In this document: positions 1-64,000 of the stretch, in pieces
How the letters are laid out: each line of letters begins with the position of its first letter
Position numbering within the stretch: position 1 is the stretch's first letter
Position numbers and translations under genes: made by a program
The notes under the pieces: generated by a model
What the model saw: the letters and a program-made list of their open reading frames with translations, nothing else
Told to the model about the DNA's origin: nothing
The model's database searches: none
Assembly (NCBI GenBank): GCA_963669175.1
Contig: OY769902.1
Span: forward strand, 3,072,001-3,136,000
Length of the DNA: 64,000 nt
Direction of reading: 5' to 3'
Origin: a bacterium
GTDB lineage: Bacteria > Electryoneota > Electryoneia > Electryoneales > Electryoneaceae

Positions 1-184
1 ATAAACTTCAAATCAGCGTATAGCTTTATTTCAGCCATCAGACAGGCGCTATCCTGGCATTCGGCCCCCCACGATGAAGGGAAAAGCGTAACTGGTGGCA
101 TTTTCTCTCTGCCTACTTTCTTGCGGATTCCCTTTTAATTTTCTTCGTAAAGCGTTATCCTTCCAGTAACAATCGGGAGCTGGT

Positions 185-1171
185 ATGGTTGAAGTGCCTT
201 ACTATCATCGGAAGGGCGACAGGATCGTTTGCGACATCTGCCCGGTACATTGCAAACTGCATGAAGGGCAGGTAGGGGTATGCGGAGGCCGTGAAGTAAA
301 CGATAACGTACTCGTGGCGTCCAACTATGGCCGTGTAGTCGCCATGCACATGGATCCCATTGAAAAAAAACCACTTTATCATGTGGCGCCCGGGAAAACA
401 ATCCTGTCTGTCGGTCCCAACGGATGCAACATGAACTGCCGCTGGTGCCAGAACTGTGATATCTCGCAGGGGCGTGTACGGACAGAATATGTCACACCCG
501 AGGCGATGGCGGGAATGGCGTGCAACCGTGGATCAGTCGGAATTGCTTATACGTACACCGAGCCTTTAATCTGGTTTGAGTATCTGCGGGACACCATGCC
601 GCTTGTCAGGAAAGCGGGCGGAATCAATGTGCTGGTAACCAACGGGTACATTGAGAAGGAACCGCTGGAAGAGTTATTGCCCTGGATTGATGCTGCGAAT
701 ATTGATTTGAAATTTTCCGAGGCGGGATTGTATAAGAAGTACTCTGGTGCGCACATGGAGGCTGTCCTGCATACAATTACACGGATGCATGAGGCGGGAG
801 TGCATGTTGAACTGACGCACCTCGTTGTGACAGGGCTCGTGGATAATGAGGATCATTTCTCACGGCTCGTAAACTGGGTTGCTGAGTTGGATTCGTCAAT
901 TCCGCTGCATATCAGCAGGTATGGTCCACGGTATCAGTGGGAAAAGCCGCCAACGAGCGAGGCTTTCCTCCAATTTGCCTATTCGCATGCGAAAAAGAAA
1001 CTGGATTATGTTTACGTTGGCAATATCTACCTGGCGGGAACATCGGATACATTTTGTCCGAACTGCGGAGCCACTTTTATCGAGCGCAGTGGGTACCAGG
1101 TCAGGATAGACGAACTGGATGGAAACTGTTGTAAGCGTTGTGGAAATGAGATACCTGTAATGATTCTGTAG
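185..1171 (+). CDS. amrS: AmmeMemoRadiSam system radical SAM enzyme
   Basis: CxxxCxxC motif (GCNMNCRWCQN), DPIEKKPLYH, N-terminal CxxCPxxC and C-terminal CPxC...CxxCG. Confidence 0.9.
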   Translation: MVEVPYYHRKGDRIVCDICPVHCKLHEGQVGVCGGREVNDNVLVASNYGRVVAMHMDPIEKKPLYHVAPGKTILSVGPNGCNMNCRWCQNCDISQGRVRTEYVTPEAMAGMACNRGSVGIAYTYTEPLIWFEYLRDTMPLVRKAGGINVLVTNGYIEKEPLEELLPWIDAANIDLKFSEAGLYKKYSGAHMEAVLHTITRMHEAGVHVELTHLVVTGLVDNEDHFSRLVNWVAELDSSIPLHISRYGPRYQWEKPPTSEAFLQFAYSHAKKKLDYVYVGNIYLAGTSDTFCPNCGATFIERSGYQVRIDELDGNCCKRCGNEIPVMIL

Positions 1172-1246
1172 AATCGGCCTGTGCAAAGCTCTCCCGGAAT
1201 GAAACGAAACAGTTGTAAATGCGTAAGAGGAGTGCTACTTATCGCC

Positions 1247-1275
1247 TTGACTCATATAAGGGTGAGGCATAAATT
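1247..1275 (+). promoter_or_regulatory. Sigma70-like promoter TTGACT-N17-TAAATT
   Basis: Near-consensus hexamers with a 17-nt spacer upstream of the lipoprotein gene. Confidence 0.5.
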
Positions 1276-1302
1276 CGGTTTCCGCTTCGAATTGGGGGCA
1301 AC

Positions 1303-2652
1303 TTGGATCATAGTAAGAGATCCGTTAAGAACGTGAACCATTCACGACTACACATGCGGTCTGCTTTGGAAAACAAACTGACTCGATGGCGTTATCTGCT
1401 AAGTTTGATGCTGATTACGCTTGGTGTGACTCTCATCCTGACAGGATGCGGTGAATACTCCGATACAACTGGATCGGGCATCGTAGACAACGAGTTACAG
1501 GGGATCACGCGAGAAGCCTGGTTCCCCATGGATTCGGCTTCGGTGATGCAAATCGGTGATGCTTCCAAATCATCTCCGACAAACCTGTATATTGGTAAGC
1601 AGGCAGGCATCACCTCGGATATCGTAATCCAGTTTACCAGTTTTACAGCCCTGTACGATTCTGTAGCATCCATCGACTCGACAGTCCTGGTGATGTATGG
1701 CATGGGAGTCGTGGATACGAGCAGCATCCAGGATACCAGCGCCTGGTCGGCAGATGTGTACCGCATCGATTCCGACTGGGAGTACACGGATATGCTGTAT
1801 GATTTCAGCATGGACACAACACTGATTGCCCATATCGACAGCTTTGGCCGATACCAGGTTCTTTATGTTGATGATGATGATACCACAGCCAACATTGACT
1901 CGGTGATTGTCCCTATCGACAACGAAACCATGTATAGCTGGGTTTATGATACCCTGGCCTATGGGCTTCGGATCAGGCCTTCTGAAGATGCCGGTTTTAT
2001 AAAGAAATTCCAGTCACGCTACAATGCGACTGACGCAAGTTATCTGCCAGTGCTTCAGGTGACAGGAACCTTTATCGAATTTGAAATTGATGGCGATGAC
2101 ACCACATTCACGCCTTATGATACTACGCTGTATGTCTACTCGACGATCACAACGTACATGACGGACGATTCTTACGAAGTTCCGGATAACCGCATTGTAC
2201 TGGAGGAGGGATTCGGTAGAAACATCCTTCTCTGGACCAACCTGGAACAGTATTTCTACGATGAACTGGGACTGGTAAGTGAGCAGCTAAGTATTAACAA
2301 GGCTGTTCTGTACATGAACCAGGCTCCCGATTCATCTGATATCGTACTTTCAGGGATGGTGCTTCGAGTATACGATATCGAAGAGTCCTGGTTTGAAGAT
2401 CCTGATTCGACCACGCTCGGGTCGGTATCCTCATCCAGTTACGCCTTGCCTGATGATACCTCACTGGTTCGCATTGACATTACCACACTGGCCAGAAAAT
2501 GGGAGACCTATCCGGACCAGAACTTCGGGGTAGCCATTCGTCCCTATAACCAGACTTCACGGTTGGGGCGAGGGATATTTTATTCTACAGATGCCGATAG
2601 TGCGCAACGTCCATGGTTGCGACTCATTTTTACGGAGTACGACCTGCCATGA
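1303..2652 (+). CDS. Acidic lipoprotein (DUF4270-like); start codon uncertain
   Basis: Hydrophobic signal ending in lipobox LTGC; Asp/Ser/Thr-rich; precedes an OM barrel gene. Confidence 0.6.
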   Translation: MDHSKRSVKNVNHSRLHMRSALENKLTRWRYLLSLMLITLGVTLILTGCGEYSDTTGSGIVDNELQGITREAWFPMDSASVMQIGDASKSSPTNLYIGKQAGITSDIVIQFTSFTALYDSVASIDSTVLVMYGMGVVDTSSIQDTSAWSADVYRIDSDWEYTDMLYDFSMDTTLIAHIDSFGRYQVLYVDDDDTTANIDSVIVPIDNETMYSWVYDTLAYGLRIRPSEDAGFIKKFQSRYNATDASYLPVLQVTGTFIEFEIDGDDTTFTPYDTTLYVYSTITTYMTDDSYEVPDNRIVLEEGFGRNILLWTNLEQYFYDELGLVSEQLSINKAVLYMNQAPDSSDIVLSGMVLRVYDIEESWFEDPDSTTLGSVSSSSYALPDDTSLVRIDITTLARKWETYPDQNFGVAIRPYNQTSRLGRGIFYSTDADSAQRPWLRLIFTEYDLP

Positions 2653-3869
2653 AACGTGTAATCCTTTTCCTCACTATCGGGGTGATGTTTCTTATCGGAA
2701 CCGCTGATGCCGCCAGTATCTTCGGGAGTGGCGGGTTGGGTATTCCGCGTACGTATTCCGGTACACGCTATGCTGCTCTTGCTGAAGCGGGACTGGCCCT
2801 TAGCGACAGCATTTACATCAATCTTGACAACCCGGCCTCGTTTGCCAGTGTCGGGTTGACCAGGTTTACCATGAGTGCTTTCATCTCGAAAACGACTGCT
2901 GATGATCCGAACACCTCGGACAAGCAGGATGATTTGGGCTTTGAAGGCGCGGCGTTTGCCCTTCCGATATACAAGCAATATGGCCTGGGATTCCAGTATC
3001 AGCCGATGACAGACCACAACTTCCTGTTTAACAGCAGGGGCTGGTACGAAACGGATGAACCGATCCAGGATCAAACGGCTTTTCTCTATACTGACCGTTT
3101 CCAGGGCGAAGGCGGTATTTCCCGGATCAGCCTGACTGGCGCTGCAACCTATGGTCCTGTCAGCATCGGTATCAGTGGACAGTATATTTTCGGTATGACC
3201 GAGTTGTTGTCCAAGCGATCTTTTGAAAGTGATGCATTACTTGCTTCCGGTCAGTACAGGAGTAATGAGCTGTCCGGGTATAGCGCTAAGATTGGTGTCA
3301 CGGCATCAGCGCGACGTAACCTTCAGTTCGCGGCCGTCGCGCAACTACCCGCCAAAATATCAAACACGACAGTGACAGAGTTTGAGGGTGGCGATTCGAG
3401 CCAGGTCGAAGGTAAAGATGTTGAGCTTCCCATGGGGATTCAGATCGGCGCTGCCTGGCGGGTTGGTAAGAGCACATTTGCAGCGGATGCCGGGATGGAA
3501 TTCTGGGAGGATACCAACACGGACTGGCAACCCTCCATGAAACCGAATAATGTGGTATCCGCGCAATTGGGTTACGAATTCCGTCCGACTCACCTGATTC
3601 TTGTAGATTGGTATAAAAAACTAACGTATCGCGCTGGAATTTCGTATAATGAGAACTATTATCTCGTGCAGGATGAAGTAGTCAATTCCATTCGCGCGTC
3701 CGTAGGTTTCGGCATTCCGGTACGGATGGCTCGTGGGATGCTGGATTTCGCAGTATATACGGATATGCGTGGATACAATACTTCATTTAACACGCGAGAA
3801 ACTGTCTGGGGCTTGCAGATGGGGTGGAGCGCCACTGAAGCCTGGTTCCAGAAACGGAAACGGCGGTAA
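2649..3869 (+). CDS. Outer-membrane beta-barrel protein (FadL/OmpP1-like)
   Basis: Signal peptide, N-terminal GLG...NPA motif, alternating beta strands, C-terminal EAWFQKRK; ATG overlaps the upstream stop. Confidence 0.7.
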   Translation: MKRVILFLTIGVMFLIGTADAASIFGSGGLGIPRTYSGTRYAALAEAGLALSDSIYINLDNPASFASVGLTRFTMSAFISKTTADDPNTSDKQDDLGFEGAAFALPIYKQYGLGFQYQPMTDHNFLFNSRGWYETDEPIQDQTAFLYTDRFQGEGGISRISLTGAATYGPVSIGISGQYIFGMTELLSKRSFESDALLASGQYRSNELSGYSAKIGVTASARRNLQFAAVAQLPAKISNTTVTEFEGGDSSQVEGKDVELPMGIQIGAAWRVGKSTFAADAGMEFWEDTNTDWQPSMKPNNVVSAQLGYEFRPTHLILVDWYKKLTYRAGISYNENYYLVQDEVVNSIRASVGFGIPVRMARGMLDFAVYTDMRGYNTSFNTRETVWGLQMGWSATEAWFQKRKRR

Positions 3870-3971
3870 CCGGAAGCTGGTTGTTGTGCCGTACCTTTTG
3901 TTTAAAGTCGTAAGTAAAAGATTGGAAACGATACAATAGCGTTGTATTGTCGGGTGTAAAGGAGAGGGAAG

Positions 3972-5273
3972 ATGAAGCGAGCATCTTGGATCGCGCCGGT
4001 GCTGGGATTGTTGTTGGTGACATGGTTCTTTGGTTGTATGCAGCCACCTGAAACCACAACTGAACTGACTCCGGAACAAATTCAGGCTCAGAAGGATTCC
4101 ATCGCCAAGGCGAATGAGAAAGAACTGAAAAAATGGCGCATGTTCGCGTTTGACAAGGTCAAGGAACAGAACTGGCTGAAAGCGCGCGAATATTTCTGGA
4201 AGGTTGTTGACCTGGATGTGAACCACCAGTACAACGACTGGGCCTTTATCTACCGTACCTATACCGAGACGAGCGATATGGACAGCGCCCAGGTCGTGCT
4301 CGGCATGGGGCTCGAGTATCATCCGAATGATGCCTTCCTGAATTCCACGCTTGGTTTCTTCAAGATGAAGCAGGGTGACAATGAAGAAGCCTACCAGCTC
4401 TATTGCAAGGCGGTTGAAGTAGAGCCGGAAAATGTGGAATACCTGGAAAAGAAGGCGGAGCTGGAAGAAGCGCTGGATATGCCGGACGAAGCCATTGCAT
4501 CCTGGGAGCAGGTTGTGGCTATGGCGCCGGACAACCAGAGCGCTAAAGACCGTCTGACTTCACTGGTAAAACGGCATCGTGATCCTGAAGAATACATCGC
4601 CGCCCTGGAAGCGGACCTTGTTGCCAACCCGGAAGACATGTTCAAACATCGTGAACTGTTGCTGGCGTTGAATGACCAGGGACTCAACGAGCGCGTTGTT
4701 GAACAGGCAGACAAGATGTTGGCGATTGATGCCACCTATGTGGATGCCTATCGCTACAAGGCAGCCTCACTGGAAAACCTGAACAAGCTCGGCGATGCGA
4801 TCACGACCTACGAAAAGCTGCTGGAAGTTCAGCCCGATGCCGGTTGGGCCATGCTGCGTATCGCAGACAACAAGCGTCTGCTGAACCAGTTCTCCAGCGC
4901 CCGTAGCTGGGTTCTGAAGGCACGTGAAGCCAATGTGAATCCGCAGGAAGCAAACTTCACCCTGGGGATGATTTTCGAGAGCGCTGGCGACAAGTGCAGC
5001 CCCGGTGGTGTGCCGGATTATAATGATAAGCTGACTTATGTGATCGCATACGGCCTGTATCGTCAGGCTGTTGATGGAAACGACTACGGTATCAAGGATA
5101 AGGCTGATCGCCGTATCGAATTCCTCAAGCAGTTTATCCCGTCCTATTCCGACTGGTTCATGAACCAGACGAAGAAGCGCCCGGCGAAGAGCTGCTACGA
5201 CTGGATCAATGACAACTGGTCCGAAGTGCGTTACATTGACACCTACCTCGGACAGGTTGAGAAGAGCAAGTAA
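3972..5273 (+). CDS. TPR-repeat lipoprotein
   Basis: Lipobox FFGC; repeated TPR-like helices (A..Y..A.E..PE). Confidence 0.75.
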   Translation: MKRASWIAPVLGLLLVTWFFGCMQPPETTTELTPEQIQAQKDSIAKANEKELKKWRMFAFDKVKEQNWLKAREYFWKVVDLDVNHQYNDWAFIYRTYTETSDMDSAQVVLGMGLEYHPNDAFLNSTLGFFKMKQGDNEEAYQLYCKAVEVEPENVEYLEKKAELEEALDMPDEAIASWEQVVAMAPDNQSAKDRLTSLVKRHRDPEEYIAALEADLVANPEDMFKHRELLLALNDQGLNERVVEQADKMLAIDATYVDAYRYKAASLENLNKLGDAITTYEKLLEVQPDAGWAMLRIADNKRLLNQFSSARSWVLKAREANVNPQEANFTLGMIFESAGDKCSPGGVPDYNDKLTYVIAYGLYRQAVDGNDYGIKDKADRRIEFLKQFIPSYSDWFMNQTKKRPAKSCYDWINDNWSEVRYIDTYLGQVEKSK

Positions 5274-5296
5274 GATTGTTCGTCCATGACGATTCC

Positions 5297-5332
5297 ACAG
5301 CCCGGGTTGCTCGCAATTCGGGCTGTTTTTTT
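5297..5332 (+). terminator. Intrinsic terminator-like hairpin
   Basis: ACAGCCCGGGTTGC / GCAATTCGGGCTGT stem followed by a T run, just upstream of the rpiB RBS. Confidence 0.6.
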
Positions 5333-5344
5333 CCGGAGGATAAC

Positions 5345-5782
5345 ATGAAACTGGTGATAGGATCGGACCACGGTGGCGTGGAGATGAAAGACTTCCTGCG
5401 TGAAAAGCTCAAAGAAGCCGGGCATGAGGTGATCGATGTCGGTACGCAGGGAAGCACAAGTGTCGATTACCCGGACATCGCCTTTGCTGCGGCAGATAAG
5501 GTTGTGAGCGGGGAAGTGGAGCGTGGCATTCTTGTCTGCGGGACCGGAATCGGGATGTCCATTGCAGCCAACAAGGTGAAAGGCATCTTCTGCGCCAAGG
5601 TGAACAGTGAGAGTGAAGGCGGGTTGGCTTCAGAGCACAACCTGACTAATATGATTGCGCTGGGAGGACGTACCACAGAGAAAGCTGTGGCGTGGAAGAT
5701 TGTGCAGGCATGGCTGACAACGCCACGTGGCGGAGAACGTCACCAGCGACGGGTGCAAAAAATCGCTGACCGGGATTGCTGA
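5345..5782 (+). CDS. rpiB: Ribose-5-phosphate isomerase B
   Basis: GSDHGG, VDYPD, CGTGIGMSIAANKVKG, GGERHQRRV; GGAGG RBS before ATG 5345. Confidence 0.95.
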   Translation: MKLVIGSDHGGVEMKDFLREKLKEAGHEVIDVGTQGSTSVDYPDIAFAAADKVVSGEVERGILVCGTGIGMSIAANKVKGIFCAKVNSESEGGLASEHNLTNMIALGGRTTEKAVAWKIVQAWLTTPRGGERHQRRVQKIADRDC

Positions 5783-5818
5783 GCACTCTCCAGATTCATC
5801 AAGGACTCGTACGAGTAT

Positions 5819-5855
5819 TCACAGGATGAACAGGATAAGAAGGATTGGCAGGATG
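5819..5855 (+). repeat. Orphan left arm of the AGGAT repeat family
   Basis: TCAC AGGATgaac AGGATaaga AGGATtggc AGGATg; same start and core as the arm at 21164. Confidence 0.7.
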
Positions 5856-5943
5856 TCTTTCATTCAGATATATCTGTGCAGTACGAATTGTTATTCAATT
5901 TATGCCCTTGTTTGCGCTCTTTCGATAAAATATATATTTGCTG

Positions 5944-6126
5944 GCGTCAGCAGGCTTTAGCCGGGGGAACAAGGAAAACAACCGTTCGAGCGCCCTTCAG
6001 GGTGCTTTCCTGATACGTAATGATTCGATGACGTTCAAGCACGCTAAAGCGCGCTCATAGCTTTTGTTATATCCATCCACCCGGCTAAAGCCGGGTGCTA
6101 AGGGGAGCCTGCTGAAGCAGGCTAAA
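5944..6126. repeat. Multi-hairpin REP-like element, left half partly deleted
   Basis: Hairpins GAGCGCCCTTCAGGGTGCTT, AAGCACGCTAAAGCGCGCTC, CACCCGGCTAAAGCCGGGTG and AGCCTGCTGAAGCAGGCT in inverted halves. Confidence 0.7.
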
Positions 6127-6194
6127 TACTTTCGAATCAGCAAAAACTTTCGGGAACCCCTATAATCAACTCCAGCAAATTCAAACGACTGAAC

Positions 6195-6212
6195 CTGTGA
6201 AATCTTTCGCAA
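6195..6212. promoter_or_regulatory. Rex/CRP-like palindrome CTGTGAAATCTTTCGCAA
   Basis: Two mismatches to TTGTGAANNNNTTCACAA; upstream of glyA. Confidence 0.35.
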
Positions 6213-6445
6213 GATGCTTATTGAGAAGAACAAGCCAAAAGAAATCCCACATAACCTGTGTAAATATTTCAACAGCTTAGCCCAACCCGTTTTGACTTCA
6301 TGCTCTTAGGGCTCGAAAGAGCCGGAATCCTTTTGTATATTCCCCCTTCATAAACGGCTTCAACCTCAAGAAACTGAAATACTTATTAAGGCGGCCTAAC
6401 AATGAGGCGTTTTAGTTTGTACCACGTTTCACATAGGAGATTCCC

Positions 6446-7753
6446 ATGAGCAGTGATGACCTAAAGCAGTTTGACCCGGAAATTGCTCAAGTAGTGGATA
6501 ACGAGTATGACCGTCAGACCCTGAAACTGGAAATGATCGCTTCGGAAAACATTGTCAGCCCACGGGTTCAGGAAGTGGCTGGCTCGGTGTTGACCAACAA
6601 GTACGCCGAAGGGTATCCGAAGAAACGGTACTATGGCGGTTGCAAGTTTGTGGATGAAGCGGAGCAGCTCGCGATTGATCGTGCCTGCGAACTATTCAAG
6701 TGCAAGTGGGCCAATGTGCAGCCACATTCCGGCAGCCAGGCCAACCAGGGCATGTACATGGCGCTGCTGGATCCATTTGCCAATGGTGACGGCACCAAGG
6801 TCAAGATCATGGGGCTTCACCTGAATCACGGTGGTCACCTGACTCATGGCAGCCCGGTGAATATTTCGGGACGTTTGTTCGACGTGCATCCATACACGTT
6901 GAACGAAGAGACCGGCCGGATCGACATGGATGAAGTGGCGAAGCTGGCGCGTGAAGTCAAGCCGAAGCTGATCGTGACCGGCGCTTCAGCGTATCCCCGT
7001 TTCTGGGATTTTGAACGGTTCCGTGAGATCGCGGATGAAGTCGGCGCTTATCTCGTCGCAGATATCGCTCACTTTGCCGGCGCGGTCGCAACCGGACTGC
7101 ATCCCGATCCGTTGCCCTATTGCCATTTGGTCACTACGACTACCCACAAGACCCTGCGCGGCCCACGTGGCGGCATGATTATGTCCAGCTTCGAGGGCGG
7201 CGAGATTTTGCTGTCCGGTATGCCGAAGCCGAAGACCATCACCGAAGCGGTTGACAGCGTGGTTTTCCCGGGTATCCAGGGCGGCCCTTTGATGCACATC
7301 ATCGCGGCCAAGGCAGTAGCCTTCAACGAAGCGCTCCAGCCGAAGTTCAAGGAATACATGCAGAAGGTTTTGGACAACGCGCAAGTGTTGGCGGAAGAAC
7401 TGAAGAAGCGTGATTTCAACCTGGTTTCCGACGGCACCGACAACCACCTGATGCTGGTTGACCTGTCCAACAAGGACGTTTCCGGCAAGGACGCTGAGAA
7501 GGCGCTGGAATGGAGCGGCATCACGGCGAACAAGAACATGGTTCCCGGCGACAAGAAAAGCCCGTTCATCACCAGCGGTATTCGTCTCGGTACCCCGGCC
7601 CTGACCACTCGCGGCATGGGCACAGATGAGATGAAGAAGATCGCTGAATGGATTGACCGAGTGATCCAGAATTGGGATGACAAGGAAAATCGTCGCGCTA
7701 TCCGTGCCGAAGTGGAAGAGATGGCGAGCCAGTTCCCGCATTTTGCTTGGTGA
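6446..7753 (+). CDS. glyA: Serine hydroxymethyltransferase
   Basis: [27 protein letters not shown] (PLP lysine), SGIRLGTPA. Confidence 0.98.
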
Positions 7754-7808
7754 AGCGAAGTGAAAAAAGTGAAAAAAGTAGGCAGTGAAAAAAAAGCAGC
7801 TGCGTTTT

Positions 7809-7880
7809 GAGTTTGTAGGTATGCAAGTTTGAAGGTTACAAAGTAGGAAGGTTATTAAGCTGTAAAGTTATAAAGTTATT
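7809..7880 (+). repeat. Nine degenerate 8-mers, consensus A(A/G)GTTNNN
   Basis: gagtttgt aggtatgc aagtttga aggttaca aagtagga aggttatt aagctgta aagttata aagttatt in strict 8-nt phase. Confidence 0.7.
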
Positions 7881-7886
7881 GGTTTT

Positions 7887-7921
7887 ATCCTTGATATCCT
7901 TTTATCCTATTATCCTGTGAG
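7887..7921 (-). repeat. Orphan right arm of the AGGAT repeat family
   Basis: Reverse complement matches 21164-21198 at 34 of 35 positions. Confidence 0.85.
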
Positions 7922-8003
7922 TCGATGATTCTGTTAAGCGGTGACGTAAAGCGCAAGAAGTTACATTCATAGAGAAGCTCCAGCATCCCGGAGGCTGAGC
8001 ACG

Positions 8004-9347
8004 ATGAGTAAAACCTTTCGTGGCGGGACACACCCACCGGAGTTCAAGCTGACCGCTGACAAGCCGGGGGAGAAGTTGCCGTTGCCGGATGTGGTCTATG
8101 TACCCATCCTGCAGCATATCGGCGCCCCGAGCAAGCCCTTGGTCAAGAAAAAGGACGAAGTGAAAACCGGACAACCGATCACCGAAGCCGGTGGTTTTGT
8201 CTCGGTTCCTTCACATTCACCGATCACTGGCGTTGTCAAGGATGTCGGCAATTACGTGCATCCGTTCGGAAAGAACGTTCAAACGATTACCATCGAACGT
8301 ACCGGCGATGACGACTGGTGGGAAGGAATCCAGGAAGACACCCAATGGCAGAATGCGGATCCCGATACGATCCGTGAACGGGTGAAAAACGCGGGCATGG
8401 CCGGTATGGGCGGTGCGGCCTTCCCGACGCACGTAAAGCTTTCTCCACCGAAAGACAAGCCGATTGACACGGTGATTATCAATGGCGCCGAGTGCGAACC
8501 GTACTTGACCAGCGATCACCGTCTGATGCTGGAATTCCCCTATGATATCCTCGCCGGGGCATGGCTTGTCGCTAAAACCGTTGGCGCGAAAAACATCTAC
8601 GTGGGCATTGAGAGCAACAAGCCGGACGCTGTGCAGGCGTTGAAGGAAGTTGCTGCCAAGGAATTCCCCGAGATCCAGGTCGAAATGCTTCCTGTGAAGT
8701 ATCCGCAGGGCGCTGAAAAGCAGTTGATCAAGGCCCTGACTGGACGTGAAACCCCGCCGCCACCAGCGCTGCCGATGGATATCGGGTGTGTGGTGCAGAA
8801 CGTGGGTTCGTGCAAGGCGATCTATGAAGCGGTGCGTTTCAACAAACCGCTGATCGAACGCTATGTCACCGTGACCGGCAAGGGCGTCAACAATCCGAAG
8901 AACGTGGTTGCCCGTATCGGCACCCCGTTCGCTGAGTTGATTGAGGCGGCTGGCGGCTACGCTGACGGCGCGAAGAAGTTGCTGAACGGCGGCCCGATGA
9001 TGGGGGCGGCGCAATGGACCGACCTGGTTCCGGTGATCAAGGGAACCAGCGGTATCCTGGTGCTGACCGATCCTGACGCGTCCATTGCCGAAGAACAGCC
9101 CTGCCTGGTGTGCGGACGTTGTGTGTCGGTCTGCCCGATGTTCCTGCAACCGACCCATATCGCACGGCTCAGCGAGTTCGAACGATTCGAGGACGCGGAA
9201 GCGGAAGGTGCGCTGGAGTGCATTGAATGCGGCTCCTGCGCGTTTGTCTGTCCTTCCAAGCGCAACCTCGTACAACATATCCGTTTTGGAAAGACCAGCA
9301 TTATGGCAGCCAAGCGGAAAGCAGCTCAACAAAAGAAGGGGGCGTAA
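8004..9347 (+). CDS. rnfC: Rnf complex subunit C
   Basis: TFRGGTHP, GMGGAAFPTHVK, NGAECEPY, two CxxCxxCxxxCP clusters. Confidence 0.95.
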   Translation: MSKTFRGGTHPPEFKLTADKPGEKLPLPDVVYVPILQHIGAPSKPLVKKKDEVKTGQPITEAGGFVSVPSHSPITGVVKDVGNYVHPFGKNVQTITIERTGDDDWWEGIQEDTQWQNADPDTIRERVKNAGMAGMGGAAFPTHVKLSPPKDKPIDTVIINGAECEPYLTSDHRLMLEFPYDILAGAWLVAKTVGAKNIYVGIESNKPDAVQALKEVAAKEFPEIQVEMLPVKYPQGAEKQLIKALTGRETPPPPALPMDIGCVVQNVGSCKAIYEAVRFNKPLIERYVTVTGKGVNNPKNVVARIGTPFAELIEAAGGYADGAKKLLNGGPMMGAAQWTDLVPVIKGTSGILVLTDPDASIAEEQPCLVCGRCVSVCPMFLQPTHIARLSEFERFEDAEAEGALECIECGSCAFVCPSKRNLVQHIRFGKTSIMAAKRKAAQQKKGA

Positions 9348-10646
9348 ATGGCCGACGAGCAGAAAAACAGCGCCCCTGTTCCCGAAGGGGGGGGACAGCA
9401 ACCGGAAAAGAAGCCGGAAGCTGTCAAGGAGGCTGCAAAACCGGCAGACAAGCCGGTAGAGAAACCAAAACCACCGGCAGCGCCGGCAAAGCCGAAAAAG
9501 GAAGCGCCGCCGAAGCGCACCTTTACACTGTCTTCATCGCCGCATATTCGTGACAACGAATCCGTTTCCAAGGTGATGAACACGGTTACGCTGACACTGG
9601 TTCCGGTGTTAATCGCTTCTACCTATTTCTTCGGATTCCGTTCGCTGGTCATCTGCCTGCTGGGCATGGCTTCAGCGATGCTTACCGAAGGTTTGTTACA
9701 GAAGGTATTCAAAGCGAAAATCACGGTTGGTGATGGCAGCGCAATGCTGGCCGGGTTGCTGGTCAGCTTTAATATTCCCGCCGGTGTACCGTGGTGGATT
9801 CCGGTACTGGGCAGCGCGTTTGCTATCGCTATCGCCAAACTGCCGTTTGGCGGCTTGGGCTGGAATCCGCTGAACCCGGCGCTGGTCGGACGTGCTTTCC
9901 TGCTGGCGAGCTGGCCGGTACACATGACCAAAGACTGGCTGCCTGCGGGGTGGTGGAAATTGTCCGGGTACAATTTCTTCTCCTGGAACGTGAACGCGGC
10001 TGATTTCGGTATTGATCTTTCCCAGTCTTCCAGCGCAGCATCGCAATTGGTCAGCGGACTGTCGAAGGGAAATGTGCCCGATGCGATCAGCTACGCGACA
10101 CCACTGGAAATGAGCAAGATGTCGCTGGCGACCATTTCCAATACAGTGTCTTCACCGGAAACGAGCAGTATTATTTTTGCCGCGGAAGCAAAGTTAAAGT
10201 ATCTGCAGACTTTGCTGGGTGACGCCTTCTTCGGCAACATTGGCGGCTGTATCGGTGAGACTTCAGCATTGCTGCTGATATTGGGCGGCATTGTCCTGAT
10301 TTACAAAAACTACATCGACTGGCGTGTTCCGGTCGGTTTTATCGGTGTTGTTGGCCTTGGTGGCTGGATGCTGGGGATTGACCCGTTGTTCTACATCATG
10401 AGCGGCGGCCTGATCCTGGGCGCGTTCTACATGGCAACAGATATGGTCACAACGCCGATTACGAAAAGTGGACGATTATGGTTCGGAATCGGGTGCGGTT
10501 TGCTGACCCTGATGATTCGGCAAATCGGTGGCTACCCGGAAGGTGTTTGCTACTCGATTCTGTTGATGAACCTGGTGTCGCCGTTGATTGACAAGTGGAC
10601 GACACCGAAGAAGCGTTTCGGTCACGCAACTGCCAAGGGGGCATAA
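9348..10646 (+). CDS. rnfD: Rnf complex subunit D with Pro/Lys/Glu-rich N-terminal extension
   Basis: SSSPH, FGGLGWNPLNPA, FMN-site ATPL, GCIGETS, MATDMVT. Confidence 0.95.
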   Translation: MADEQKNSAPVPEGGGQQPEKKPEAVKEAAKPADKPVEKPKPPAAPAKPKKEAPPKRTFTLSSSPHIRDNESVSKVMNTVTLTLVPVLIASTYFFGFRSLVICLLGMASAMLTEGLLQKVFKAKITVGDGSAMLAGLLVSFNIPAGVPWWIPVLGSAFAIAIAKLPFGGLGWNPLNPALVGRAFLLASWPVHMTKDWLPAGWWKLSGYNFFSWNVNAADFGIDLSQSSSAASQLVSGLSKGNVPDAISYATPLEMSKMSLATISNTVSSPETSSIIFAAEAKLKYLQTLLGDAFFGNIGGCIGETSALLLILGGIVLIYKNYIDWRVPVGFIGVVGLGGWMLGIDPLFYIMSGGLILGAFYMATDMVTTPITKSGRLWFGIGCGLLTLMIRQIGGYPEGVCYSILLMNLVSPLIDKWTTPKKRFGHATAKGA

Positions 10647-10648
10647 AG

Positions 10649-11284
10649 ATGCTAGTGGTAAGACTAGGGGCAATCCTGATGTTTATCACCGCACTCGCTG
10701 CTTCAGCCCTGGCGTTGATAAACAAATCGACTGCACCCATCATCGCGGAGAACAAGGCCAAGGAAGCGCAGTTGGCCCGCATGGAAGTGACTGCGTCGCT
10801 GGGTGATGTAACTTTTGACGAAGTAACTACCGAAGATGGCATGACCTATTACGTGGTCAAGGACCAGCAGGGCAGTGTGGTCGGTTATGTTGGCACTGCT
10901 TACGGTAAAGGTTATTCCAGCACGGTTGAAACCGTGACCGGCATGGACAGCGAGTTTCACATCGTTGGTATGAAGGTTCTGTTCCAGCAGGAAACACCAG
11001 GCCTGGGCACCAAGTCGCAGGATGCCTCTTTCCTTGATCAGTTCAGCGGCAAGCTTGCGCAGGATGTCAAGGTGAGGAAGGATGGTGGTACTATCGATTC
11101 CATCACTGGCGCCACCATCACCAGCCGTGCGGTAAGTAATTCGGTACAGGTTCTGGCGCGCGAGATTGAAGCAAGTGTTGCTGCAAACAAGTCTACCGTT
11201 CCAGAGGGATTGAACCTCGGGACACTTGGCGCAGAGAATCAGGATGAGGTTGAGCCGCAGGACGGCCAGGGAGGTGAAGAATGA
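10649..11284 (+). CDS. rnfG: Rnf complex subunit G
   Basis: ETPGLG and FMN motif DSITGATITS; N-terminal TM helix. Confidence 0.92.
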   Translation: MLVVRLGAILMFITALAASALALINKSTAPIIAENKAKEAQLARMEVTASLGDVTFDEVTTEDGMTYYVVKDQQGSVVGYVGTAYGKGYSSTVETVTGMDSEFHIVGMKVLFQQETPGLGTKSQDASFLDQFSGKLAQDVKVRKDGGTIDSITGATITSRAVSNSVQVLAREIEASVAANKSTVPEGLNLGTLGAENQDEVEPQDGQGGEE

Positions 11285-11955
11285 ACCTGGGTGAAGTCTT
11301 CACACGCGGGATCATTAAGGAAAACCCGGTTCTGCGTCTTGCATTGGGCCTATGTCCATCATTGGCTGTTTCCTCATCGGTATTCAATGCCATTGGTATG
11401 GGTGTTTCCGTACTTTTCGTGTTGATCATGAGTAACCTTCTGATCAGCCTGGTACGGAAAGGCGTTCCCGCTAAGATTCGTATTCCGATCTTTATCGTGA
11501 TTATCGCCACCTTCGTAACCATTGTCGAGATGGTGATGGCGGCATACGCACCGGGGCTGTTCAAGGCGCTGGGCATTTTTGTTCCGCTGATCGTGGTGAA
11601 CTGCATTATTCTTGGCCGCGCCGAAGCGTTCGCCAGCAAGAACGGTCCGGTTGCTTCCATCGTGGACGCAGTCGGCATGTCAGCGGGCTTCACGCTGGCC
11701 CTGGTACTGATCGCCATCGTTCGCGAAGTTCTGGGCAATGGCACCATCAGCCTCCCGGATCCGTCCAACCCGGTCGTCGCCATGGCGATACAGGTCGTTC
11801 CGGGCAGTTTCGAACCTATCCTGTTGTTCATGTTAGCGCCTGGCGCTTTCATCACAATGGGCCTGTGGCTCGCTTTGTTCAACCTGCTTGACGCACGTAA
11901 GGCGGAGAAGAAGAAGCAGGAGACAATCCAGGCATCGTTCCAGAGGAGCAAGTAA
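11281..11955 (+). CDS. rnfE: Rnf complex subunit E
   Basis: ENPV..LGLCP.LAV, PLIVVNCIILGRAE. Confidence 0.95.
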   Translation: MNLGEVFTRGIIKENPVLRLALGLCPSLAVSSSVFNAIGMGVSVLFVLIMSNLLISLVRKGVPAKIRIPIFIVIIATFVTIVEMVMAAYAPGLFKALGIFVPLIVVNCIILGRAEAFASKNGPVASIVDAVGMSAGFTLALVLIAIVREVLGNGTISLPDPSNPVVAMAIQVVPGSFEPILLFMLAPGAFITMGLWLALFNLLDARKAEKKKQETIQASFQRSK

Positions 11956-11956
11956 G

Positions 11957-12577
11957 ATGGATTTCATGAATCTATTCGTCATTGCGGTCGGATCGATCCT
12001 GATAAACAACTTCGTGCTGGCGCGCTTCCTGGGTATCTGCCCCTATATCGGGGTTTCCAAGAAACTCGATAGCGCGATCGGCATGGGATTCGCCGTAATC
12101 TTCGTCATGGCGCTCGCGTCGTTGGCGTCATGGTTGATCTACGTGTACCTGTTGGACCCGGCTACAAATGTCTGGAGCACACCGGATCATCCGGTTGATC
12201 TGACATTCTTGCGTACTATCACATTCATTCTTGTGATTGCATCGCTGGTACAGCTTGTGGAAATGATGCTGCAGAAGCAGATGCCCGCATTGTACAGCGC
12301 GCTGGGTATCTATTTGCCGCTGATTACCACCAACTGCGCTGTGCTCGGTGTGGCGGTGTTAAATATCGATGAAGGCTACAACCTGGTCGAGTCACTGGTC
12401 AATGGTATCGCCGCAGGTATAGGTTTTACACTTGCCCTGATCCTGATGGCCGGCATTCGTGAGCGCCTGGAACTGGCCGATGTACCCAAGCCACTGCAGG
12501 GAATCCCGATTGCGTTCATCATGGCCGGATTGATGGCGATCGCCTTCCTGGGCTTCAGTGGACTTAGTGTCGGGTAA
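11957..12577 (+). CDS. rnfA: Rnf complex subunit A
   Basis: NNFVLARFLGICP, LPLITTNCAVLG. Confidence 0.95.
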   Translation: MDFMNLFVIAVGSILINNFVLARFLGICPYIGVSKKLDSAIGMGFAVIFVMALASLASWLIYVYLLDPATNVWSTPDHPVDLTFLRTITFILVIASLVQLVEMMLQKQMPALYSALGIYLPLITTNCAVLGVAVLNIDEGYNLVESLVNGIAAGIGFTLALILMAGIRERLELADVPKPLQGIPIAFIMAGLMAIAFLGFSGLSVG

Positions 12578-12581
12578 TTCG

Positions 12582-12606
12582 GTAGCCCGGATATGCTTGT
12601 CCGGGG
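12582..12606 (+). repeat. GTAG-type REP
   Basis: GTAG + CCCGGATA-tgct-TGTCCGGG; same architecture as 32272 and 32544. Confidence 0.65.
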
Positions 12607-12787
12607 TGCTGTGTGGTGAAATACACACTTGGAAATGGGATCGTAGTTCCGAACTGTAAATGGCAAGGTTTTCGAGAGACGTTTTTAGTAAATGCTAAAA
12701 TTATGATTTATAAGTGATTGGCTCTATATTGTCAGCATGGTAAACGAATGCGGTGAATGTTGCCGCATCAACCATAGGAGTAGAAAC

Positions 12788-13747
12788 GTGGACATCGGTA
12801 TTCTTGGCGCAGTGATTTCTGTAGGCGCGCTAGGGCTTCTCTTCGGAGCAGGGCTGGCTGTCGCCTCAAAGGTGTTCTACGTATACGTCGACCCACGTGT
12901 GGAACAGGTTGACGAAGCTCTTCCCGGCGCCAATTGCGGCGCTTGCGGTCAGGCTGGTTGTCGCCAGATGGCGCTCAAGATTGTCGAAGGCGAATTACAG
13001 GCCAGCGACTGTCCGGTTGCCAGCGGTGATGCACGAAGCCAGATCGCTTCCATCATGGGTAGTGAAGTCGGCGAGGTGGAGGAGAAGGTTGCCGTCGTTC
13101 GTTGCCAGGGCAATCCCGACAACTGCGAAACCCGTTTTGACTACCAGGGCATCGAGAGTTGTGCCGCCGCCGCCATGGTTGGCGGTGGCTTTAAGGCCTG
13201 CAACTATGGTTGCCTTGGGAATGGTGACTGTGTGGAAGCTTGCCCGTTTGACGCGATGTACATGGGCGATGACAAGCTGCCGAAGGTGCTGGATGATGTC
13301 TGCACCGGCTGCGGGAATTGTGTTGAAGCCTGTCCGCGCAACATCATGGCATTGATTCCACGTAGCGCCAATGTCTATATCGCATGCGTCAACAACGACA
13401 AGCTGAAAGAAGTTAAAGATATCTGCAAAGTCGGTTGCACCGCATGCGGCATGTGCGCCAAGGACAAGGTCACGCCATCCGGCATGATTCAGATGGATGC
13501 CCGGACCAATCTTCCGGTTTTCAATTACGCCATTGAAGATGATCCGTTCCCGGCAGCACATCGTTGCCCGACAGATGCTATTGTGGACAAGCTGAACCGT
13601 CCGAAACCGGAAAAGCCGGAAAAACCGGCAGCCAAGCCAGTGGCAAAACCGGCAGCGCCGAAGGAAGACAAGCCTGTTGCGGAGAAGAAGCCGGAAGCAA
13701 AGCCGGAAGCGGAAAAACCGGCAGCAGAAGAGAAGCAGGATAAGTAA
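12788..13747 (+). CDS. rnfB: Rnf complex subunit B with Pro/Lys/Glu-rich tail
   Basis: LPGANCGACGQAGC and several ferredoxin motifs; AGGAG RBS before GTG 12788. Confidence 0.93.
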   Translation: MDIGILGAVISVGALGLLFGAGLAVASKVFYVYVDPRVEQVDEALPGANCGACGQAGCRQMALKIVEGELQASDCPVASGDARSQIASIMGSEVGEVEEKVAVVRCQGNPDNCETRFDYQGIESCAAAAMVGGGFKACNYGCLGNGDCVEACPFDAMYMGDDKLPKVLDDVCTGCGNCVEACPRNIMALIPRSANVYIACVNNDKLKEVKDICKVGCTACGMCAKDKVTPSGMIQMDARTNLPVFNYAIEDDPFPAAHRCPTDAIVDKLNRPKPEKPEKPAAKPVAKPAAPKEDKPVAEKKPEAKPEAEKPAAEEKQDK

Positions 13748-14202
13748 TATCTTGACAATACAGGTCTTGTTTGCGGGAGAGTGCTGAATTCGTGGTTTGA
13801 TTATTTGAATGTGACTCTCCTAACAACTTTTATAAAACGCGAGATGTCTCTATACTTCAGGCTGAGAAAGCAATGAGAAGTACACAATTTGCTCTGAACA
13901 TTGTGTTTAGAAGAAGTGGCACCTATATTACTTGTCGTTCGATTTTCAGGGCGTTTGGGGGGTAAGCAGTTGTTCTTGCGGCAATTCCCTTGTGACAAGT
14001 AGTGCAATGTTATTCACAGGTCGTTAAGAACTGAGATCCAGGGAGGCAGGTTCTCATTGATTCGGCGAGCCAAACATACACACGGACGCCCCCTCCTGTT
14101 CCCACGTTTTACGCCCGGTTTCTCCTTTGTGAAAGAAGGAACATCCTTCAGGGATGTTTGTTTGTTGCATCAAATCGCGGTTCACGCAAGGAGTGATGCG
14201 TC

Positions 14203-14562
14203 ATGATGCCGTTGGATTTTGTCCCGGTACTGATCACCTTTCTTTTTGTTGGCGGTTTTGCCTGGGTGACCTTGTGGGCTACCCATATCCTTGGGCCAAA
14301 CCGTTACACACCGGTCAAGCAGGATATTTATGAGTGCGGTCTCGATTATCGTGGCACCGCACGCCAGCGTTTCTCGATCAAGTATTACCTGGTCGGTGTA
14401 CTCTTCCTGTTGTTCGACCTGGAAATTGTGTTCATGTACCCTTGGGCAGTGAACTTCCGTCATCTTGGCCTTTACGGTCTGGTGACGATGGGCATATTCC
14501 TGGTCATACTCACGGTGGGCTTGTTGTACGAGTGGAAGAAAGGAGCGTTGGAATGGGAGTAA
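14203..14562 (+). CDS. nuoA: NADH-quinone oxidoreductase subunit A
   Basis: YECG, FDLE..F.YPWA, KKGALEW. Confidence 0.95.
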
Positions 14563-15032
14563 CGCAGTGGCCCGGAGGGGCGGCGATAACGACAACGCTT
14601 AGCGGAATGGTCGGATGGGCGCGCAAATACAGTGGCTGGCCCATGCCATTCGCCACCGCATGCTGCGGCATCGAGTACATGTCCACCATGTCTTCTGGAT
14701 ACGACCAGGGACGGTTCGGCTGGGAACGGCCTTCCTTCAGTCCCCGCCAGGCGGATGTTATGATCGTCATCGGCACTATCAGCCTGAAAATGGGCCCGGT
14801 GCTGAAACGTATCTATGACCAGATGGCTGAGCCCAAGTACGTGATCAGCATGGGCGCTTGCGCTTGCTGCGGTGGCATGTTTGATGCCTACAGCGTGATC
14901 CAGGGGGTGGATACCCTGTTCCCGGTAGATGTCTACGTGCCCGGTTGCCCGCCACGGCCTGAAACGCTGATTCTCGGCTACATGGAACTGCAGAAGAAGA
15001 TGCAGGCGCAACAACTGGAGGCACGAGGATGA
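14553..15032 (+). CDS. nuoB: NADH-quinone oxidoreductase subunit B
   Basis: [22 protein letters not shown]. Confidence 0.95.
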
Positions 15033-15745
15033 CAAAGCTCGAACTCCAGGAAAAGCTCATCAACGATATCAAAGCGCAGTTCAAGGATCATGTAAAGCAT
15101 GCTGAGGTTGATCACTATGGCATGCCGGTTGTGGAAATCGATCCCGAGATTCATGTTGAACTGCCAGCCTGGTTGAAAAACAGCGAAGAATGGCAATTCA
15201 ACCATTTCACCGATATCACTTCTGTGGACTACCTGAACCGGCGGGAAATTCGGTTCGAAGTAGTAGTTCACCTGCGTTCCCACAAGAACAATATCCGAAT
15301 TCGGATAAAAACTCCGGTAGGCGGGGAAAACCCAAAATTACCAACCCTGTCCCATACCTTCATTGGTTCGCACTGGACTGAGCGCGAAGTGTATGACTTA
15401 ATGGGAATCGAATTTACCGGTCACCCACGGATGACCCGGTTACTTAATCCGGACGATTTTGACGGACATCCGTTACGGAAAGATTTTCCCATAAAAGGCA
15501 AATTCAGGGGGAGTTTCCCAAAAGGCACGGTTATCTCGAATAAACGTAGAGAGCCGAATGTTGCCGCGCCAACCCATCCGAAGCCGCTAGACCAGCTCAT
15601 GCCGCGCACGGTTCAGGAACAGAAGCGTGAAGTAATGAAGCTCGAATACGAGCGTAAGCTGGGACTGGTCAAGGACGAGCCGGAACAGACCGAGGCGCCC
15701 GAAGAGACCGCCGATGCGAAGGAGGAGGGCGGCGATGCTAAGTAA
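15029..15745 (+). CDS. nuoC: NADH-quinone oxidoreductase subunit C (extended C-terminus)
   Basis: [24 protein letters not shown]. Confidence 0.93.
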
Positions 15746-16946
15746 AGTAGTCAGCGATGCCGTGTACGACGTTACCCAGGGTGACGAGCTTTATGACATC
15801 AACCTTGGTCCGTCCCATCCCGCGATGCACGGTATTTTCGATAACCGTGTCAAGCTGGACGGTGAACGCATTGCCGAAATTGAAGCGCATATCGGGTACT
15901 GTCACAGAAGCTTTGAGAAATTGGCCGAACGCTACACCTACAATCAGGTGATCACCATTACCGACCGTATGAACTACGTGTCGTCGATGGCGAACAATAT
16001 CGGTTGGGTGATGGCGGCAGAGAAGCTTTGCGGTATAGAAGTTCCGAAATTGGTCCAATACGTGCGTGTGATCATTTTCGAAATGAACCGCATTATTGAC
16101 CACCTGGTTTGCGACGGTATCCTTGGTGTGGACGCTGGCGCCTACACCGGATTCCTCTATTTTTATGAACACCGTGAATTTGCGTACAAGATCATCGAAC
16201 GCATGACCGGTGGCCGTCTGACGACCAACTTCGGTCGTGTTGGCGGGTTGGAACGTCCCCTGTACCCGGAATTCAAGAAGGACATTCTTGAGTGGATCAA
16301 GCCGATCCCGAAGGTGCTGCAGGAGTTCCATACGCTGATGTCGCGTAACCGGATCTTCATCGAGCGTTGCCGTGACGTTGCCGGTATCAGCGGCGACAGG
16401 GCGCTTGAGTATGGCTTCAGCGGTCCGAACCTTCGTGCTGCGGGGGTGAGCTACGACTTGCGTAAGGCGGAGCCGTATTGCAGCTATGAGGACTTCGATT
16501 TCGAAGTGCCGCTCGGGTCCAATGGCGATACGTATGACCGTTACATGGTCCGGATGCTGGAGATGGAGCAGAGCCTGAAGATTATTGAGCAGGCCGTGAA
16601 CAATCTCCCCGAGGGAGCGTGGCATGCGGATGTACCGGAAGTCTTCCTGCCGGATAAGAAGGATGTCTACTCCAACATGGAAGCGATGATCTATCACTTC
16701 AAGATCCTGATGCACGGTATCAATCCGCCGGAAGGAGAGGTCTACCAGGCGATAGAAGCGCCGAACGGTGAGCTGGGCTTCTTCTGTGTGAGCGACAAAA
16801 CAGCGACACCGTACCGGTTGCACTTCCGGTCACCCTGTCTTTACTACTACCAGTCGATCGAAGAACTGCTGCGCGGTCACATGATCGCGGATGCGGTGTT
16901 AACCATATCCAGCATGAACATGATCGCCGGCGAGTTGGAACGGTGA
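15735..16946 (+). CDS. nuoD: NADH-quinone oxidoreductase subunit D
   Basis: NLGPSHPAMHG, GYCHRSFEK, EAPNGELG. Confidence 0.95.
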   Translation: MLSKVVSDAVYDVTQGDELYDINLGPSHPAMHGIFDNRVKLDGERIAEIEAHIGYCHRSFEKLAERYTYNQVITITDRMNYVSSMANNIGWVMAAEKLCGIEVPKLVQYVRVIIFEMNRIIDHLVCDGILGVDAGAYTGFLYFYEHREFAYKIIERMTGGRLTTNFGRVGGLERPLYPEFKKDILEWIKPIPKVLQEFHTLMSRNRIFIERCRDVAGISGDRALEYGFSGPNLRAAGVSYDLRKAEPYCSYEDFDFEVPLGSNGDTYDRYMVRMLEMEQSLKIIEQAVNNLPEGAWHADVPEVFLPDKKDVYSNMEAMIYHFKILMHGINPPEGEVYQAIEAPNGELGFFCVSDKTATPYRLHFRSPCLYYYQSIEELLRGHMIADAVLTISSMNMIAGELER

Positions 16947-16960
16947 GGAGCTAGTCGGTT

Positions 16961-17458
16961 ATGGCTTACGAGCTACCGAAGGAAAAACAGGAGCTGGTCA
17001 AGGAAATCGCGCAGCGATATCCCGAGCCTCGCTCCGGCATTTTGCCCGCCATGCACATCATCATGGCGGAACGCGGCTGGGTGGGAACAGACGGCGCGGA
17101 TCACGTGGCCGATCTGCTGGGAGTGCCCAGGATCTGGTGCTATGAAGATCTGACCTTCTACACCTATTTCCCAAAAGAACCGGTCGGGAAATACCACCTC
17201 CAGATTTGCCACAACATCGCGTGCAACCTGCGTGGTTCTGAGGAGATCATCCAGCACCTTGAAGAGAAGCATGGCATCAAGGAAGGCGTGATCACCGAGG
17301 ACGGGCTGTTCTGCCTGCACCGGGTTGAATGTCTTGGCGCATGTGGAGGAGCGCCGGTGATACAGGTGAACGATGATTATTATGAACACCTGACCCCGGA
17401 TAGCGTTGATGAGTTGATCGAACGGTTAAGAAAAGAGGCCGGCAACGGCAAGAAATAA
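16961..17458 (+). CDS. nuoE: NADH-quinone oxidoreductase subunit E
   Basis: CHNIAC...ECLGAC 2Fe-2S motif. Confidence 0.95.
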   Translation: MAYELPKEKQELVKEIAQRYPEPRSGILPAMHIIMAERGWVGTDGADHVADLLGVPRIWCYEDLTFYTYFPKEPVGKYHLQICHNIACNLRGSEEIIQHLEEKHGIKEGVITEDGLFCLHRVECLGACGGAPVIQVNDDYYEHLTPDSVDELIERLRKEAGNGKK

Positions 17459-17486
17459 CTGAAGTCGTTGCAACGGAGGGCCTGTC

Positions 17487-18899
17487 ATGGCGTTGGAAAA
17501 GCACGTTTTCAAGGGATTGGACATACCGGGTAACACCGACCTCAAGGTGTACGAGGCCAACGGTGGTTACGAGGTCTGGAAACGAATCCTGAAAGATAAG
17601 ATCACACCGGAAGAAGTTATCCAGATCGTAAAGGATAGCGGGCTGCGCGGCCGTGGCGGCGCGGGCTTTCCGACTGGTTTGAAATGGAGTTTCGTGCCCA
17701 AGGATTCACCCAAGCCGAAATACCTGCTGTGCAACTGCGACGAATCTGAACCGGGAACCTTCAAAGACCGTGAGATCATTGAGAAGTCGCCGCACCAGTT
17801 GATCGAAGGTATGCTGATCGCGTCCTATGCATTCGGCTCACAGAACTCCTGGGTGTATTTCCGTGGTGAGTTTGTAAAGGGATACCGTACTGTCGAGGCA
17901 GCGCTTGCGCAGGCACGTGAAGCCGGCTATATCGGCGAGAATATCCTTGGCAGCGGTTGGAATCACCAGATGTATACGCATCGCGGAGCTGGCGCGTACA
18001 TCTGCGGTGAAGAAACAGCGTTGATCGATTCGATGGAAGGCAAGCGTGGCGAGCCTCGTCTGAAACCACCGTTCCCGGCGGTTGAGGGATTCTATCGCAG
18101 CCCGACCATTGTTAATAACGTAGAAACACTGACAGCCGTACCGAAGATCATGGAAAACGGCGCAGAATGGTACCGTCAGTGGGGTACTGAGCGCAGCCCG
18201 GGCACCAAGCTTTGGAGCTGCTGCGGTCATATCACCAATCCGGGTGTGTATGAAGTCCCGCTCGGCTACCCGATGAAGAAGTTCTTTGAAGAAGAGCTTG
18301 GCGGCTGTTGGAAGGGCCACCAGTTGAAGTGCGTTATCCCGGGCGGCAGCTCGGTTCCGGCCATGTTACCCGATGAATTCTTCGCTTGTAACATGGACTA
18401 TGAAAGCATCGCGCAGCATGGATCGATGCTCGGTTCCGGCGGCATGATCGTAATGGATGAGAAGACCTGCCTGGTGGAAGTGGCTGAAGTACTGGCGCAG
18501 TTCTATCATCATGAAAGTTGCGGACAGTGTACTCCATGCCGTGAAGGCACCGGCTGGGTTCACCGGATTATCCGTGACATCGAACGCGGAACACCGCAGC
18601 ATAACGTAAAAGAAACCCTGCTGCTGGTCTTCGACGAGATCTTCGGCAACACGATCTGCCCGTTGGGCGACTCGATTGTTATGCCGATCAAGAGCCTCAT
18701 GGAGAAATTCCCGGAAGAATTCGATTATTACATCCGTGAAGGCAAATCGATGATCACCGGCAAGGCCAAGCGCGCCCATGAAGTTAAAGAGCCGCGTCCG
18801 CATAACTGGCGCCGTGGGAAGCCGTTCAACTATCCCACAGCGGAAGACTATGTGACCGACTTCAAGGGACAGGTTGTTCACGACACCAATCCTAAGTAA
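17487..18899 (+). CDS. nuoF: NADH-quinone oxidoreductase subunit F
   Basis: GLRGRGGAGFPTG, DESEPGTFKD, YICGEETAL, CGQCTPCREG. Confidence 0.97.
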   Translation: MALEKHVFKGLDIPGNTDLKVYEANGGYEVWKRILKDKITPEEVIQIVKDSGLRGRGGAGFPTGLKWSFVPKDSPKPKYLLCNCDESEPGTFKDREIIEKSPHQLIEGMLIASYAFGSQNSWVYFRGEFVKGYRTVEAALAQAREAGYIGENILGSGWNHQMYTHRGAGAYICGEETALIDSMEGKRGEPRLKPPFPAVEGFYRSPTIVNNVETLTAVPKIMENGAEWYRQWGTERSPGTKLWSCCGHITNPGVYEVPLGYPMKKFFEEELGGCWKGHQLKCVIPGGSSVPAMLPDEFFACNMDYESIAQHGSMLGSGGMIVMDEKTCLVEVAEVLAQFYHHESCGQCTPCREGTGWVHRIIRDIERGTPQHNVKETLLLVFDEIFGNTICPLGDSIVMPIKSLMEKFPEEFDYYIREGKSMITGKAKRAHEVKEPRPHNWRRGKPFNYPTAEDYVTDFKGQVVHDTNPK

Positions 18900-18999
18900 T
18901 TAGGAATTAGGAATTGATGGTGAATTAAGAATTGAAAATTAAGAATTAAGAATTAAGAATTAAGAATTAAGAATTAAGAATTAAGAATTAAGAATTAGC
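18898..18999 (+). repeat. Heptamer tandem array (AATTAAG)n
   Basis: Eight perfect copies at 18937-18992 plus degenerate AATTAGG/AATTGAA units beginning inside the nuoF stop codon. Confidence 0.95.
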
Positions 19000-19020
19000 A
19001 ATCGACACTGAGTTTCAGTT

Positions 19021-19061
19021 GTGTCAGGTCTTGGCGTGCGAAGCGCGGTGTGACCTGACAC
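19021..19061. repeat. Palindrome GTGTCAGGTC...GACCTGACAC
   Basis: Perfect 10-bp inverted repeat enclosing a small GC hairpin. Confidence 0.65.
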
Positions 19062-19144
19062 GTGAGGCAGCGCGACAAGAACAGTAATCCGGGGTAATCC
19101 CGGGGACAGATAGCAACACATCGGTAGGCAAACGGAGTGTTCCG

Positions 19145-20098
19145 ATGCCAGAAGTAACGATAGACGGCAAGAAGGTAGAGGTTCCGAACGGGACGACGAT
19201 CCTGTGGGCGGCGCGTAAGGCCGGAGTAGAGATTCCGACTTACTGTTACTACCCCTGGTTCCCACCGTCGGGCAACTGCCGCATTTGCCTTGTTGAATGC
19301 TGGGGCCCGCGTGGTGGCGAATTGGTGCCTTTCCCCAAGCTTCAGATTGCTTGCCAGACGCCCGTATCGGACGGCATGGTGGTTGAAACGAACAACGAGC
19401 GTGTGTTCAAAGCACGGCGCGGAGTCATGGAATTCCTGCTGCTGCATCACCCGCTGGATTGTCCGATTTGTGACCAGGCCGGAGAGTGCGACCTGCAGGA
19501 CTATGGCTACAAATATGGCCATCCGGTTGGGCATAACCGGCATGAACGGCGCACTTTCAAGAAATCCGACTATGGTGACAAGGTTTCCCGGGAAATGAAT
19601 CGTTGTATTCATTGCCGCCGGTGCATTCGGCTGAGTGAGGGGTACCTGGGGGTGAGCCATATTGGTGCACTCCATCGTGGAGATCACTGCGAGATCGGTT
19701 CCTGGGTGGAAGGTCCGCTGGAGAGCGAATGGGCTGGTAACATCATCGATGTCTGCCCGGTAGGCTGCCTGACCGACAAGAAAATGCGCTTCAGTGTGCG
19801 TGCCTGGGATCTGGAACATGTCCCGGCGCATCGTAAAGACTGCAAGCATGGTTGCAAGGCGCTGTTGGGACTGTATCGTGGTAAGATTTACCGTGTCACG
19901 GCCCGCTTCGACGATCATCATGTCATGAAAAGCCTGATCTGCGACGAATGCCGTTTCGAGCATTACAATCTCGACGATTGGGTGATTGACGAAGATGATA
20001 TCCATACGCCACTTCCGGCCGATCAGAAGATCATGAAGGTCGAAATGGCGGAAAAGAAGCTCCAACAGGAGGCCGAAAAGGAGAACAAGGATGATTGA
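19145..20098 (+). CDS. nuoG: NADH-quinone oxidoreductase subunit G, short Fe-S-only form
   Basis: GNCRICLVE (N1b), HPLDCPICDQAGEC (N5), CIHCRRC (N4); 317 aa; overlaps the nuoH start. Confidence 0.9.
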   Translation: MPEVTIDGKKVEVPNGTTILWAARKAGVEIPTYCYYPWFPPSGNCRICLVECWGPRGGELVPFPKLQIACQTPVSDGMVVETNNERVFKARRGVMEFLLLHHPLDCPICDQAGECDLQDYGYKYGHPVGHNRHERRTFKKSDYGDKVSREMNRCIHCRRCIRLSEGYLGVSHIGALHRGDHCEIGSWVEGPLESEWAGNIIDVCPVGCLTDKKMRFSVRAWDLEHVPAHRKDCKHGCKALLGLYRGKIYRVTARFDDHHVMKSLICDECRFEHYNLDDWVIDEDDIHTPLPADQKIMKVEMAEKKLQQEAEKENKDD

Positions 20099-21161
20099 GT
20101 TCAATACTGAGCTGCTCCTGTTCGTGCTGGAAAAATGCATCGTCGCCGGGTTCATCTTCGTGGTTGTGCTTGGTGTGGTGGCGTATGCAACCCTCGGTGA
20201 ACGCAAGATCGCGGGCTGGTTCCAGGATCGTCATGGACCGAACCGTGCGGGGCCCTGGGGACTGTTGCAGCCGATTGCTGACGGTATCAAGTTCTTCATG
20301 AAAGAAGACTTTATTCCGGATCATGCACATAAAACATTGTTCATCATAGCGCCGACTTTCACCTTTATGGGCGCCGGTTTCCTGATGGCAGTCATCCCGT
20401 TCGGCGACCGGATGATGATCTTCGGACGCGATGTGATGCTGCAGATCGCTGACATCCATATCGGTATCCTGTACATTCTCGCTATCAGTGGCATGAGCGT
20501 GTACGGTCTTACCATCGGTGGCTGGGCGTCGAACAACAAATATTCTCTTATGGGTGGCGTTCGTGCCATCAGCCAGGTGATTTCCTATGAAATCCCGGTT
20601 GGTCTGGCATTGATCGCGCTTCTGATGGACCAGGGAACAACGTCCCTGCGTGAGATGGTGTTGAACCAGGGCGGTGGCATCTGGCACTGGAATGTGTTCA
20701 GTCAACCGTTGGGCTTCATCATTTTCTACGTGGCGTCGTTTGCTGAAGCGGGACGTATTCCGTTCGACCTGCCGGAAGCTGAAAACGAGCTGGTTGGCGG
20801 GTATCACACAGAATACTCGTCCATGAAATTCGGTCTTTTCCAGTTCGGTGAATATACCCATATGACCTTGGCCAGCGGCATTATCGCCACCCTGTATTTC
20901 GGCGGCTGGCAGATCCCGTTTGTCACGCCTCCGGCGGACCCGGGCATCATCTGGGGCCTCCTGACCTTTGCCGTATTCTGGATTAAAGCCTGTTTCTTCA
21001 TCTTTGTTTTCATGTGGGTACGCTGGACTATCCCGCGCTTCCGATATGATCAACTGATGCGGGTAGGGTGGAAGTCCTTGATTCCTTTTGGTATCCTGAA
21101 CATCGTCCTTACAGCTGTCCTGTTGCTCGTCGCGCAGCACCTCGGCTGGGCTGGGCAGTAA
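20091..21161 (+). CDS. nuoH: NADH-quinone oxidoreductase subunit H
   Basis: GPNRAGPWGLLQPIADG.K, PFDLPEAENELVGGYHTEYS. Confidence 0.97.
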   Translation: MIEFNTELLLFVLEKCIVAGFIFVVVLGVVAYATLGERKIAGWFQDRHGPNRAGPWGLLQPIADGIKFFMKEDFIPDHAHKTLFIIAPTFTFMGAGFLMAVIPFGDRMMIFGRDVMLQIADIHIGILYILAISGMSVYGLTIGGWASNNKYSLMGGVRAISQVISYEIPVGLALIALLMDQGTTSLREMVLNQGGGIWHWNVFSQPLGFIIFYVASFAEAGRIPFDLPEAENELVGGYHTEYSSMKFGLFQFGEYTHMTLASGIIATLYFGGWQIPFVTPPADPGIIWGLLTFAVFWIKACFFIFVFMWVRWTIPRFRYDQLMRVGWKSLIPFGILNIVLTAVLLLVAQHLGWAGQ

Positions 21162-21163
21162 GT

Positions 21164-21644
21164 CTCACAGGATATTAGGATAAAAGGATATCAAGGATGA
21201 AAAACTAATGGAAAAGAAAAGCTTTGTTAATGAAGAACTGACAAAGAAAATTATTGGTATATGTTATAAAGTACAAAATGAGCTTGGTGCAGGATTTTTG
21301 GAAAGTGTGTACCATAATGCTCTTCTAATAGCTTTGCGAGATGAAGGTTTTTCAGTTGAAAGTGAAAAACGATTAAAAGTGCATTTTCATGGTAAAGAAG
21401 TAGGAACGTTTTTCGCTGATATTGTTGTTGAAGGGAAAGTTTTAATTGAGTTGAAAGCAGTTGAAGAATTGAAAAGTGATCATAAAGCCCAAGTAGTTAA
21501 CTATCTGAAAGCGTCATCAATAGAAACAGGTTTACTTGTTAATTTTGGAAAGCAGAGAGTTCAGATTAGCAGGTTGTATAAACCAGAAAAGCAAAGTAGT
21601 TAAGTTTTTATCCTTAACATCTTTGTATCCTAATATCCTGTGAG
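21164..21644 (+). mobile_element. Putative inserted cassette: AGGAT inverted arms (21164-21206, 21603-21644) enclosing a GxxExxY gene
   Basis: First 19 bp of the arms perfectly inverted, the rest nearly so; AT-rich interior; interrupts nuoH-nuoI. Confidence 0.75.
21208..21603 (+). CDS. GxxExxY protein (PD-(D/E)xK nuclease superfamily)
   Basis: GFLESVY, ADIVVEGKVLIELK, AQVVNYL, GLLVNFG; 131 aa; about one-third GC in lines counted. Confidence 0.92.
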   Translation: MEKKSFVNEELTKKIIGICYKVQNELGAGFLESVYHNALLIALRDEGFSVESEKRLKVHFHGKEVGTFFADIVVEGKVLIELKAVEELKSDHKAQVVNYLKASSIETGLLVNFGKQRVQISRLYKPEKQSS

Positions 21645-21696
21645 TCCCGTTGCATCCTGTTGATAGATGAGGATGTGGTTAGAGGAGGAAAGAGTA

Positions 21697-22224
21697 GTGC
21701 AGGACAACACACAAGATCGTTACCGCAAATACGACTTGACGCTGATGGAGAAGCTGTACATCCCGGCGATCATGAAGGGTATGGGTGTCACACTTTCCCA
21801 CTTCTTCAAGTGCGGATTCGGATTCGGTCCGGGCACAGTCACCGTACAGTACCCGGAACAGAAGCTTCCAATCAGCCATCGTTGGCGTGGACGTCATACC
21901 CTGAAGCGTGACGAGTTCGGCCGTGAACGCTGCGTTGGCTGCCAGATGTGTGAGCTGGCCTGCCCTGCGGACGCCATTACGATCCAGGCGGGCGAGGTTC
22001 CCCCGGAACGGCGGCATCTGCACCCGACGGAACGTTATGCGATTACCTACGAGATCGACATGCTGCGCTGCATTTACTGCGGCGACTGTGAAGAAGCCTG
22101 CCCGGAAGCGGCCATCTTCATGACTCCGTTCTACGAATTTGTAGCGGACAGCAGGGATAAACTGATCTATACCAAGGAAATGCTGACCGAGAAAGAAGGC
22201 GGTCCGATTTTCTACAAAGACTGA
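21697..22224 (+). CDS. nuoI: NADH-quinone oxidoreductase subunit I
   Basis: CVGCQMCELACP, CIYCGDCEEACP; GGAGG RBS before GTG 21697. Confidence 0.95.
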   Translation: MQDNTQDRYRKYDLTLMEKLYIPAIMKGMGVTLSHFFKCGFGFGPGTVTVQYPEQKLPISHRWRGRHTLKRDEFGRERCVGCQMCELACPADAITIQAGEVPPERRHLHPTERYAITYEIDMLRCIYCGDCEEACPEAAIFMTPFYEFVADSRDKLIYTKEMLTEKEGGPIFYKD

Positions 22225-22233
22225 TTGATTGCT

Positions 22234-22361
22234 TAACAGGATGCAAGGATAAAAGGATATAAAAGATAAGAATAATTCGTTGCTATTATAAAAGTTAGCA
22301 TGTTTTTACGGAAAAGAAAGAGGTTTTATCCTTATCATCCTATCATCCTAATATCCTGTTA
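22234..22361. repeat. Empty AGGAT-arm cassette between nuoI and nuoJ
   Basis: Left arm 22234-22271 and inverted right arm 22324-22361 around ~52 AT-rich nt. Confidence 0.8.
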
Positions 22362-22406
22362 GAAAACTTGTTGTTGAAACGAAAAACCACATACGTGGGA
22401 TCTGCG

Positions 22407-22916
22407 ATGCAAGGTTTGATGTTCATGGGTACAGCCGGGATTGCGGTGTTCAGTGCGATCATGATGATCACACGGAAGAACCCGATCGCGAGCATCATGT
22501 ACCTCTTGCTGACCTTTTTCTGTTTCGCGTCGATTTATGTGATTCTCGGCGCCCAGTTCCTTGCTGCGGTCCAGCTAATCGTTTACGGCGGAGCGATTTT
22601 GATTCTGTTCCTGTTCGTAGTGATGTTGCTGAACCTTCGCGAAGGGGAAATGGAAGAAAAGCCAGCCCCGGTATGGAAGACGCTCGGTTTTGTATTGGGT
22701 GTCGGCATGATGCTGGTCGCGTTGTCTTACATCGTACGCACACCCGAAACCGTGGCGCATGTGGAAGCCTCACGTGAGCTGTTCGCGATGGGACGGGTAG
22801 ACTTCATCGGCAAGGCGCTGTTTACCGAGTTCGTGTTCCCGTTTGAAGTCGCGGGCGTATTGTTGCTGGCAGCGGTGGTTGGTGCGGTTGCACTGGCGAA
22901 AAAGAACAGGGCATGA
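22407..22916 (+). CDS. nuoJ: NADH-quinone oxidoreductase subunit J
   Basis: [31 protein letters not shown]. Confidence 0.95.
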
Positions 22917-23224
22917 TCATGGAAATCACGTTGAACCATTACCTGTTGCTGGCTGGTGTCATCTTTTTCATCGGTGTGATGGGAGTGCTGACCCGCCGCA
23001 ACGTGCTGATCATCCTGATGTCAACGGAGCTGATGCTGAATTCGGCCAACATCGCCCTGGTGGCGTTCAGTCATTACCTGCATCACATACAGGGAATGAT
23101 GTTCGTGCTGTTCACCATGACGGTTGCTGCGGCTGAAGTCGGTGTTGGACTGGCGATTGTCATCACACTGTTCCGGAACAAGCGGACAGTGGATGTCAGC
23201 AATTTCAACATTTTGAAGTGGTAA
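22913..23224 (+). CDS. nuoK: NADH-quinone oxidoreductase subunit K
   Basis: RRN...[20 protein letters not shown]. Confidence 0.95.
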
Positions 23225-23335
23225 ATACCGGTACGAAGTCAGTACCGATGTAGGGATAAAGCAGTATTGCCCGTAAAGCAGTGTCGCGGGCGCCCTGATT
23301 AGGAACATTCAACCTGGTTGTCAGGGAGGAGCACC

Positions 23336-25357
23336 GTGGAGCACACGGTATCGATGTCTTACGCAGTATGGATCGTCCTGTTTCCCCTGATCGGAGTCCT
23401 GTTGTGGGGGCTGGTCCTTCGGAAGATGCCTGAGAAGGTCGTCGGATTCGGCGCGAGCCTGATGATTCTTCTGTCTTTCGGAGTCGCTGTTGCCCTCACC
23501 ATGAAGCTGGCAAGCCTTGATCCGCACCATCGTGTGGTGGAAGTGGAAATCTTCCGTTGGATCACGGCAGGCGGCCTCAATCTCGACTTCGCATTTTTAA
23601 TCGATCCGCTGAGTTGTGTGATGATGTTAGTCGTCACCGGGATCAGTTTCCTGATCCACGTCTACTCGATCGGTTATATGCATGGGGACAGCCGATTCTC
23701 TCTGTTCTTCACCTACCTGAACCTGTTCGTCTTTTTCATGCTGATCCTGGTTCTGGGGAACAACATGCCGATCCTGTTCATTGGATGGGAGGGTGTGGGG
23801 CTCTGCAGCTATCTGTTGATCGGTTTCTGGTGGGAAGACCAGAATAAGGCGGAAGCAGGGATGAAGGCGTTCGTGGTGAACCGTATTGGCGACTTCGGCA
23901 TGTTGATCGCCATGTTCATGCTGTTCCATTATCTTGGAACGCTTCAGTTCACCGAAATGCATCCGGCGGCGGCGAAGCTGTGGGGACACAATATTGGCGC
24001 GTTGTCCATCACGGTTATCACGTTGTCCCTGTTGCTCGGCGCCACAGGTAAGTCAGCACAGATTCCACTGTTCGTCTGGTTGCCGGACGCCATGGCAGGC
24101 CCGACCCCGGTCAGCGCCCTGATCCATGCCGCGACCATGGTGACGGCGGGTGTTTACATGATTGCCCGCAACGCCACCCTGTTCGCCTTGTCGCCTGTCG
24201 GCATGAGCGCAGTTGCCCTGATTGGTGCAACGACCGCCATCTTCGCGGCGACGATCGGCCTGAAGCAGATGGATATCAAGAAAGTGCTGGCATATTCGAC
24301 GGTCAGTCAGCTTGGGTACATGGTGATGGCGTGTGGTGTCGGCGCGTTTACCGCCGGCGTCTTCCATCTGATGACTCACGCGTTCTTCAAGGCGCTGTTA
24401 TTCCTTGCTTCGGGCGCAGTGATTCACACCATGCACGGTGCATTGCATCATGTCCATGACCACCACACGGACCCGCAGGACATGCGGAACATGGGGGGGC
24501 TGGGCAAGCATATCAAGCTGACTTATGCCGTGTTCCTGGTGGCGACGCTGGCAATTGCCGGTATCCCGGGCCTGTCCGGTTTCTTCTCCAAGGATGAGAT
24601 CCTGGCTCATGCTTACCTGTCTGCCGTCCATGAGCACAACCCGGTTGGCCTGATCGCCTGGGCGCTTGGCCTGATGGCGGCGGGTATTACGGCTTTCTAC
24701 ATGTTCCGTCTTGTATTCCTGACATTCCATGGCCGTTACAAAGGCCCGGAAGGTTCGGAGAAGGCGCTTCATGAGAGCCCGGCCGTAATGATGATCCCGC
24801 TGGTCGTGCTGGCGTTCCTGTCGCTCGTTGGTGGTTATGTCGGCGTTCCGCATCTGCCGCCGTTACCGCATATCCCGCATTACCTGGGTGACTGGCTTGC
24901 CCCGGTATTCCACCATGCGCATGAAATCCTCAATGAGGTTCATGGGCTGCATCATACTCCTCACTTGAGTACGGTTGAGGAATGGGTGCTGGTGTGCGCG
25001 AGCGTAGTGGTGGCGTTGCTGGGTATCTTCGGCGCGTATGTGGTCTACATGGTCATGCGTGCGGAAGCGAAGCCGAACGAGTCGCAGGAAGGTTTCGGCA
25101 AGACCCTGTTCAACAAGTACTACGTTGACGAAATATACCATGCGGTCGTTATTCGTCCGTTGATTGGCTTATGCCGGCTGGCGTGGAAATACTTCGACGC
25201 CGGATTCATTGACGGCGGCCTGGTCCTGGGAACTGCAAAAACGGTACGGTGGTTCGGCGCTCCGTTGCGTCGTCTGCAAACCGGCATCGTGGCCAATTAT
25301 GCCTTCTGGCTGGCCGCCGGTGTTTTCGCCGTACTGATTGTGTTCCTGATCCATTAA
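23336..25357 (+). CDS. nuoL: NADH-quinone oxidoreductase subunit L
   Basis: GKSAQIPL..WLPDAMAGPTPVSALIHAATMV; GGAGG before GTG 23336 (start uncertain). Confidence 0.95.
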   Translation: MEHTVSMSYAVWIVLFPLIGVLLWGLVLRKMPEKVVGFGASLMILLSFGVAVALTMKLASLDPHHRVVEVEIFRWITAGGLNLDFAFLIDPLSCVMMLVVTGISFLIHVYSIGYMHGDSRFSLFFTYLNLFVFFMLILVLGNNMPILFIGWEGVGLCSYLLIGFWWEDQNKAEAGMKAFVVNRIGDFGMLIAMFMLFHYLGTLQFTEMHPAAAKLWGHNIGALSITVITLSLLLGATGKSAQIPLFVWLPDAMAGPTPVSALIHAATMVTAGVYMIARNATLFALSPVGMSAVALIGATTAIFAATIGLKQMDIKKVLAYSTVSQLGYMVMACGVGAFTAGVFHLMTHAFFKALLFLASGAVIHTMHGALHHVHDHHTDPQDMRNMGGLGKHIKLTYAVFLVATLAIAGIPGLSGFFSKDEILAHAYLSAVHEHNPVGLIAWALGLMAAGITAFYMFRLVFLTFHGRYKGPEGSEKALHESPAVMMIPLVVLAFLSLVGGYVGVPHLPPLPHIPHYLGDWLAPVFHHAHEILNEVHGLHHTPHLSTVEEWVLVCASVVVALLGIFGAYVVYMVMRAEAKPNESQEGFGKTLFNKYYVDEIYHAVVIRPLIGLCRLAWKYFDAGFIDGGLVLGTAKTVRWFGAPLRRLQTGIVANYAFWLAAGVFAVLIVFLIH

Positions 25358-25384
25358 TCGCTAAGAAGGGGTAGGGAGAACGCA

Positions 25385-26860
25385 ATGTCTCTCTGGTTGA
25401 CCGCCATAGTTTTTATACCCACACTGGGTGCGTTGCTGCTGCTGGTTTTCCCGGAAACGCAGGGCAAGCTGATCCGTACAGTCACGTTCATCGTGATGGC
25501 GCTGGATTTTGCGATCAGTCTGCCGCTGTTTTTCCTGTTTGACGCTTCCAGTCCCAACTTCCAGTTCATGGAAGTCTACGAGTGGGTACCTTCGCTGGGG
25601 ATCAAGTACATCCTTGGTGTGGATGGAATCAGCCTGTTGCTGGTTTTGCTGACGACTTTCCTTGGGCCGATTGTGGTCCTGGGCAGCACCAGCATCAAGA
25701 AGTCGCTGAGGGGGTACTTCGGCGCCATGCTGATTCTGCAAACGGGCATGTTGGGAACGTTCCTTTCACTGGACCTGTTCCTGTTCTACATCTTCTGGGA
25801 AGTCATGTTGATTCCGATGTATTTCCTCATCGGTGTATGGGGTGGTGTGGAACGTATCTATGCCGCGGTGAAGTTTTTCATTTATACCATGGTCGGCAGT
25901 CTGTTGATGCTGGTCGGTATTATCTGGATTTACTTCAACATCACCATTCCGGATGTAGGCCATACATTTGATTACCTGGCCCTGATGGAGCATACCAGGA
26001 ACATGCCGTTACCGGTAACGGCGCAGCTTTGGCTGTTTGCCGCGTTTGCGCTGGCATTCGCCATCAAAGTGCCGATGTTCCCGTTCCATACATGGTTGCC
26101 TGACGCACACGTACAGGCGCCAACCGCAGGTTCTGTCATCCTGGCCGGTGTGTTGCTGAAGATGGGAACCTACGGCTACGTCCGCTTTGCCATGCCGATG
26201 TTCCCGGAAGGTGTTGACTACTTCCGTCCGCTGATGCTGACCCTGGCTGTCATCGGCATCATCTACGGCGCGATGGTCAGCATTGTCCAGGTGGACATGA
26301 AGAAGCTGGTCGCGTACAGTTCCGTGAGTCACCTTGGTTTCGTGATGCTGGGCCTGTTCGCGCTGACCCCGGAAGGGGTGACCGGCGCGATGATCCAGAT
26401 GATCAACCACGGTCTTTCCACTGGCGCGTTGTTCCTCCTGGTAGGCGTGGTGTACGACCGCAGGCATACACGTATGATCGCCGAGTACGGCGGTATTGCG
26501 AAGATCATGCCCTGGTATGCGGCTGTGTTCATGCTGGTGATGTTGTCTTCGGTTGGTGTGCCGGGATTGAATGGGTTCGTGGGCGAATTCATGATCCTGA
26601 TCGGCACCTACGAGACAGCGCCATTGGCCGCGGTTTTGGGCGCATCCGGTGTCATCCTTGCGGCGGTTTACCTGCTGTGGATGTACCGTCGGGTCTTCTT
26701 TGGTGAAATCACCAATCCGGCGAATAAGTCCATGCCGGATCTGAAAATTGCGGAGTGGGCCAGCCTGCTGCCGCTGATCGTGTTCATCATCTGGATCGGC
26801 GTATATCCGAATACGTTCCTGTCCAAGATGACTGTGGCGATTGAACATTTCCTGAAATAG
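25385..26860 (+). CDS. nuoM: NADH-quinone oxidoreductase subunit M
   Basis: KVPMFPFHTWLPDAHVQAPT, LVAYSSVSHLG. Confidence 0.96.
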   Translation: MSLWLTAIVFIPTLGALLLLVFPETQGKLIRTVTFIVMALDFAISLPLFFLFDASSPNFQFMEVYEWVPSLGIKYILGVDGISLLLVLLTTFLGPIVVLGSTSIKKSLRGYFGAMLILQTGMLGTFLSLDLFLFYIFWEVMLIPMYFLIGVWGGVERIYAAVKFFIYTMVGSLLMLVGIIWIYFNITIPDVGHTFDYLALMEHTRNMPLPVTAQLWLFAAFALAFAIKVPMFPFHTWLPDAHVQAPTAGSVILAGVLLKMGTYGYVRFAMPMFPEGVDYFRPLMLTLAVIGIIYGAMVSIVQVDMKKLVAYSSVSHLGFVMLGLFALTPEGVTGAMIQMINHGLSTGALFLLVGVVYDRRHTRMIAEYGGIAKIMPWYAAVFMLVMLSSVGVPGLNGFVGEFMILIGTYETAPLAAVLGASGVILAAVYLLWMYRRVFFGEITNPANKSMPDLKIAEWASLLPLIVFIIWIGVYPNTFLSKMTVAIEHFLK

Positions 26861-26884
26861 CCCTCGAGGCGGGGGAGAAGGTTC

Positions 26885-28405
26885 ATGAACGAGACATTGA
26901 CCGCAGGCATGCATGTCGGTCGGATACTACCGGAAATCCTGGTTGTAGTCGTGGCGATGGTTGCGATCCTGGTGGATGTGATTCTGCCACGCGGCCGTTC
27001 GACCGGTGCAGTGCGGTTCGTCAGCCTGTTGGGCCTGATTGTCGTGCTGGGCGCAAGTTTCATGCAGCGTGACAACCTGGGACCGGCCTTCGGCGGGATG
27101 GTGCTGGTGGATAATTTCACCCTGTTTTTCCGGGTGATCCTCACCTTCGTCACCTTCATGGTCATTTTTGTCAGCGAACGCTATATCGAACTGCTGAAGA
27201 TGCGCATCGCCGAGTATTACCTGATGCTGCTCTTCGCCCTGTTCGGCATGATGCTGATGGTCATGGGGCAAGACCTGCTGATTATTTTCCTGGGTATTGA
27301 GACCATGTCGGTCTGCCTGTATACCCTGGTTGGCCTGAGTCGCCACAAGATGACCTCCAACGAAGGCGCGTTGAAGTATCTCCTGTTGGGTGCATTTACC
27401 ACAGGTTTCTTCATCTTCGGTATCGCCATGCTGTATGGTTCCATCGGCTTGACTGAGATTCCGGGAACGTCACAGCATTATGCGCCCACGACCCGTATCG
27501 ACAGCATCATGGTCTTCTTCATGACCGTGAATCATGTGCCGATGTTGACCTGGATCGGTGTGGCGTTTATCATGATTGCCTTCCTGTTCAAGGCAGCCAT
27601 TGTACCGTTCCACTGGTGGTCACCGGATGCATATGAAGGCGCTCCGACCACGATCACCGCTTTCATGTCAACCGCTCCGAAAGCAGCAGCCTTTGCCGCG
27701 TTCCTGCGTGTTTTCTACACCGGGTTCGGCACCATTGCGGTTGAGTGGACACAGATCCTCTGGTGGCTGGCCGTGATTACGATGACAGTCGGTAACCTGA
27801 TGGCGTTGCGTCAGGACAGCGTTAAGCGTATGCTGGCTTTCTCGAGTATCACCCATGCCGGTTACCTGTTGATGGCGTTCCTGTCTTTCCGTCCCGGTTC
27901 CTCCGATATGAACGGTGCGGCGGCGATCCTGTTCTACCTGGCGGTGTACGCCATTATGAACATCGGCGCTTTCGTGCTGGCGATTGGTGTGAACAAGGAT
28001 GAAGAAAAGGAAATCGGCTACAGCTTCGATGATTTCAAGGGACTTGCCAGCCGGAAACCATTACCGGCGTTCCTGATGCTGATTTTCATGCTGGCGCTTG
28101 CAGGTATTCCGCCGACAGCAGGATTCTTCGGGAAGTACTACCTGTTCCGTTCTGCAGTGGAAGCCGGGTATGTCGGTCTTGCTGTCATCGGTGTGCTGAA
28201 CAGTGCGGCGAGTGTGTATTACTACTTGCGTGTAGTAGTGAATATGTACATGCGCAAAGAAGATGATGAACGTCCTGCATCGCTTGGCTTCAATGGCGAT
28301 CTCATTCCGGTGGCAATCCTTTGTGCGTTGCTGATCCTGGCGCTGGGTATCCGTCCGGGAATGCTGCTGACAGCGGCACAAGTCAGCGTGTTGTCACTGA
28401 TGTAG
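26885..28405 (+). CDS. nuoN: NADH-quinone oxidoreductase subunit N
   Basis: FK...VPFH.W.PD.YEGAPT, KRMLAFSSI.HAG, LAGIPPTAGF.GK. Confidence 0.96.
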   Translation: MNETLTAGMHVGRILPEILVVVVAMVAILVDVILPRGRSTGAVRFVSLLGLIVVLGASFMQRDNLGPAFGGMVLVDNFTLFFRVILTFVTFMVIFVSERYIELLKMRIAEYYLMLLFALFGMMLMVMGQDLLIIFLGIETMSVCLYTLVGLSRHKMTSNEGALKYLLLGAFTTGFFIFGIAMLYGSIGLTEIPGTSQHYAPTTRIDSIMVFFMTVNHVPMLTWIGVAFIMIAFLFKAAIVPFHWWSPDAYEGAPTTITAFMSTAPKAAAFAAFLRVFYTGFGTIAVEWTQILWWLAVITMTVGNLMALRQDSVKRMLAFSSITHAGYLLMAFLSFRPGSSDMNGAAAILFYLAVYAIMNIGAFVLAIGVNKDEEKEIGYSFDDFKGLASRKPLPAFLMLIFMLALAGIPPTAGFFGKYYLFRSAVEAGYVGLAVIGVLNSAASVYYYLRVVVNMYMRKEDDERPASLGFNGDLIPVAILCALLILALGIRPGMLLTAAQVSVLSLM

Positions 28406-28429
28406 TTCTGCTGAGCAACAAGATTATTC

Positions 28430-28461
28430 AACGCGCTTCACATTGTGGGGCGTGTTTTTTT
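28430..28461 (+). terminator. nuo operon terminator
   Basis: AACGCGCTTCACA / TGTGGGGCGTGTT stem followed by a T run. Confidence 0.7.
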
Positions 28462-28591
28462 AATGCCAGTCTCTGCTTGCCGTAGATTCTCTGTTTGTTC
28501 CGGTATCGCCATGTGTGTTATTTCTCTGTTTTGCTGACAAGCAGAGGCGGTATTCCTGAAACCGCCCCGGCAGGGGCACCCTGTATTAGCC

Positions 28592-28987
28592 CTGTCTCTT
28601 GCTCACATCTTCGTGTTTCTGCCACCCCAGAGGGGGTGGTATATTTTAGCGTAGGGTTGACGCTGTCTGTTTAGCGTCTACCCTACGAAAAAGATCAAAC
28701 CTTATCTCAACCCTGGAAGGGTTGCATAACGTATAATTTACACCCAATTGGTTTGTATAGAATATAAAATGCGTTATTTCCTGTATTTATTGAACGTACT
28801 AATATGAATCGCGTATTATGCAACCCTTCCAGGGTTGATTATTCGTTAGAATACCTGACATAGTGTACAGGCCAAACAGACGGCCTGTACACTATGCTAA
28901 AATAGGGAATCCCGCCGGGATTCTAAAAATGCTATGTCCACAACTCTTTTACTGATACAGCTTTCAGAAGATGTGGGTAAGAGACAG
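28592..28987. mobile_element. Non-autonomous MITE with IS50/Tn5-like ends
   Basis: Ends CTGTCTCTTGCTCACATCTTC and GAAGATGTGGGTAAGAGACAG; direct repeat TGTATTAGCC at 28582-28591 and 28988-28997. Confidence 0.85.
28621..28923. repeat. Six-hairpin REP-like element inside the MITE
   Basis: Perfect 23-bp IR 28707-28729/28816-28838; 15-bp stem with AAACAGAC loop at 28859-28896. Confidence 0.8.
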
Positions 28988-29461
28988 TGTATTAGCCCCG
29001 GGCAGTCGCCGTCTGTTTGGCGACTACCCGGGGAGATGATTCCCACCATATATTTACTCCGGTAGGAGTAACCTAAGTATTATTAAGGGACTACATCGCG
29101 AATGTTTAGGCAACCCGCTGCCGGGGTTGGCAAGGAGAGCGCATCTTCTCCCACCGTGAGCGCCAAACAGACGGCGCTGGACGGTGGGCTAATTCAGGGA
29201 ACCATTGCCGTGGTTCTTGTGCTGGCCATTGCATCAAGTATCACTTGAGTGAGGGAGCTTGGCCCGACTGCGTGCAGTCGGGTTCCTGAACGGCCAGTAT
29301 ATCCAGTATCCCGACAGCAAGCAGTCGGGCCAAACGATCTCTTCGTGAAATTTGATCCTGTACACCAAAAATAGTCCGAAAATAATGTTGTTCGGCTTTC
29401 GGATTTTGTCTCACATCAGTATCCTTCCATTTGAATCCTCGCTGACATTGTAGTAACATGT

Positions 29462-30856
29462 ATGCTCCTGTATCTACAGGTGATGATTGTGCAATCCGCA
29501 AAACAAACAGCATTTTATGGCATGAACACAGTAGACGACAGACAACTTTCAACCAGGTGGCGGATGTTCGCGCTTATCTGGAGCAGTGCGTTCGCTTTCA
29601 GCCTGCATACGGGAATATTCCTGCCTCAGCTATTTGCTGCGATTGGCTTCGGGACAGTCCTCGTTGGCCTGATCGCGAAAAAACTCAGTATGCCGGCACG
29701 TCACCCAGTCTGGCTGGTGCTTGCCGGGGCGGTTTTGATCCAGGTTCTGTCTGCATTATTCAGCGGAGATGCCGGGCATTCATTATCTACAGTCGGCAGA
29801 TATTATGCGTTGCCAATAATCGGCGCTTTCAACCTGCTTGTATTATTACGGGACCAGAAATCCATCAATGTTACCGCGACAGCTTTTCTGATCGGGGCTG
29901 CGTTTGGTGGCGCTGTCGGGTTGTTCCAGATATTCGCCGGATTCGATCCGATCTATGGTCAGCATATCACCGGGCCGGACCCAGCGGTTACCTGGATTGA
30001 CATGTACGTCCCACGTGGTCTGCTGAACATGCCGCTGACCTATGCCGGGGTGCAGATGATGGCGGTTGTGTTCTGTCTTCCCTGGTTGATCAAGTATCGT
30101 GGCAAACGGAAAGCCTGGCTGTGGGCGCTGTATGTGGTTGTTGTGTTGTCGCTGCTGTTGGCCGGAAAACGCAGTCCCTGGCTGGGTGGAATGGCCGGTG
30201 TGGGCATGTACTTCCTGACACGCGGTCGCAAGGTTGCTATTATCATGATCCTTGCAGCAATCCTTGGTGGTTCCGGATTGTATGTGATTTCTTCCGGTTT
30301 TCGTGCGCGAGTGCTCAATACGGTACAGCTTCGCACGAACAGCGAGAGCGACCGTATTTATCTCTGGCAGTCGGCGCTGAAAATGATGGGCGATCATCCT
30401 GTGCTGGGTGTGGGGCCGGGGATGTGGCCACGCTATATCGACCAATACCTTCCGGAGAAAGATTATTCGAAATGGATTGTGCGCGTCAATCATGAGACCG
30501 GTGAAATTGAATGCAAAGCCTGGTACAGTAAAGCTCATGCGCACAGTGATCCCATCATGTTGCTCGCCACTACGGGTATCCTTGGACTGTTATCCATCGC
30601 TTCCATTGTATTCCTGTTGTTGGAGGTTGGCGTGCTGGAATTGAGACTAGTGATGTTGACCGACATGAAACGGATATACATGGGAAGTCTGCTGGTCCTG
30701 GTTTCCTTCATGGCAGCATCTTCAATACAGTGTTATCTGTCTGATGGGGAAGACGCGCTGACCCTGTTATTTCTGCTGGGGCTGGGGCTATCGGGACGGC
30801 AGCTTATGATTATTGAGAAAGTAAAGGATACCGCTCTGGATACCAAAGAGGTTTGA
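29462..30856 (+). CDS. O-antigen ligase/polymerase family protein (start uncertain)
   Basis: Multi-TM; SRxxW-like KRSPW, R..LW..AL.M..DHP.LGVG.G, HAHS. Confidence 0.85.
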   Translation: MLLYLQVMIVQSAKQTAFYGMNTVDDRQLSTRWRMFALIWSSAFAFSLHTGIFLPQLFAAIGFGTVLVGLIAKKLSMPARHPVWLVLAGAVLIQVLSALFSGDAGHSLSTVGRYYALPIIGAFNLLVLLRDQKSINVTATAFLIGAAFGGAVGLFQIFAGFDPIYGQHITGPDPAVTWIDMYVPRGLLNMPLTYAGVQMMAVVFCLPWLIKYRGKRKAWLWALYVVVVLSLLLAGKRSPWLGGMAGVGMYFLTRGRKVAIIMILAAILGGSGLYVISSGFRARVLNTVQLRTNSESDRIYLWQSALKMMGDHPVLGVGPGMWPRYIDQYLPEKDYSKWIVRVNHETGEIECKAWYSKAHAHSDPIMLLATTGILGLLSIASIVFLLLEVGVLELRLVMLTDMKRIYMGSLLVLVSFMAASSIQCYLSDGEDALTLLFLLGLGLSGRQLMIIEKVKDTALDTKEV

Positions 30857-30948
30857 TCCTTTGAACGTATAAATGTGGCTATTCATATAATAAACCGTTA
30901 TTCTATAAGGCAATGAAAGATTCACAGTGTGGTCGGAAGAAGAGATGT

Positions 30949-31138
30949 GGAAAAAGGGGACTGCCTCCTTTCCCTGAAATGAAGCTTTCCCGTTGTGAGA
31001 TAGATTGGGAAAGGTGGCTGTACCCTTTTTCAGGCGAGTGGGCAGGAATTAGAAGGAAAAGGGTACAGCTTCCTTTTCCACAAGTTCTGTGAGAATGTTC
31101 CGTGTTAGCGCGAGGAAAAGGATTCCGTCCCCTTTTCC
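30949..31138. repeat. Four ~25-bp GGAAAAGGG..CCTTTTCC units in two inverted pairs
   Basis: 30949-30974/31007-31031 and 31055-31079/31114-31138. Confidence 0.75.
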
Positions 31139-31264
31139 CGGTAATCTCATTATAGCGAAAGAGAATCGAGAACAGTTATACCAGTTGTTTCGCCTCCGGT
31201 ATTGTTGATTTCCCTTCCTGATTGCGTACATTGCCACATCTCGGCAAGAACTCAGGGGATTTAC

Positions 31265-32275
31265 GTGTCGCATACGGTTATTATTCATGAACGAAAAGGC
31301 GGGTACTCAGATCGCTGGATCGAGTATTGCCGTGAGAATGAAATCGCTTACAAGGCAATAAATGCGCTGAAGCCGGGCATCATGCGAGAGCTGCAAGACG
31401 GAACTCATTTTTTGTGGCATTTGAATCACCGCGAAACCCGTGAGCTGCTGGTTGGGCCTTCCATTCTTTCCGCAGCGGAAAGAATGGGGATCAGGACGTT
31501 TCCAGATCCCAATACGCGCCTGCCGTTCGAAGACAAAGTCGCCCAGAAGTACCTGTTCGAAGCGCTGGATCTTCCCCTGGTTCCTACGGAAGTGTTTTTA
31601 AGAAAAGACGATGCGTTGCTCTGGGCGGAACGAGTCTCCTGGCCAAAGGTTTTCAAACTCAGGCGTGGTGCTGGATCTCACAATGTGAAAATGATCCATG
31701 ACCGAACAGAAGCGATCAAACTGATAGAACAGGCGTTCAGTACCGGATTCAATCCGGTTGAGAAACCGCTTGGAGATGCACGGGTTAAAGCGAACAAGTT
31801 CAAAAAGAATCCGGTTGAGTTTGTCAAGAAGGTGCCGGGCGGGTTGAGGAAGATCTACAAGCAACGTCAGCTTGGTGTGGTTGAACGTGGCTACTTCTAC
31901 ATCCAGGAATTCATGCCGGACAATGATCATGATACCCGTGTGACCGTGATCGGGAACAGGGTATTTGCATTTCGCAGGCATGTGCGACCGGGTGATTGGC
32001 GGGCTTCCGGCGGTGGCAAGCTGGACTATGACTTGTCACAACTGGATATGAAATGTGTTGAGATGGCGCGTGATGCTGCCTTGAAATTGAAAATGCAGAG
32101 TGTGGCGTTTGATGTTGTCTATAATGCGGATCGAGAACCTCGGATTGTTGAGATTTCCTGCGTATTTGACGGGCCTGCTATTCGTAATTGTGTCGGTCAT
32201 TGGGATCTGGAACTGAACTGGCATGATGACCAGGTCTGGCCGCAAGATGCAATACTGGCTGATTTGCTTGAGTAG
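31265..32275 (+). CDS. ATP-grasp (RimK-like) ligase
   Basis: EDKVAQKY, P.VFKLRRGAGS.NV, YIQEF.P..D.RV, DWRASGGG. Confidence 0.8.
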   Translation: MSHTVIIHERKGGYSDRWIEYCRENEIAYKAINALKPGIMRELQDGTHFLWHLNHRETRELLVGPSILSAAERMGIRTFPDPNTRLPFEDKVAQKYLFEALDLPLVPTEVFLRKDDALLWAERVSWPKVFKLRRGAGSHNVKMIHDRTEAIKLIEQAFSTGFNPVEKPLGDARVKANKFKKNPVEFVKKVPGGLRKIYKQRQLGVVERGYFYIQEFMPDNDHDTRVTVIGNRVFAFRRHVRPGDWRASGGGKLDYDLSQLDMKCVEMARDAALKLKMQSVAFDVVYNADREPRIVEISCVFDGPAIRNCVGHWDLELNWHDDQVWPQDAILADLLE

Positions 32276-32296
32276 CCCGTCCATGCCTGGACGGGG
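32272..32296 (+). repeat. GTAG-type REP
   Basis: GTAG CCCGTCCA tgcc TGGACGGG; overlaps the upstream stop codon. Confidence 0.7.
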
Positions 32297-32370
32297 ATGC
32301 TGCTATTGTGAATCATACTGTTTGTGAAACAGGTTTGAGGTATTGTCGCTCGAGATCCCCGTTCAAGCCG

Positions 32371-32541
32371 GGGATGACATGTGTGGCCGGGGATGACATG
32401 TTGTAAGGGATGACATGTGTGGCCGGGGATGACATGTTGTAAGAGATGACATGTGTGGCCGGGGATGACATGTTGTAAGAGATGACATGTGTGGCCGGGG
32501 ATGACATGTTGTAAGGGATGACATGTTGTAAGGGATGACAT
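32371..32541 (+). repeat. Higher-order tandem repeat: ten GATGACAT cores at 19/17-nt spacing
   Basis: Cores at 32373, 32392, 32409, 32428, 32445, 32464, 32481, 32500, 32517, 32534. Confidence 0.95.
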
Positions 32542-32543
32542 AT

Positions 32544-32568
32544 GTAGCCTGTCCATGACTGGACGGGG
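32544..32568 (+). repeat. GTAG-type REP
   Basis: GTAG CCTGTCCA tgac TGGACGGG; direct repeat of 32272. Confidence 0.7.
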
Positions 32569-32612
32569 ATTGCTGAAAACATGCTGTAACATCAACGTAA
32601 GAAAAAACATAC

Positions 32613-34103
32613 ATGCGTATTCTTCGTCATAGCGGTATTTACTTCCTCGCGCGAGTGATTCCCGGGGTATTGAGTATCGCATCACTGTCCATTTTTACCC
32701 GGTTGCTGGACAAGACCGAGTATGGGACATTTGTGCTGGTGATGGCAGGTGCGGATCTGCTGGATTCGTTCCTGATGCAATGGCTGACGTGGACGCTTGT
32801 ACGTTATGCGGCGAAGTATGATGGCAAGAAGAATGTTTTCTATTCGACTATCCTGGCGGCGTTTGCCGTCATCCTGATTCCTGCGGGCCTGGTAGCAGTT
32901 GGCGCTTGTTTCTTCTGGAAAGCCACGATCCCGATCCCGCTAATCCTGATTGGTTTTGTCTATTTCATTCTGAATGGCTGGTTTGAGCTGAATCTTCAGA
33001 GACGCCGTGCCGATCTGTCGCCGGTGCGGTTTGGAATTCTGGATGCCCTTCGTTCATTGCTTTCTGTTGGACTTGCGACCGTTTTCGCGATGATGGATAT
33101 GGGCGCGTATGGTCTGGTGCTCGGGTATGCACTCGGCCGTCTGATTCCAACCCTGGTCCTGCGTCTTGGCATTTGGAAAGGTTCACTTCCCTGGCAATAT
33201 GATCGAGCCTTGCTGAAAAAGCTGTTCATTTTTGGCTTGCCGCTTGGGGTTAGTGTCGCGTTGGGGTTCACGGTAAACTTCATCGACCGTCTTTTCTTGG
33301 GGTGGTTACGTGGTCCGGAAGTAGCGGGTATGTTCGGTGCGGGATATGATCTTACCTACCGTTTCTTACTGGCGGTCACGACAGTCATCAACCTCGCAGG
33401 CTATCCGTTAATCGTAAAAGCCCTTGAATCCGGTGGTGTCTCTGCGGCACGTGAGCAGCTCAAACAGCATTTCGCGCTGTTGTTCGGCCTGACCGGGGCC
33501 GGAAGCCTTTTCTTCATCATCATGGCCCATGAAATGGCAAACCTGATGCTGGGGCAGGCATTCCGATTGTCCGGAGAGATGGTGATTCCCTGGGTGGCGC
33601 TTGGATTCTTTTTCTCCAGTTTGAGAGGGTTCTATTACAACTACGCTTTCCAGCTTGGTGAACGCACCATGCTGCAGGTATGGGTCGGGATTGTTCCGGC
33701 GGTACTCGATATAGGCTTGAACCTCATCCTGATACCGAAATATGAAATGCAGGGCGCGATTATTGCTTCACTGATATCCTTTGCCGTTGCACTGGTGCTG
33801 AGTATTATCATCGGAAGAAAGGCGTTCCCGATGCCTTTCCCGATGAAAGAGACTCTGAAGATGGCTGTGGTTATACTCGGCTGGTCCTTTGTTTTATTGG
33901 GCACACGTGGTCTCGGACCGGCTATGGGAGTCTGGCTGGAGCAGGATGGAGGTATCGGGGCCAAGATGGCGTTGGCGGCTGGTGTGGGGATTCGTTCAGT
34001 AGTTGCGGTCATTGTTGCTTCCATCGTGGCAATCGCTATCAATACACTGGATATTCGCAACATACTTAGAAGAAAACTGGGCAAGCGAGAAGGCATGGCT
34101 TGA
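32613..34103 (+). CDS. Oligosaccharide flippase (Wzx-like)
   Basis: Many TM helices, TRLL...EYG, FG.PL, DR..LG...G...AG. Confidence 0.85.
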   Translation: MRILRHSGIYFLARVIPGVLSIASLSIFTRLLDKTEYGTFVLVMAGADLLDSFLMQWLTWTLVRYAAKYDGKKNVFYSTILAAFAVILIPAGLVAVGACFFWKATIPIPLILIGFVYFILNGWFELNLQRRRADLSPVRFGILDALRSLLSVGLATVFAMMDMGAYGLVLGYALGRLIPTLVLRLGIWKGSLPWQYDRALLKKLFIFGLPLGVSVALGFTVNFIDRLFLGWLRGPEVAGMFGAGYDLTYRFLLAVTTVINLAGYPLIVKALESGGVSAAREQLKQHFALLFGLTGAGSLFFIIMAHEMANLMLGQAFRLSGEMVIPWVALGFFFSSLRGFYYNYAFQLGERTMLQVWVGIVPAVLDIGLNLILIPKYEMQGAIIASLISFAVALVLSIIIGRKAFPMPFPMKETLKMAVVILGWSFVLLGTRGLGPAMGVWLEQDGGIGAKMALAAGVGIRSVVAVIVASIVAIAINTLDIRNILRRKLGKREGMA

Positions 34104-34104
34104 G

Positions 34105-35340
34105 ATGAAGGATGAACATCCCAGAGCACGAATCTGTTTCCTGATCAGCGGGCTGGCACGAGGCGGCGCGGAGACGCAACTGGTGCGTCTGACCTCGGCG
34201 CTGAGTCAGCGTGGATGGAAGGTCTGCCTGATTTCAATGCTTCCAGTTCCCCGTGGGATGTTTCGTGAACAATTACAGAAGAACAATGTTCTGGTGAAAA
34301 GCCTGAATGGGCGCAGAAAATCATTCAATCCCCGTCTTTTCTTCACATTGGTTCGCTTGCTTGCCCGGTTGCGTCCTCATGTACTGATCGGCTTCATGTT
34401 CCATGCGAACATCGCCAGCCGTGTCTTGGGGAGAATTGCGCGTATTCCGGTGATATTGTCATCTGTTCGTGGCGAGCAGTTTGCAACATCTCCTCTGGAT
34501 GGCAACAAAGCAAGGGTAAATGTTCGCGAGAAGCTACTGAAATGGACTGACTTTCTGTGTGACAGTACTGTTACAGTGTCACGTGCCCAGTACAATGACA
34601 TGCAGAAGGCGAATCTTGTTCCCGGCAATAGGATGTGTGTGATTCCTTCCGGCGTGGATACAACACTTTATACGCCTGACATGAGAACCGGTAAAACGTA
34701 TCGAGCACAGACTGGCTTTGATGCAGACCTCTTTGTCTGGCTATGTGTCGGCAGGTTTGAACCGGTAAAGGGGACTGATGTCCTGTTAAAGGCATTCAAG
34801 GAACATCATCGTGCGAACCAACATTCACGGTTAATACTGGTCGGTGATGGTCCGCTACGTGCGCAGTATGCGAGTTGGGTGAAAGCGAATGGTCTGGAGC
34901 AGGTTGTGTTGTTTACCGGACTGCGTGATGATGTCCCGGCCTGGTACCAGATGTGTGATGCAGTAGTGCTGGCGTCGCATCATGAAGGACTGCCAAATGT
35001 ACTACTTGAAGCACATGCTGCCGGGAAGCCGGTGGTATCGACCAATTCGGGATCACAAGGGGAAGTTGTACTCGAGAATGAGTCCGGTTTCCTGGTCCCG
35101 CCCGGAGTGCCTGAGGAATTGTCAGGCGCCATGAATAGAATGATTGGCTTGTCACCAGCACAACGCGCTGAAATGGGCAGCAAGGGTCGTGCGCACATCG
35201 AACGATCATTCAGTGTGCCGACACTGGTTTCACGATGGGAAGAGCTTATGAACAGACTGCTTCGAAGGAAGTGGCAGAGCTGTCCAGTAAGACCGGTAAA
35301 AGTGGTTGTTCCTCAAGCAGATGTGAGCAGACGTTCGTAA
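34105..35340 (+). CDS. Glycosyltransferase family 4
   Basis: GGAETQL, GRFEPVKG, EGLPNVLLEA. Confidence 0.9.
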   Translation: MKDEHPRARICFLISGLARGGAETQLVRLTSALSQRGWKVCLISMLPVPRGMFREQLQKNNVLVKSLNGRRKSFNPRLFFTLVRLLARLRPHVLIGFMFHANIASRVLGRIARIPVILSSVRGEQFATSPLDGNKARVNVREKLLKWTDFLCDSTVTVSRAQYNDMQKANLVPGNRMCVIPSGVDTTLYTPDMRTGKTYRAQTGFDADLFVWLCVGRFEPVKGTDVLLKAFKEHHRANQHSRLILVGDGPLRAQYASWVKANGLEQVVLFTGLRDDVPAWYQMCDAVVLASHHEGLPNVLLEAHAAGKPVVSTNSGSQGEVVLENESGFLVPPGVPEELSGAMNRMIGLSPAQRAEMGSKGRAHIERSFSVPTLVSRWEELMNRLLRRKWQSCPVRPVKVVVPQADVSRRS

Positions 35341-36455
35341 AGCTTCATATACTTGCCTCTGACATACTCCATACTGAAGTATTTTTCCGCCAATCGTCTT
35401 CCTGTTTTTCCCATCCGGACACGTTCTTCCTTGTTCTCGATCAGTCTTTGCAGGGCGTCTGCAAGGCGATTTGCGTCCTTGACCGGGACCAGAAGGCCAT
35501 TGACGCCGTCTCGCACAATTTCACGTGTCCCCGGTACATCCGTCGTTACGATAGGACGTCCTGCCGAGGCTGCTTCTAACAGAGATTTCGGCAGACCTTC
35601 ACGATAGGAGGGGAGACATACGATATGGGACCGTTTGAGAATCATGGGGATGTCGGCACGGTAGCCCATGTATTCCACATAACCCAGCGCATCCCACTGT
35701 TCAAGCGTATTTTTTGGGACTGAACTGGTATTGCCCGGATCAGGATCGCCAACCAGTTGGAAGCGCGCTTGAAGCCCACGTCCTCGAAGGATACGCGCCG
35801 CTTCAACAAACTCATCGACACCTTTATTCCACAACATTCTGCTGACCAGTGAGACAACCGGCCAACCTTCATGTTCGGGCTCGTAGTCAAAACGATTGAT
35901 ATCGACACCGGAACCACGGATCAGGCGAACCTGCTTCCTGGGAAGCACCTGTGATTTTGTGAAAAGATTGGCATCCTGAGGATTCATAAATACGGTGATC
36001 GTTCTACCCGGATTGTTGAATACTTTCATCAGAGAAAGCACAATCGTACGGAGGGTTTTCGTTTTAATTGTGTGTTCGGTAAAGAGATAACCCAGACCGC
36101 CCATTGTGTTCAATACAGCCGGAACTTTGGCAAAGCGTGCTGCGATAGTGCCATCCAGGATCGGCTTCAAGCCCACATTATGGACAATGTCAGGTTTTTC
36201 ACGCATGAGGATGCTGGCGATTTCCGCCACTGTGCGCACCTCATGGACCGGATCGGTATTGTCGCCTTCCATGTTGACTGAGGGATAAAAACGGAACCGT
36301 TCACGGGTAATCGCTTCACGGTGCCCATTATCTCGTGCAACGACCACCACTTTGGCGCCATAATCACGAGCTGCACGTGCGATATCCAGTCGGTGAGAGA
36401 GGAAGTACCAGTCGTTGTTCACGACAAAAAGGATTTTTTTACCGTAGAAGTTCAT
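35313..36455 (-). CDS. Glycosyltransferase family 4 (CapM/PglA-like)
   Basis: MNFYGKKILFVVN...FLSHR, GSGVD, SRMLWNKGV, SYREGLPKSLLEA. Confidence 0.9.
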   Translation of the reverse strand: MNFYGKKILFVVNNDWYFLSHRLDIARAARDYGAKVVVVARDNGHREAITRERFRFYPSVNMEGDNTDPVHEVRTVAEIASILMREKPDIVHNVGLKPILDGTIAARFAKVPAVLNTMGGLGYLFTEHTIKTKTLRTIVLSLMKVFNNPGRTITVFMNPQDANLFTKSQVLPRKQVRLIRGSGVDINRFDYEPEHEGWPVVSLVSRMLWNKGVDEFVEAARILRGRGLQARFQLVGDPDPGNTSSVPKNTLEQWDALGYVEYMGYRADIPMILKRSHIVCLPSYREGLPKSLLEAASAGRPIVTTDVPGTREIVRDGVNGLLVPVKDANRLADALQRLIENKEERVRMGKTGRRLAEKYFSMEYVRGKYMKLYERLLTSA

Positions 36456-36611
36456 CCGTATCCATCCAGCTATGGTGCGACGTTTAACAGCGCCAAGGTA
36501 AATAGAATGTTCACAGGGGACAACCCCGGAATACAGGGGGACAGGGCCACAAAGCTGTTGCATAAGCATAGCGCCTATCCTACCTTCGGGCAACCAAAAC
36601 AAAGCGGACTC

Positions 36612-37226
36612 ATGCAGCCTTTCATCGTACCGAAGTGGAAACGTATTCTTGATCTGACTATTTCCGGTGTTGGCATCATAGCTCTTGCACCAGTCATGCT
36701 CACCATTGCCGCTTTCATCCGTTTCAGTGGAATCCGTGATATCATTTACCGTCAGCAACGTCTCGGTATCGGAATGGAGCCATTCCAGATGTATAAGTTC
36801 CGTTCCATGACCAACGAACGTGATGATGAGGGCAATCTTCTTCCCGATGATCAGCGATTGACACGTATCGGTCAATGGATTCGACGGTGGAGCCTGGATG
36901 AACTGCCGCAGTTGTTCAATGTGTGGGAAGGCACGATGAGTCTGGTCGGACCACGTCCGCAACTGGCGCGTTACACACGTGACATTGATGTCTGCGGGGT
37001 ACGCCGTTTTGAGACGCTTCCCGGGATAACCGGCTGGGCACAGATCAATGGCCGCAATGCGCTTTCCTGGCAGAAGAAGTTCGAACACGATGTCTGGTAT
37101 GTAAGTCATCGCTCTTTCACGCTTGATCTGCTGATTCTGTTCAAGACATTTCTGACCATCATTGATCGTGCGGGTATCGAAAAACAGGAAGAGGATGAGC
37201 CACCCCCGGAACCGATGAAGGAATAG
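36612..37226 (+). CDS. Sugar (phosphoglycosyl) transferase, PglC-like
   Basis: [42 protein letters not shown]. Confidence 0.92.
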
Positions 37227-37283
37227 CTGCTGGTTCACAATACGTCTGCGAGAGCAGGTTCACATCTCATGAGTAGCCCGGCT

Positions 37284-37434
37284 GAGTGGTCCGATCCGCA
37301 AGAAATACAGCTTCCACTTTTGTTTCAGCAGAAATACTCTCACGTCATTGCACGTACAGGCCAGTTCGCTTGAGCGCATCGGGATAGAGGTTGTTAGGTC
37401 AGGCAATGTCGCGATATTGATCTTTGTCCCGATG
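37284..37434 (+). repeat. 151-bp direct repeat, copy A (5' part of the element at 37570)
   Basis: Highly similar to 37570-37720. Confidence 0.9.
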
Positions 37435-37569
37435 GGTGGCACGATTTTGCCCCGTGATGAATCCTATGTTGCGCGATACCTGGTAGGGAAAAAGGCTTCC
37501 TCACGCATTGAATCCAGGTGGGCAAAGTCGTGATTGAGACAAGAAAGAATCCTCTATGAGTTGTATGCC

Positions 37570-37811
37570 GGGTGGCCCGATCCGCAAGAAATACAGCTTC
37601 CACTTTTGCTTCAGCAGAAATACTCTCACGTCATTTCACGTACAGGTCAGTTCTCTTGAGCGCATCGGGACAGAGGTTGTTGGGTCAGGCAATGTCGCGA
37701 TATCGATCTCATTCCCGATGCGCTCCTGGTTGCCGCATGGATAAAAGCATCCTCAGCGTATTCCTGCATCATCGATAGTGGATAACTCCTCACTTGCGGA
37801 TCGGGTCACCC
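37570..37811. repeat. 242-bp MITE/REP-like element with 19-bp terminal IR and internal 13-bp stem
   Basis: GGGTGGCCCGATCCGCAAG / CTTGCGGATCGGGTCACCC; GAGCGCATCGGGA / TCCCGATGCGCTC. Confidence 0.75.
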
Positions 37812-38036
37812 ATCTTTGTATAACACGAACACAGTCCCCCAGCCTCAGTCCCGATCCACTCATGTTTGCGTCATGGATAGAACAACATCACAATATTCCT
37901 TCAACATCAATGAGACTACCATCCTCACTTGTGCAACGGGACACCCATTCTTTGTAGAACTACTGGATATGTGAAGGGCTACTCACAAGGTGTCAAAAAT
38001 TCTGGGACAGGATAACAAAGCAAAACAACGCAAAAC

Positions 38037-38070
38037 AAAACACCCCCATCAGCGTCAGCCAATGGGGGTG
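38037..38070 (-). terminator. Terminator of the methyltransferase gene
   Basis: CACCCCCAT/ATGGGGGTG stem with T-rich tail on the minus strand. Confidence 0.65.
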
Positions 38071-38090
38071 AAGTAGTTTTCGCTAAAGGA

Positions 38091-39281
38091 TCAGATCACT
38101 TCGATTTCCGGCGAGAAACGGATGACACGTGAACCGGCATCAATATGCGGCTCGAGACGGTCCATCATCTGTTCCTGGTGTTTTTCGGAGGTGATCAAAA
38201 CGACATCCTTGTCGCCAGGCTTCAAATCTTCGAGCGGCTGAATCACGTGCTGACTGCCTGCCAGGACAGCGCCGTATCGTTTCTTGTTGCTGGTGACAAC
38301 CTTCCGGATTTCTTCAATCATGCCTGTATAGTAGAGCATGTCAACGGTCGAAACCCCGGCGCCCAGAACCACAATGCCTTCCGGGAAACGATCTCCGATG
38401 ATTTCAGGCAGTGTGTCCGCAATCCGCTCTTTCCGTTCCAGGAACTCGTCAACCTCGTCGTATACCGTATCGAGGAAATCGGAAGGAGGCGGCACAGGTT
38501 CAACATCAGGCGCTCCCTTATCCGCCTTTTTGCCGAACATGGCGATTTCTGTCTCCTCGTAACCACCCAGCAGGTCAAGCCCCTGAATTGTCATCGCATA
38601 ACGCAGGGTCGGGCTGCTCCAGTAACTTCCACGATGGAAGGTGAAGCCGCCAAAAGTGCATCTGCGAATGACATGGTCCATATTCAATGTGCCCAGGGCA
38701 AGAATGCCGCCCGGCTTGAGAAGGTTGACCATGGTGGAAAGGAGGGTTAACGGATCGATGGTATGTTCCAGGACGGAACGGGCAACGACGAGGTCAAACC
38801 GTTCTTCCGGGAAAATATCCGCCTCAAAGCGTCCCAGTTTGACATCAAAGCCACGTTCTTGTGCAAGCTTAACGGCCTCCGGACGCGCATCAATACCTTC
38901 CGCAGTGAATCCCATCTGTTTCAGGTAAGACAGAGTGTAACCGGCTCCACAGCCGATATCCAACGCTCGTCCCTTTTTCGGGGCATAGCGTTGCAGCGCC
39001 TTCAGGAAACGGTTGGCATCTGCCAGGCCAACACTTGTTTCGCTGGGGGGAAGGGGTGGAGGTTGCCGAAAGGCCATTTCATCAAGAAGTTCCAGACTTA
39101 CCGGTTCATATTGAAATATGAATCCGCAAACTCTGCACATTCCGATGGATAAAGTTCCTGACGTGACTTCATCAGCCTTGCTTTTTACAACGATGCCGCT
39201 GCCGGCATGCGGGTAGTCGTCCAGCGCAATAATTTCTTCAATATCGCTTGCGCTGCACACGGGGCATTGCTCCCGCGCCAT
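38091..39281 (-). CDS. Class I SAM-dependent methyltransferase (sugar C-methyltransferase-like)
   Basis: N-terminal CPVC...CRVCG, LDIGCGAG, VLEH..DP. Confidence 0.8.
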   Translation of the reverse strand: MAREQCPVCSASDIEEIIALDDYPHAGSGIVVKSKADEVTSGTLSIGMCRVCGFIFQYEPVSLELLDEMAFRQPPPLPPSETSVGLADANRFLKALQRYAPKKGRALDIGCGAGYTLSYLKQMGFTAEGIDARPEAVKLAQERGFDVKLGRFEADIFPEERFDLVVARSVLEHTIDPLTLLSTMVNLLKPGGILALGTLNMDHVIRRCTFGGFTFHRGSYWSSPTLRYAMTIQGLDLLGGYEETEIAMFGKKADKGAPDVEPVPPPSDFLDTVYDEVDEFLERKERIADTLPEIIGDRFPEGIVVLGAGVSTVDMLYYTGMIEEIRKVVTSNKKRYGAVLAGSQHVIQPLEDLKPGDKDVVLITSEKHQEQMMDRLEPHIDAGSRVIRFSPEIEVI

Positions 39282-39459
39282 AGTGTCTCGTGCTCCCTGT
39301 GAAGTAAACGGTGGAAAGCTACTAATAACTTAGTTTAAAGTATGACATATTGGAAAAAGTTGTCAAGTGAGATTTTCCGCTTTTTCGGGGATCAGGAATA
39401 CGATAATCAGGGATTTTACCAGTGAGTTATGGGAAATATTAGCACACATTCAGACATGA

Positions 39460-41394
39460 TCAACCGAAATATTCCTGTAACCAGATGCCAAGGTTGGCCA
39501 GCATCCAGAGCTTCATACCCTCATCTTTGCCACGCTTGGAGGTGATGTAATTCTCCAATGTACCAAGGTTAAAGTACTGTCCCATGATCGGTGTCAGGAT
39601 TCGCTCTTTTGCCCAGTTTTCCCATTTGCCGAAGAACCAGCGATCCAGGGGCACCGGAAACGCCGCTTTCGGACGAAGCAGAATCGCGTCGGGAATATCA
39701 CCGGCAAACGCCATGCGAAGCACGTACTTGGTAACATCCTGTTTCCCGGCCACTTCCATTGCGGACATGGCTTTCGCAGCCTGAATATCTTCCTTGCGAC
39801 CAGCCCAGCGAACCTTGTATTTCAGAGGCATCGAGAAACAGTATTCTACCAGGTCACGATCCGTATAGGGAACTCGTCCTTCAACACCCCAGGCCATGGT
39901 TGTGGCATCCAGCCTGAGCAACAGGGCGGACAGGTGAATCTCTTCAAGTATATGCAGGATGTTTTCATAGGGATTGAGCCGGTAAGATTCCAGATCATCC
40001 CAGGTCTCCTGCCAGAATGATGCTATTTCAGATTCGGCGCGATCGATTTCCAGGCCGTCGCCGGCCAGTTGCTGACGCTCGCCCGGAGGAGTCCATTGGT
40101 AGAGGGGCAGGAATTGCTCACGTTGAGAAGCGAACTGAGTTTTTCCGTATAGCGCCTGGAATGTTGCCAGCAAGCGTTGTTGCTGTTCCGGGAGCAAGTC
40201 GGTCTTGCCCAGCGCAATGCTCCTGCTGGTGATATAATCGTGTGGGCTGCGGACCAAATGGGTATACCCACCGAGAAGCTCGTCGGCGCCTTCACCGGAC
40301 AGGACCACCTTGATCCTGCTGCGAAGGATGCGTGACAGGAATTTTAACGGGACTTCATTGGGCACCGACAGGGGAGTGTCCTTGATACGAATCAGCTCTT
40401 CGAATTCCTTGAAATAGCCTGCCTCAGTCAGGGTAAGCTGTTTGTGTGGAATTTGAAGGAACTGCGCTACAGCAGTAGAGTAGGGGAATTCGTTGTAAGC
40501 CTGCTCCTCAAAACCTATGGAGAAAGTCTGCATTTTCCCCTTGTGATGCTTTTTCAGTAGCCGCACCAGCACAGAACTGTCAATACCGCCGGACAGGTAC
40601 GCCCCAACCGGGACATCGGCTATCAGTCTTCTTCGAACCGCAAGGTCCAACTTTTCCCGGAATGTTTCAGCAACTGTCACTTTGCCGGGATCGTCCTTTT
40701 CCTTTTCCGGGATACGTGGCGCTCGCCAGTAGCGTTTTTCCGAACGGCGTCTGTCATTCCAGACCAGGTAGTGCCCGGCCGGGACTTCATGGATATTGCG
40801 GAAGAACGTGCGTCCCTTGAAAGACAAACGATAGTGCGCAAGATAGTTGACTATTGCTGTAGTATCCGGATTTCGGGCGAAAGTCGGATCGGCGAGAATC
40901 GTCTTGATTTCACTGCCGAAACGGAGCAGACCATCCCGAATGGACCAGTAGAGCGGCTTCACGCCGATGGGATCGCGCGCCAGTGTGAGGCGTCGCGGTT
41001 GCGCTTCCCACAGGGCAAATGCGAACATTCCCCTGAACTTGTCCAGGGCGGTTTCTGTGCCCCAGTGCAGCAGAGCTTTGAGAGCTACTTCGGTGTCGCA
41101 TTGAGAAGTAAACGATACGCCGGATTCTTCCAGCTCGGCGCGAAGTTCACGGTAATTATACAGTTCCCCGTTATAGACAAAAGAAATATTCCCGCCATCC
41201 AGTACCCACGGTTGAGCGCCGCCATCGAGATCGATGATGGCAAGTCGGCGATGCCCTAATCCGGCGCCATTTCCCAACCATACGCCACGTCCATCCGGGC
41301 CGCGATGTATCATGGAATCGGTCATTCGATCCAGGAGATCACGGTCAATGTCTTTACGCCCGTCCAGGGCAATCAATCCGCAGATGCCGCACAT
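39460..41394 (-). CDS. asnB: Asparagine synthase (glutamine-hydrolysing) family amidotransferase
   Basis: MCGICG, HRGPD, NGELYN, LSGGIDSS, SGEGADE. Confidence 0.92.
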   Translation of the reverse strand: MCGICGLIALDGRKDIDRDLLDRMTDSMIHRGPDGRGVWLGNGAGLGHRRLAIIDLDGGAQPWVLDGGNISFVYNGELYNYRELRAELEESGVSFTSQCDTEVALKALLHWGTETALDKFRGMFAFALWEAQPRRLTLARDPIGVKPLYWSIRDGLLRFGSEIKTILADPTFARNPDTTAIVNYLAHYRLSFKGRTFFRNIHEVPAGHYLVWNDRRRSEKRYWRAPRIPEKEKDDPGKVTVAETFREKLDLAVRRRLIADVPVGAYLSGGIDSSVLVRLLKKHHKGKMQTFSIGFEEQAYNEFPYSTAVAQFLQIPHKQLTLTEAGYFKEFEELIRIKDTPLSVPNEVPLKFLSRILRSRIKVVLSGEGADELLGGYTHLVRSPHDYITSRSIALGKTDLLPEQQQRLLATFQALYGKTQFASQREQFLPLYQWTPPGERQQLAGDGLEIDRAESEIASFWQETWDDLESYRLNPYENILHILEEIHLSALLLRLDATTMAWGVEGRVPYTDRDLVEYCFSMPLKYKVRWAGRKEDIQAAKAMSAMEVAGKQDVTKYVLRMAFAGDIPDAILLRPKAAFPVPLDRWFFGKWENWAKERILTPIMGQYFNLGTLENYITSKRGKDEGMKLWMLANLGIWLQEYFG

Positions 41395-41612
41395 CCGGCC
41401 AGGTTCCGTAGCTTGGTTGAATGGAATGTTGTGTCTGATAGTGTACGAAAAGCGGCAATAGTACGCAAACACTGTGGATGCCAAGAATTCTGGAACAAGG
41501 GCAGCGATAACTACAGGTGGCTTACAGGGGAGGCTCCGCTGGAGGATGACGTAAATTCTCTCACACAGGACAATTGTTGGCGAATAGCGTTTCAACATCC
41601 TACCTTGGCAAC

Positions 41613-44438
41613 ATGGCGATATGGGTGCAAAATATTCTTAATGTCCGGCAGGGCGAAGGAAAGAAGGCTGCCTTGATGTTCTTCTATCCCTTCCTGCTGA
41701 TCTCCACGCTCCTGATGGTGAAACCGGTCAGAACATCCCTGTTCCTGACCGAGTTGGGGGTGTCTGCGCTACCATACGCCTACATCCTGGTCGCTGTCTC
41801 TTCGGCAATCCTGATCACTGTCTATTCACGATTAGCGGAACATCATCGTTTACACAAGATGATTTACACAACTCTTGGCCTTTCAATCGCAAGCCTGTTG
41901 GTATTCTGGTTGCTGCTGACTATCGACTACCGAGCCCAGTGGTTGTATTATCTCTTCTGGGCGTGGGTGGCGATCTTTGGGCCTGTTGTTGTCAGCCAGT
42001 TCTGGCTATTGGCGAATTATGTTTTTGATGCACGAGAAGCCAAGCGTCTTTTCAGCCTGCTGGGCGCCGGAGCAATCAGTGGCGGTATCGTTGGAGGTAG
42101 TTTCACCAGCCTCATGACTCCACTGATCGGAACGAACCAGATGCTGCTGTGCGGAGCTGTATTCCTTACGATCAGTGTAGTACTGGTGAAATTGATATGG
42201 AATCAGGAAACTCGTGAACGCTATTCCGATCAATTGAAACGAAGAAAAAAGTACAAATTCGCCAGCGAAGAGAAGCCCACGTTAGCCTTGATCTTCGAAT
42301 CACAGCATCTGACTTACTGGATGCTGCTTGTGGCGATTTCCGTCATCGTTGCCAACCTGGTTGATTATCAATACAACGCCATAGCCAGTAGTGTCATCAC
42401 CGATGCCGATGAGCTCACAGCCTTCTTTGGACTTTGGACGTCCATTTTGAATTTTGCTTCGCTGCTGATCCAGGTCTTTCTGACCAGCAAGTTTATCAAG
42501 AAGTTTGGCGTATCAGCCTCATTGTTTTTCCTGCCGGTTGGGATCATTATCGGGGCAATTTGTGTTTTGGGGACAGGCGCATTATGGGCCGCTGTACTGA
42601 TGCGGTCTAGTGAAGGCAGTATAAAACAATCCATCAATAAGGCCAGCCTGGAATTGCTGGCACTGCCCGTCCCGGCCGAAATAAAAAACAGGGTGAAGGC
42701 GTTTATCGATATTTTTATCGATAACCTGTCAACCGGGTTGGTAGGTTTGATGCTGATCGGGATGACATATTTCCTGAAATGGAATGTCCAGCAAATCGGG
42801 TATGTCATCCTGGGATTGCTTGGGGTATGGCTCTTCCTGAATGTTCAGATGCGAAAAGCCTATGTCCTGGCATTCCGTCAAGCCATTGAGAAACGGACCA
42901 TTCACCTCAAAGATGAAACCGCCCGTCTTGATGACGCTTCCCTTTTGAACAGCCTGTTGACACTGCTTGAAGGCGAAAACGTGCGTCAGATTCTCTATGT
43001 ACTGTCAATTATGGAAAATACCCAGAGTGAAAGACTGGCGCCGTATCTGGATCGTTTATTGGACAACGATAATGAAGAGGTGTTGATTCACACGCTACGG
43101 CTGGCATATCAACAGAAGAATATGGACTTGCAGGAGAAGGTTTGGCCCTTGATCAAACATGACAATCAGCTCGTGCGGATAGAATCTGTGCGATATATCC
43201 TGTTGTCAGCAGAAGATTCCAGAGCCTTGTTCCAGGATTTTATCAAGGATGAAGATATTCGTATACGACTTGCTGCATTGATGGTGGCGGCGCTTGAATA
43301 CAACAGTCTTAAAGATACGGATGGGGTTGAGGTATTCAGAGAATTTTTCACGCGTCTCAATGACGAAATCCAGAATCTGGATGCCGATCAAGATGAGATT
43401 GAATTTTATAAGAAAGAATTTGCCTGCATACTTGGAGCGGCTAAGGATCCTGAATTATATCCTTATCTGCATCTTCTGCTGGGTGATACTTCGCTAAATA
43501 CGCTTCGCCATGCTATCCGTGCTGCCGGCAATACAAGAAGTGAGGAATTTATCCCTACGCTGATTGCTCATCTCAGTACGAGGCGAGTCAGGGGGGTAGC
43601 CCAGGAGGCGCTGGCATCCTACGGTGAAACCATATTGCCGCACCTGTTGCCGCGAATGGATGACCCGCATGAGGATATACGCATCCGAGTTGCCGTACCG
43701 GAAATCATGTATCGTATTTCTTCCCAGGAAGTTGTGACTGTACTTGAAAACTACCTGGCAATCCCGGATGTTATAGTGCGTGATTCCGTTATCCGCGCAC
43801 TGAGTAAAATCAAATCTCGATATAAATCTCTGAAGTGTAACAAACAGATTGTCGCAACCCGGATCAGGGAAGAGGCCAGGCATTATTGTCATATGCTTCT
43901 GGTCTATCATACCCAGCTAAATGTCCTGAAACGGTCCAGGAAGACGAATGATGAAAACAGTGCGTTGAACCTGCTGGTGCGTGCAATCGAAGAGCGATTG
44001 GCAAAAACGCTTGAATGGACATTCCGTCTCCTGTCCATGACCTACTCGCCGGATGACATGTACAATGCGTATACAGGTGTTATTCATGAGAAAGCAGACT
44101 TGCGTGCCAATGCTGTGGAGTTCCTGGATAATGTGCTTGAACATGATCTGAAAAGAGTTATTTTACCTTTGGCCGAGCACAGGACCAGCAGAGTGCTGGT
44201 AAAACATGCCAGGGAGATGTACGGTCTCCAATCTCCGACCGAAGAGGAAAGCCTGGAATACCTGGTGAATACGACAGATGGATGGTTGCGCGCCTGTACC
44301 TTGTTCCGGCTGGCGGAGATTGCTGATCCTGATTATGAACTGTTCGCAGAGAAACACCTGAATGATCAATTCCCGGTAGTGCGCGAGACTGCGCAACTTG
44401 TAATGAGAAAGTTGAACAGGTCAGAGCAGTCAGAGTAA
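41613..44438 (+). CDS. Npt1/Npt2-like nucleotide transporter with HEAT repeats
   Basis: KPVRTSLFL, SQFWLLAN.VFD.REAKRLF, ~12 TM then helical repeats. Confidence 0.8.
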   Translation: MAIWVQNILNVRQGEGKKAALMFFYPFLLISTLLMVKPVRTSLFLTELGVSALPYAYILVAVSSAILITVYSRLAEHHRLHKMIYTTLGLSIASLLVFWLLLTIDYRAQWLYYLFWAWVAIFGPVVVSQFWLLANYVFDAREAKRLFSLLGAGAISGGIVGGSFTSLMTPLIGTNQMLLCGAVFLTISVVLVKLIWNQETRERYSDQLKRRKKYKFASEEKPTLALIFESQHLTYWMLLVAISVIVANLVDYQYNAIASSVITDADELTAFFGLWTSILNFASLLIQVFLTSKFIKKFGVSASLFFLPVGIIIGAICVLGTGALWAAVLMRSSEGSIKQSINKASLELLALPVPAEIKNRVKAFIDIFIDNLSTGLVGLMLIGMTYFLKWNVQQIGYVILGLLGVWLFLNVQMRKAYVLAFRQAIEKRTIHLKDETARLDDASLLNSLLTLLEGENVRQILYVLSIMENTQSERLAPYLDRLLDNDNEEVLIHTLRLAYQQKNMDLQEKVWPLIKHDNQLVRIESVRYILLSAEDSRALFQDFIKDEDIRIRLAALMVAALEYNSLKDTDGVEVFREFFTRLNDEIQNLDADQDEIEFYKKEFACILGAAKDPELYPYLHLLLGDTSLNTLRHAIRAAGNTRSEEFIPTLIAHLSTRRVRGVAQEALASYGETILPHLLPRMDDPHEDIRIRVAVPEIMYRISSQEVVTVLENYLAIPDVIVRDSVIRALSKIKSRYKSLKCNKQIVATRIREEARHYCHMLLVYHTQLNVLKRSRKTNDENSALNLLVRAIEERLAKTLEWTFRLLSMTYSPDDMYNAYTGVIHEKADLRANAVEFLDNVLEHDLKRVILPLAEHRTSRVLVKHAREMYGLQSPTEEESLEYLVNTTDGWLRACTLFRLAEIADPDYELFAEKHLNDQFPVVRETAQLVMRKLNRSEQSE

Positions 44439-44464
44439 GCTGAACCTTTAACTCGATAGAATCC

Positions 44465-44911
44465 ATGTTAACAGTCGTCGAGAAAGTCATTTTCTTGCAG
44501 GATATTGATGTGTTCCAGCCGATTCCCACATCGGATCTGGCGCACCTGGCTGCTATTACCGAGCAGTTGAATTTCTCGAAATCCAGCATCCTGTTCAAAA
44601 AGGGCGATATCTCCGACTCGATGTACATGGTGATTGAGGGTAAAGTCAGGTTGCATCGTGATGGGGCGGAGGTGATGGTAGCCGGGTATAAGGAAGTGTT
44701 TGGAACCTGGGCCTTGTTTGACGATGAACCCCGCATGGTGACTGCAGAAGCAATTGAGGATACTACAGTACTGCGGATCGACAAGGAAGACTTCATCGAT
44801 CTGCTGGCTGATCATGTGGAAATCACCCAGGGCATTTTGAAAGCGGTGGTTCAGCGTTTGCGAACACTCGTGGCTGTGGTGGAGAGAGACGCCCGTACCC
44901 GAGGCGCATGA
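44465..44911 (+). CDS. Cyclic-nucleotide-binding domain protein
   Basis: VEKVIFL, LFKKGD....MYMVIEG.V, FG..ALFD.EPR...A. Confidence 0.85.
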   Translation: MLTVVEKVIFLQDIDVFQPIPTSDLAHLAAITEQLNFSKSSILFKKGDISDSMYMVIEGKVRLHRDGAEVMVAGYKEVFGTWALFDDEPRMVTAEAIEDTTVLRIDKEDFIDLLADHVEITQGILKAVVQRLRTLVAVVERDARTRGA

Positions 44912-45062
44912 TCCCTGCATCATGTGAGTTACAAGTGTGATCTAACAATTGGTTTTCCTTGTTCTTGAGAGCGGAGACACGTCCTTTCGAGGTCTTGCGA
45001 ATCAGGGATCGAACGAATACCTTATGGCTCGCTTGACACACTGTGTTGAGCATTGGTTTTCC

Positions 45063-45137
45063 GGGGCAGTAGCTCAGTTTGGTTAGAGTGCCGGCCTGTC
45101 ACGCCGGAGGTCGCGAGTTCGAGCCTCGTCTGCCCCG
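45063..45137 (+). tRNA. tRNA-Asp (GTC), CCA not encoded
   Basis: Acceptor GGGGCAG/CTGCCCC, anticodon arm CCGGC-CTGTCAC-GCCGG, GTTCGAG T-loop. Confidence 0.95.
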
Positions 45138-45143
45138 CTGTAG

Positions 45144-45178
45144 AAGCCTCAACGAAGGTTCTTCGTTGAGGCTTTTTT
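45144..45178 (+). terminator. Terminator after tRNA-Asp
   Basis: 14-bp stem AAGCCTCAACGAAG/CTTCGTTGAGGCTT plus T run. Confidence 0.8.
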
Positions 45179-45245
45179 CAGGAGTACCGGTATCGAGGGT
45201 CCCGTAGAACGACCTTCGTGGAGATAGATACGAACGGAGGCAATC

Positions 45246-46469
45246 ATGTCCCCACTCAGCTCGAAGCAGTGCATTGACATGGAAGCGACTTTCGGTGCAC
45301 ACAACTATCATCCACTGCCCATCGTTATCGCACGCGGCGAAGGTGTATGGGTTTGGGATCCCGAAGGCAATACCTACATGGACTGCCTCGCGGCGTACAG
45401 TGCACTGAACCAGGGCTATGGCCATCCGCGCATTATGGAAGCGGCTCGCCAGCAGCTCGAAACCGGTGTAACACTCACCAGCCGTGCTTTCTTTAACACG
45501 CGTCTTGGTGAATTCCTCAAGATGGTCAGCGAGATCACCGGTCATGATCGTGTGCTGCCGATGAACACCGGCGCAGAAGCGGTTGAATCCGCGATCAAGC
45601 TCGCCCGTAAATGGGGCTACGAGAAGAAGGGCGTTCCTGCGGACGAGGCGGAGATCCTTACCTTTGCCGGCAACTTCCATGGTCGCACGACAACCATCGT
45701 CGGTTTCTCGACAGACGAAGACTACAAGAAGAACTTCGGCCCGTTTACACCTGGATTCACATCCGCCATTTTCGGCGATTATGATTCCTTCCTTGAGAAT
45801 GTTACCGACAATACCGTCGCCATCCTGATCGAGCCGATCCAGGCTGAAGGCGGCATTCTGATTCCGCCGGCAGGTTATCTGAAGAAGGTGGCGGATTACT
45901 GTAAAGAACATAACATCCTGTTCATGGCGGACGAGATTCAGACCGGCCTGGGACGTACCGGCAAGATGTTCGCTTGCGAGTGGGAAGATGTACATCCTGA
46001 TGTATATACCCTGGCAAAAGCCATCAGCGGTGGCTTCATGCCGGTCAGCGTGGTGACAGCCAACGCGGACGTGATGGATGTCTTCACCCCCGGTATCCAT
46101 GGCAGCACCTACGGCGGCAATCCGCTCGGAGCCGCGGTCGCAGTTGAAGCGCTCAAGGTTCTCCTTGAGGAAAAGCTTCCGGAACGCGCTGCGGAACTGG
46201 GCGAATACTTCGTTGAAAAGCTGAAAGCCATTGATTCACCGCATGTAAAGACGATCCGTGCGCGCGGCCTGTTGGTCGGTGTCGAGATCAAGAAAGAAAG
46301 CGGCGTGGCGCGCCCCTTCTGCGAAAAGCTCAAGGAAAAGGGAATCCTGGCGAAGGAAACCCATGAAAGCGTTATCCGCTTTGCGCCTCCGCTTGTTATC
46401 AAGAAGGAAGAAATCGACTGGGCGCTGGAACGCATCGAAGCCGTTCTTACCACTGAAGCCCCGGTTTGA
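45246..46469 (+). CDS. rocD: Ornithine aminotransferase
   Basis: AHNYHPLP, AYSALNQG, MNTGAEAVE, DEIQTGLGRTG, HGSTYGGNPL. Confidence 0.93.
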   Translation: MSPLSSKQCIDMEATFGAHNYHPLPIVIARGEGVWVWDPEGNTYMDCLAAYSALNQGYGHPRIMEAARQQLETGVTLTSRAFFNTRLGEFLKMVSEITGHDRVLPMNTGAEAVESAIKLARKWGYEKKGVPADEAEILTFAGNFHGRTTTIVGFSTDEDYKKNFGPFTPGFTSAIFGDYDSFLENVTDNTVAILIEPIQAEGGILIPPAGYLKKVADYCKEHNILFMADEIQTGLGRTGKMFACEWEDVHPDVYTLAKAISGGFMPVSVVTANADVMDVFTPGIHGSTYGGNPLGAAVAVEALKVLLEEKLPERAAELGEYFVEKLKAIDSPHVKTIRARGLLVGVEIKKESGVARPFCEKLKEKGILAKETHESVIRFAPPLVIKKEEIDWALERIEAVLTTEAPV

Positions 46470-46511
46470 TCTAATCTCTTTATTTGCTTGTAGTTCTGTT
46501 TAGATCGCTAC

Positions 46512-46544
46512 TGCCCGAGCCTACCGAGGCTCGGGCATTTTTTT
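46512..46544 (+). terminator. rocD terminator
   Basis: TGCCCGAGCCT/AGGCTCGGGCA plus T7. Confidence 0.85.
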
Positions 46545-46554
46545 GGTTTTCATC

Positions 46555-46583
46555 TTGACCAAAGCGGCGGTGGAGAGTAGCTT
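46555..46583 (+). promoter_or_regulatory. Sigma70-like promoter TTGACC-N17-TAGCTT
   Basis: Correct spacing, 45 nt upstream of glgP. Confidence 0.5.
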
Positions 46584-46628
46584 CAACTATCATGTCTAAT
46601 CATGTTCCATTGATCTACAGGAAGAGCC

Positions 46629-49208
46629 ATGCACCCAGCCCATACTTTCCATGTTACTCCCAAGCTGCCAAAGAACCTGGAACGCTTACGCGATATCATC
46701 TATAACCTGCACTGGACCTGGAATCATGAAGCGATAGATCTGTTTCGCAGGCTTGACCAGGATTTGTTCAAGAAGGTCGGCCAGAATCCGGTCAAGCTTA
46801 TCGCCCAGGTCAGCCAGGAACGCTTGAAGGAAGCTTCCGAGGATGACGGCTTCCTGAGCCACCTGGAGCGTGTCTGGTTGGACTTCGAAGTGTACCAGAG
46901 CGAAAAAACCTGGTACAAGTCAACCTATGACAATCATGAGGACCTGAAAATCGTTTATTTCTCCGCGGAGTTCGGGTTGCATGAGAGTATCCCCGTGTAT
47001 TCGGGTGGTTTGGGCATCCTTGCCGGTGATTACCTGAAAGCTGTCAGCGACCTTGGCGTACCCATGGTTGGCGTTGGGCTGATGTATCAGAAGGGGTATT
47101 TCACCCAGTATCTGAACGCTGAAGGGTGGCAGGGTGAGAAGTATCCGGAAACAGATCTGTTCCATACGCCGGTGCGGTTGCTGCGTAACGAGGATGAAAC
47201 TCCGCTCGAGTTTGAGTTGCGTGTTGGTCCGCGTGATGTCAAGGTTCACATCTGGCTGGCAAAGGTTGGCCGGGTCAATCTGTACCTGCTGGATACAAAT
47301 GTTGTGGCAAATCATCCTGATGATCGCAGTATCACCGAGAACCTGTATGGTGGCGACACGGAGACACGTGTCAAGCAGGAGATCGTGCTTGGTGTCGGTG
47401 GTATACAGGCAATGGAACTGCTGGGAATCAAGGGTTCAATCTACCATATGAATGAAGGCCATTCCGCGTTCATGGCGCTGGAACGGATTCGTATGCTGAT
47501 GGAGAAGCAGCATATGAGTTTCGATGAAGCTCGTGAAGCTGCGCGCGCTGGAAATGTCTTTACCACACATACCCCGGTTCCGGCGGGTATTGATCGTTTC
47601 GGGCTGGATCTGGTTGAGAAGTATTTCAGCGATTACTGGCCCACACTTGGTATTGACAAGACACGCTTCTTTGAACTTGGCGGGGTCGGTTCGCAGGGCA
47701 ATGAGACCAGCTTCAACATGGCGATTCTGGCCATTCGTTTATCCGCGTATACCAATGGCGTGAGTGATTTGCATGCCAAGGTCAGCCAGGACATGTGGCA
47801 CTACCTCTGGCCGCAGTTCCCCAAATACGAAGCGCCGATTTACCCGATCCGCAATGCGATTCATGCGCGTTCCTGGATCGCTCAGGACATCAGCATGTTG
47901 CTGGACCGTTATCTCGGCGCAAAGTGGGAAGAGGATCCGACCAACCGGAACATGTGGAAGCGGGTACAACAGATATCAACTGAAGAGTTCTGGCGGACTC
48001 GGGAACGTCAGCGCGCCCGTCTGGTGGAATTTGCCCGCGACCGTCTGGCGCAACAGTTCAAGCAGCGTGATGAAACCCACACTGTGATTGAACGCGCCAA
48101 GGATGTGCTTGACATTCAGGCGCTGACCATCGGGTTTGCAAGGCGTTTTGCCACATACAAACGTGGCAGCCTGCTGATGAGTGACAAGGAACGCTTGAAG
48201 AGGATTCTGAACAATCCGAACATGCCGGTGCAGTTGATTTTCGCGGGGAAGGCGCATCCGCAGGATAATCCCGGCAAGCAGGTTATTCGTGACATTATTC
48301 ATTTCGCCCGTGAAGAAGAAGTACGCAACAAGATTGTATTTCTTGAAGATTATGATATCGGTGTTGCTCGCAAGATGGTGCAAGGGTGCGATATCTGGCT
48401 GAACAATCCCCGTCCACCAAAAGAAGCTTCGGGCACAAGCGGTATGAAGGCCGCTGTAAATGGCGTCATACATGTCAGTACACTTGATGGCTGGTGGGCG
48501 GACATCTTCACCCCGGAAATCGGTTGGGCGATTGGCGCCGGTGAGAAGTATGAGGGAAGCGTATTCCAGACCGATGACATGGAAGAGTACCAGGATAAGG
48601 TTGAGTCGCAAGCCCTGTACGATTTGCTGGAAAACGAAATCGTTCCCCTGTTCTACAAACGGGATCGTGCCGGTGTGCCCCGTGGCTGGGTGCAGAAAGT
48701 ACTCAAGATGATGGAGGTTGTCTGTCCGGAGTACATCACCTCGAATATGGTATTCAACTATACATCCAAGGCATATTTGCCCTGCCATGAACGTGCGACA
48801 CGACTGGCTGAAGACAGTTACAAACGGTCACGTGATCTGATCAAATGGGAGAAGCGTATTCACACCTCCTGGAGGGATGTGAAAATCCTGCAGGTGGAGT
48901 CGGAGTACATAAAGAACCTGACAGTTGGGAATACACTTCCGATACGCGCTACAGTACATCTTGGCAAGCTTCGTCATAGTGATGTCAAGGTGCAGGTGTT
49001 TATGGGCACTTTGGCCGGGGATCGTGAGTTAAAGAATGGGAGCGGCATTGACCTGAACTATTTCCACGATGTTGAATCTGACAAGGCTTTGTTTGTAGGT
49101 GACATTCCATGTGATACATCAGGAAATCATGGTTTCTCCATCAGGGTGTTGCCTTTCCATGAAGACATGAACAGTCCGCTGGATCTTGGGGTAGTTTGCT
49201 GGGAGTGA
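46629..49208 (+). CDS. glgP: Alpha-glucan phosphorylase
   Basis: YSGGLGILAGD, HMNEGH, ARRFATYKR, EASGTSGMKA. Confidence 0.95.
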   Translation: MHPAHTFHVTPKLPKNLERLRDIIYNLHWTWNHEAIDLFRRLDQDLFKKVGQNPVKLIAQVSQERLKEASEDDGFLSHLERVWLDFEVYQSEKTWYKSTYDNHEDLKIVYFSAEFGLHESIPVYSGGLGILAGDYLKAVSDLGVPMVGVGLMYQKGYFTQYLNAEGWQGEKYPETDLFHTPVRLLRNEDETPLEFELRVGPRDVKVHIWLAKVGRVNLYLLDTNVVANHPDDRSITENLYGGDTETRVKQEIVLGVGGIQAMELLGIKGSIYHMNEGHSAFMALERIRMLMEKQHMSFDEAREAARAGNVFTTHTPVPAGIDRFGLDLVEKYFSDYWPTLGIDKTRFFELGGVGSQGNETSFNMAILAIRLSAYTNGVSDLHAKVSQDMWHYLWPQFPKYEAPIYPIRNAIHARSWIAQDISMLLDRYLGAKWEEDPTNRNMWKRVQQISTEEFWRTRERQRARLVEFARDRLAQQFKQRDETHTVIERAKDVLDIQALTIGFARRFATYKRGSLLMSDKERLKRILNNPNMPVQLIFAGKAHPQDNPGKQVIRDIIHFAREEEVRNKIVFLEDYDIGVARKMVQGCDIWLNNPRPPKEASGTSGMKAAVNGVIHVSTLDGWWADIFTPEIGWAIGAGEKYEGSVFQTDDMEEYQDKVESQALYDLLENEIVPLFYKRDRAGVPRGWVQKVLKMMEVVCPEYITSNMVFNYTSKAYLPCHERATRLAEDSYKRSRDLIKWEKRIHTSWRDVKILQVESEYIKNLTVGNTLPIRATVHLGKLRHSDVKVQVFMGTLAGDRELKNGSGIDLNYFHDVESDKALFVGDIPCDTSGNHGFSIRVLPFHEDMNSPLDLGVVCWE

Positions 49209-49212
49209 TTCG

Positions 49213-49758
49213 ATGGCGACCGAAGTAAACGAAAAGGGGAGTACACGAGTTGTCAATACCGAATGGCTGCAGATGTCGGATGACAGCAAGCGCAGCAGAA
49301 AAGAAACTCACAGGATTCTTGAGAATACACCGTTTTTTACAGAATTGCCCAAGGCGGATTGGCGGCAGTTGGAAACCCTGTTTCATCATCGCCAGTTCGA
49401 AACCAATGAGACAATATTTTACGAAGGAACGCCCGGGCTTGGCATGTATGTCATTCTGGATGGGAAAGTTCGAATCCTGTCCAACAAGAACGGCCGGGAC
49501 GTGGAATATGCTTTGCTTGAGCAGGGCGACTTCTTCGGTGAACTTTCCCTGGTTGAAGAAGAACATCCACGCAGTGCAACGGCAGTAGCTGTCTCCCCGA
49601 CACGACTGATAGGATTTTTCAGGCCGCAACTGTTGTCCCTGTTGCATACTCGTCCCAAACTGGGTGTAGTGCTCATGGAGCGTCTTGCTCGCAGCATTGC
49701 CAAGAGATTGCGTGAATCCAATAAACTGTTGGAACAGCATGAGCGACTTGAAGACTGA
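49213..49758 (+). CDS. Cyclic-nucleotide-binding domain protein
   Basis: IFYEG.PG.GMYVI.DG.V, GDFFGELSL, PRSATA. Confidence 0.88.
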   Translation: MATEVNEKGSTRVVNTEWLQMSDDSKRSRKETHRILENTPFFTELPKADWRQLETLFHHRQFETNETIFYEGTPGLGMYVILDGKVRILSNKNGRDVEYALLEQGDFFGELSLVEEEHPRSATAVAVSPTRLIGFFRPQLLSLLHTRPKLGVVLMERLARSIAKRLRESNKLLEQHERLED

Positions 49759-50866
49759 TATGGCAACAGTGGCCCAGCAACCGGTGGTGCGTCCAATCTG
49801 GCGCAGGCTGATCGTTCTCCTGTTCAGTCTGCTCGCGGCCTATCTCTTTTTCAAGGCTTACAACCTGATTAGCGATATTGTTACCGCAGTAGTTATTTCC
49901 GTGGTGCTGACCTATGTCATCCGTCCCCTGATGCTCGCCCTTGAAAGGCAGTACATTCCACGAGTTGCTTCTATTCTTGGCATCTTCGCGATAATTACCG
50001 GTCTGTTGATCCTCCTGATCACCTTCATTGTCCCGATCCTGGTTGATGAAATACAGGGATTGGCGATGAATCTACAGCAGATCGATATCAGTACTCAGCT
50101 TTCCAAGTTGCGTGTGTGGCTGGATTCCAAATACTCGGGATTGTCCACCATCATCGGGATTGATCCTGAGCTGTGGAAACAGGAGGGGCCGACTGCTGAG
50201 CTCCTGAATCAGTTAAAGGGCTATATGAGCAATGTGCTGGAAACCTCGGGCAATATCCTTTCCGGCGCTTTTAATTTTGTTGCGCTTGCCATTGTGGTGC
50301 CATTCCTGACATTCTTCATGTTGCGTGACGGCGATTCCTTTGCCAAGAGGATTATTGAAAAAGTACCCAACCGTTACTTCGAAATGACCCTGTCGTTGAC
50401 CCATAAAGTGGACAACACCATGGGGGACTACCTCCGGGGAATCTTCATCGAATCGCTGATTGTCGGCGGCTTGTCCTGGATTTTCTTCCAGATCATGGGG
50501 TTAAAATTTGCCCTGGTGCTGGGCGTAGTCGCCGGGTTGCTGAACATGATTCAGTTTTTCGGGCCGATGCTGACGTATATCCCTGTACTACTCGTAACGG
50601 CGTTGACCTATCAACCAGTCTGGGCCGGGATTTTCTGGGCGATTGTGATCAACCTGTCAGTGCAGGCGCTTGATAATATTGTGCTGAAACCGGTTGTCAT
50701 TTCACGTTCGGTTAATGTGCATCCTGTTGCAGTATTGCTGACTGTGCTTGTCGGTGGCAAGCTGGCCGGTGCGCTGGGGATGTTCATTGCTGTGCCCGTA
50801 TATGCCATTGCACATACGGTTATTCTTGACCTGTATTCCCATTTGAAAGCGTACCGGGTTATATAA
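49739..50866 (+). CDS. AI-2E family transporter
   Basis: FFMLRDG, DNIVLKP, VHPV.VLL..L.GG...GALGM..AVP. Confidence 0.88.
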   Translation: MSDLKTDMATVAQQPVVRPIWRRLIVLLFSLLAAYLFFKAYNLISDIVTAVVISVVLTYVIRPLMLALERQYIPRVASILGIFAIITGLLILLITFIVPILVDEIQGLAMNLQQIDISTQLSKLRVWLDSKYSGLSTIIGIDPELWKQEGPTAELLNQLKGYMSNVLETSGNILSGAFNFVALAIVVPFLTFFMLRDGDSFAKRIIEKVPNRYFEMTLSLTHKVDNTMGDYLRGIFIESLIVGGLSWIFFQIMGLKFALVLGVVAGLLNMIQFFGPMLTYIPVLLVTALTYQPVWAGIFWAIVINLSVQALDNIVLKPVVISRSVNVHPVAVLLTVLVGGKLAGALGMFIAVPVYAIAHTVILDLYSHLKAYRVI

Positions 50867-50986
50867 AAGGATGGCTCCGTTCCTGTTGAATCCGGAACAG
50901 AGTCTCTGTATTGTTTTGGCCCAAAGGCAGTCCTTTCGCAACAAGCGAACATCCATTGTTTTTCAACGATACAGGATTTTCCAGTC

Positions 50987-53242
50987 ATGGCAGACATATC
51001 CGCGAACACACCCGGCGCTTATCCCGGTGATCCCGAAGTTACACGGGAACTGGCGCATGCCCATCAATTAAATGATGAAGAATATGATCGCATACTTGAG
51101 TTGCTTGGACGTACGCCTACGTATACCGAGCTTGGTATTTTCTCTGTCATGTGGTCAGAGCATGCCAGTTATAAGAACTCAATTCAACAGCTGAAGACAC
51201 TTCCACGCAGTGGTGGCAAGCTGCTTGTCGGCGCTGGCGAGGAAAACGCCGGACTGATCGATATCGGTGATAATCTTGCCGTAGCATTCAAAATCGAAAG
51301 CCATAACCATCCTTCGGCGGTTGAACCTTACCAGGGAGCCGCGACAGGTGTTGGCGGGATTCTGCGTGATGTGTTCACCATGGGCGCTCGTCCCATTGCC
51401 GCACTGAACAGTCTGCATTTCGGACCGCCGGAAGACAGCCGGGTACGATACCTGGTGGATGGTGTGGTTCGTGGAATTGCAGACTATGGCAACTGCTTCG
51501 GTGTCCCGACTGTGGCGGGAGAAGTCATCTTCGAGAAAGAGTACAAGGGCAATCCGCTGGTCAATGCCATGGCTGTTGGGTTGGTGGAACATGATAAGGT
51601 GATGAAAGCGAACGCGGATGGGCCCGGCAATCCTGTGATTTATGTTGGCTCACGGACCGGACGCGATGGCATCCACGGCGCCACCTTCGCCTCAGAAGAA
51701 TTGTCCGAGGAATCCGAAAGCCGTAAAAGTAATGTGCAGGTCGGTGATCCTTTCGCTGAGAAATTGTTACTGGAAGCCACGCTTGAGCTGGCCGATACAG
51801 GCGCTGTTGTCGGTATTCAGGATATGGGCGCTGCCGGGTTGACTTGCTCCTCTTCCGAGATGGCTGCCAAAACCGGCGTCGGAATCGATTTGAACCTGGA
51901 CCTGGTGCCTCGCCGTGAAGAGAAGATGACCCCTTACGAAACCATGCTGTCCGAATCTCAGGAACGGATGCTGCTGGTGGCGGAACGTGGGCGTGAAGAA
52001 GAAATCTATCAGGTTTTCCGCAAGTGGGATCTGGAAGCGGTTGAGGTTGGGCAGGTAACTGATAATGGCCGCTTGCGTGTATGGCAGGACGGTACAATGG
52101 TCGCCGATATGCCTGCACCGCCGTTGGCATTGGGTAGCGGCGCTCCGGTCTACGAGCGTGAAACCAGCAAACCGGCTTATCTCGACAAGATCACAGAACT
52201 CGGCGAGATGGCTGAACCAGAAGATTTCGCGCAAACAGCCCTGGATCTCCTGGCGCAGCCGAACATCACATCCAAGCGGTGGGTGTACCGCCAGTATGAC
52301 CACATGGTCCGTGGCAACAGCCGAGTTATTCCTGGTGGGGGAGATGCGGCCGTAGTGCGTGTTCCGGGAACGAAAAAAGCGCTTGGGATGAGCACAGACT
52401 GCAACCCGCGTTATGTGTATCTCGATCCACGCAAAGGCGCGTCAATCGCTGTTGCGGAAGCGGCACGAAATGTGGCCTGCACCGGGGCACGCCCGCTCGG
52501 TGTTACCAACTGCCTGAACTTCGGCAATCCCTATAAACCGGAGATGTACTGGCAGTTTGTCGAAGCAGTAGCCGGAATGGGTGAGGCTTGCCGTGTACTG
52601 GAAACACCTGTCACCGGTGGAAACGTGTCCTTCTACAATGAGAATCCGGCCGGTTCCATCTTCGCTACACCTACGATAGGTATTGTCGGCCTGGCAGAAG
52701 ATGCGACAAAGACAGTAGGCATGGCATTCCCGGAAGATCAGCAGGCGATCTACCTGATCGGCGCATCGGAGGTCTCCTGGGCCGGCAGCGAATGGCAGAT
52801 GATGCAGCATGGCAGCCCGCGCGGCAAATTGCCTGAGCTGGATCTTCAGCTTGAGAAGCGGTTGCAGGATCTGCTCATCAAGGGGATTGAAAAGGGCTAC
52901 ATCATGGCCGCGCATGATCTCGCCGAGGGTGGGCTTGTGACTGCCTTGTGCGAGATGGCGGTTGCGGATCGTCATAACCCACGCGGCGCTCTGCTGGAAA
53001 TCGAAGAGCCAACCGCGTTGAACCTGTTCGGTGAAGGTCCAAGCCGGGCGGTCGTGGTGGTCAATTGTGAGCTGCTGGAAGAGTTTGAAGCATTGGCAGA
53101 AGAACTTGATGTGCCGGCTGAATGGATTGGAACCACCGGAGGAATCGGAATCGGTTTCAAACAGGTGTTCCGTGTCATGCTGGAAGAAATTCTGGACGCC
53201 TATTACAACAGCCTGGAGAAGCATCTCGGCCTGAAGAAATGA
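50987..53242 (+). CDS. purL: Phosphoribosylformylglycinamidine synthase subunit PurL
   Basis: [45 protein letters not shown]. Confidence 0.97.
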
Positions 53243-53271
53243 CGTAGCCGGATTTTTGCGCGACACTTTCG

Positions 53272-53304
53272 ACATCCCCGTTCCATTTAGCGGAATGGGG
53301 ATGT
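53272..53304. terminator. Hairpin downstream of purL
   Basis: ACATCCCCGTTCC / GGAATGGGGATGT. Confidence 0.5.
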
Positions 53305-53387
53305 ATATTTTGAAGGATGCAAATAGCAGCAAGCCATATTTGAAGACAAAGAGGTGTATATTAGTAGTTAATGCTACTAATAAACTC

Positions 53388-53416
53388 TTGACGTGGCCAA
53401 AAAACTGTCGTAGTAT
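53388..53416 (+). promoter_or_regulatory. Sigma70-like promoter TTGACG-N17-TAGTAT
   Basis: Near consensus, upstream of the FG-GAP gene. Confidence 0.55.
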
Positions 53417-53493
53417 ATAATACGAGCCGGAATAACCCGCCTTGTACGCTTCCTTGTCGGACACCAGGGCGCTTGAGGTAGGAGACTATTCTT

Positions 53494-55560
53494 ATGAACC
53501 GTATACTGCCCTACGGTCTTTTCGCATTTCTCTGTCTGTTCCGGGTTTCCACAGCACTTGCCGATTTCCCATTCCATCAACACAGTGTCACGACCACCTT
53601 TAACACGGCCGCCGCCGCTCGTATTGGCGATCTGGATGGCGATGGCGATATGGATCTTGCTGCCACGGGGTGGGAAGCATCTGACGTGGCCTGGTTCGAA
53701 AATGACGGTGATCAGAATTTTACTGAACACACCATCGAAGAAGGATTCAGCGGTAGAGATGTGATTCTTCGTGATATCGATGGCGATGGCGATCTGGATG
53801 TATTCGCCTGTGATTCTGATGTCAACGAAGTCAAATGGTGGGAAAATGATGGGACGGGCTCATTTACCGGGTATATGATAACATCTGAACTGGCTTCCGC
53901 GCATACGATGGAAGTGGGTGACATTGATGGGGATGGTAACCTGGACCCGATCTGCGCGTCATGGTTGGGCGGACTTGTCTGGTTTGAGAATGATGGCGAA
54001 GAGAACTTCACTCAGCAGGTTATTGATGATGAAGGTACAGGCGGAACATGTGTACATGCGATTGACTGGGATGGAGACGAGGATACTGATCTTGTTGTAT
54101 CATGGTATGAAGATGCCATGATAGCGCTGTACCTGAATGATGGGTCCGGTAGTTTTACCCGTATCGATGTTGGTGGCCGTAATGGCATGCACTGGATTCA
54201 TGCTAATGATATTGACAGTGACGGCGACATGGACATCGCATCAGCCGCATATGCCGCTTCCCTGATCGGTTGGTGGGAAAATGATGGCAACAACGTATTT
54301 GAACATCATTCCCTTTACAATTTCAGGGGTGCAAGCTGGGTAACCACGGGCGACATTGATAATGATGGCGACATTGACATTTTCGGATCTGCCGAAATTG
54401 CGGATGAGATTGGCTGGTGGGAGAATGACGGCGAAGCTGAGCCCACCTTTGAGCGTCATATCATAGCTGAGAATTTCCAGAGAGTGATGGGGGAGGATCT
54501 TGGCGACATCGATGGTGATGGCGATATCGATTTTGTCGCTGCTGCGGTTGACGGAGATGATGTTGCCTGGTGGGAGAGCCTGCTGCTTGATACTCATTTT
54601 TCACAGGGGGCGGTTGCGCCGATTTTCATGCGTCCCGAATCAGGATCGTTTGTTATTAATGCAGAAATTATCAATCCACATGAAAATGCTTTGCTGGTTT
54701 CCTGCTATATCAACAACGAGGATAGTACCTACGTAAACAATTTGAGCTTGTATGATGACGGCCAGCATAGCGATCTTGAAGAAGGCGACAATATCTGGGG
54801 GAATGAGTTGGCAGCGCCTGCAATGGAAGATTTCTTCTCTATGGATATAAACATTATGGACACAGATGCCCTGTACGGGGATTTTGTGGCCGATTTTGCT
54901 CATTGCACCACGGTCGGTCCTTTGACCTTTGACCAACTGGAAGTACGCAGCGATCCACTTCCCGGTCCCGGCGAACGTATCACTTTCCAGGTATCCCTGC
55001 ATAACGAGTCTGCTTCTGCCATTGCGCCGGAAATTCGAGCCGAGATGGTTACAGAAGATCCCCTGATTACGGTTCAGAGCGGAGTGAATGTCGGGTACAA
55101 TGATGTTGGTCCCGATTCAATCTATATGCCGACGTCCAACCGCAGGGTGCTGGTAGATGAAAACCATCTCGCTGAGACGGAAGTGCCATTCACGCTTAAG
55201 ATCACTTCGAACGGAGTCCAGTACTGGACGGATTCATTCATGCTGCCGATTGGCGTCAATGCAGTCGATGACAGGGATGATGTTGCGTTGATAAAGGGAT
55301 TCAGGATGGCGGAACCCTATCCAAACCCGTTTAACTCGACTTCCCTGGTGTCAATTGAGCTGCCCGCCACATGCGAGCTTGAATTGCGTCTGTACAATCT
55401 GCTTGGCGAGGAAGTACAGGTTATCGAAAAAGGGATTTTTGCACCCGGAACACACCAGTTTGCGATCCATGCCAACAACCTGGCCAGTGGTATCTACCTG
55501 GTGCAGGCGAAATCCTCCGAATTCGGTTCACTGCAACGCAGGATTGTGCTGGTCAGATAG
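53494..55560 (+). CDS. Secreted FG-GAP/VCBS propeller protein with C-terminal T9SS-like Ig sorting domain
   Basis: Seven DxDGDGDxD / WxENDG-type repeats, LYDDG motif, PYPNPFN...LYNLLG...LASGIY. Confidence 0.85.
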   Translation: MNRILPYGLFAFLCLFRVSTALADFPFHQHSVTTTFNTAAAARIGDLDGDGDMDLAATGWEASDVAWFENDGDQNFTEHTIEEGFSGRDVILRDIDGDGDLDVFACDSDVNEVKWWENDGTGSFTGYMITSELASAHTMEVGDIDGDGNLDPICASWLGGLVWFENDGEENFTQQVIDDEGTGGTCVHAIDWDGDEDTDLVVSWYEDAMIALYLNDGSGSFTRIDVGGRNGMHWIHANDIDSDGDMDIASAAYAASLIGWWENDGNNVFEHHSLYNFRGASWVTTGDIDNDGDIDIFGSAEIADEIGWWENDGEAEPTFERHIIAENFQRVMGEDLGDIDGDGDIDFVAAAVDGDDVAWWESLLLDTHFSQGAVAPIFMRPESGSFVINAEIINPHENALLVSCYINNEDSTYVNNLSLYDDGQHSDLEEGDNIWGNELAAPAMEDFFSMDINIMDTDALYGDFVADFAHCTTVGPLTFDQLEVRSDPLPGPGERITFQVSLHNESASAIAPEIRAEMVTEDPLITVQSGVNVGYNDVGPDSIYMPTSNRRVLVDENHLAETEVPFTLKITSNGVQYWTDSFMLPIGVNAVDDRDDVALIKGFRMAEPYPNPFNSTSLVSIELPATCELELRLYNLLGEEVQVIEKGIFAPGTHQFAIHANNLASGIYLVQAKSSEFGSLQRRIVLVR

Positions 55561-55585
55561 AGTTTGTCCAAGTAGACACTATTAC

Positions 55586-55617
55586 AATCCCCTGTCTTTA
55601 CCGATGGGGGATTTTTT
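55586..55617 (+). terminator. Terminator
   Basis: AATCCCC...GGGGATT plus T run. Confidence 0.6.
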
Positions 55618-55705
55618 CGGAACAACATCTGTGAATCTGGAGTTTGATCTTTATAAATCAGGATATTTGGAAAGATAACCTGTTTTGTCACGTCTGGGAG
55701 GGAGG

Positions 55706-56095
55706 ATGGGAAACGGATTACGTCTTACCTTGTTCTGGTCGCCACGGATTCTCACGATCCTGTTCATCCTTTTCCTGGGATTGTTTGCGCTGGATGTTTT
55801 CGATGGCGAGCATTCGTTCTGGGAAACCATCCTGGGATTTCTGATTCACCTGATCCCCAACTTTGTCCTGGTGATTTTTCTTTTGATTGCGTGGCGCTGG
55901 GAATGGGTTGGGGGTGTTGTATACCTCGCTGCAGGCATCTTCTATCTTGTCGTTGCATGGGGCAAATTCCATATCTCTGTTTATTTTTTCATCTCAGGTC
56001 CGTTATTTCTGGTGGCGGCTTTGTTTCTGGTCGGCTGGTTTTTCCGGGACAGGATACGAACGAAACCGAATGTGGCAATAAAGGGGAACATGTGA
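55706..56095 (+). CDS. Small 4-TM membrane protein
   Basis: W.PRIL.ILF..FL.LFALDVF, GFLIHLIP; GGAGG upstream. Confidence 0.75.
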   Translation: MGNGLRLTLFWSPRILTILFILFLGLFALDVFDGEHSFWETILGFLIHLIPNFVLVIFLLIAWRWEWVGGVVYLAAGIFYLVVAWGKFHISVYFFISGPLFLVAALFLVGWFFRDRIRTKPNVAIKGNM

Positions 56096-56254
56096 GCAGA
56101 CAGCAAGCAGCCGGGGCAAATGCCCAGCATCAGTAAACACAGATGAGTAAATCCTTCTAGCCCGAATATTTCATGAACGGAACATGGATATTCATCTTAA
56201 CACAGTTAATATCAACACAATACAACTGATTCATACAGCATTTTTCAGGGGACA

Positions 56255-56596
56255 GTTTGCTCCGGTATCCCTTTGCGTGCCTATTCCCTGTTTCGCTGGC
56301 AAAATAGGCTGAGAATCGGCAACCGCCCCGGCAGGGGCAACCTGTATTAGCCCCGGGCAGCCGCCGTCAGTTTGGCGGCTACCCGGGGAGATAATGCGCA
56401 CAATATATTTACTCCGGAAGGAGTAACCTGATAATTATCAAAAGTATACAGTGGTGATATTTAGGTAACCCGCTGCCGGGGTTGGCAAGTAGCGTACATC
56501 CTATTCCCACCGTGAGCGCCAAACAGACGGCGCTGGACGGTGGGCTAATACAGAGAACCACTGCCGTGGTTCTTGTACTGGCCATTCCATCAAATA
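56255..56596. repeat. Six-hairpin REP-like dispersed repeat, copy 2 (intact)
   Basis: Homologous to the outer element at 28493-29240; between convergent genes. Confidence 0.85.
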
Positions 56597-56630
56597 CCAA
56601 ATTTGAAATTGCATTGGTGAAATATTCGGG

Positions 56631-59429
56631 CTAGAAATCAAACCCAATTCCGACTTGCCAGCGTCGTCCAGCCTGCCAGAAACGTGGATCATTATAATAC
56701 CCATCCACATCAAAGTCAGGGCTGCCGTCACCATCGCTATCGTTCGTGGAATAATACACCGGATCAGCATTTTCCTGAAAATACAACTGGTCAATATTGC
56801 GCTGATCGAATAGGTTGAACGCCTGAACATAAGCATATACCGCATTTCTGTTGGCAAATGTGAAGCGTTTCATCAGGCGTGCATCGACAGTCGTTGTGGA
56901 TTCGAGACGATCCGGGGGGCGAACAAGTGTGTTGTTGAAATACGAAGTCGCATATGGTATTCCGCTACCGTAGCGCACAACTGTAGAAAGGCTTAATTCT
57001 TCGATCGCACGGTTGAAACATTTCCATGGCGTCAGGTCAGCCTCGCGTGGGATAGTCAGCAGCAGGGTGCCCGTTAGCGTTGTCGCTTGATCCCAATCTG
57101 CACTGACCTCGCTGAGGTCGTAATGATCTTCCCAGTATTCGCCCCGCAAATACAAATCGTAATCGTAATTCATCTGGACACGCATGGGTGTATAGCGGAT
57201 CTCGCCCTGAACAAAGGAATTGGCATCATAACAGAGAGTGATTTCCATACCACGTATGTCGTATTCCGGCATGTAGAAAGTATATCCGATATAACCAGTC
57301 TGGTAAGAAAATCGCTGTGCCGGATCAACCCATTTCAAGAATCCGGTGATTCCGGTATATCCGAAGGAGGGTATTTGTTGACGAATCTCCAGTACGAGTT
57401 CCGAGGTGCGGTCGGGATCGGTATCATCAATACTGGATGGATAGAAATACCAATTATCCGGGATCTGTGAAATCATGCTGCCAGTTAGTGATACCTGTGT
57501 AACCGTAAACGGTTGCCAGGTTATTGACAGCATCGGGCTGGCCATAAACTGTGATTTGGGATCATCCTGTTCCATAGCGAACTCATAGTCTTTAATCTCA
57601 TCCGGTTCAAACAGGTCCGCACGTACCCCGCCAGTCAATACCAGTTGCCAAATATCAGTTCGCCCTTTAATCCATGCGCCATACCGGGTTGGAGTGAACT
57701 TGGTATGTGTTTGGCCCATCCCGCCGCCCATTCTGGCAATTGTATGATCAATAATCTCGTAGAAGTCAGCATCGAGACCGACTTGAATGGTCGTATTCGG
57801 TTTCATCCTATAATCGAGATGCCCTTTAAGGGAGGTTGTCTCAGTGATCTGCACGCCCCACAGGTTGTAGTCATACACCCAGCCATCTCCGTAGGTAAAG
57901 TCGCCATTATCATTGCGTTCATGGTCGTAATACACATCTTCCCAGGCCATCCATTCGCTTTCCGGTCCATGTTCAGAAGCGTCGATGTACCCGTTGTTAT
58001 TGTTATCTGTGAACAGGTCGGTAGAGGAGCCGTAAACCGCCCAATCCCAGACACCGTTTCCATTACGGTCTTCATAATCCCATGCGCCGTTCCGGTTGAA
58101 ATCAAAATAATAGAACTGCGGATCAGCGGAGCTGGGCCACGCAGCCAGGTATTCTGCATTCTCCGAAAGGAAATCTTCAGGAATATCGCTGATGGCGCTG
58201 TAACGAGGTTCGAGGTCGAAAATGCCGTCCTGGTTACTGTCCTCATTGGTGTCTTCACGGATGTTATATTTCGTTTCCGAGCGTGTCCTTGCTACCTGCA
58301 AATGATAAGACAAGTCAGGGGAGAGGTGGTGATCCAGTTGTGCATTCCAGTACCAGGCGTGAGTTTCCCAGGTCGGCAGATGATCCAGCATACGTTCCAT
58401 TCGGATCAACGAACCATCCCCATAGACATCAACAGGCGCATCATGTTCCCACTGGTTGTCGAAATGAGAAAAATACGAGTTGGAGGAGCCACCGCTGATA
58501 TTCAGTCGCACGTCACGCAAAGGTGTCAGGATCAGTTTTCCGAATGCGCTGGTGTTGGTTGAATCGTCATTGTCGAATCGTCCGCGAGTCAGGTAGTTCT
58601 GCCCGGCTACGTAAAACGTCCCGAATTTCTCCAGCTTTGGGATGGGGCCGCCGAAACTCAGTTCACCATCCTGCAAACGGTCACGTTCATCCAGGATACT
58701 GTTCCCTTCGCCAAGCGTGCTACTGCGGTATTCCACATTTCCATGATATTCGCCTGTGCAGGATTGGGTAATGAGCTGCCTGAATCCACTGGGGACGTAT
58801 GGATATTCAATATCTGGTATTGGTTGGCTTGTTACTTGGGCATACGCGGATTGTGGCAGGTTGATACGATTTCTGCTACTGATCCAGTCGCCCAATGCAA
58901 CACCATCGATGAAGAAACCGGAAGCGTTGATTTTTCCGCCACGGATGTGACCGTATACGGTCCCTGGGGCCAGTGGCAGGATATCTCGATAATCTTCATG
59001 TGGGAGATAACGGATCTGATCATCAAGCCTGATGAACTCACCCTGAAGGGGAGGAGCTGTTGTGAAGACCTGGCTGGAACGTGTCAGGATGATAGTTTCC
59101 TGATCGGAGTCCGCGCTAAGCATGAATTCCAGCGCCTGTGTTTTTCCGGCGAATAGCTGGATGTTGTAATACGTTGTTGTTCCGTAACCGTCAGCCTCAA
59201 TGCTGAGAGTATAAACACCTGGGGAAAGCTGTTGAAACGAAAATGATCCCGCTTCATCAGTCGCCTGAGTGTTGCCAGTATTCAGAAGATTAACTGTCGC
59301 TTGCACAATCGGGTTTTGAGATTGAAGGTCAGTCACAATTCCAGTCAGCTTACCATTAACCGTTGCATATCCGGAAGATGCGATTAGAAGTGTCAACAGT
59401 ATTCCCGACAGCCAGCGCATGCAATTCAT
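56631..59429 (-). CDS. TonB-dependent receptor with N-terminal carboxypeptidase-regulatory-like domain
   Basis: GKLTG.VTD, TDEAG.F, HIRGG, FNLFD, C-terminal GRRWQVGIGFDF. Confidence 0.85.
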   Translation of the reverse strand: MNCMRWLSGILLTLLIASSGYATVNGKLTGIVTDLQSQNPIVQATVNLLNTGNTQATDEAGSFSFQQLSPGVYTLSIEADGYGTTTYYNIQLFAGKTQALEFMLSADSDQETIILTRSSQVFTTAPPLQGEFIRLDDQIRYLPHEDYRDILPLAPGTVYGHIRGGKINASGFFIDGVALGDWISSRNRINLPQSAYAQVTSQPIPDIEYPYVPSGFRQLITQSCTGEYHGNVEYRSSTLGEGNSILDERDRLQDGELSFGGPIPKLEKFGTFYVAGQNYLTRGRFDNDDSTNTSAFGKLILTPLRDVRLNISGGSSNSYFSHFDNQWEHDAPVDVYGDGSLIRMERMLDHLPTWETHAWYWNAQLDHHLSPDLSYHLQVARTRSETKYNIREDTNEDSNQDGIFDLEPRYSAISDIPEDFLSENAEYLAAWPSSADPQFYYFDFNRNGAWDYEDRNGNGVWDWAVYGSSTDLFTDNNNNGYIDASEHGPESEWMAWEDVYYDHERNDNGDFTYGDGWVYDYNLWGVQITETTSLKGHLDYRMKPNTTIQVGLDADFYEIIDHTIARMGGGMGQTHTKFTPTRYGAWIKGRTDIWQLVLTGGVRADLFEPDEIKDYEFAMEQDDPKSQFMASPMLSITWQPFTVTQVSLTGSMISQIPDNWYFYPSSIDDTDPDRTSELVLEIRQQIPSFGYTGITGFLKWVDPAQRFSYQTGYIGYTFYMPEYDIRGMEITLCYDANSFVQGEIRYTPMRVQMNYDYDLYLRGEYWEDHYDLSEVSADWDQATTLTGTLLLTIPREADLTPWKCFNRAIEELSLSTVVRYGSGIPYATSYFNNTLVRPPDRLESTTTVDARLMKRFTFANRNAVYAYVQAFNLFDQRNIDQLYFQENADPVYYSTNDSDGDGSPDFDVDGYYNDPRFWQAGRRWQVGIGFDF

Positions 59430-59531
59430 AACATCTCTCCCAAAAAAACTGAGCATACCTGTTCTCCAGATATGCTCAGTATGATGTATCTACAATCGGA
59501 TCACGTAGTGTATCCTCAAGTTACATATCTA

Positions 59532-60983
59532 TCATGCAGCTTCGGCCTGTTTCTTCTTCCTGCTTTCCACGTCCAGCCATTTGCGTCCAAGGAACAAAGT
59601 GATCGGGCTGATCATGGTGCTTACGCCAACAATGATCCACATCAGCTCGGTATTTCGAGCGCCGGTTTCAGGACAAAGGTTGTACAATAATATGCCTGTT
59701 GCCGGTCCGGCTGCCACCTTGGCGAAGAACATCGGCGCCTTGGAGTAGGCCATATAGCTCGACTCCTTTCCTTCAGGCGCGATATTCGCCGTGTAGTCGT
59801 AGATCTTCGGTGAATAGATCGCTTCGCCGATGGACAGGACGACCTGGAAAAGTACGATCATCATAATCGATTCACCGAATCCCATGAAGAACACAGACCC
59901 GGCTGAGACCGCTGCGCCCAACATGATCACATTGTACCCCTTCATATTGCGGGTGATGGCGGTCATGATCGGGACCAGGAAGATGACAATGGCCGGGTTG
60001 ATAGAGTACAGTTTTCCGGTCCAGTTCTTCAGGCCGATCCTCTCCATATAAAGAGGATACAGCGAATGGTTATACTGGAAGATCATTTTTACCAGAACCA
60101 GCAGGAAAATGAAAGTGATGAATATCCAGAATGTCTTTTCGCTGGCAACTTCTTTCATTATCTGGAACGCTGACTTGTGTTCTTCCTGCTTTTCCGGTTT
60201 AGGTTTGGCTTCCTTCTTCTCTGTGGTCTTGTCATTCACCTCGTCTTCTTTGAATGCTTCCTTCGGAATCTTGTTACGGACAAAGAAGGTGACCAGCACA
60301 AGCGAGACTACGGTTGATAACACTGCTACCAGGAAGATGATCTGTGTGGGACGCACCACCAGGTCCATGCCCAGGAAAGAGAAGTTGTAGATAGTCGTAA
60401 AGGTTTCACGTAACCAGTCCAGGCTGAGTCCCGCCAGCAGGCTGCCTACATTCATCACGACATAATACCATGAGAAAGCGTATTTCTGAGCTTTTTTCGT
60501 GGAGAATAACTTCACCGCGGCGGCGATCAACGGGATCATGTAGGCAAAACCCACGGATAAAACAAACAATCCCGGATAGATGAGGTATGGCGACGTGGTA
60601 AAGGTGATCAGCAGACGTCCGACCAGGGCGATAACCAACCCGACCAGCAACGCTTTCTTGATCCCCAAGCTGTCCGCAATGAACCCGACAAACAGCATGA
60701 AGAAGCTCATCGAAGCGGAGAAGATGCCGAAAATGGTTCCGGCTGTGACATCATCAAGCCCCATGTCCTGCGTAAGGAAAGCCATCAGGACCAGCACGGA
60801 GGAGAAGTAACAGACACTCTCCAGCACCTTGATGGCAAAGGCGATCCAGATCTCACGCGGGCATGATCCCAGGTTAATCAGACCTTGCCAGTAATCAACA
60901 GCAGTTTCAATGGGGAAACGTAAAACAGTCGGCAGGTGAGAATACTTGCTTGCACCCTGTGCGGCTGCGGCCATCGGCAACAC
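59532..60983 (-). CDS. MFS transporter (POT/PTR-like); start uncertain
   Basis: ~12 TM, GFIADSLG.KK, FS.YY..MNVG, SINP, SIGEA..SP. Confidence 0.8.
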   Translation of the reverse strand: MLPMAAAAQGASKYSHLPTVLRFPIETAVDYWQGLINLGSCPREIWIAFAIKVLESVCYFSSVLVLMAFLTQDMGLDDVTAGTIFGIFSASMSFFMLFVGFIADSLGIKKALLVGLVIALVGRLLITFTTSPYLIYPGLFVLSVGFAYMIPLIAAAVKLFSTKKAQKYAFSWYYVVMNVGSLLAGLSLDWLRETFTTIYNFSFLGMDLVVRPTQIIFLVAVLSTVVSLVLVTFFVRNKIPKEAFKEDEVNDKTTEKKEAKPKPEKQEEHKSAFQIMKEVASEKTFWIFITFIFLLVLVKMIFQYNHSLYPLYMERIGLKNWTGKLYSINPAIVIFLVPIMTAITRNMKGYNVIMLGAAVSAGSVFFMGFGESIMMIVLFQVVLSIGEAIYSPKIYDYTANIAPEGKESSYMAYSKAPMFFAKVAAGPATGILLYNLCPETGARNTELMWIIVGVSTMISPITLFLGRKWLDVESRKKKQAEAA

Positions 60984-61202
60984 CTTTCGTTAAAATGGAG
61001 ATGGTCGAATCAGTCACCTAAGATGAATCGCAGGGCTTTCTTTGTCAAGAGAGGGGGGACTCGTGGGTCAGAAAATGAATTTGGTAGATTAGCCAGGCAT
61101 TCATACAGTATAATCGTTGGTGAAAATGATGTAAGTATTTAGTAATAATATGGTAGGGGGGGAGATGTTCAAAAAATGAGAAAAGAGTCCGGAGTCAGGA
61201 TC

Positions 61203-61231
61203 TTGCTTGTGACCTTCCGTTTTTTTATCTT
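61203..61231 (+). promoter_or_regulatory. Sigma70-like promoter TTGCTT-N17-TATCTT
   Basis: Predicted start (~61237) coincides with the first hairpin of the structured region. Confidence 0.4.
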
Positions 61232-61235
61232 CCCC

Positions 61236-61885
61236 TTCGCCCAATTCCCGGGCGAAACGAAGAACAGCCACCGATAAAGTAGGATGGCCTTCCAGAGTTG
61301 CAATGTTTTCCCGTAGAAAACCACTTGCAAACCCAGCCCTTTAAGGCTTGTTCGAAACCCGAAAAAGCCTAAGGGATTCCCTTATCGACAGAGTGGGATA
61401 GCGTTAGCTCTGTCCGTTTCTCGTGATTCCATTAACAAAAGAATATATCAAGGATTAACGTCCTTTAAATCCTTGCGGCTGATATCAGGGAATCCCGTAT
61501 ATGGTGAACTGTATTCGGGTTATGTCAATGAGTTACGAGAGCACTGCGAGCACGAAGGCTATCTCTCGGAAGGAATAGACCTTATATTTATCTCCAGACG
61601 CCCAGCAGGGCATGAGAGATTGACAATTCGGAAGCAGGCGTGGCCGCCGGAAAATCGCTGTGAGCGTTTCCCGGTAAGCCGCGCCGCCGTAGTTAAGAGA
61701 GCCCCATGCGTTATTTTTCACAAATTGGGTTTCGGGGCTCGGTTACGGTTCCGGTGGCTTGCGGCACACGATGAAAAGCGGACGAGAAACATTGTGATAG
61801 GACCGTGTACCTGAAAAACACGGACCACTTGATAGATGCCTGGAAACAACATCTGACCGGCCGGGGAAAATCCTGCGGCCACCCA
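61236..61885 (+). ncRNA. Candidate long structured leader/ncRNA upstream of gdhA
   Basis: About ten successive stem-loops, no credible ORF; no family recognised. Confidence 0.35.
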
Positions 61886-61901
61886 ACGGAAGGAGTCATT
61901 C

Positions 61902-63263
61902 ATGGGCAGTTTCGTCAACGAAATCATGGAAATCGTGAAGGCCAAAGATCCGGCACAGCCCGAATTCCATCAAGCAGTCCAGGAAGTAGTCGAGTCTCTC
62001 GAACTCGTCATGGAGAAGCACTCGATTTATCGTCAGATGAAAGTCATGGAACGGATCATTGAGCCGGAACGTGCGTTCCAGTTCCGTGTACCGTGGGTTG
62101 ACGACGCTGGTGACATCCAGGTCAACCGTGGCTTCCGCGTTGAAATGAATAGCGCGATTGGTCCGTACAAGGGCGGTCTTCGTTTCCACCCGTCGGTCAA
62201 TCTCGGCATCCTCAAGTTCCTCGCCTTTGAACAGGTCTTCAAGAACAGCCTGACCACACTTCCGATGGGTGGTGGTAAGGGTGGTTCAGACTTTGATCCC
62301 AAGGGCAAGAGCGATATCGAAGTGATGCGTTTTACCCAGAGCTTCATGAGCGAACTGTTCCGTCACATCGGCCCGAACACCGACGTCCCGGCTGGCGACA
62401 TCGGCGTTGGCGGTCGTGAGATCGGTTTCATGTACGGCCAGTACAAAAAGCTCCGCAATGAGTTCACCGGTGTTCTGACCGGGAAGGGCCTGAACTGGGG
62501 CGGCAGCCTGATTCGTCCGGAAGCTACCGGTTACGGTGCAGTATACTTTGCAGCGAACATGCTGGCGACCCGCAACGAGACCCTGGAAGGCAAGACCTGC
62601 CTCGTCTCCGGCGCCGGTAACGTCTATCAGTACACCACAGAGAAGATTCTTGACCTCGGCGGCAAGGTTGTCACCGTTTCCGATAGCGGCGGCTACGTCT
62701 TTGACGGCGATGGCATCGACCGTGAAAAGCTGGCGTTCATCATGGAACTGAAGAACGTGAAGCGCGGCCGTATTTCCGAATACGCCGAAAAGTACCCGAG
62801 TGCTCAGTACTTCCCGGTGGATTCCGCTCTCGATCACAACCCGCTGTGGGATCACAAAGCCGACTGCGCGTTCCCGAGCGCAACCCAGAACGAAATCAAC
62901 GCGAAGGACGCTGCGAATCTGCTGAAGAACGGTGTCTACGTTGTTTCTGAAGGCGCGAACATGCCGACCGTCCCGGATGGTGTCGAGCAGTTCGTCAAGG
63001 CCGGTATCCTGTACGGCCCGGGCAAGGCTGCCAATGCTGGTGGTGTGGCAGTTTCCGGTCTGGAAATGAGCCAGAACAGCCTGCGCTTGAGCTGGACACG
63101 TGAAGAAGTCGACAACCGTCTCGCCGGCATCATGAAGAGCATCCATGACAACAGCGCCGCGGCCGCCGAAGAATATGGCACGCCCGGCAACTATGTCAAT
63201 GGCGCCAACATCGCCGGCTTCCTGAAGGTCGCCGACTCCATGCTGGATCAGGGTGTTGTCTGA
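61902..63263 (+). CDS. gdhA: NADP-specific glutamate dehydrogenase
   Basis: GPYKGGLRFHPSV, MGGGKGGSDFDP, DVPAGDIGVG, RPEATGYG. Confidence 0.96.
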   Translation: MGSFVNEIMEIVKAKDPAQPEFHQAVQEVVESLELVMEKHSIYRQMKVMERIIEPERAFQFRVPWVDDAGDIQVNRGFRVEMNSAIGPYKGGLRFHPSVNLGILKFLAFEQVFKNSLTTLPMGGGKGGSDFDPKGKSDIEVMRFTQSFMSELFRHIGPNTDVPAGDIGVGGREIGFMYGQYKKLRNEFTGVLTGKGLNWGGSLIRPEATGYGAVYFAANMLATRNETLEGKTCLVSGAGNVYQYTTEKILDLGGKVVTVSDSGGYVFDGDGIDREKLAFIMELKNVKRGRISEYAEKYPSAQYFPVDSALDHNPLWDHKADCAFPSATQNEINAKDAANLLKNGVYVVSEGANMPTVPDGVEQFVKAGILYGPGKAANAGGVAVSGLEMSQNSLRLSWTREEVDNRLAGIMKSIHDNSAAAAEEYGTPGNYVNGANIAGFLKVADSMLDQGVV

Positions 63264-63287
63264 TCCTTGCTGTACCTGACAGATTCT

Positions 63288-63320
63288 ACGCGGGGCGGGG
63301 TTTTCCGTCCCGCGTTTTTT
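63288..63320 (+). terminator. gdhA terminator
   Basis: ACGCGGGGCGG / CCGTCCCGCGT plus T run. Confidence 0.8.
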
Positions 63321-63505
63321 GATCAGAAGTACAATTGCTTTTGCTCAGAAAGTCTGTCGTAGACGTACGCACGGAGGTTGTTCAACAGCAGAAAATGCTT
63401 GCTGTAACATTGCATTGTGTCGCATCTTTATTGATGCTCGAACATTCAGAATACCTGTAGCCATAATACGGGGGGATCATGCCAGGCGGTGATCAGAGCA
63501 GTAAG

Positions 63506-64000
63506 ATGGAACTGAACTTCAGCGACATTGCCAGTCCGATTCGTGGATTCCAGAACCTGATGCGGAATCGTGTCCACGAGATCCTCCTCGTATCCAGCCT
63601 GTATGATTCTTTCATCCTGTCCCAGGATGGGCATTTGAATGTGATGATGATCGGTGAATTCACCGACATGAACCTGTATCACACTCCGAACCTGACCCGT
63701 GTTTCCAGCAGTGCGGAAGCCTTGGAAGCGGTTCATTACGGGCCACGTTTTAACCTGATTATTACCACCTCCAATATTGGTGAAATGCACGGGCTTGAAT
63801 TCGCACGGACCTTAAAAGCTGAGAACCGTCGTGTGCCTATAGTGCTACTGGCTTATGACCAGCAGGAAGTCAATGAGTTGATTGAACGGTATGATACGTC
63901 GGCTTTGGATCACATTTTCCTCTGGCAGGGTGATTTTACGGCTTTACTGGCTATCGTAAAACTGGCCGAGGATAAGAAGAATGTGGACCATGACACGCAT
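63506..64000 (+). CDS. Partial PEP/pyruvate-binding-domain protein with N-terminal receiver-like domain (runs off the window)
   Basis: Own translation: MELNFSD...FQNLMRNRVHEILLVSSLYDSFIL; this family is commonly adjacent to gdhA. Confidence 0.75.
   Translation, partial: MELNFSDIASPIRGFQNLMRNRVHEILLVSSLYDSFILSQDGHLNVMMIGEFTDMNLYHTPNLTRVSSSAEALEAVHYGPRFNLIITTSNIGEMHGLEFARTLKAENRRVPIVLLAYDQQEVNELIERYDTSALDHIFLWQGDFTALLAIVKLAEDKKNVDHDTH

Follow-up and report, generated by a model that had tools for sequence, protein, structure and literature searches.

The cassette between nuoH and nuoI

The window analysed here is a stretch of 64,000 nt from a member of the family Electryoneaceae (GCA_963669175.1, contig OY769902.1, positions 3,072,001 to 3,136,000 of the forward strand); coordinates below are positions within it. 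In its complex I operon, nuoH and nuoI are separated by an insert of 481 bp, in which a single gene of the GxxExxY family is enclosed by two inverted arrays of short tandem units, referred to as arms (Table 1). The left arm follows the TAA stop codon of nuoH (21159-21161) and reads CTCAC-AGGAT-ATT-AGGAT-AAA-AGGAT-ATCA-AGGAT-GAAAAACT (43 nt), with AGGAT units at 21169-73, 21177-81, 21185-89 and 21194-98, i.e., at spacings of 8, 8, and 9 nt. The right arm starts at the final base of the TAA stop codon of the GxxExxY gene; its reverse complement is identical to the left arm for 19 nt from the outer end and thereafter differs by four substitutions and one 1-nt gap. An inverted-repeat search places the arms at 21164-21208 and 21600-21644 (45 nt, 84% complementary, 391 nt between them), with a score of z = 20.5 relative to 100 composition-preserving shuffles of the upstream flank. 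The GC content is 0.31-0.35 in the insert, 0.50-0.57 in nuoH and 0.53-0.62 in nuoI, and the sole Shine-Dalgarno (SD)-like AAGGA of the cassette (21193-21197) lies inside the left arm. This layout, including the GC contrast and the single AAGGA, had been described in a first-pass annotation and proved exact to the base.

DNA contigs from two samples extend over insert and junctions and differ at 0 positions, which excludes an assembly artefact; apparent joints in the DNA contigs of three runs are cross-matches to other arm copies. The cassette contains no transposase, as had been claimed, and no Rfam match was found in 21100-22400 (cassette) or at C1:12000-24500 (locus). ACAGGAT units like the outlying one beyond the right arm (Table 1) also occur in the flanks of many arms. 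Downstream, the open frame of nuoI extends back to an ATG at 21667, and the gene likely starts at the GTG at 21697, from whose first residue its homologues align; its own SD, GAGGAGGA, is located at 21682-21689.

Table 1. Features of the nuoH-nuoI junction and related array elements in the window.
Feature	Position	Strand	Evidence or context
nuoH, upstream host gene	20091..21161	+	NCBIfam NuoH equivalogs, best E 1.3e-107; Pfam NADHdh
Left arm, CTCAC then four AGGAT units	21164..21206	+	nhmmer family member, 48 bits
GxxExxY / PD-(D/E)xK gene, 131 aa	21208..21603	+	TIGR04256, 142.4 bits; PF13366, 139.1 bits
Right arm, inverted left-arm copy: four ATCCT units then GTGAG	21603..21644	-	nhmmer, 45 bits
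Outlying single unit ATCCTGTT (reverse complement of AACAGGAT)	21654..21661	-	9 nt past right arm
nuoI	21697..22224	+	NCBIfam NuoI
Gene-less AGGAT hairpin element, 130 bp, nuoI-nuoJ junction	22233..22362		nhmmer family census; arms pair in RNA fold
Mosaic element: AAGTT-family array joined to one ATCCT arm ending GTGAG	7826..7921	-	between glyA and rnfC-like gene

Predicted RNA structure and expression

The MFE and centroid RNA folds both predict that the two arms pair and bury the SD and the start codon of the enclosed gene, as expected from the earlier suggestion that pairing would hide the ribosome binding site. The only promoter-like match (21238-21265) lies inside the ORF and within shuffle expectation; neither a promoter-like site upstream of the gene nor a terminator-like site was found at the cassette. 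Judging from this layout, read-through from the nuo operon would transcribe the GxxExxY gene, and the arms would close an RNA stem of ~43 bp hiding SD and start codon. Such a stem would be a plausible substrate for RNase III, comparable to rRNA intervening sequences, and an RNase III gene is present in the genome (237.5 bits). The stem might keep expression of the nuclease low and could possibly expose the operon mRNA to cutting at this site, with nuoI retaining its own SD beyond the stem.

Pairing in the predicted RNA is also what would be expected of an RNA-level element with a passenger gene, in which the arrays are tolerated or useful host hairpins of 3' UTRs and intercistronic gaps (REP-like mRNA stabilisers or RNase III sites), the nuclease serves some other purpose, for instance in repair or defence, without acting on them, and the gene lodges there because the stem controls its expression. 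That RNase III processes rRNA intervening sequences, as described in the part of PMC4990558 drawn on here, speaks for this alternative as well, which we nonetheless regard as unlikely in view of the comparisons between genomes given below.

The GxxExxY protein

The 131-aa protein matches TIGR04256 (E 7.6e-42, cut-off 35 bits, profile positions 1-115 of 116) and PF13366 (PDDEXK_3; E 1.1e-40, cut-off 22 bits). The motif residues G29, E32, Y35, D71, and E81-L82-K83 are all intact; among 42 aligned homologues, G29, E32, Y35, E81, L82, and K83 are invariant and D71 is conserved in at least 90%. From what is known of the PD-(D/E)xK fold, we take the G-x-x-E-x-x-Y residues together with D ... E-x-K to be catalytic. 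The putative fold and active-site geometry follow from the Pfam assignment and these conserved residues: sequence and profile searches of the PDB returned nothing usable (best E 0.27, OppF), and an Atlas look-up for the homologue P0009 led to the GxxExxY family itself only. There was no convincing family match in PADLOC (best E 0.0081) and no meaningful match among PHROG families, which counts against the passenger-gene alternative. A nuclease of 131 aa alone cannot carry out strand transfer.

The gene is present in one copy in this genome, and the family is large, with 3375 clusters matching the protein of this cassette, as the one query, at E <= 1e-10. Its function is tabulated as unknown in the part of PMC3424549 that covers TIGR04256/PF13366. 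The papers found to mention GxxExxY, PDDEXK_3, PF13366 or TIGR04256, one of which does so only in passing, give no description of flanking arrays in their main texts, and a GxxExxY gene framed by inverted unit arrays was met in no publication found.

The AGGAT arm family in the genome

The arms are not exclusive to this gene. They are one pair in a genome-wide family of ~131 copies detected by nhmmer (a pattern search for AGGAT arrays yields 191 matches, vs. 0 with a reversed control), most pairs of which enclose short, unrelated non-coding DNA. Most arms (119/131) are intergenic. The proposed preference for gaps after stop codons is borne out, as 56 of the 131 arms abut the 3' end of a gene, compared to 19.5 +/- 4.1 at random, and only 9 arms lie in divergent gaps, compared to ~29 expected from gap lengths. 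This tendency to follow gene ends and to avoid divergent, promoter-bearing gaps is in line with host RNA hairpins that carry a passenger gene; the roughly equal distribution of arms on both strands is what DNA palindromes would predict and argues against it. Further points in favour of a passenger gene are provided by the same genome: unrelated four-helix-bundle genes are likewise framed by arrays, and the array families AAGTT (77), GTAAA (40), and CGCAAAG (37) exist without any cognate GxxExxY gene.

Several other partners or roles for the arms were considered and rejected. The consensus recognised by CsrA resembles ACAGGAUG units, but no CsrA gene was found in the genome, and other array families lack GGA. 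RAYT transposases are not the partner of the arms either, given that palindromes of a different kind, and not AGGAT arrays, border the ten Y1_Tnp genes. A function as gene leaders appears unlikely as well: an inward ORF of at least 60 aa is found at 27 of the 131 arms only, and these ORFs are mostly spurious-looking.

About 30 convergent arm pairs are gene-less, and 20 of them span 129-240 bp; by eye, the interiors of these 20 short pairs are AT-rich and unrelated to one another. One such element occupies the nuoI-nuoJ junction directly downstream (Table 1), a junction at which the relative G001 carries at least 8 tandem 51-nt arm units. Larger '+/-' pairs of 1.9-4 kb contain ordinary host genes between separate elements. 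Terminal inverted repeats snugly enclosing a single gene, together with these gene-less pairs and the drop in GC at the insert, might suggest a minimal autonomous transposon accompanied by MITEs, i.e., a 481-bp insertion sequence with the nuclease as 'transposase', gene-less pairs as deletion derivatives moved in trans, and a recent copy between nuoH and nuoI. We consider this improbable. A target-site duplication was not detected in any of 26 pairs, whose longest direct match measures 2-5 nt, and mismatched ends give matches just as long; the short pairs have interiors that resemble neither one another nor the gene; and a strand-transfer domain is absent. Moreover, a scan of the 700 nt inward of every other arm recovered no GxxExxY relic (786 frames, the cassette being the sole match).

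Arrays around GxxExxY genes in other genomes

The expectation that inverted arrays flank GxxExxY genes generally holds beyond this locus. In relatives, 28 of 49 GxxExxY loci have flanks whose inverted repeat scores above the 99th percentile of a mismatched-locus null, and in 54 of 74 loci drawn from a wide range of phyla the repeat outscores every one of 100 shuffles. In 34 of these 74, the nearest homologues of other phyla, GGAT arrays are found upstream and ATCC arrays downstream of the gene. In 7/74 loci the gene is located between two whole hairpins or has reversed arms, an arrangement also seen at L005, L007, L010, L061, L064, and L067, so that the 'gene in the loop' design is not universal. 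Low GC is a family trait, shared by 29 of 30 loci including vertically inherited ones, and is therefore no sign of recent transfer, which also weakens the case for a transposon. The gene shares its strand with the upstream neighbour in 27/27 loci and with the downstream neighbour in 23/24; the consistent sense orientation would suit a passenger gene in an RNA-level element.

The arms and the protein vary together. Arm similarity correlates with protein identity (Spearman 0.31, reached by 0/999 permutations), although co-inheritance alone can produce such co-variation and many of the compared pairs are kin. The arm similarity score is 0.17 for divergent proteins within the same genome and 0.37 for similar proteins in different genomes; arm sequence tracks protein lineage, not host genome. 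As this holds across phyla, it is hard to square with arrays that serve as host RNA signals for an unrelated passenger. The abundance of dispersed arrays follows the gene as well: the five genomes with an AGGAT-armed cassette contain 191, 110, 22, 37, and 22 AGGAT arrays, vs. 0-2 in 20 others, and CGGAT arrays are abundant (at least 9 matches) in 7 genomes, at least 5 of which have a GxxExxY gene whose arms are clearly of the CGGAT type. In the relative G015, whose genome is 86% complete, CACGAAT hairpins are present at nuoH-nuoI and no GxxExxY gene was found.

Inheritance at the nuoH-nuoI junction

That the cassette intervenes in an otherwise short junction, as had been claimed, is evident from relatives: in 5 of 18 genomes compared, the nuoH-nuoI junction is empty and measures 30-93 nt. 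Among 16 genomes of the family, the junction holds the gene in 6, a relic in 1 (G007), gene-less arrays in 4 or 5, and nothing in 4; the copy in G003 is a pseudogene. This patchy occupancy would be compatible with a mobile transposon. It would also fit a gene that behaves like a homing endonuclease, in which the nuclease would cut those hairpins of its array family that lack the gene and repair would copy the gene in, with the arms as homology. All stages of such a cycle can be found at nuoH-nuoI (intact gene, pseudogene, relic, gene-less arrays, and empty sites), and the arms are common to gene-bearing and gene-less copies. Homing nevertheless has little to recommend it in our judgement: within the complete genome, the gene resides in 1 of 30 pairs and the rest contain no relic; the gene-less arrays at the junction in G005, G013, G014, and G015 consist of other unit types; and the nuoH-nuoI copies are monophyletic and old.

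The six gene copies at nuoH-nuoI form one clade (support 91/73; 88% of bootstrap trees), which indicates an old, fast-evolving resident and not a recent jump, and the AU test does not reject the present genome (G000) and G001 as a sister pair (p 0.093). The NuoH+NuoI tree, on which gain and loss of the cassette might be mapped, does not resolve the order of the genera. Between G000 and G001, dS is ~1.05 for nuoH and nuoI and saturated for the cassette gene, and is thus of no use as a clock for the orthology of the two copies. Both genomes carry arms at 4 of 4 syntenic sites; at junction 4, the single one aligned closely, arm conservation far exceeds that of the ~77%-identical flanks. The arms at these orthologous sites argue for little recent movement, and together with the single clade of gene copies they speak against the transposon. 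On these comparisons, the pair of gene and arms at nuoH-nuoI appears to be vertically inherited from before the split of the family's genera, and to be evolving fast.

The first-pass annotation had envisaged a mobile selfish unit and had itself named vertical conservation of the gene at this site as a finding that would count against its reading; such conservation is what the single clade suggests. What stands of its overall interpretation is the intervening cassette, the general occurrence of flanking arrays, the siting after stop codons, the predicted pairing of the arms, and the lack of a transposase. Arms private to the gene and a recent arrival are not supported.

A putative nuclease-repeat partnership

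The explanation that we favour, with confidence and doubt in about equal measure, is that the insert belongs to a widespread class of cassettes and has long resided at this site, as a cognate nuclease-repeat pair comparable to RAYT-REPIN or Ssn-NTS and built like the ORF-carrying intervening sequences of 23S rRNA. Each member of the class would consist of a small gene between inverted arrays of short tandem units, located in this case between mRNA cistrons. The parallel with RAYT-REPIN and Ssn-NTS suggests that the nuclease might recognise its cognate arrays as hairpin, cruciform or single-stranded DNA, and this recognition could maintain or spread the array family or serve a host-level task. 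Several points weigh against this explanation: arrays that have no cognate GxxExxY gene (in this genome and in G015), loci in which the arms do not enclose the gene, the small size of the nuclease in view of strand transfer, the scant recent movement of arms between G000 and G001, and the possibility that co-inheritance alone links gene and arms.

The observations point to an undescribed partnership between the GxxExxY family and dispersed hairpin repeats. More tentatively, and with doubt outweighing confidence, GxxExxY nucleases might be dedicated partners of tandem-unit hairpin repeats across bacteria, with each lineage reading its own 8-9-nt unit (AGGAT, CACGGAT, CACAGAG, CGCAAAG, and others) in a vertically inherited symbiosis, of which the ORF-carrying intervening sequences of 23S rRNA would be the rRNA-borne members.

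GxxExxY/PF13366 is a very large family without known function, intergenic arrays of short tandem units are likewise unexplained, and the origin of 23S rRNA intervening sequences has been open for decades; joining them provides a testable common explanation for all three. If the protein reads its own arrays specifically, it would represent a novel nuclease family, specific for sequence or structure, whose natural sets of targets differ between lineages. Should the stems undergo processing in mRNA, such sites would cut or tune many operons, among them the complex I operon of this genome.

Comparison with known systems

Like MITEs, BIMEs, and Correia-type elements, the AGGAT elements are short, intergenic, and bounded by inverted repeats, and they can form mosaics of several repeat types (e.g., 7826-7921). 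They differ from these elements in having no target duplication and no shared interior, and a search between their arms revealed no parent insertion sequence that carries a transposase.

REPIN-RAYT systems, in the accounts drawn on here, combine a single-copy, mostly vertically inherited gene with flanking inverted repeat copies; the repeat is intergenic, occurs in tens to hundreds of copies and often as inverted doublets, generates no target duplications, and is of a type that matches the gene lineage. All of this is reminiscent of the cassette. However, the cassette protein is of the putative PD-(D/E)xK type and not a Y1 HUH protein, the Y1_Tnp genes of this genome are associated with palindromes of other kinds, its arms consist of 8-9-nt units in tandem instead of one imperfect palindrome, and the interiors of AGGAT doublets are mutually unrelated.

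The Ssn-NTS/SRM system likewise consists of a small nuclease gene flanked on both sides by a motif that is scattered over the genome and whose abundance, compared between genomes, follows whether the gene is present. According to the sections of Chenal et al. (2025, PMC11893778) considered here, ssnA genes are flanked by a cognate hairpin motif that is dispersed in hundreds of copies, and the activity of Ssn, namely cleavage of ssDNA and an effect on transformation, is experimental. Ssn is a GIY-YIG site-specific ssDNA nuclease, whereas the cassette protein is assigned to PD-(D/E)xK from its sequence, and the Ssn motif is a single hairpin, in contrast to the array of repeated units in the cassette.

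In its architecture, the cassette resembles the intervening sequences in 23S rRNA of Coxiella burnetii and Leptospira, which carry an S23p/four-helix-bundle ORF. As far as the available descriptions go, both have an ORF of ~120-130 aa inside long-stem terminal inverted repeats, short tandem units in the arms, an SD within the stem, a length of ~430-480 nt, and sense orientation within the host transcript; the Coxiella element has a 28-bp terminal stem with tandem GACAGAT heptamers before the ORF and is cleaved by RNase III in the stem (PMC4990558, in the part that treats this element). The cassette differs in its location between two protein cistrons and not in a 23S rRNA helix, in its cargo, a PD-(D/E)xK nuclease instead of S23p, and in arms that belong to a dispersed family of >100 copies. 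Excision by RNase III is established for the intervening sequences and is a prediction for the cassette. The likeness extends to the cargo of other elements in the present genome, in which array-framed four-helix-bundle genes occur too.

Anatomy and Expression of the Cassette

As the first-pass annotation had described, a GxxExxY gene (TIGR04256/PF13366, PD-(D/E)xK fold) sits between inverted AGGAT arrays, here called arms, in the gap between nuoH and nuoI; coordinates and profile scores (see table), an inverted-repeat score of z = 20.5 against shuffles, and DNA contigs from two samples that cover the insert without any difference all bear this out. By profile match, the ORF encodes a full-length GxxExxY protein. 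Two bases separate the end of nuoH from the left arm, which the right arm matches perfectly over the first 19 nt and with four substitutions and one 1-nt gap beyond. The gene's low GC content within GC-rich nuo flanks likewise holds (0.31-0.35 inside the insert vs. 0.50-0.62 in nuoH and nuoI), and since gene GC is lower than flank GC at 29 of 30 GxxExxY loci, low GC is a trait of the family. In the nuoI-nuoJ junction of the same-genus relative G001, a 51-nt arm unit is repeated in tandem at least eight times, up to the contig end.

Features in the window and in its genome (G000, with contig C1); positions without prefix are those of the window
Feature	Position	Strand	Details
nuoH	ends 21161	+	product 356 aa
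Left arm	21164-21206	+	CTCAC, then four AGGAT units, spacing 8, 8, 9 nt
GxxExxY ORF	21208-21603	+	131 aa; TIGR04256 142.4 bits, PF13366 139.1 bits
Right arm	21603-21644	-	inverted copy of left arm; begins at last base of ORF stop codon
nuoI	likely start GTG 21697	+	own SD GAGGAGGA retained at 21682-21689
Gene-less AGGAT hairpin	22233-22362		130 bp; fills nuoI-nuoJ, the next junction after nuoH-nuoI
Mosaic element	7826-7921		between glyA (SHMT) and rnfC-like gene; AAGTT-family array joined to single ATCCT arm
Four-helix-bundle gene (TIGR02436, S23p-like)	G000:C1:896665-897182		
Four-helix-bundle gene (TIGR02436, S23p-like)	G000:C1:899112-899432		
Four-helix-bundle gene (TIGR02436, S23p-like)	G000:C1:5095682-5096002		

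GxxExxY genes follow the strand of their neighbors. Among 32 loci with long flanks, 57 of 113 candidate ORFs had a Pfam match and were kept (three loci had none); the nearest confirmed upstream gene was co-stranded at 27 of 27 loci and the nearest downstream gene at 23 of 24, with agreement on both sides at 21 of 22, although these loci are not independent, six being the nuoH-nuoI site and four a mutS-CMD site (mutS upstream in three, one known from CMD downstream alone). At the window's locus, the sole promoter-like match (21238-21265) falls within the ORF and does not exceed shuffle expectation, and a search for terminator-like sites gave none; the gene would be transcribed by read-through. 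In the predicted RNA fold, the MFE and centroid structures alike have the arms paired, and the stem includes the AAGGA, as had been proposed, and extends to the start codon. Such a stem may form in vivo and be processed by RNase III, which G000 encodes. A reading of the arms as CsrA sites was rejected, because no CsrA gene was found in G000 and other array families are devoid of GGA.

Inverted Arrays as a Frame of GxxExxY Genes

Of 41 genomes (40 relatives plus that of the window), 25 have TIGR04256 matches, at 1-12 per genome, and the supposed enrichment of inverted arrays around these genes was found in two samples. When 130-nt flanks were compared at 49 loci from the 41 genomes, the best inverted repeat between flanks exceeded the 99th percentile of a null of mismatched upstream and downstream flanks in 28; eleven further loci had recognizable unit arrays at lower scores, and the remaining ones were mostly truncated genes to which an incorrect end coordinate had been assigned. 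Arms consist of 3-4 tandem units (7-10 nt each), unit sequence varies by locus (CACAGAG, CACGAAG, CACGGAT, CACAGAT, CGCAAAG, CACGAAA, AGCAGAT, AAGCTAT, and others), and the outward end of most arms reads (T/A)CAC. A second, independent sample comprised 80 loci of the closest homologues, assigned by record title to Chloroflexota, Acidobacteriota, Planctomycetota, Verrucomicrobiota, Nitrospirota, Geobacteraceae, Spirochaetota, Bacteroidota, Chlamydiota, Pseudomonadota, and one Methanosarcinales MAG. At 54 of the 74 loci with enough flank, the inverted repeat was matched by none of 100 shuffles; GGAT arrays upstream with ATCC arrays downstream, the polarity of the window, were seen at 34, the reverse at 7, and neither at 14. 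Two GxxExxY genes adjoin methylase genes, one in G025 (L009) separating a type I methylase gene from that of its specificity subunit, the other in G012 (L007) beside an N6_N4 DNA methylase gene.

G000 contains other arrays (at least three units, period 8-10), namely AAGTT (77), GTAAA (40), and CGCAAAG (37), none of them with a cognate GxxExxY gene in G000; the TCAC end of CGCAAAG arrays recurs in the AGGAT arms. Of the three four-helix-bundle genes, one, with an in-frame TGA, lies between inverted GTAAA arrays and another between inverted AATTAAGA arrays, while the third has similar TTTTTTCAC arrays on both sides in direct orientation. The ten Y1_Tnp (IS200/RAYT-type) genes of G000 are flanked by ordinary palindromes and never by AGGAT arrays.

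Dispersal of AGGAT Arms Through the Genome

The genome of the window, a single contig of 5.45 Mb with a GC content of 0.50, carries 131 arm copies at E <= 0.01 (profile made from 62 seed matches); a simple three-unit pattern gives 191 matches vs. 0 with a reversed control. It has only one GxxExxY gene, and a search of 786 translated frames from the 700 nt on the inner side of every arm found no relics, the only matches being two frames that cover the cassette. Crude gene calling (3630 genes, 86% coding) places 119 of the 131 arms between genes, with 80 in tandem, 30 in convergent, and 9 in divergent gaps, where gap length predicts about 67, 24, and 29. The suggested position after stop codons is supported: for 56 of the 131 arms, an open frame of 100 codons or more terminates -12 to +40 nt from the outer end, vs. 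19.5 ± 4.1 for random intergenic positions (maximum 33 in 200 draws).

Thirty arms have a convergent partner within 6 kb and 71 are unpaired. Twenty of the 30 convergent pairs measure 129-240 bp; by eye, these short pairs have only the arms in common, and their interiors are AT-rich, mutually unrelated, and frequently occupied by arrays of other units. Arm ends come in two types, (TGA)CTCACAGGAT and GCTTAACAGGAT, and most short pairs combine the two, whereas the cassette has two of the (TGA)CTCACAGGAT type. Target-site duplications among 26 arm pairs did not rise above a mismatched-end control. The lack of duplications, the unshared interiors of short pairs, and the age of the cassette, which is not recent, all speak against a minimal transposon with MITEs, which we consider very unlikely.

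Some arms occur in composite settings. The mosaic element suggests that many "solo" AGGAT arms may have a partner array from a different family. Locus L169 (G000:C1:14712-22752) contains a tandem series of four paralogs, each encoding about 750 aa that include a T9SS C-terminal sorting domain and each with one arm about 55 nt past its stop, which indicates that some solo arms spread by segmental duplication. At G000:C1:1686390-1688588, a 353-aa ORF, IS110-like to judge from its sequence, lies between three tandem left arms (spaced about 168 nt) on one side and a right arm on the other; possibly an insertion sequence came to rest among the repeats here. Another dispersed repeat (G000:C1:556058, 1134961, 1279449, and 2334094), with a recurring spurious ORF ("LFFSAISDTCPTS..."), frequently has AGGAT arms nearby.

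History of the nuoH-nuoI Site

The junction was compared in 16 genomes of the family and two outgroups. The cassette is present with an intact gene in G000, G001, G002, G006, and G012 and with an in-frame stop in G003; in G007 (L042), the 109-nt junction retains a relic of the gene (24 residues, profile positions 50-73, E 7e-7, then a remnant ATCCTGT unit). Gene-less hairpins of other unit types occupy the junction in G005 (ACGGAT), G013 and G014 (AAGTCGTA), and G015 (three tandem CACGAAT hairpins), a possible partial array that of G011, and 327 nt of other repeats that of G021. The anticipated empty sites exist in G004, G008, G009, G010, and G016 (30-93 nt).

The six nuoH-nuoI copies form one clade (91/73; 88% of bootstrap trees) in a 44-member tree, from which five truncated rows of <100 aa were left out and in which locus L028 was read through with X; none of 500 label shuffles reached this clustering. 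The copies of G002 and G012, one genus, are sisters (96/84), and that of G001, from the window's genus, branches first, a G000+G001 pair still not being rejected (AU p 0.093). The first-pass annotation had held that a gene tree congruent with nuo would count against mobility: the single clade indicates vertical descent, while the NuoH+NuoI tree leaves the genera unresolved and therefore allows one ancient gain with later losses. A homing-endonuclease cycle would explain why the junction occurs in such varied states, but neither the single occupied hairpin among 30 nor the monophyly of the copies, and has little probability. The cassette protein evolves fast: it is 42% identical between G000 and G001 (dN 0.48; dS saturated), where NuoI and NuoH are 93% and 89% identical (dN 0.04-0.07, dS ~1.05).

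The gene has another conserved site in the family, mutS-GxxExxY-CMD/Rrf2, where G005, G013, and G014 carry it (L015, L016, and L019), and G011 (L018) has a truncated copy beside the CMD gene, its sole confirmed neighbor. The nuoH-nuoI cassette is absent from genera with a copy at this site.

In a 10.5-kb syntenic stretch, G001 has arms at all four G000 arm sites, in differing numbers of copies. One of the four was aligned closely, an orthologous hairpin (L075:8670-8850 in G000, L088:9987-10175 in G001) with nearly identical arms and flanks about 77% identical; its interior aligns better inverted (score 32 vs. 12.5), with the inner arrays swapped end for end, a hint that recombination between arms may have flipped it.

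Arm Type and Protein Lineage

Arm similarity increases with protein identity (Spearman 0.31; none of 999 permutations as high; 40 of the 44 tree rows, those scoring 12 or more for the inverted repeat). It is 0.17 (n = 24) where two copies share a genome and their proteins are <45% identical, and 0.37 (n = 47) where the genomes differ and protein identity is 55% or more. AGGAT-array matches number 191 in G000, 110 in G001, 22 in G002, 37 in G003, and 22 in G012, the five genomes whose nuoH-nuoI cassette bears AGGAT-type arms, and 0-2 in the 20 other genomes searched. CGGAT arrays abound (9-39 matches) in G005, G019, G024, G029, G033, G036, and G038; GxxExxY genes with clear CGGAT-type arms occur in five of these, and G029 and G036 have arms of the related CGCAGAT or CACAGAT types. 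Since kin inherit both gene and arms by descent, this match is evidence of co-inheritance and not of recognition. Counter-examples are G015 (86% complete), which has CACGAAT hairpins and no GxxExxY gene that could be found, and G000 with its three partnerless array families. An RNA-level hairpin with the gene as passenger would account for arm position and gene orientation, but not for the link of arm type to protein lineage across phyla, and we regard it as rather doubtful.

Comparison with Known Systems

The cassette has, in our judgment, about an even chance of being a cognate nuclease-repeat pair of IVS-like build, because it combines the build of the Coxiella 23S rRNA intervening sequence (IVS) with the genome picture of RAYT-REPIN and Ssn-NTS; the nuclease would then act on the arrays. 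PMC3424549 lists the function of the PDDEXK_3/PF13366/TIGR04256 family as unknown, another paper refers to GxxExxY in passing alone, and in the literature naming GxxExxY, PDDEXK_3, PF13366, or TIGR04256, supplements aside, we found no description of flanking arrays. What the present analysis adds is a count of arms over an entire closed genome, a vertical history for one site, the strand rule, and a test in which arms follow protein lineage.

The IVS of Coxiella burnetii is similarly a small ORF within a tandem-unit stem, with its SD in the stem and in sense orientation in the host transcript; it has a 28-bp terminal stem with three tandem GACAGAT heptamers ahead of the S23p ORF and is cleaved within the stem by RNase III (PMC4990558). 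RAYT-REPIN, as described, shares a single-copy, vertically inherited gene whose flanking repeat populates intergenic DNA, with repeat type matching gene lineage. The same holds for Ssn-NTS, where a single-copy vertical gene is flanked by a dispersed intergenic repeat, lineage and repeat type are matched, 42% of ssnA homologues have the motif on both sides, and 81% of genomes with >200 NTS motifs have an ssnA gene (PMC11893778).

Follow-up and report, generated by a model that had tools for sequence, protein, structure and literature searches.

The locus studied here is the gap between the end of nuoN (28405) and a gene for an O-antigen-ligase-like protein (29462), within a 64-kb stretch of bacterial DNA that was analyzed as a whole and is referred to as the window. 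A 396-bp insert (28592-28987) lies in this gap between perfect 10-bp copies of TGTATTAGCC, which form the left (28582-28591) and right (28988-28997) target-site duplications, both on the forward strand. An earlier reading made from the letters alone (the sequence-only reading) had described this insert and its duplication with the same coordinates and letters. It had also described inverted ends of 19 bp; inverted ends are present, but the terminal inverted repeat is two bases longer, at 21 bp with 19 of 21 positions matching. The left IS50-type end (28592-28612, forward strand) resembles the inside end of IS50R (L001), with 17 of 19 identical positions. The right IS50-type end (28967-28987, reverse strand) is of the ACCC type and matches the IS50R inside end at 15 of 19 positions and the ends of complete haloarchaeal IS4-family elements at 16-17 of 19. 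No ORF of at least 80 aa was found in the 396 bp, and the insert has the traits of a MITE in that it is short and noncoding, with terminal inverted repeats and a target duplication.

When the insert and one copy of the duplication were removed, the resulting empty site aligned with 56255-56599 at 285 of 346 nt (82%, E 2e-90), continuously across the junction, in agreement with the claim that removal restores the junction of an intact copy. This alignment implies that the outer unit is about 345 bp long. The interrupted outer six-hairpin unit, A1, consists of a left part (28493-28591, forward strand), which includes the first hairpin and the left duplication and aligns to 56255-56352, and a right part (28998-29243, forward strand), which is 85.6% identical over 257 nt to 56343-56599. 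The second outer unit, A2 (56255-56599, forward strand), is uninterrupted, and the pre-insertion junction is visible in it. The proposed nesting is real, but at this length A1 (28493-29243 minus the insert) exceeds its six-hairpin core. Immediately to the right of A1 is an inverted pair of short palindromes (29259-29333), a single relative of which is found to the left of A2 (56099-56120). These palindromes are similar to the repeat that is the target in Legionella loci L019, L010 and L053.

A2 had been called intact. Although it is uninterrupted over 56255-56599, it lies between the arms of a further inverted repeat (56161-56630), and CTAG is duplicated on both sides. This 470-bp element has 13-bp perfect inverted ends, or a 19-nt perfect inverted repeat when CTAG is counted (56157-56634 overall). 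Its left end matches the end that precedes an IS1380 transposase fragment (PF13701) in another locus (L115) at 16 of 17 bases, and CTAG precedes both of these ends. IS1380 elements generate target duplications of 4-5 bp. As judged from its sequence features, the element that encloses A2 is probably an IS1380-type MITE, an assignment based on one informative match of the three examined. An ORF that ends at 56631 has a stop codon sharing bases with the right CTAG.

IS50-type ends and their target duplications

A 19-mer pattern with 16 fixed bases matched the window without mismatches at exactly the two ends of the insert. One further match, with three mismatches, was found inside a gene; shuffled sequences gave a mean of 0.49 matches at up to three mismatches. 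With a weight matrix derived from 35 other ends, the left and right ends scored 28.6 and 27.0, respectively, compared with 9.6 for the next site in the window and 16.9 for the best of 20 shuffles. No further IS50-type end was found in the 64-kb window. Both ends also fit the consensus CW------Y---CA-A--W- at all specified positions, as this consensus is given in the IS50-subgroup passages of PMC2266710. Comparison of the insert with plasmids returned the end of the real IS50R as the sole match (E 5), and no homolog of the interior was found in the loci listed from the scan described below, in plasmids or in phages. With its fit to the subgroup consensus and the resemblance of its left end to the IS50R inside end, the insert bears out the suggestion that it is a natural element with Tn5-like ends.

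Species-representative genomes were scanned with a 20-base pattern derived from the ends of the window element, with the mosaic end excluded. At least 111 loci were obtained, compared with an estimated chance expectation of about 26 matches in the whole collection. Because the pattern was built from the window element's ends, end identity among these matches holds by construction. The first 20 bases of the left end were also found in L031 and L088, and those of the right end in L014, L034, L038, L056 and L091, among the matches listed. None of the loci listed (at least 111) matched the window region, and the host genome was absent among the matches listed. IS50-like transposase sequence was present in 28 of the 111 loci listed, several of which overlap. 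Six IS50-like proteins were aligned; five contained DDE and YREK, and the sixth was broken. Ends of this type thus exist in other genomes, and some of them flank these DDE/YREK transposases. The sequence-only reading had inferred a Tn5-like transposase elsewhere in the genome of the insert; within the window, no transposase was found among the scanned ORFs (overlapping sets of 46 and 34, taken from 174 ORFs). Four loci of an Alteromonadaceae MAG (L017, L043, L077 and L079) contain a 2070-bp autonomous element, which is above the published length range of the subgroup, with about 470 bp after the transposase gene. Every copy seen of this element has an 8-bp duplication in the same GTAG-type repeat.

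Pairing of ends among the matches listed gave 36 elements including the window's, of which 8 were longer than 1200 bp and 28 were shorter than 600 bp. Many elements with such ends were gene-less and 107-478 bp long, some of them in cultured isolates, and near-identical short elements were found at different sites of one genome (L014/L034 and L008/L049). Among the matches listed, the short elements came from Legionella, Dyella, Dokdonella, Oceanisphaera, Enterovibrio, Buttiauxella and Ktedonobacter, as well as from a haloarchaeon, Ca. Electryonea and a gammaproteobacterium. We conclude that gene-less natural elements with IS50-type ends are common.

The resemblance of the ends to the mosaic end raised the question of a library or assembly artifact from Tn5 (Nextera) adapters. 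However, the two ends of the insert are not identical, and they depart from the mosaic end quoted in the sequence-only reading at 3 and 2 of 19 positions. They are 21 bp long and enclose genomic repeat DNA with a 10-bp duplication. Moreover, cultured isolates, Ktedonobacter sp. SOSP1-85 among them, have elements of the same architecture with identical end strings. Since many short elements with such ends are distributed across genomes, we regard an adapter artifact as very unlikely. The wide distribution of these elements is also a warning against reading every near-mosaic-end sequence in an assembly as adapter contamination.

The 10-bp duplication of the window element is outside the 8-9 bp listed for the IS50 subgroup in the corresponding passages of PMC2266710. 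We determined duplication lengths for 22 of the 36 elements, having dropped those with partial flanks, those with more than two duplication mismatches and the nested repeats of L101. Among these 22 elements, the window's included, a perfect duplication of 8 bp was present in 3, one of 9 bp in 7 and one of 10 bp in 5, and the remaining 7 had imperfect duplications. The other short elements with a perfect 10-bp duplication, among the matches listed, were L014, L019, L038 and L049. In addition, three of the five complete haloarchaeal ACCC-end elements (L116, L125 and L127) had a perfect 10-bp duplication. The worry that 10 bp does not agree with the 9 bp of Tn5 is settled by these natural precedents, and the published 8-9-bp range is too narrow. 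The haloarchaeal elements contain the Tn5-type DNA-binding domain (PF14706), and in a transposase tree their proteins formed a clade of their own, apart from the core IS50 clade. As 10-bp duplications were found both with ACCC ends and with the GAT ends that are usual in the core clade (L019 and L049), they do not name the partner clade of the window element.

Hairpin cassettes as cargo and as target

The cargo of the insert is a six-hairpin cassette, B (28622-28923), in which two inverted three-hairpin arms surround an AT-rich spacer (29% GC). The hairpins of arm 1 are at 28622-28639, 28650-28687 and 28708-28724, and those of arm 2 are at 28821-28837, 28859-28896 and 28907-28923. The insert contains 6 GC-rich hairpins, compared with a mean of 0.07 in shuffles, and its fold has a z score of -12.35, with none of 100 shuffles equally stable. 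A second six-hairpin unit inside the insert had been proposed, and these values agree with it. The arms of cassette B align with the arms of both outer units and have the common core GTCTGTTT(G/A)GC, indicating that cargo and target belong to one repeat family. GTAG starts the long left hairpin of the cargo (28651) and is absent from the equivalent hairpins of the outer units.

The common core and architecture of the inner and outer cassettes would also be expected if the insert had arisen by recombination or Y1-mediated insertion between related cassettes, in which case the end match and the duplication would be coincidental. We consider this barely credible because the ends score 27-29, compared with the shuffle maximum, exactly at both borders of the duplication, and because the inner and outer cassettes are just 75% identical, over 56 nt only.

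The 64 kb contains three related units, each of them an inverted pair of arms, which is a trait of REPs and REPINs (repeated intergenic palindromes). The window and all loci listed were scanned for motifs, and no Y1/RAYT gene was found beside any six-hairpin unit; the 64-kb window gave no Y1 motif. One Y1 gene was present among the loci listed (L003), and its printed flanks were without a six-hairpin unit; a Y1 query from this locus led to a different subfamily. Mobilization of the six-hairpin unit by Y1 is no more than a lead. Because no Y1/RAYT gene was found next to the six-hairpin units, 'REP-like' is a description only. The proposed REP cassette inside the insert is supported to the extent that the cargo, a hairpin cassette, is related to the repeat in which the insert lies.

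A profile of the three six-hairpin units had no match outside the window among the fetched loci. Plasmid and phage searches with the outer unit, the cargo, the cassette of L002, the 5945-6130 cassette and a Legionella MITE gave short chance matches or nothing, and no Rfam match was near the gathering score. Promoter and terminator matches were consensus matches only. We also examined the left of the outer units for a decayed IS50 end and rejected it on a strongly negative matrix score. A second family of multi-hairpin cassettes is represented at about 5950-6126 of the window, where it is without IS50 ends. This cassette matched the cargo of an IS50-ended element in Ca. Electryonea (L002, 3632-4020) at 74% over 92 nt (E 2e-10); the window and L002 have protein-level matches of 35-56%. 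Since A1 has no recognizable ends of its own, A2 lies within probable IS1380-type ends, and the second family occurs both with and without IS50 ends, the cassettes are separable from the ends that bracket them.

We also examined the cargo of 24 short elements among the matches listed, including the window element and with four nested duplicates dropped. The interiors of 13 of the 24 folded at z<-3, and 11 were without a strong fold. The cargo was host-typical repeat DNA, such as the CGTC-tagged dimers carried in Dyella and Dokdonella; dimers of the CGTC type form the cargo of L008, L049 and L050. The target resembled the element's own cargo at p<0.05 for 6 of 17 elements among the matches listed, three of them from a single genome with copies nested in one another (L101 and L106), and the window element gave p=0.096. 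In L101 and L106 (JAWLGK010000005.1 and JAWLGK010000027.1), IS50-ended elements lie inside the hairpin carried by another copy. L101 contains four tandem end-plus-target units, which could be an assembly artifact.

The sequence-only reading had proposed that the element may target REP cassettes. We compared the symmetry of target sites with that of random sites of the same locus, using one element per genome. Among the elements listed, 12 of 25 targets had palindromes centered on the duplication at p<=0.05 (binomial 7e-10), and 10 of 25 empty sites had unusually strong folding. The 13 of 25 targets that were non-centered, again among the elements listed, included those of IS50R itself and of the window element. 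By eye, 15 of 15 ends in a Burkholderiaceae MAG were in a CGTC-type repeat, 14 of them in one register, and 14 of 14 ends in an Alteromonadaceae MAG were in a GTAG-type repeat (both among the matches listed); the Neiella copies were mostly in terminator-like hairpins, also by eye. The flanks were C-rich at -10 to -14 (44-63% C in 112 unique flanks, among the matches listed). These data establish a target bias statistically at the level of the group. The ACCC-end elements of haloarchaea and Ktedonobacter (L116, L125-L128, L014 and L038) sit in hairpins that look like IS200/IS605 ends, and a TnpB gene is annotated beside L126.

Targeting at the window's own site is less direct, and there the proposal is carried by the group of genomes rather than by the site itself. 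The window site is off the axis of symmetry: of 12 pairs, 4 are symmetric (p=0.34). Its folding is matched by 6.7% of 1178 intergenic 40-mers. The two outer-type units constitute 1.1% of the window and 7.9% of its intergenic DNA, a slight underestimate, since 980 bp of coding DNA went into the intergenic total. Given this share, the off-axis position and the abundance of other repeats in the window, it is possible, although we think it rather doubtful, that the insert is a real MITE that landed by chance and survived in a harmless intergenic repeat; survival in such repeats could mimic targeting. This explanation concerns the targeting step only. However, in several genomes the ends occupy a single fixed register of one repeat family, a regularity that selection for harmless sites leaves unexplained, and both half-sites of the window have C at -13 and -15, like the profile of the group. 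The window's site was probably targeted as well, with chance as a real alternative at this locus.

Proposed movement of the insert and relation to known systems

We consider it likely that the insert is a natural non-autonomous IS50/Tn5-type transposon (MITE) that moves by cut-and-paste in trans and is guided to GC-rich symmetric sites, with the cassette as a passenger. Both ends would be paired by an IS50-like DDE transposase whose gene lies, or once lay, elsewhere; this enzyme would excise the 396 bp and, by analogy with Tn5, reinsert them with a 10-nt staggered cut. The transposases of the group would favor GC-rich symmetric sites that are C-rich 10-15 bases outside each end, and this preference would result in landing in REPs, terminators and IS200/IS605-type end hairpins. 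The landing point in the window would be the foot of a long hairpin in a six-hairpin repeat. The cassette itself would not be part of the IS but would belong to a separate repeat family of the host, acquired as cargo and traveling inside whatever ends bracket it.

The insert is not an autonomous IS50 member, given that it has no gene and a 10-bp duplication. Since the 64 kb contains one copy and no transposase gene, movement of the 396 bp as one unit is our inference. Alternatively, a full-length IS50-like element may have inserted and lost its gene, with the cassette coming later, such that the insert is a dead remnant and the 396 bp never moved together. The single copy in the window, the lack of an interior homolog in the loci listed, plasmids and phages, and the short distances between the cassette and the two ends (merely about 30 and 64 bp) are consistent with such a remnant. 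However, no transposase similarity was found among the ORFs of the insert region, and short elements of the same type recur elsewhere with different flanks. In addition, because the duplication is perfect and the ends are nearly so, there would have been little time for the gene to be lost and the cassette to arrive. On balance a remnant is unlikely, and we retain the interpretation of the insert as a MITE.

Each ingredient of this interpretation has precedent, in ISRm22, QMITE2 and the REP/RAYT systems. The IS50 subgroup of the IS4 family (IS50R/Tn5, ISEc13 and ISVa18) comprises elements of 1350-1550 bp according to the passages of PMC2266710 on this subgroup, which also give the 8-9-bp duplications mentioned above. 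As described there, the insert is like the subgroup in its end consensus, in a duplication of about one helical turn, and in that transposases with the same ends contain DDE and YREK. It differs in having no transposase gene, a length of 396 rather than 1350-1550 bp, a 10-bp duplication and hairpin cargo. The same passages report neither an IS50 MITE nor a palindrome preference for the subgroup; one passage on extra DNA in PMC2266710 is relevant to the MIC231 cassettes considered below.

QMITE2 of Coxiella burnetii, as described in part of PMC5896051, has 23-29-bp terminal repeats, 7-11-bp duplications, a REP inside and a length of 150-190 bp. Like the insert, it is a MITE with a REP inside, and its REP-only forms occur without ends. 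With respect to length and target, QMITE2 differs from the insert in being shorter and in being itself the target of IS1111 rather than REP-targeting (PMC5896051). The insertion of ISRm22, an IS4-family element of subgroup IS4Sa, at the axis of a REP palindrome is a likeness with respect to the target, but ISRm22 is autonomous, belongs to another subgroup and has 6-bp duplications, and the passages of PMC1525189 that treat it describe no REP cargo.

With respect to the cassettes, clustered GC-rich hairpins in inverted pairs that are intergenic and repeated are likewise found in REPs, REPINs and BIMEs (described in passages of PMC6006769 and PMC3733652). The cassette is unlike a REPIN in having three hairpins per arm and only one long hairpin with a GTAG foot. 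It is also unlike the REP plus TnpA-Y1 (RAYT) systems in those passages in that no Y1 gene was found beside any six-hairpin copy in the window or the loci listed. Its status as cargo within DDE ends is outside the REPIN definition given in the same passages (PMC6006769 and PMC3733652).

Searches of the open-access literature returned no description of natural MITEs with Tn5 ends, of IS50-ended MITEs with REP cargo or of a hairpin-directed Tn5 relative, and no paper in open-access text matched the exact end strings. The MIC231 cassettes of IS231, which have non-autonomous IS4-family ends with foreign DNA, resemble the insert in this respect. Unlike the insert, they have IS231-subgroup ends (CAT) and gene cargo and are found in the Bacillus cereus group. 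In passages of two further papers, a 2024 MITE review mentions IS50 in the legend of a Tn5 figure (PMC10969869), and PMC3184786 contains no passage on IS50.

A broader reading, which we offer tentatively and regard as possible rather than probable, is that IS50-like transposases beyond Tn5 select palindrome or hairpin axes and that their MITEs are widespread, unnamed vehicles of REP-type repeats in bacteria and archaea. If so, these vehicles would include carriers of the CGTC repeats, which according to passages of PMC3733652 have no dedicated transposase and may be moved by others. In addition, elements that carry their own target repeat would generate new sites for insertion and become nested time and again; L101 and L106 fit this picture, as does the window in a looser sense. 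By itself the locus amounts to a single nested mobile element, shows no sign of a host function and is of modest interest; the interest comes from the wider pattern. No bacterial DDE transposase has been studied as closely as Tn5. Should the pattern hold, it would offer enzymes on which a 10-bp stagger and palindrome-directed insertion can be tested, as well as a concrete carrier for REP families whose spread still calls for an explanation.

Inspection of the rest of the window revealed several other features. A complete rnf cluster directly precedes the nuo operon, the two together spanning 8004-28405. Within this operon, a GxxExxY gene (21164-21644) is bracketed by a 45-nt inverted repeat with relatives at other gene boundaries (7872-7921 and 22313-22362), a tandem 7-nt repeat occupies the nuoF/nuoG gap (18908-19009), and the nuoG ORF is just 317 aa long, covering 264 of 606 model positions. 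In the space between one pair of genes (32272-32570), units of 36 and 17 nt form a tandem array enclosed by palindromic repeats, and a 154-nt intergenic direct repeat (37281-37434 and 37567-37720) has 92% identity. A tRNA-Asp gene was found at 45063-45138.
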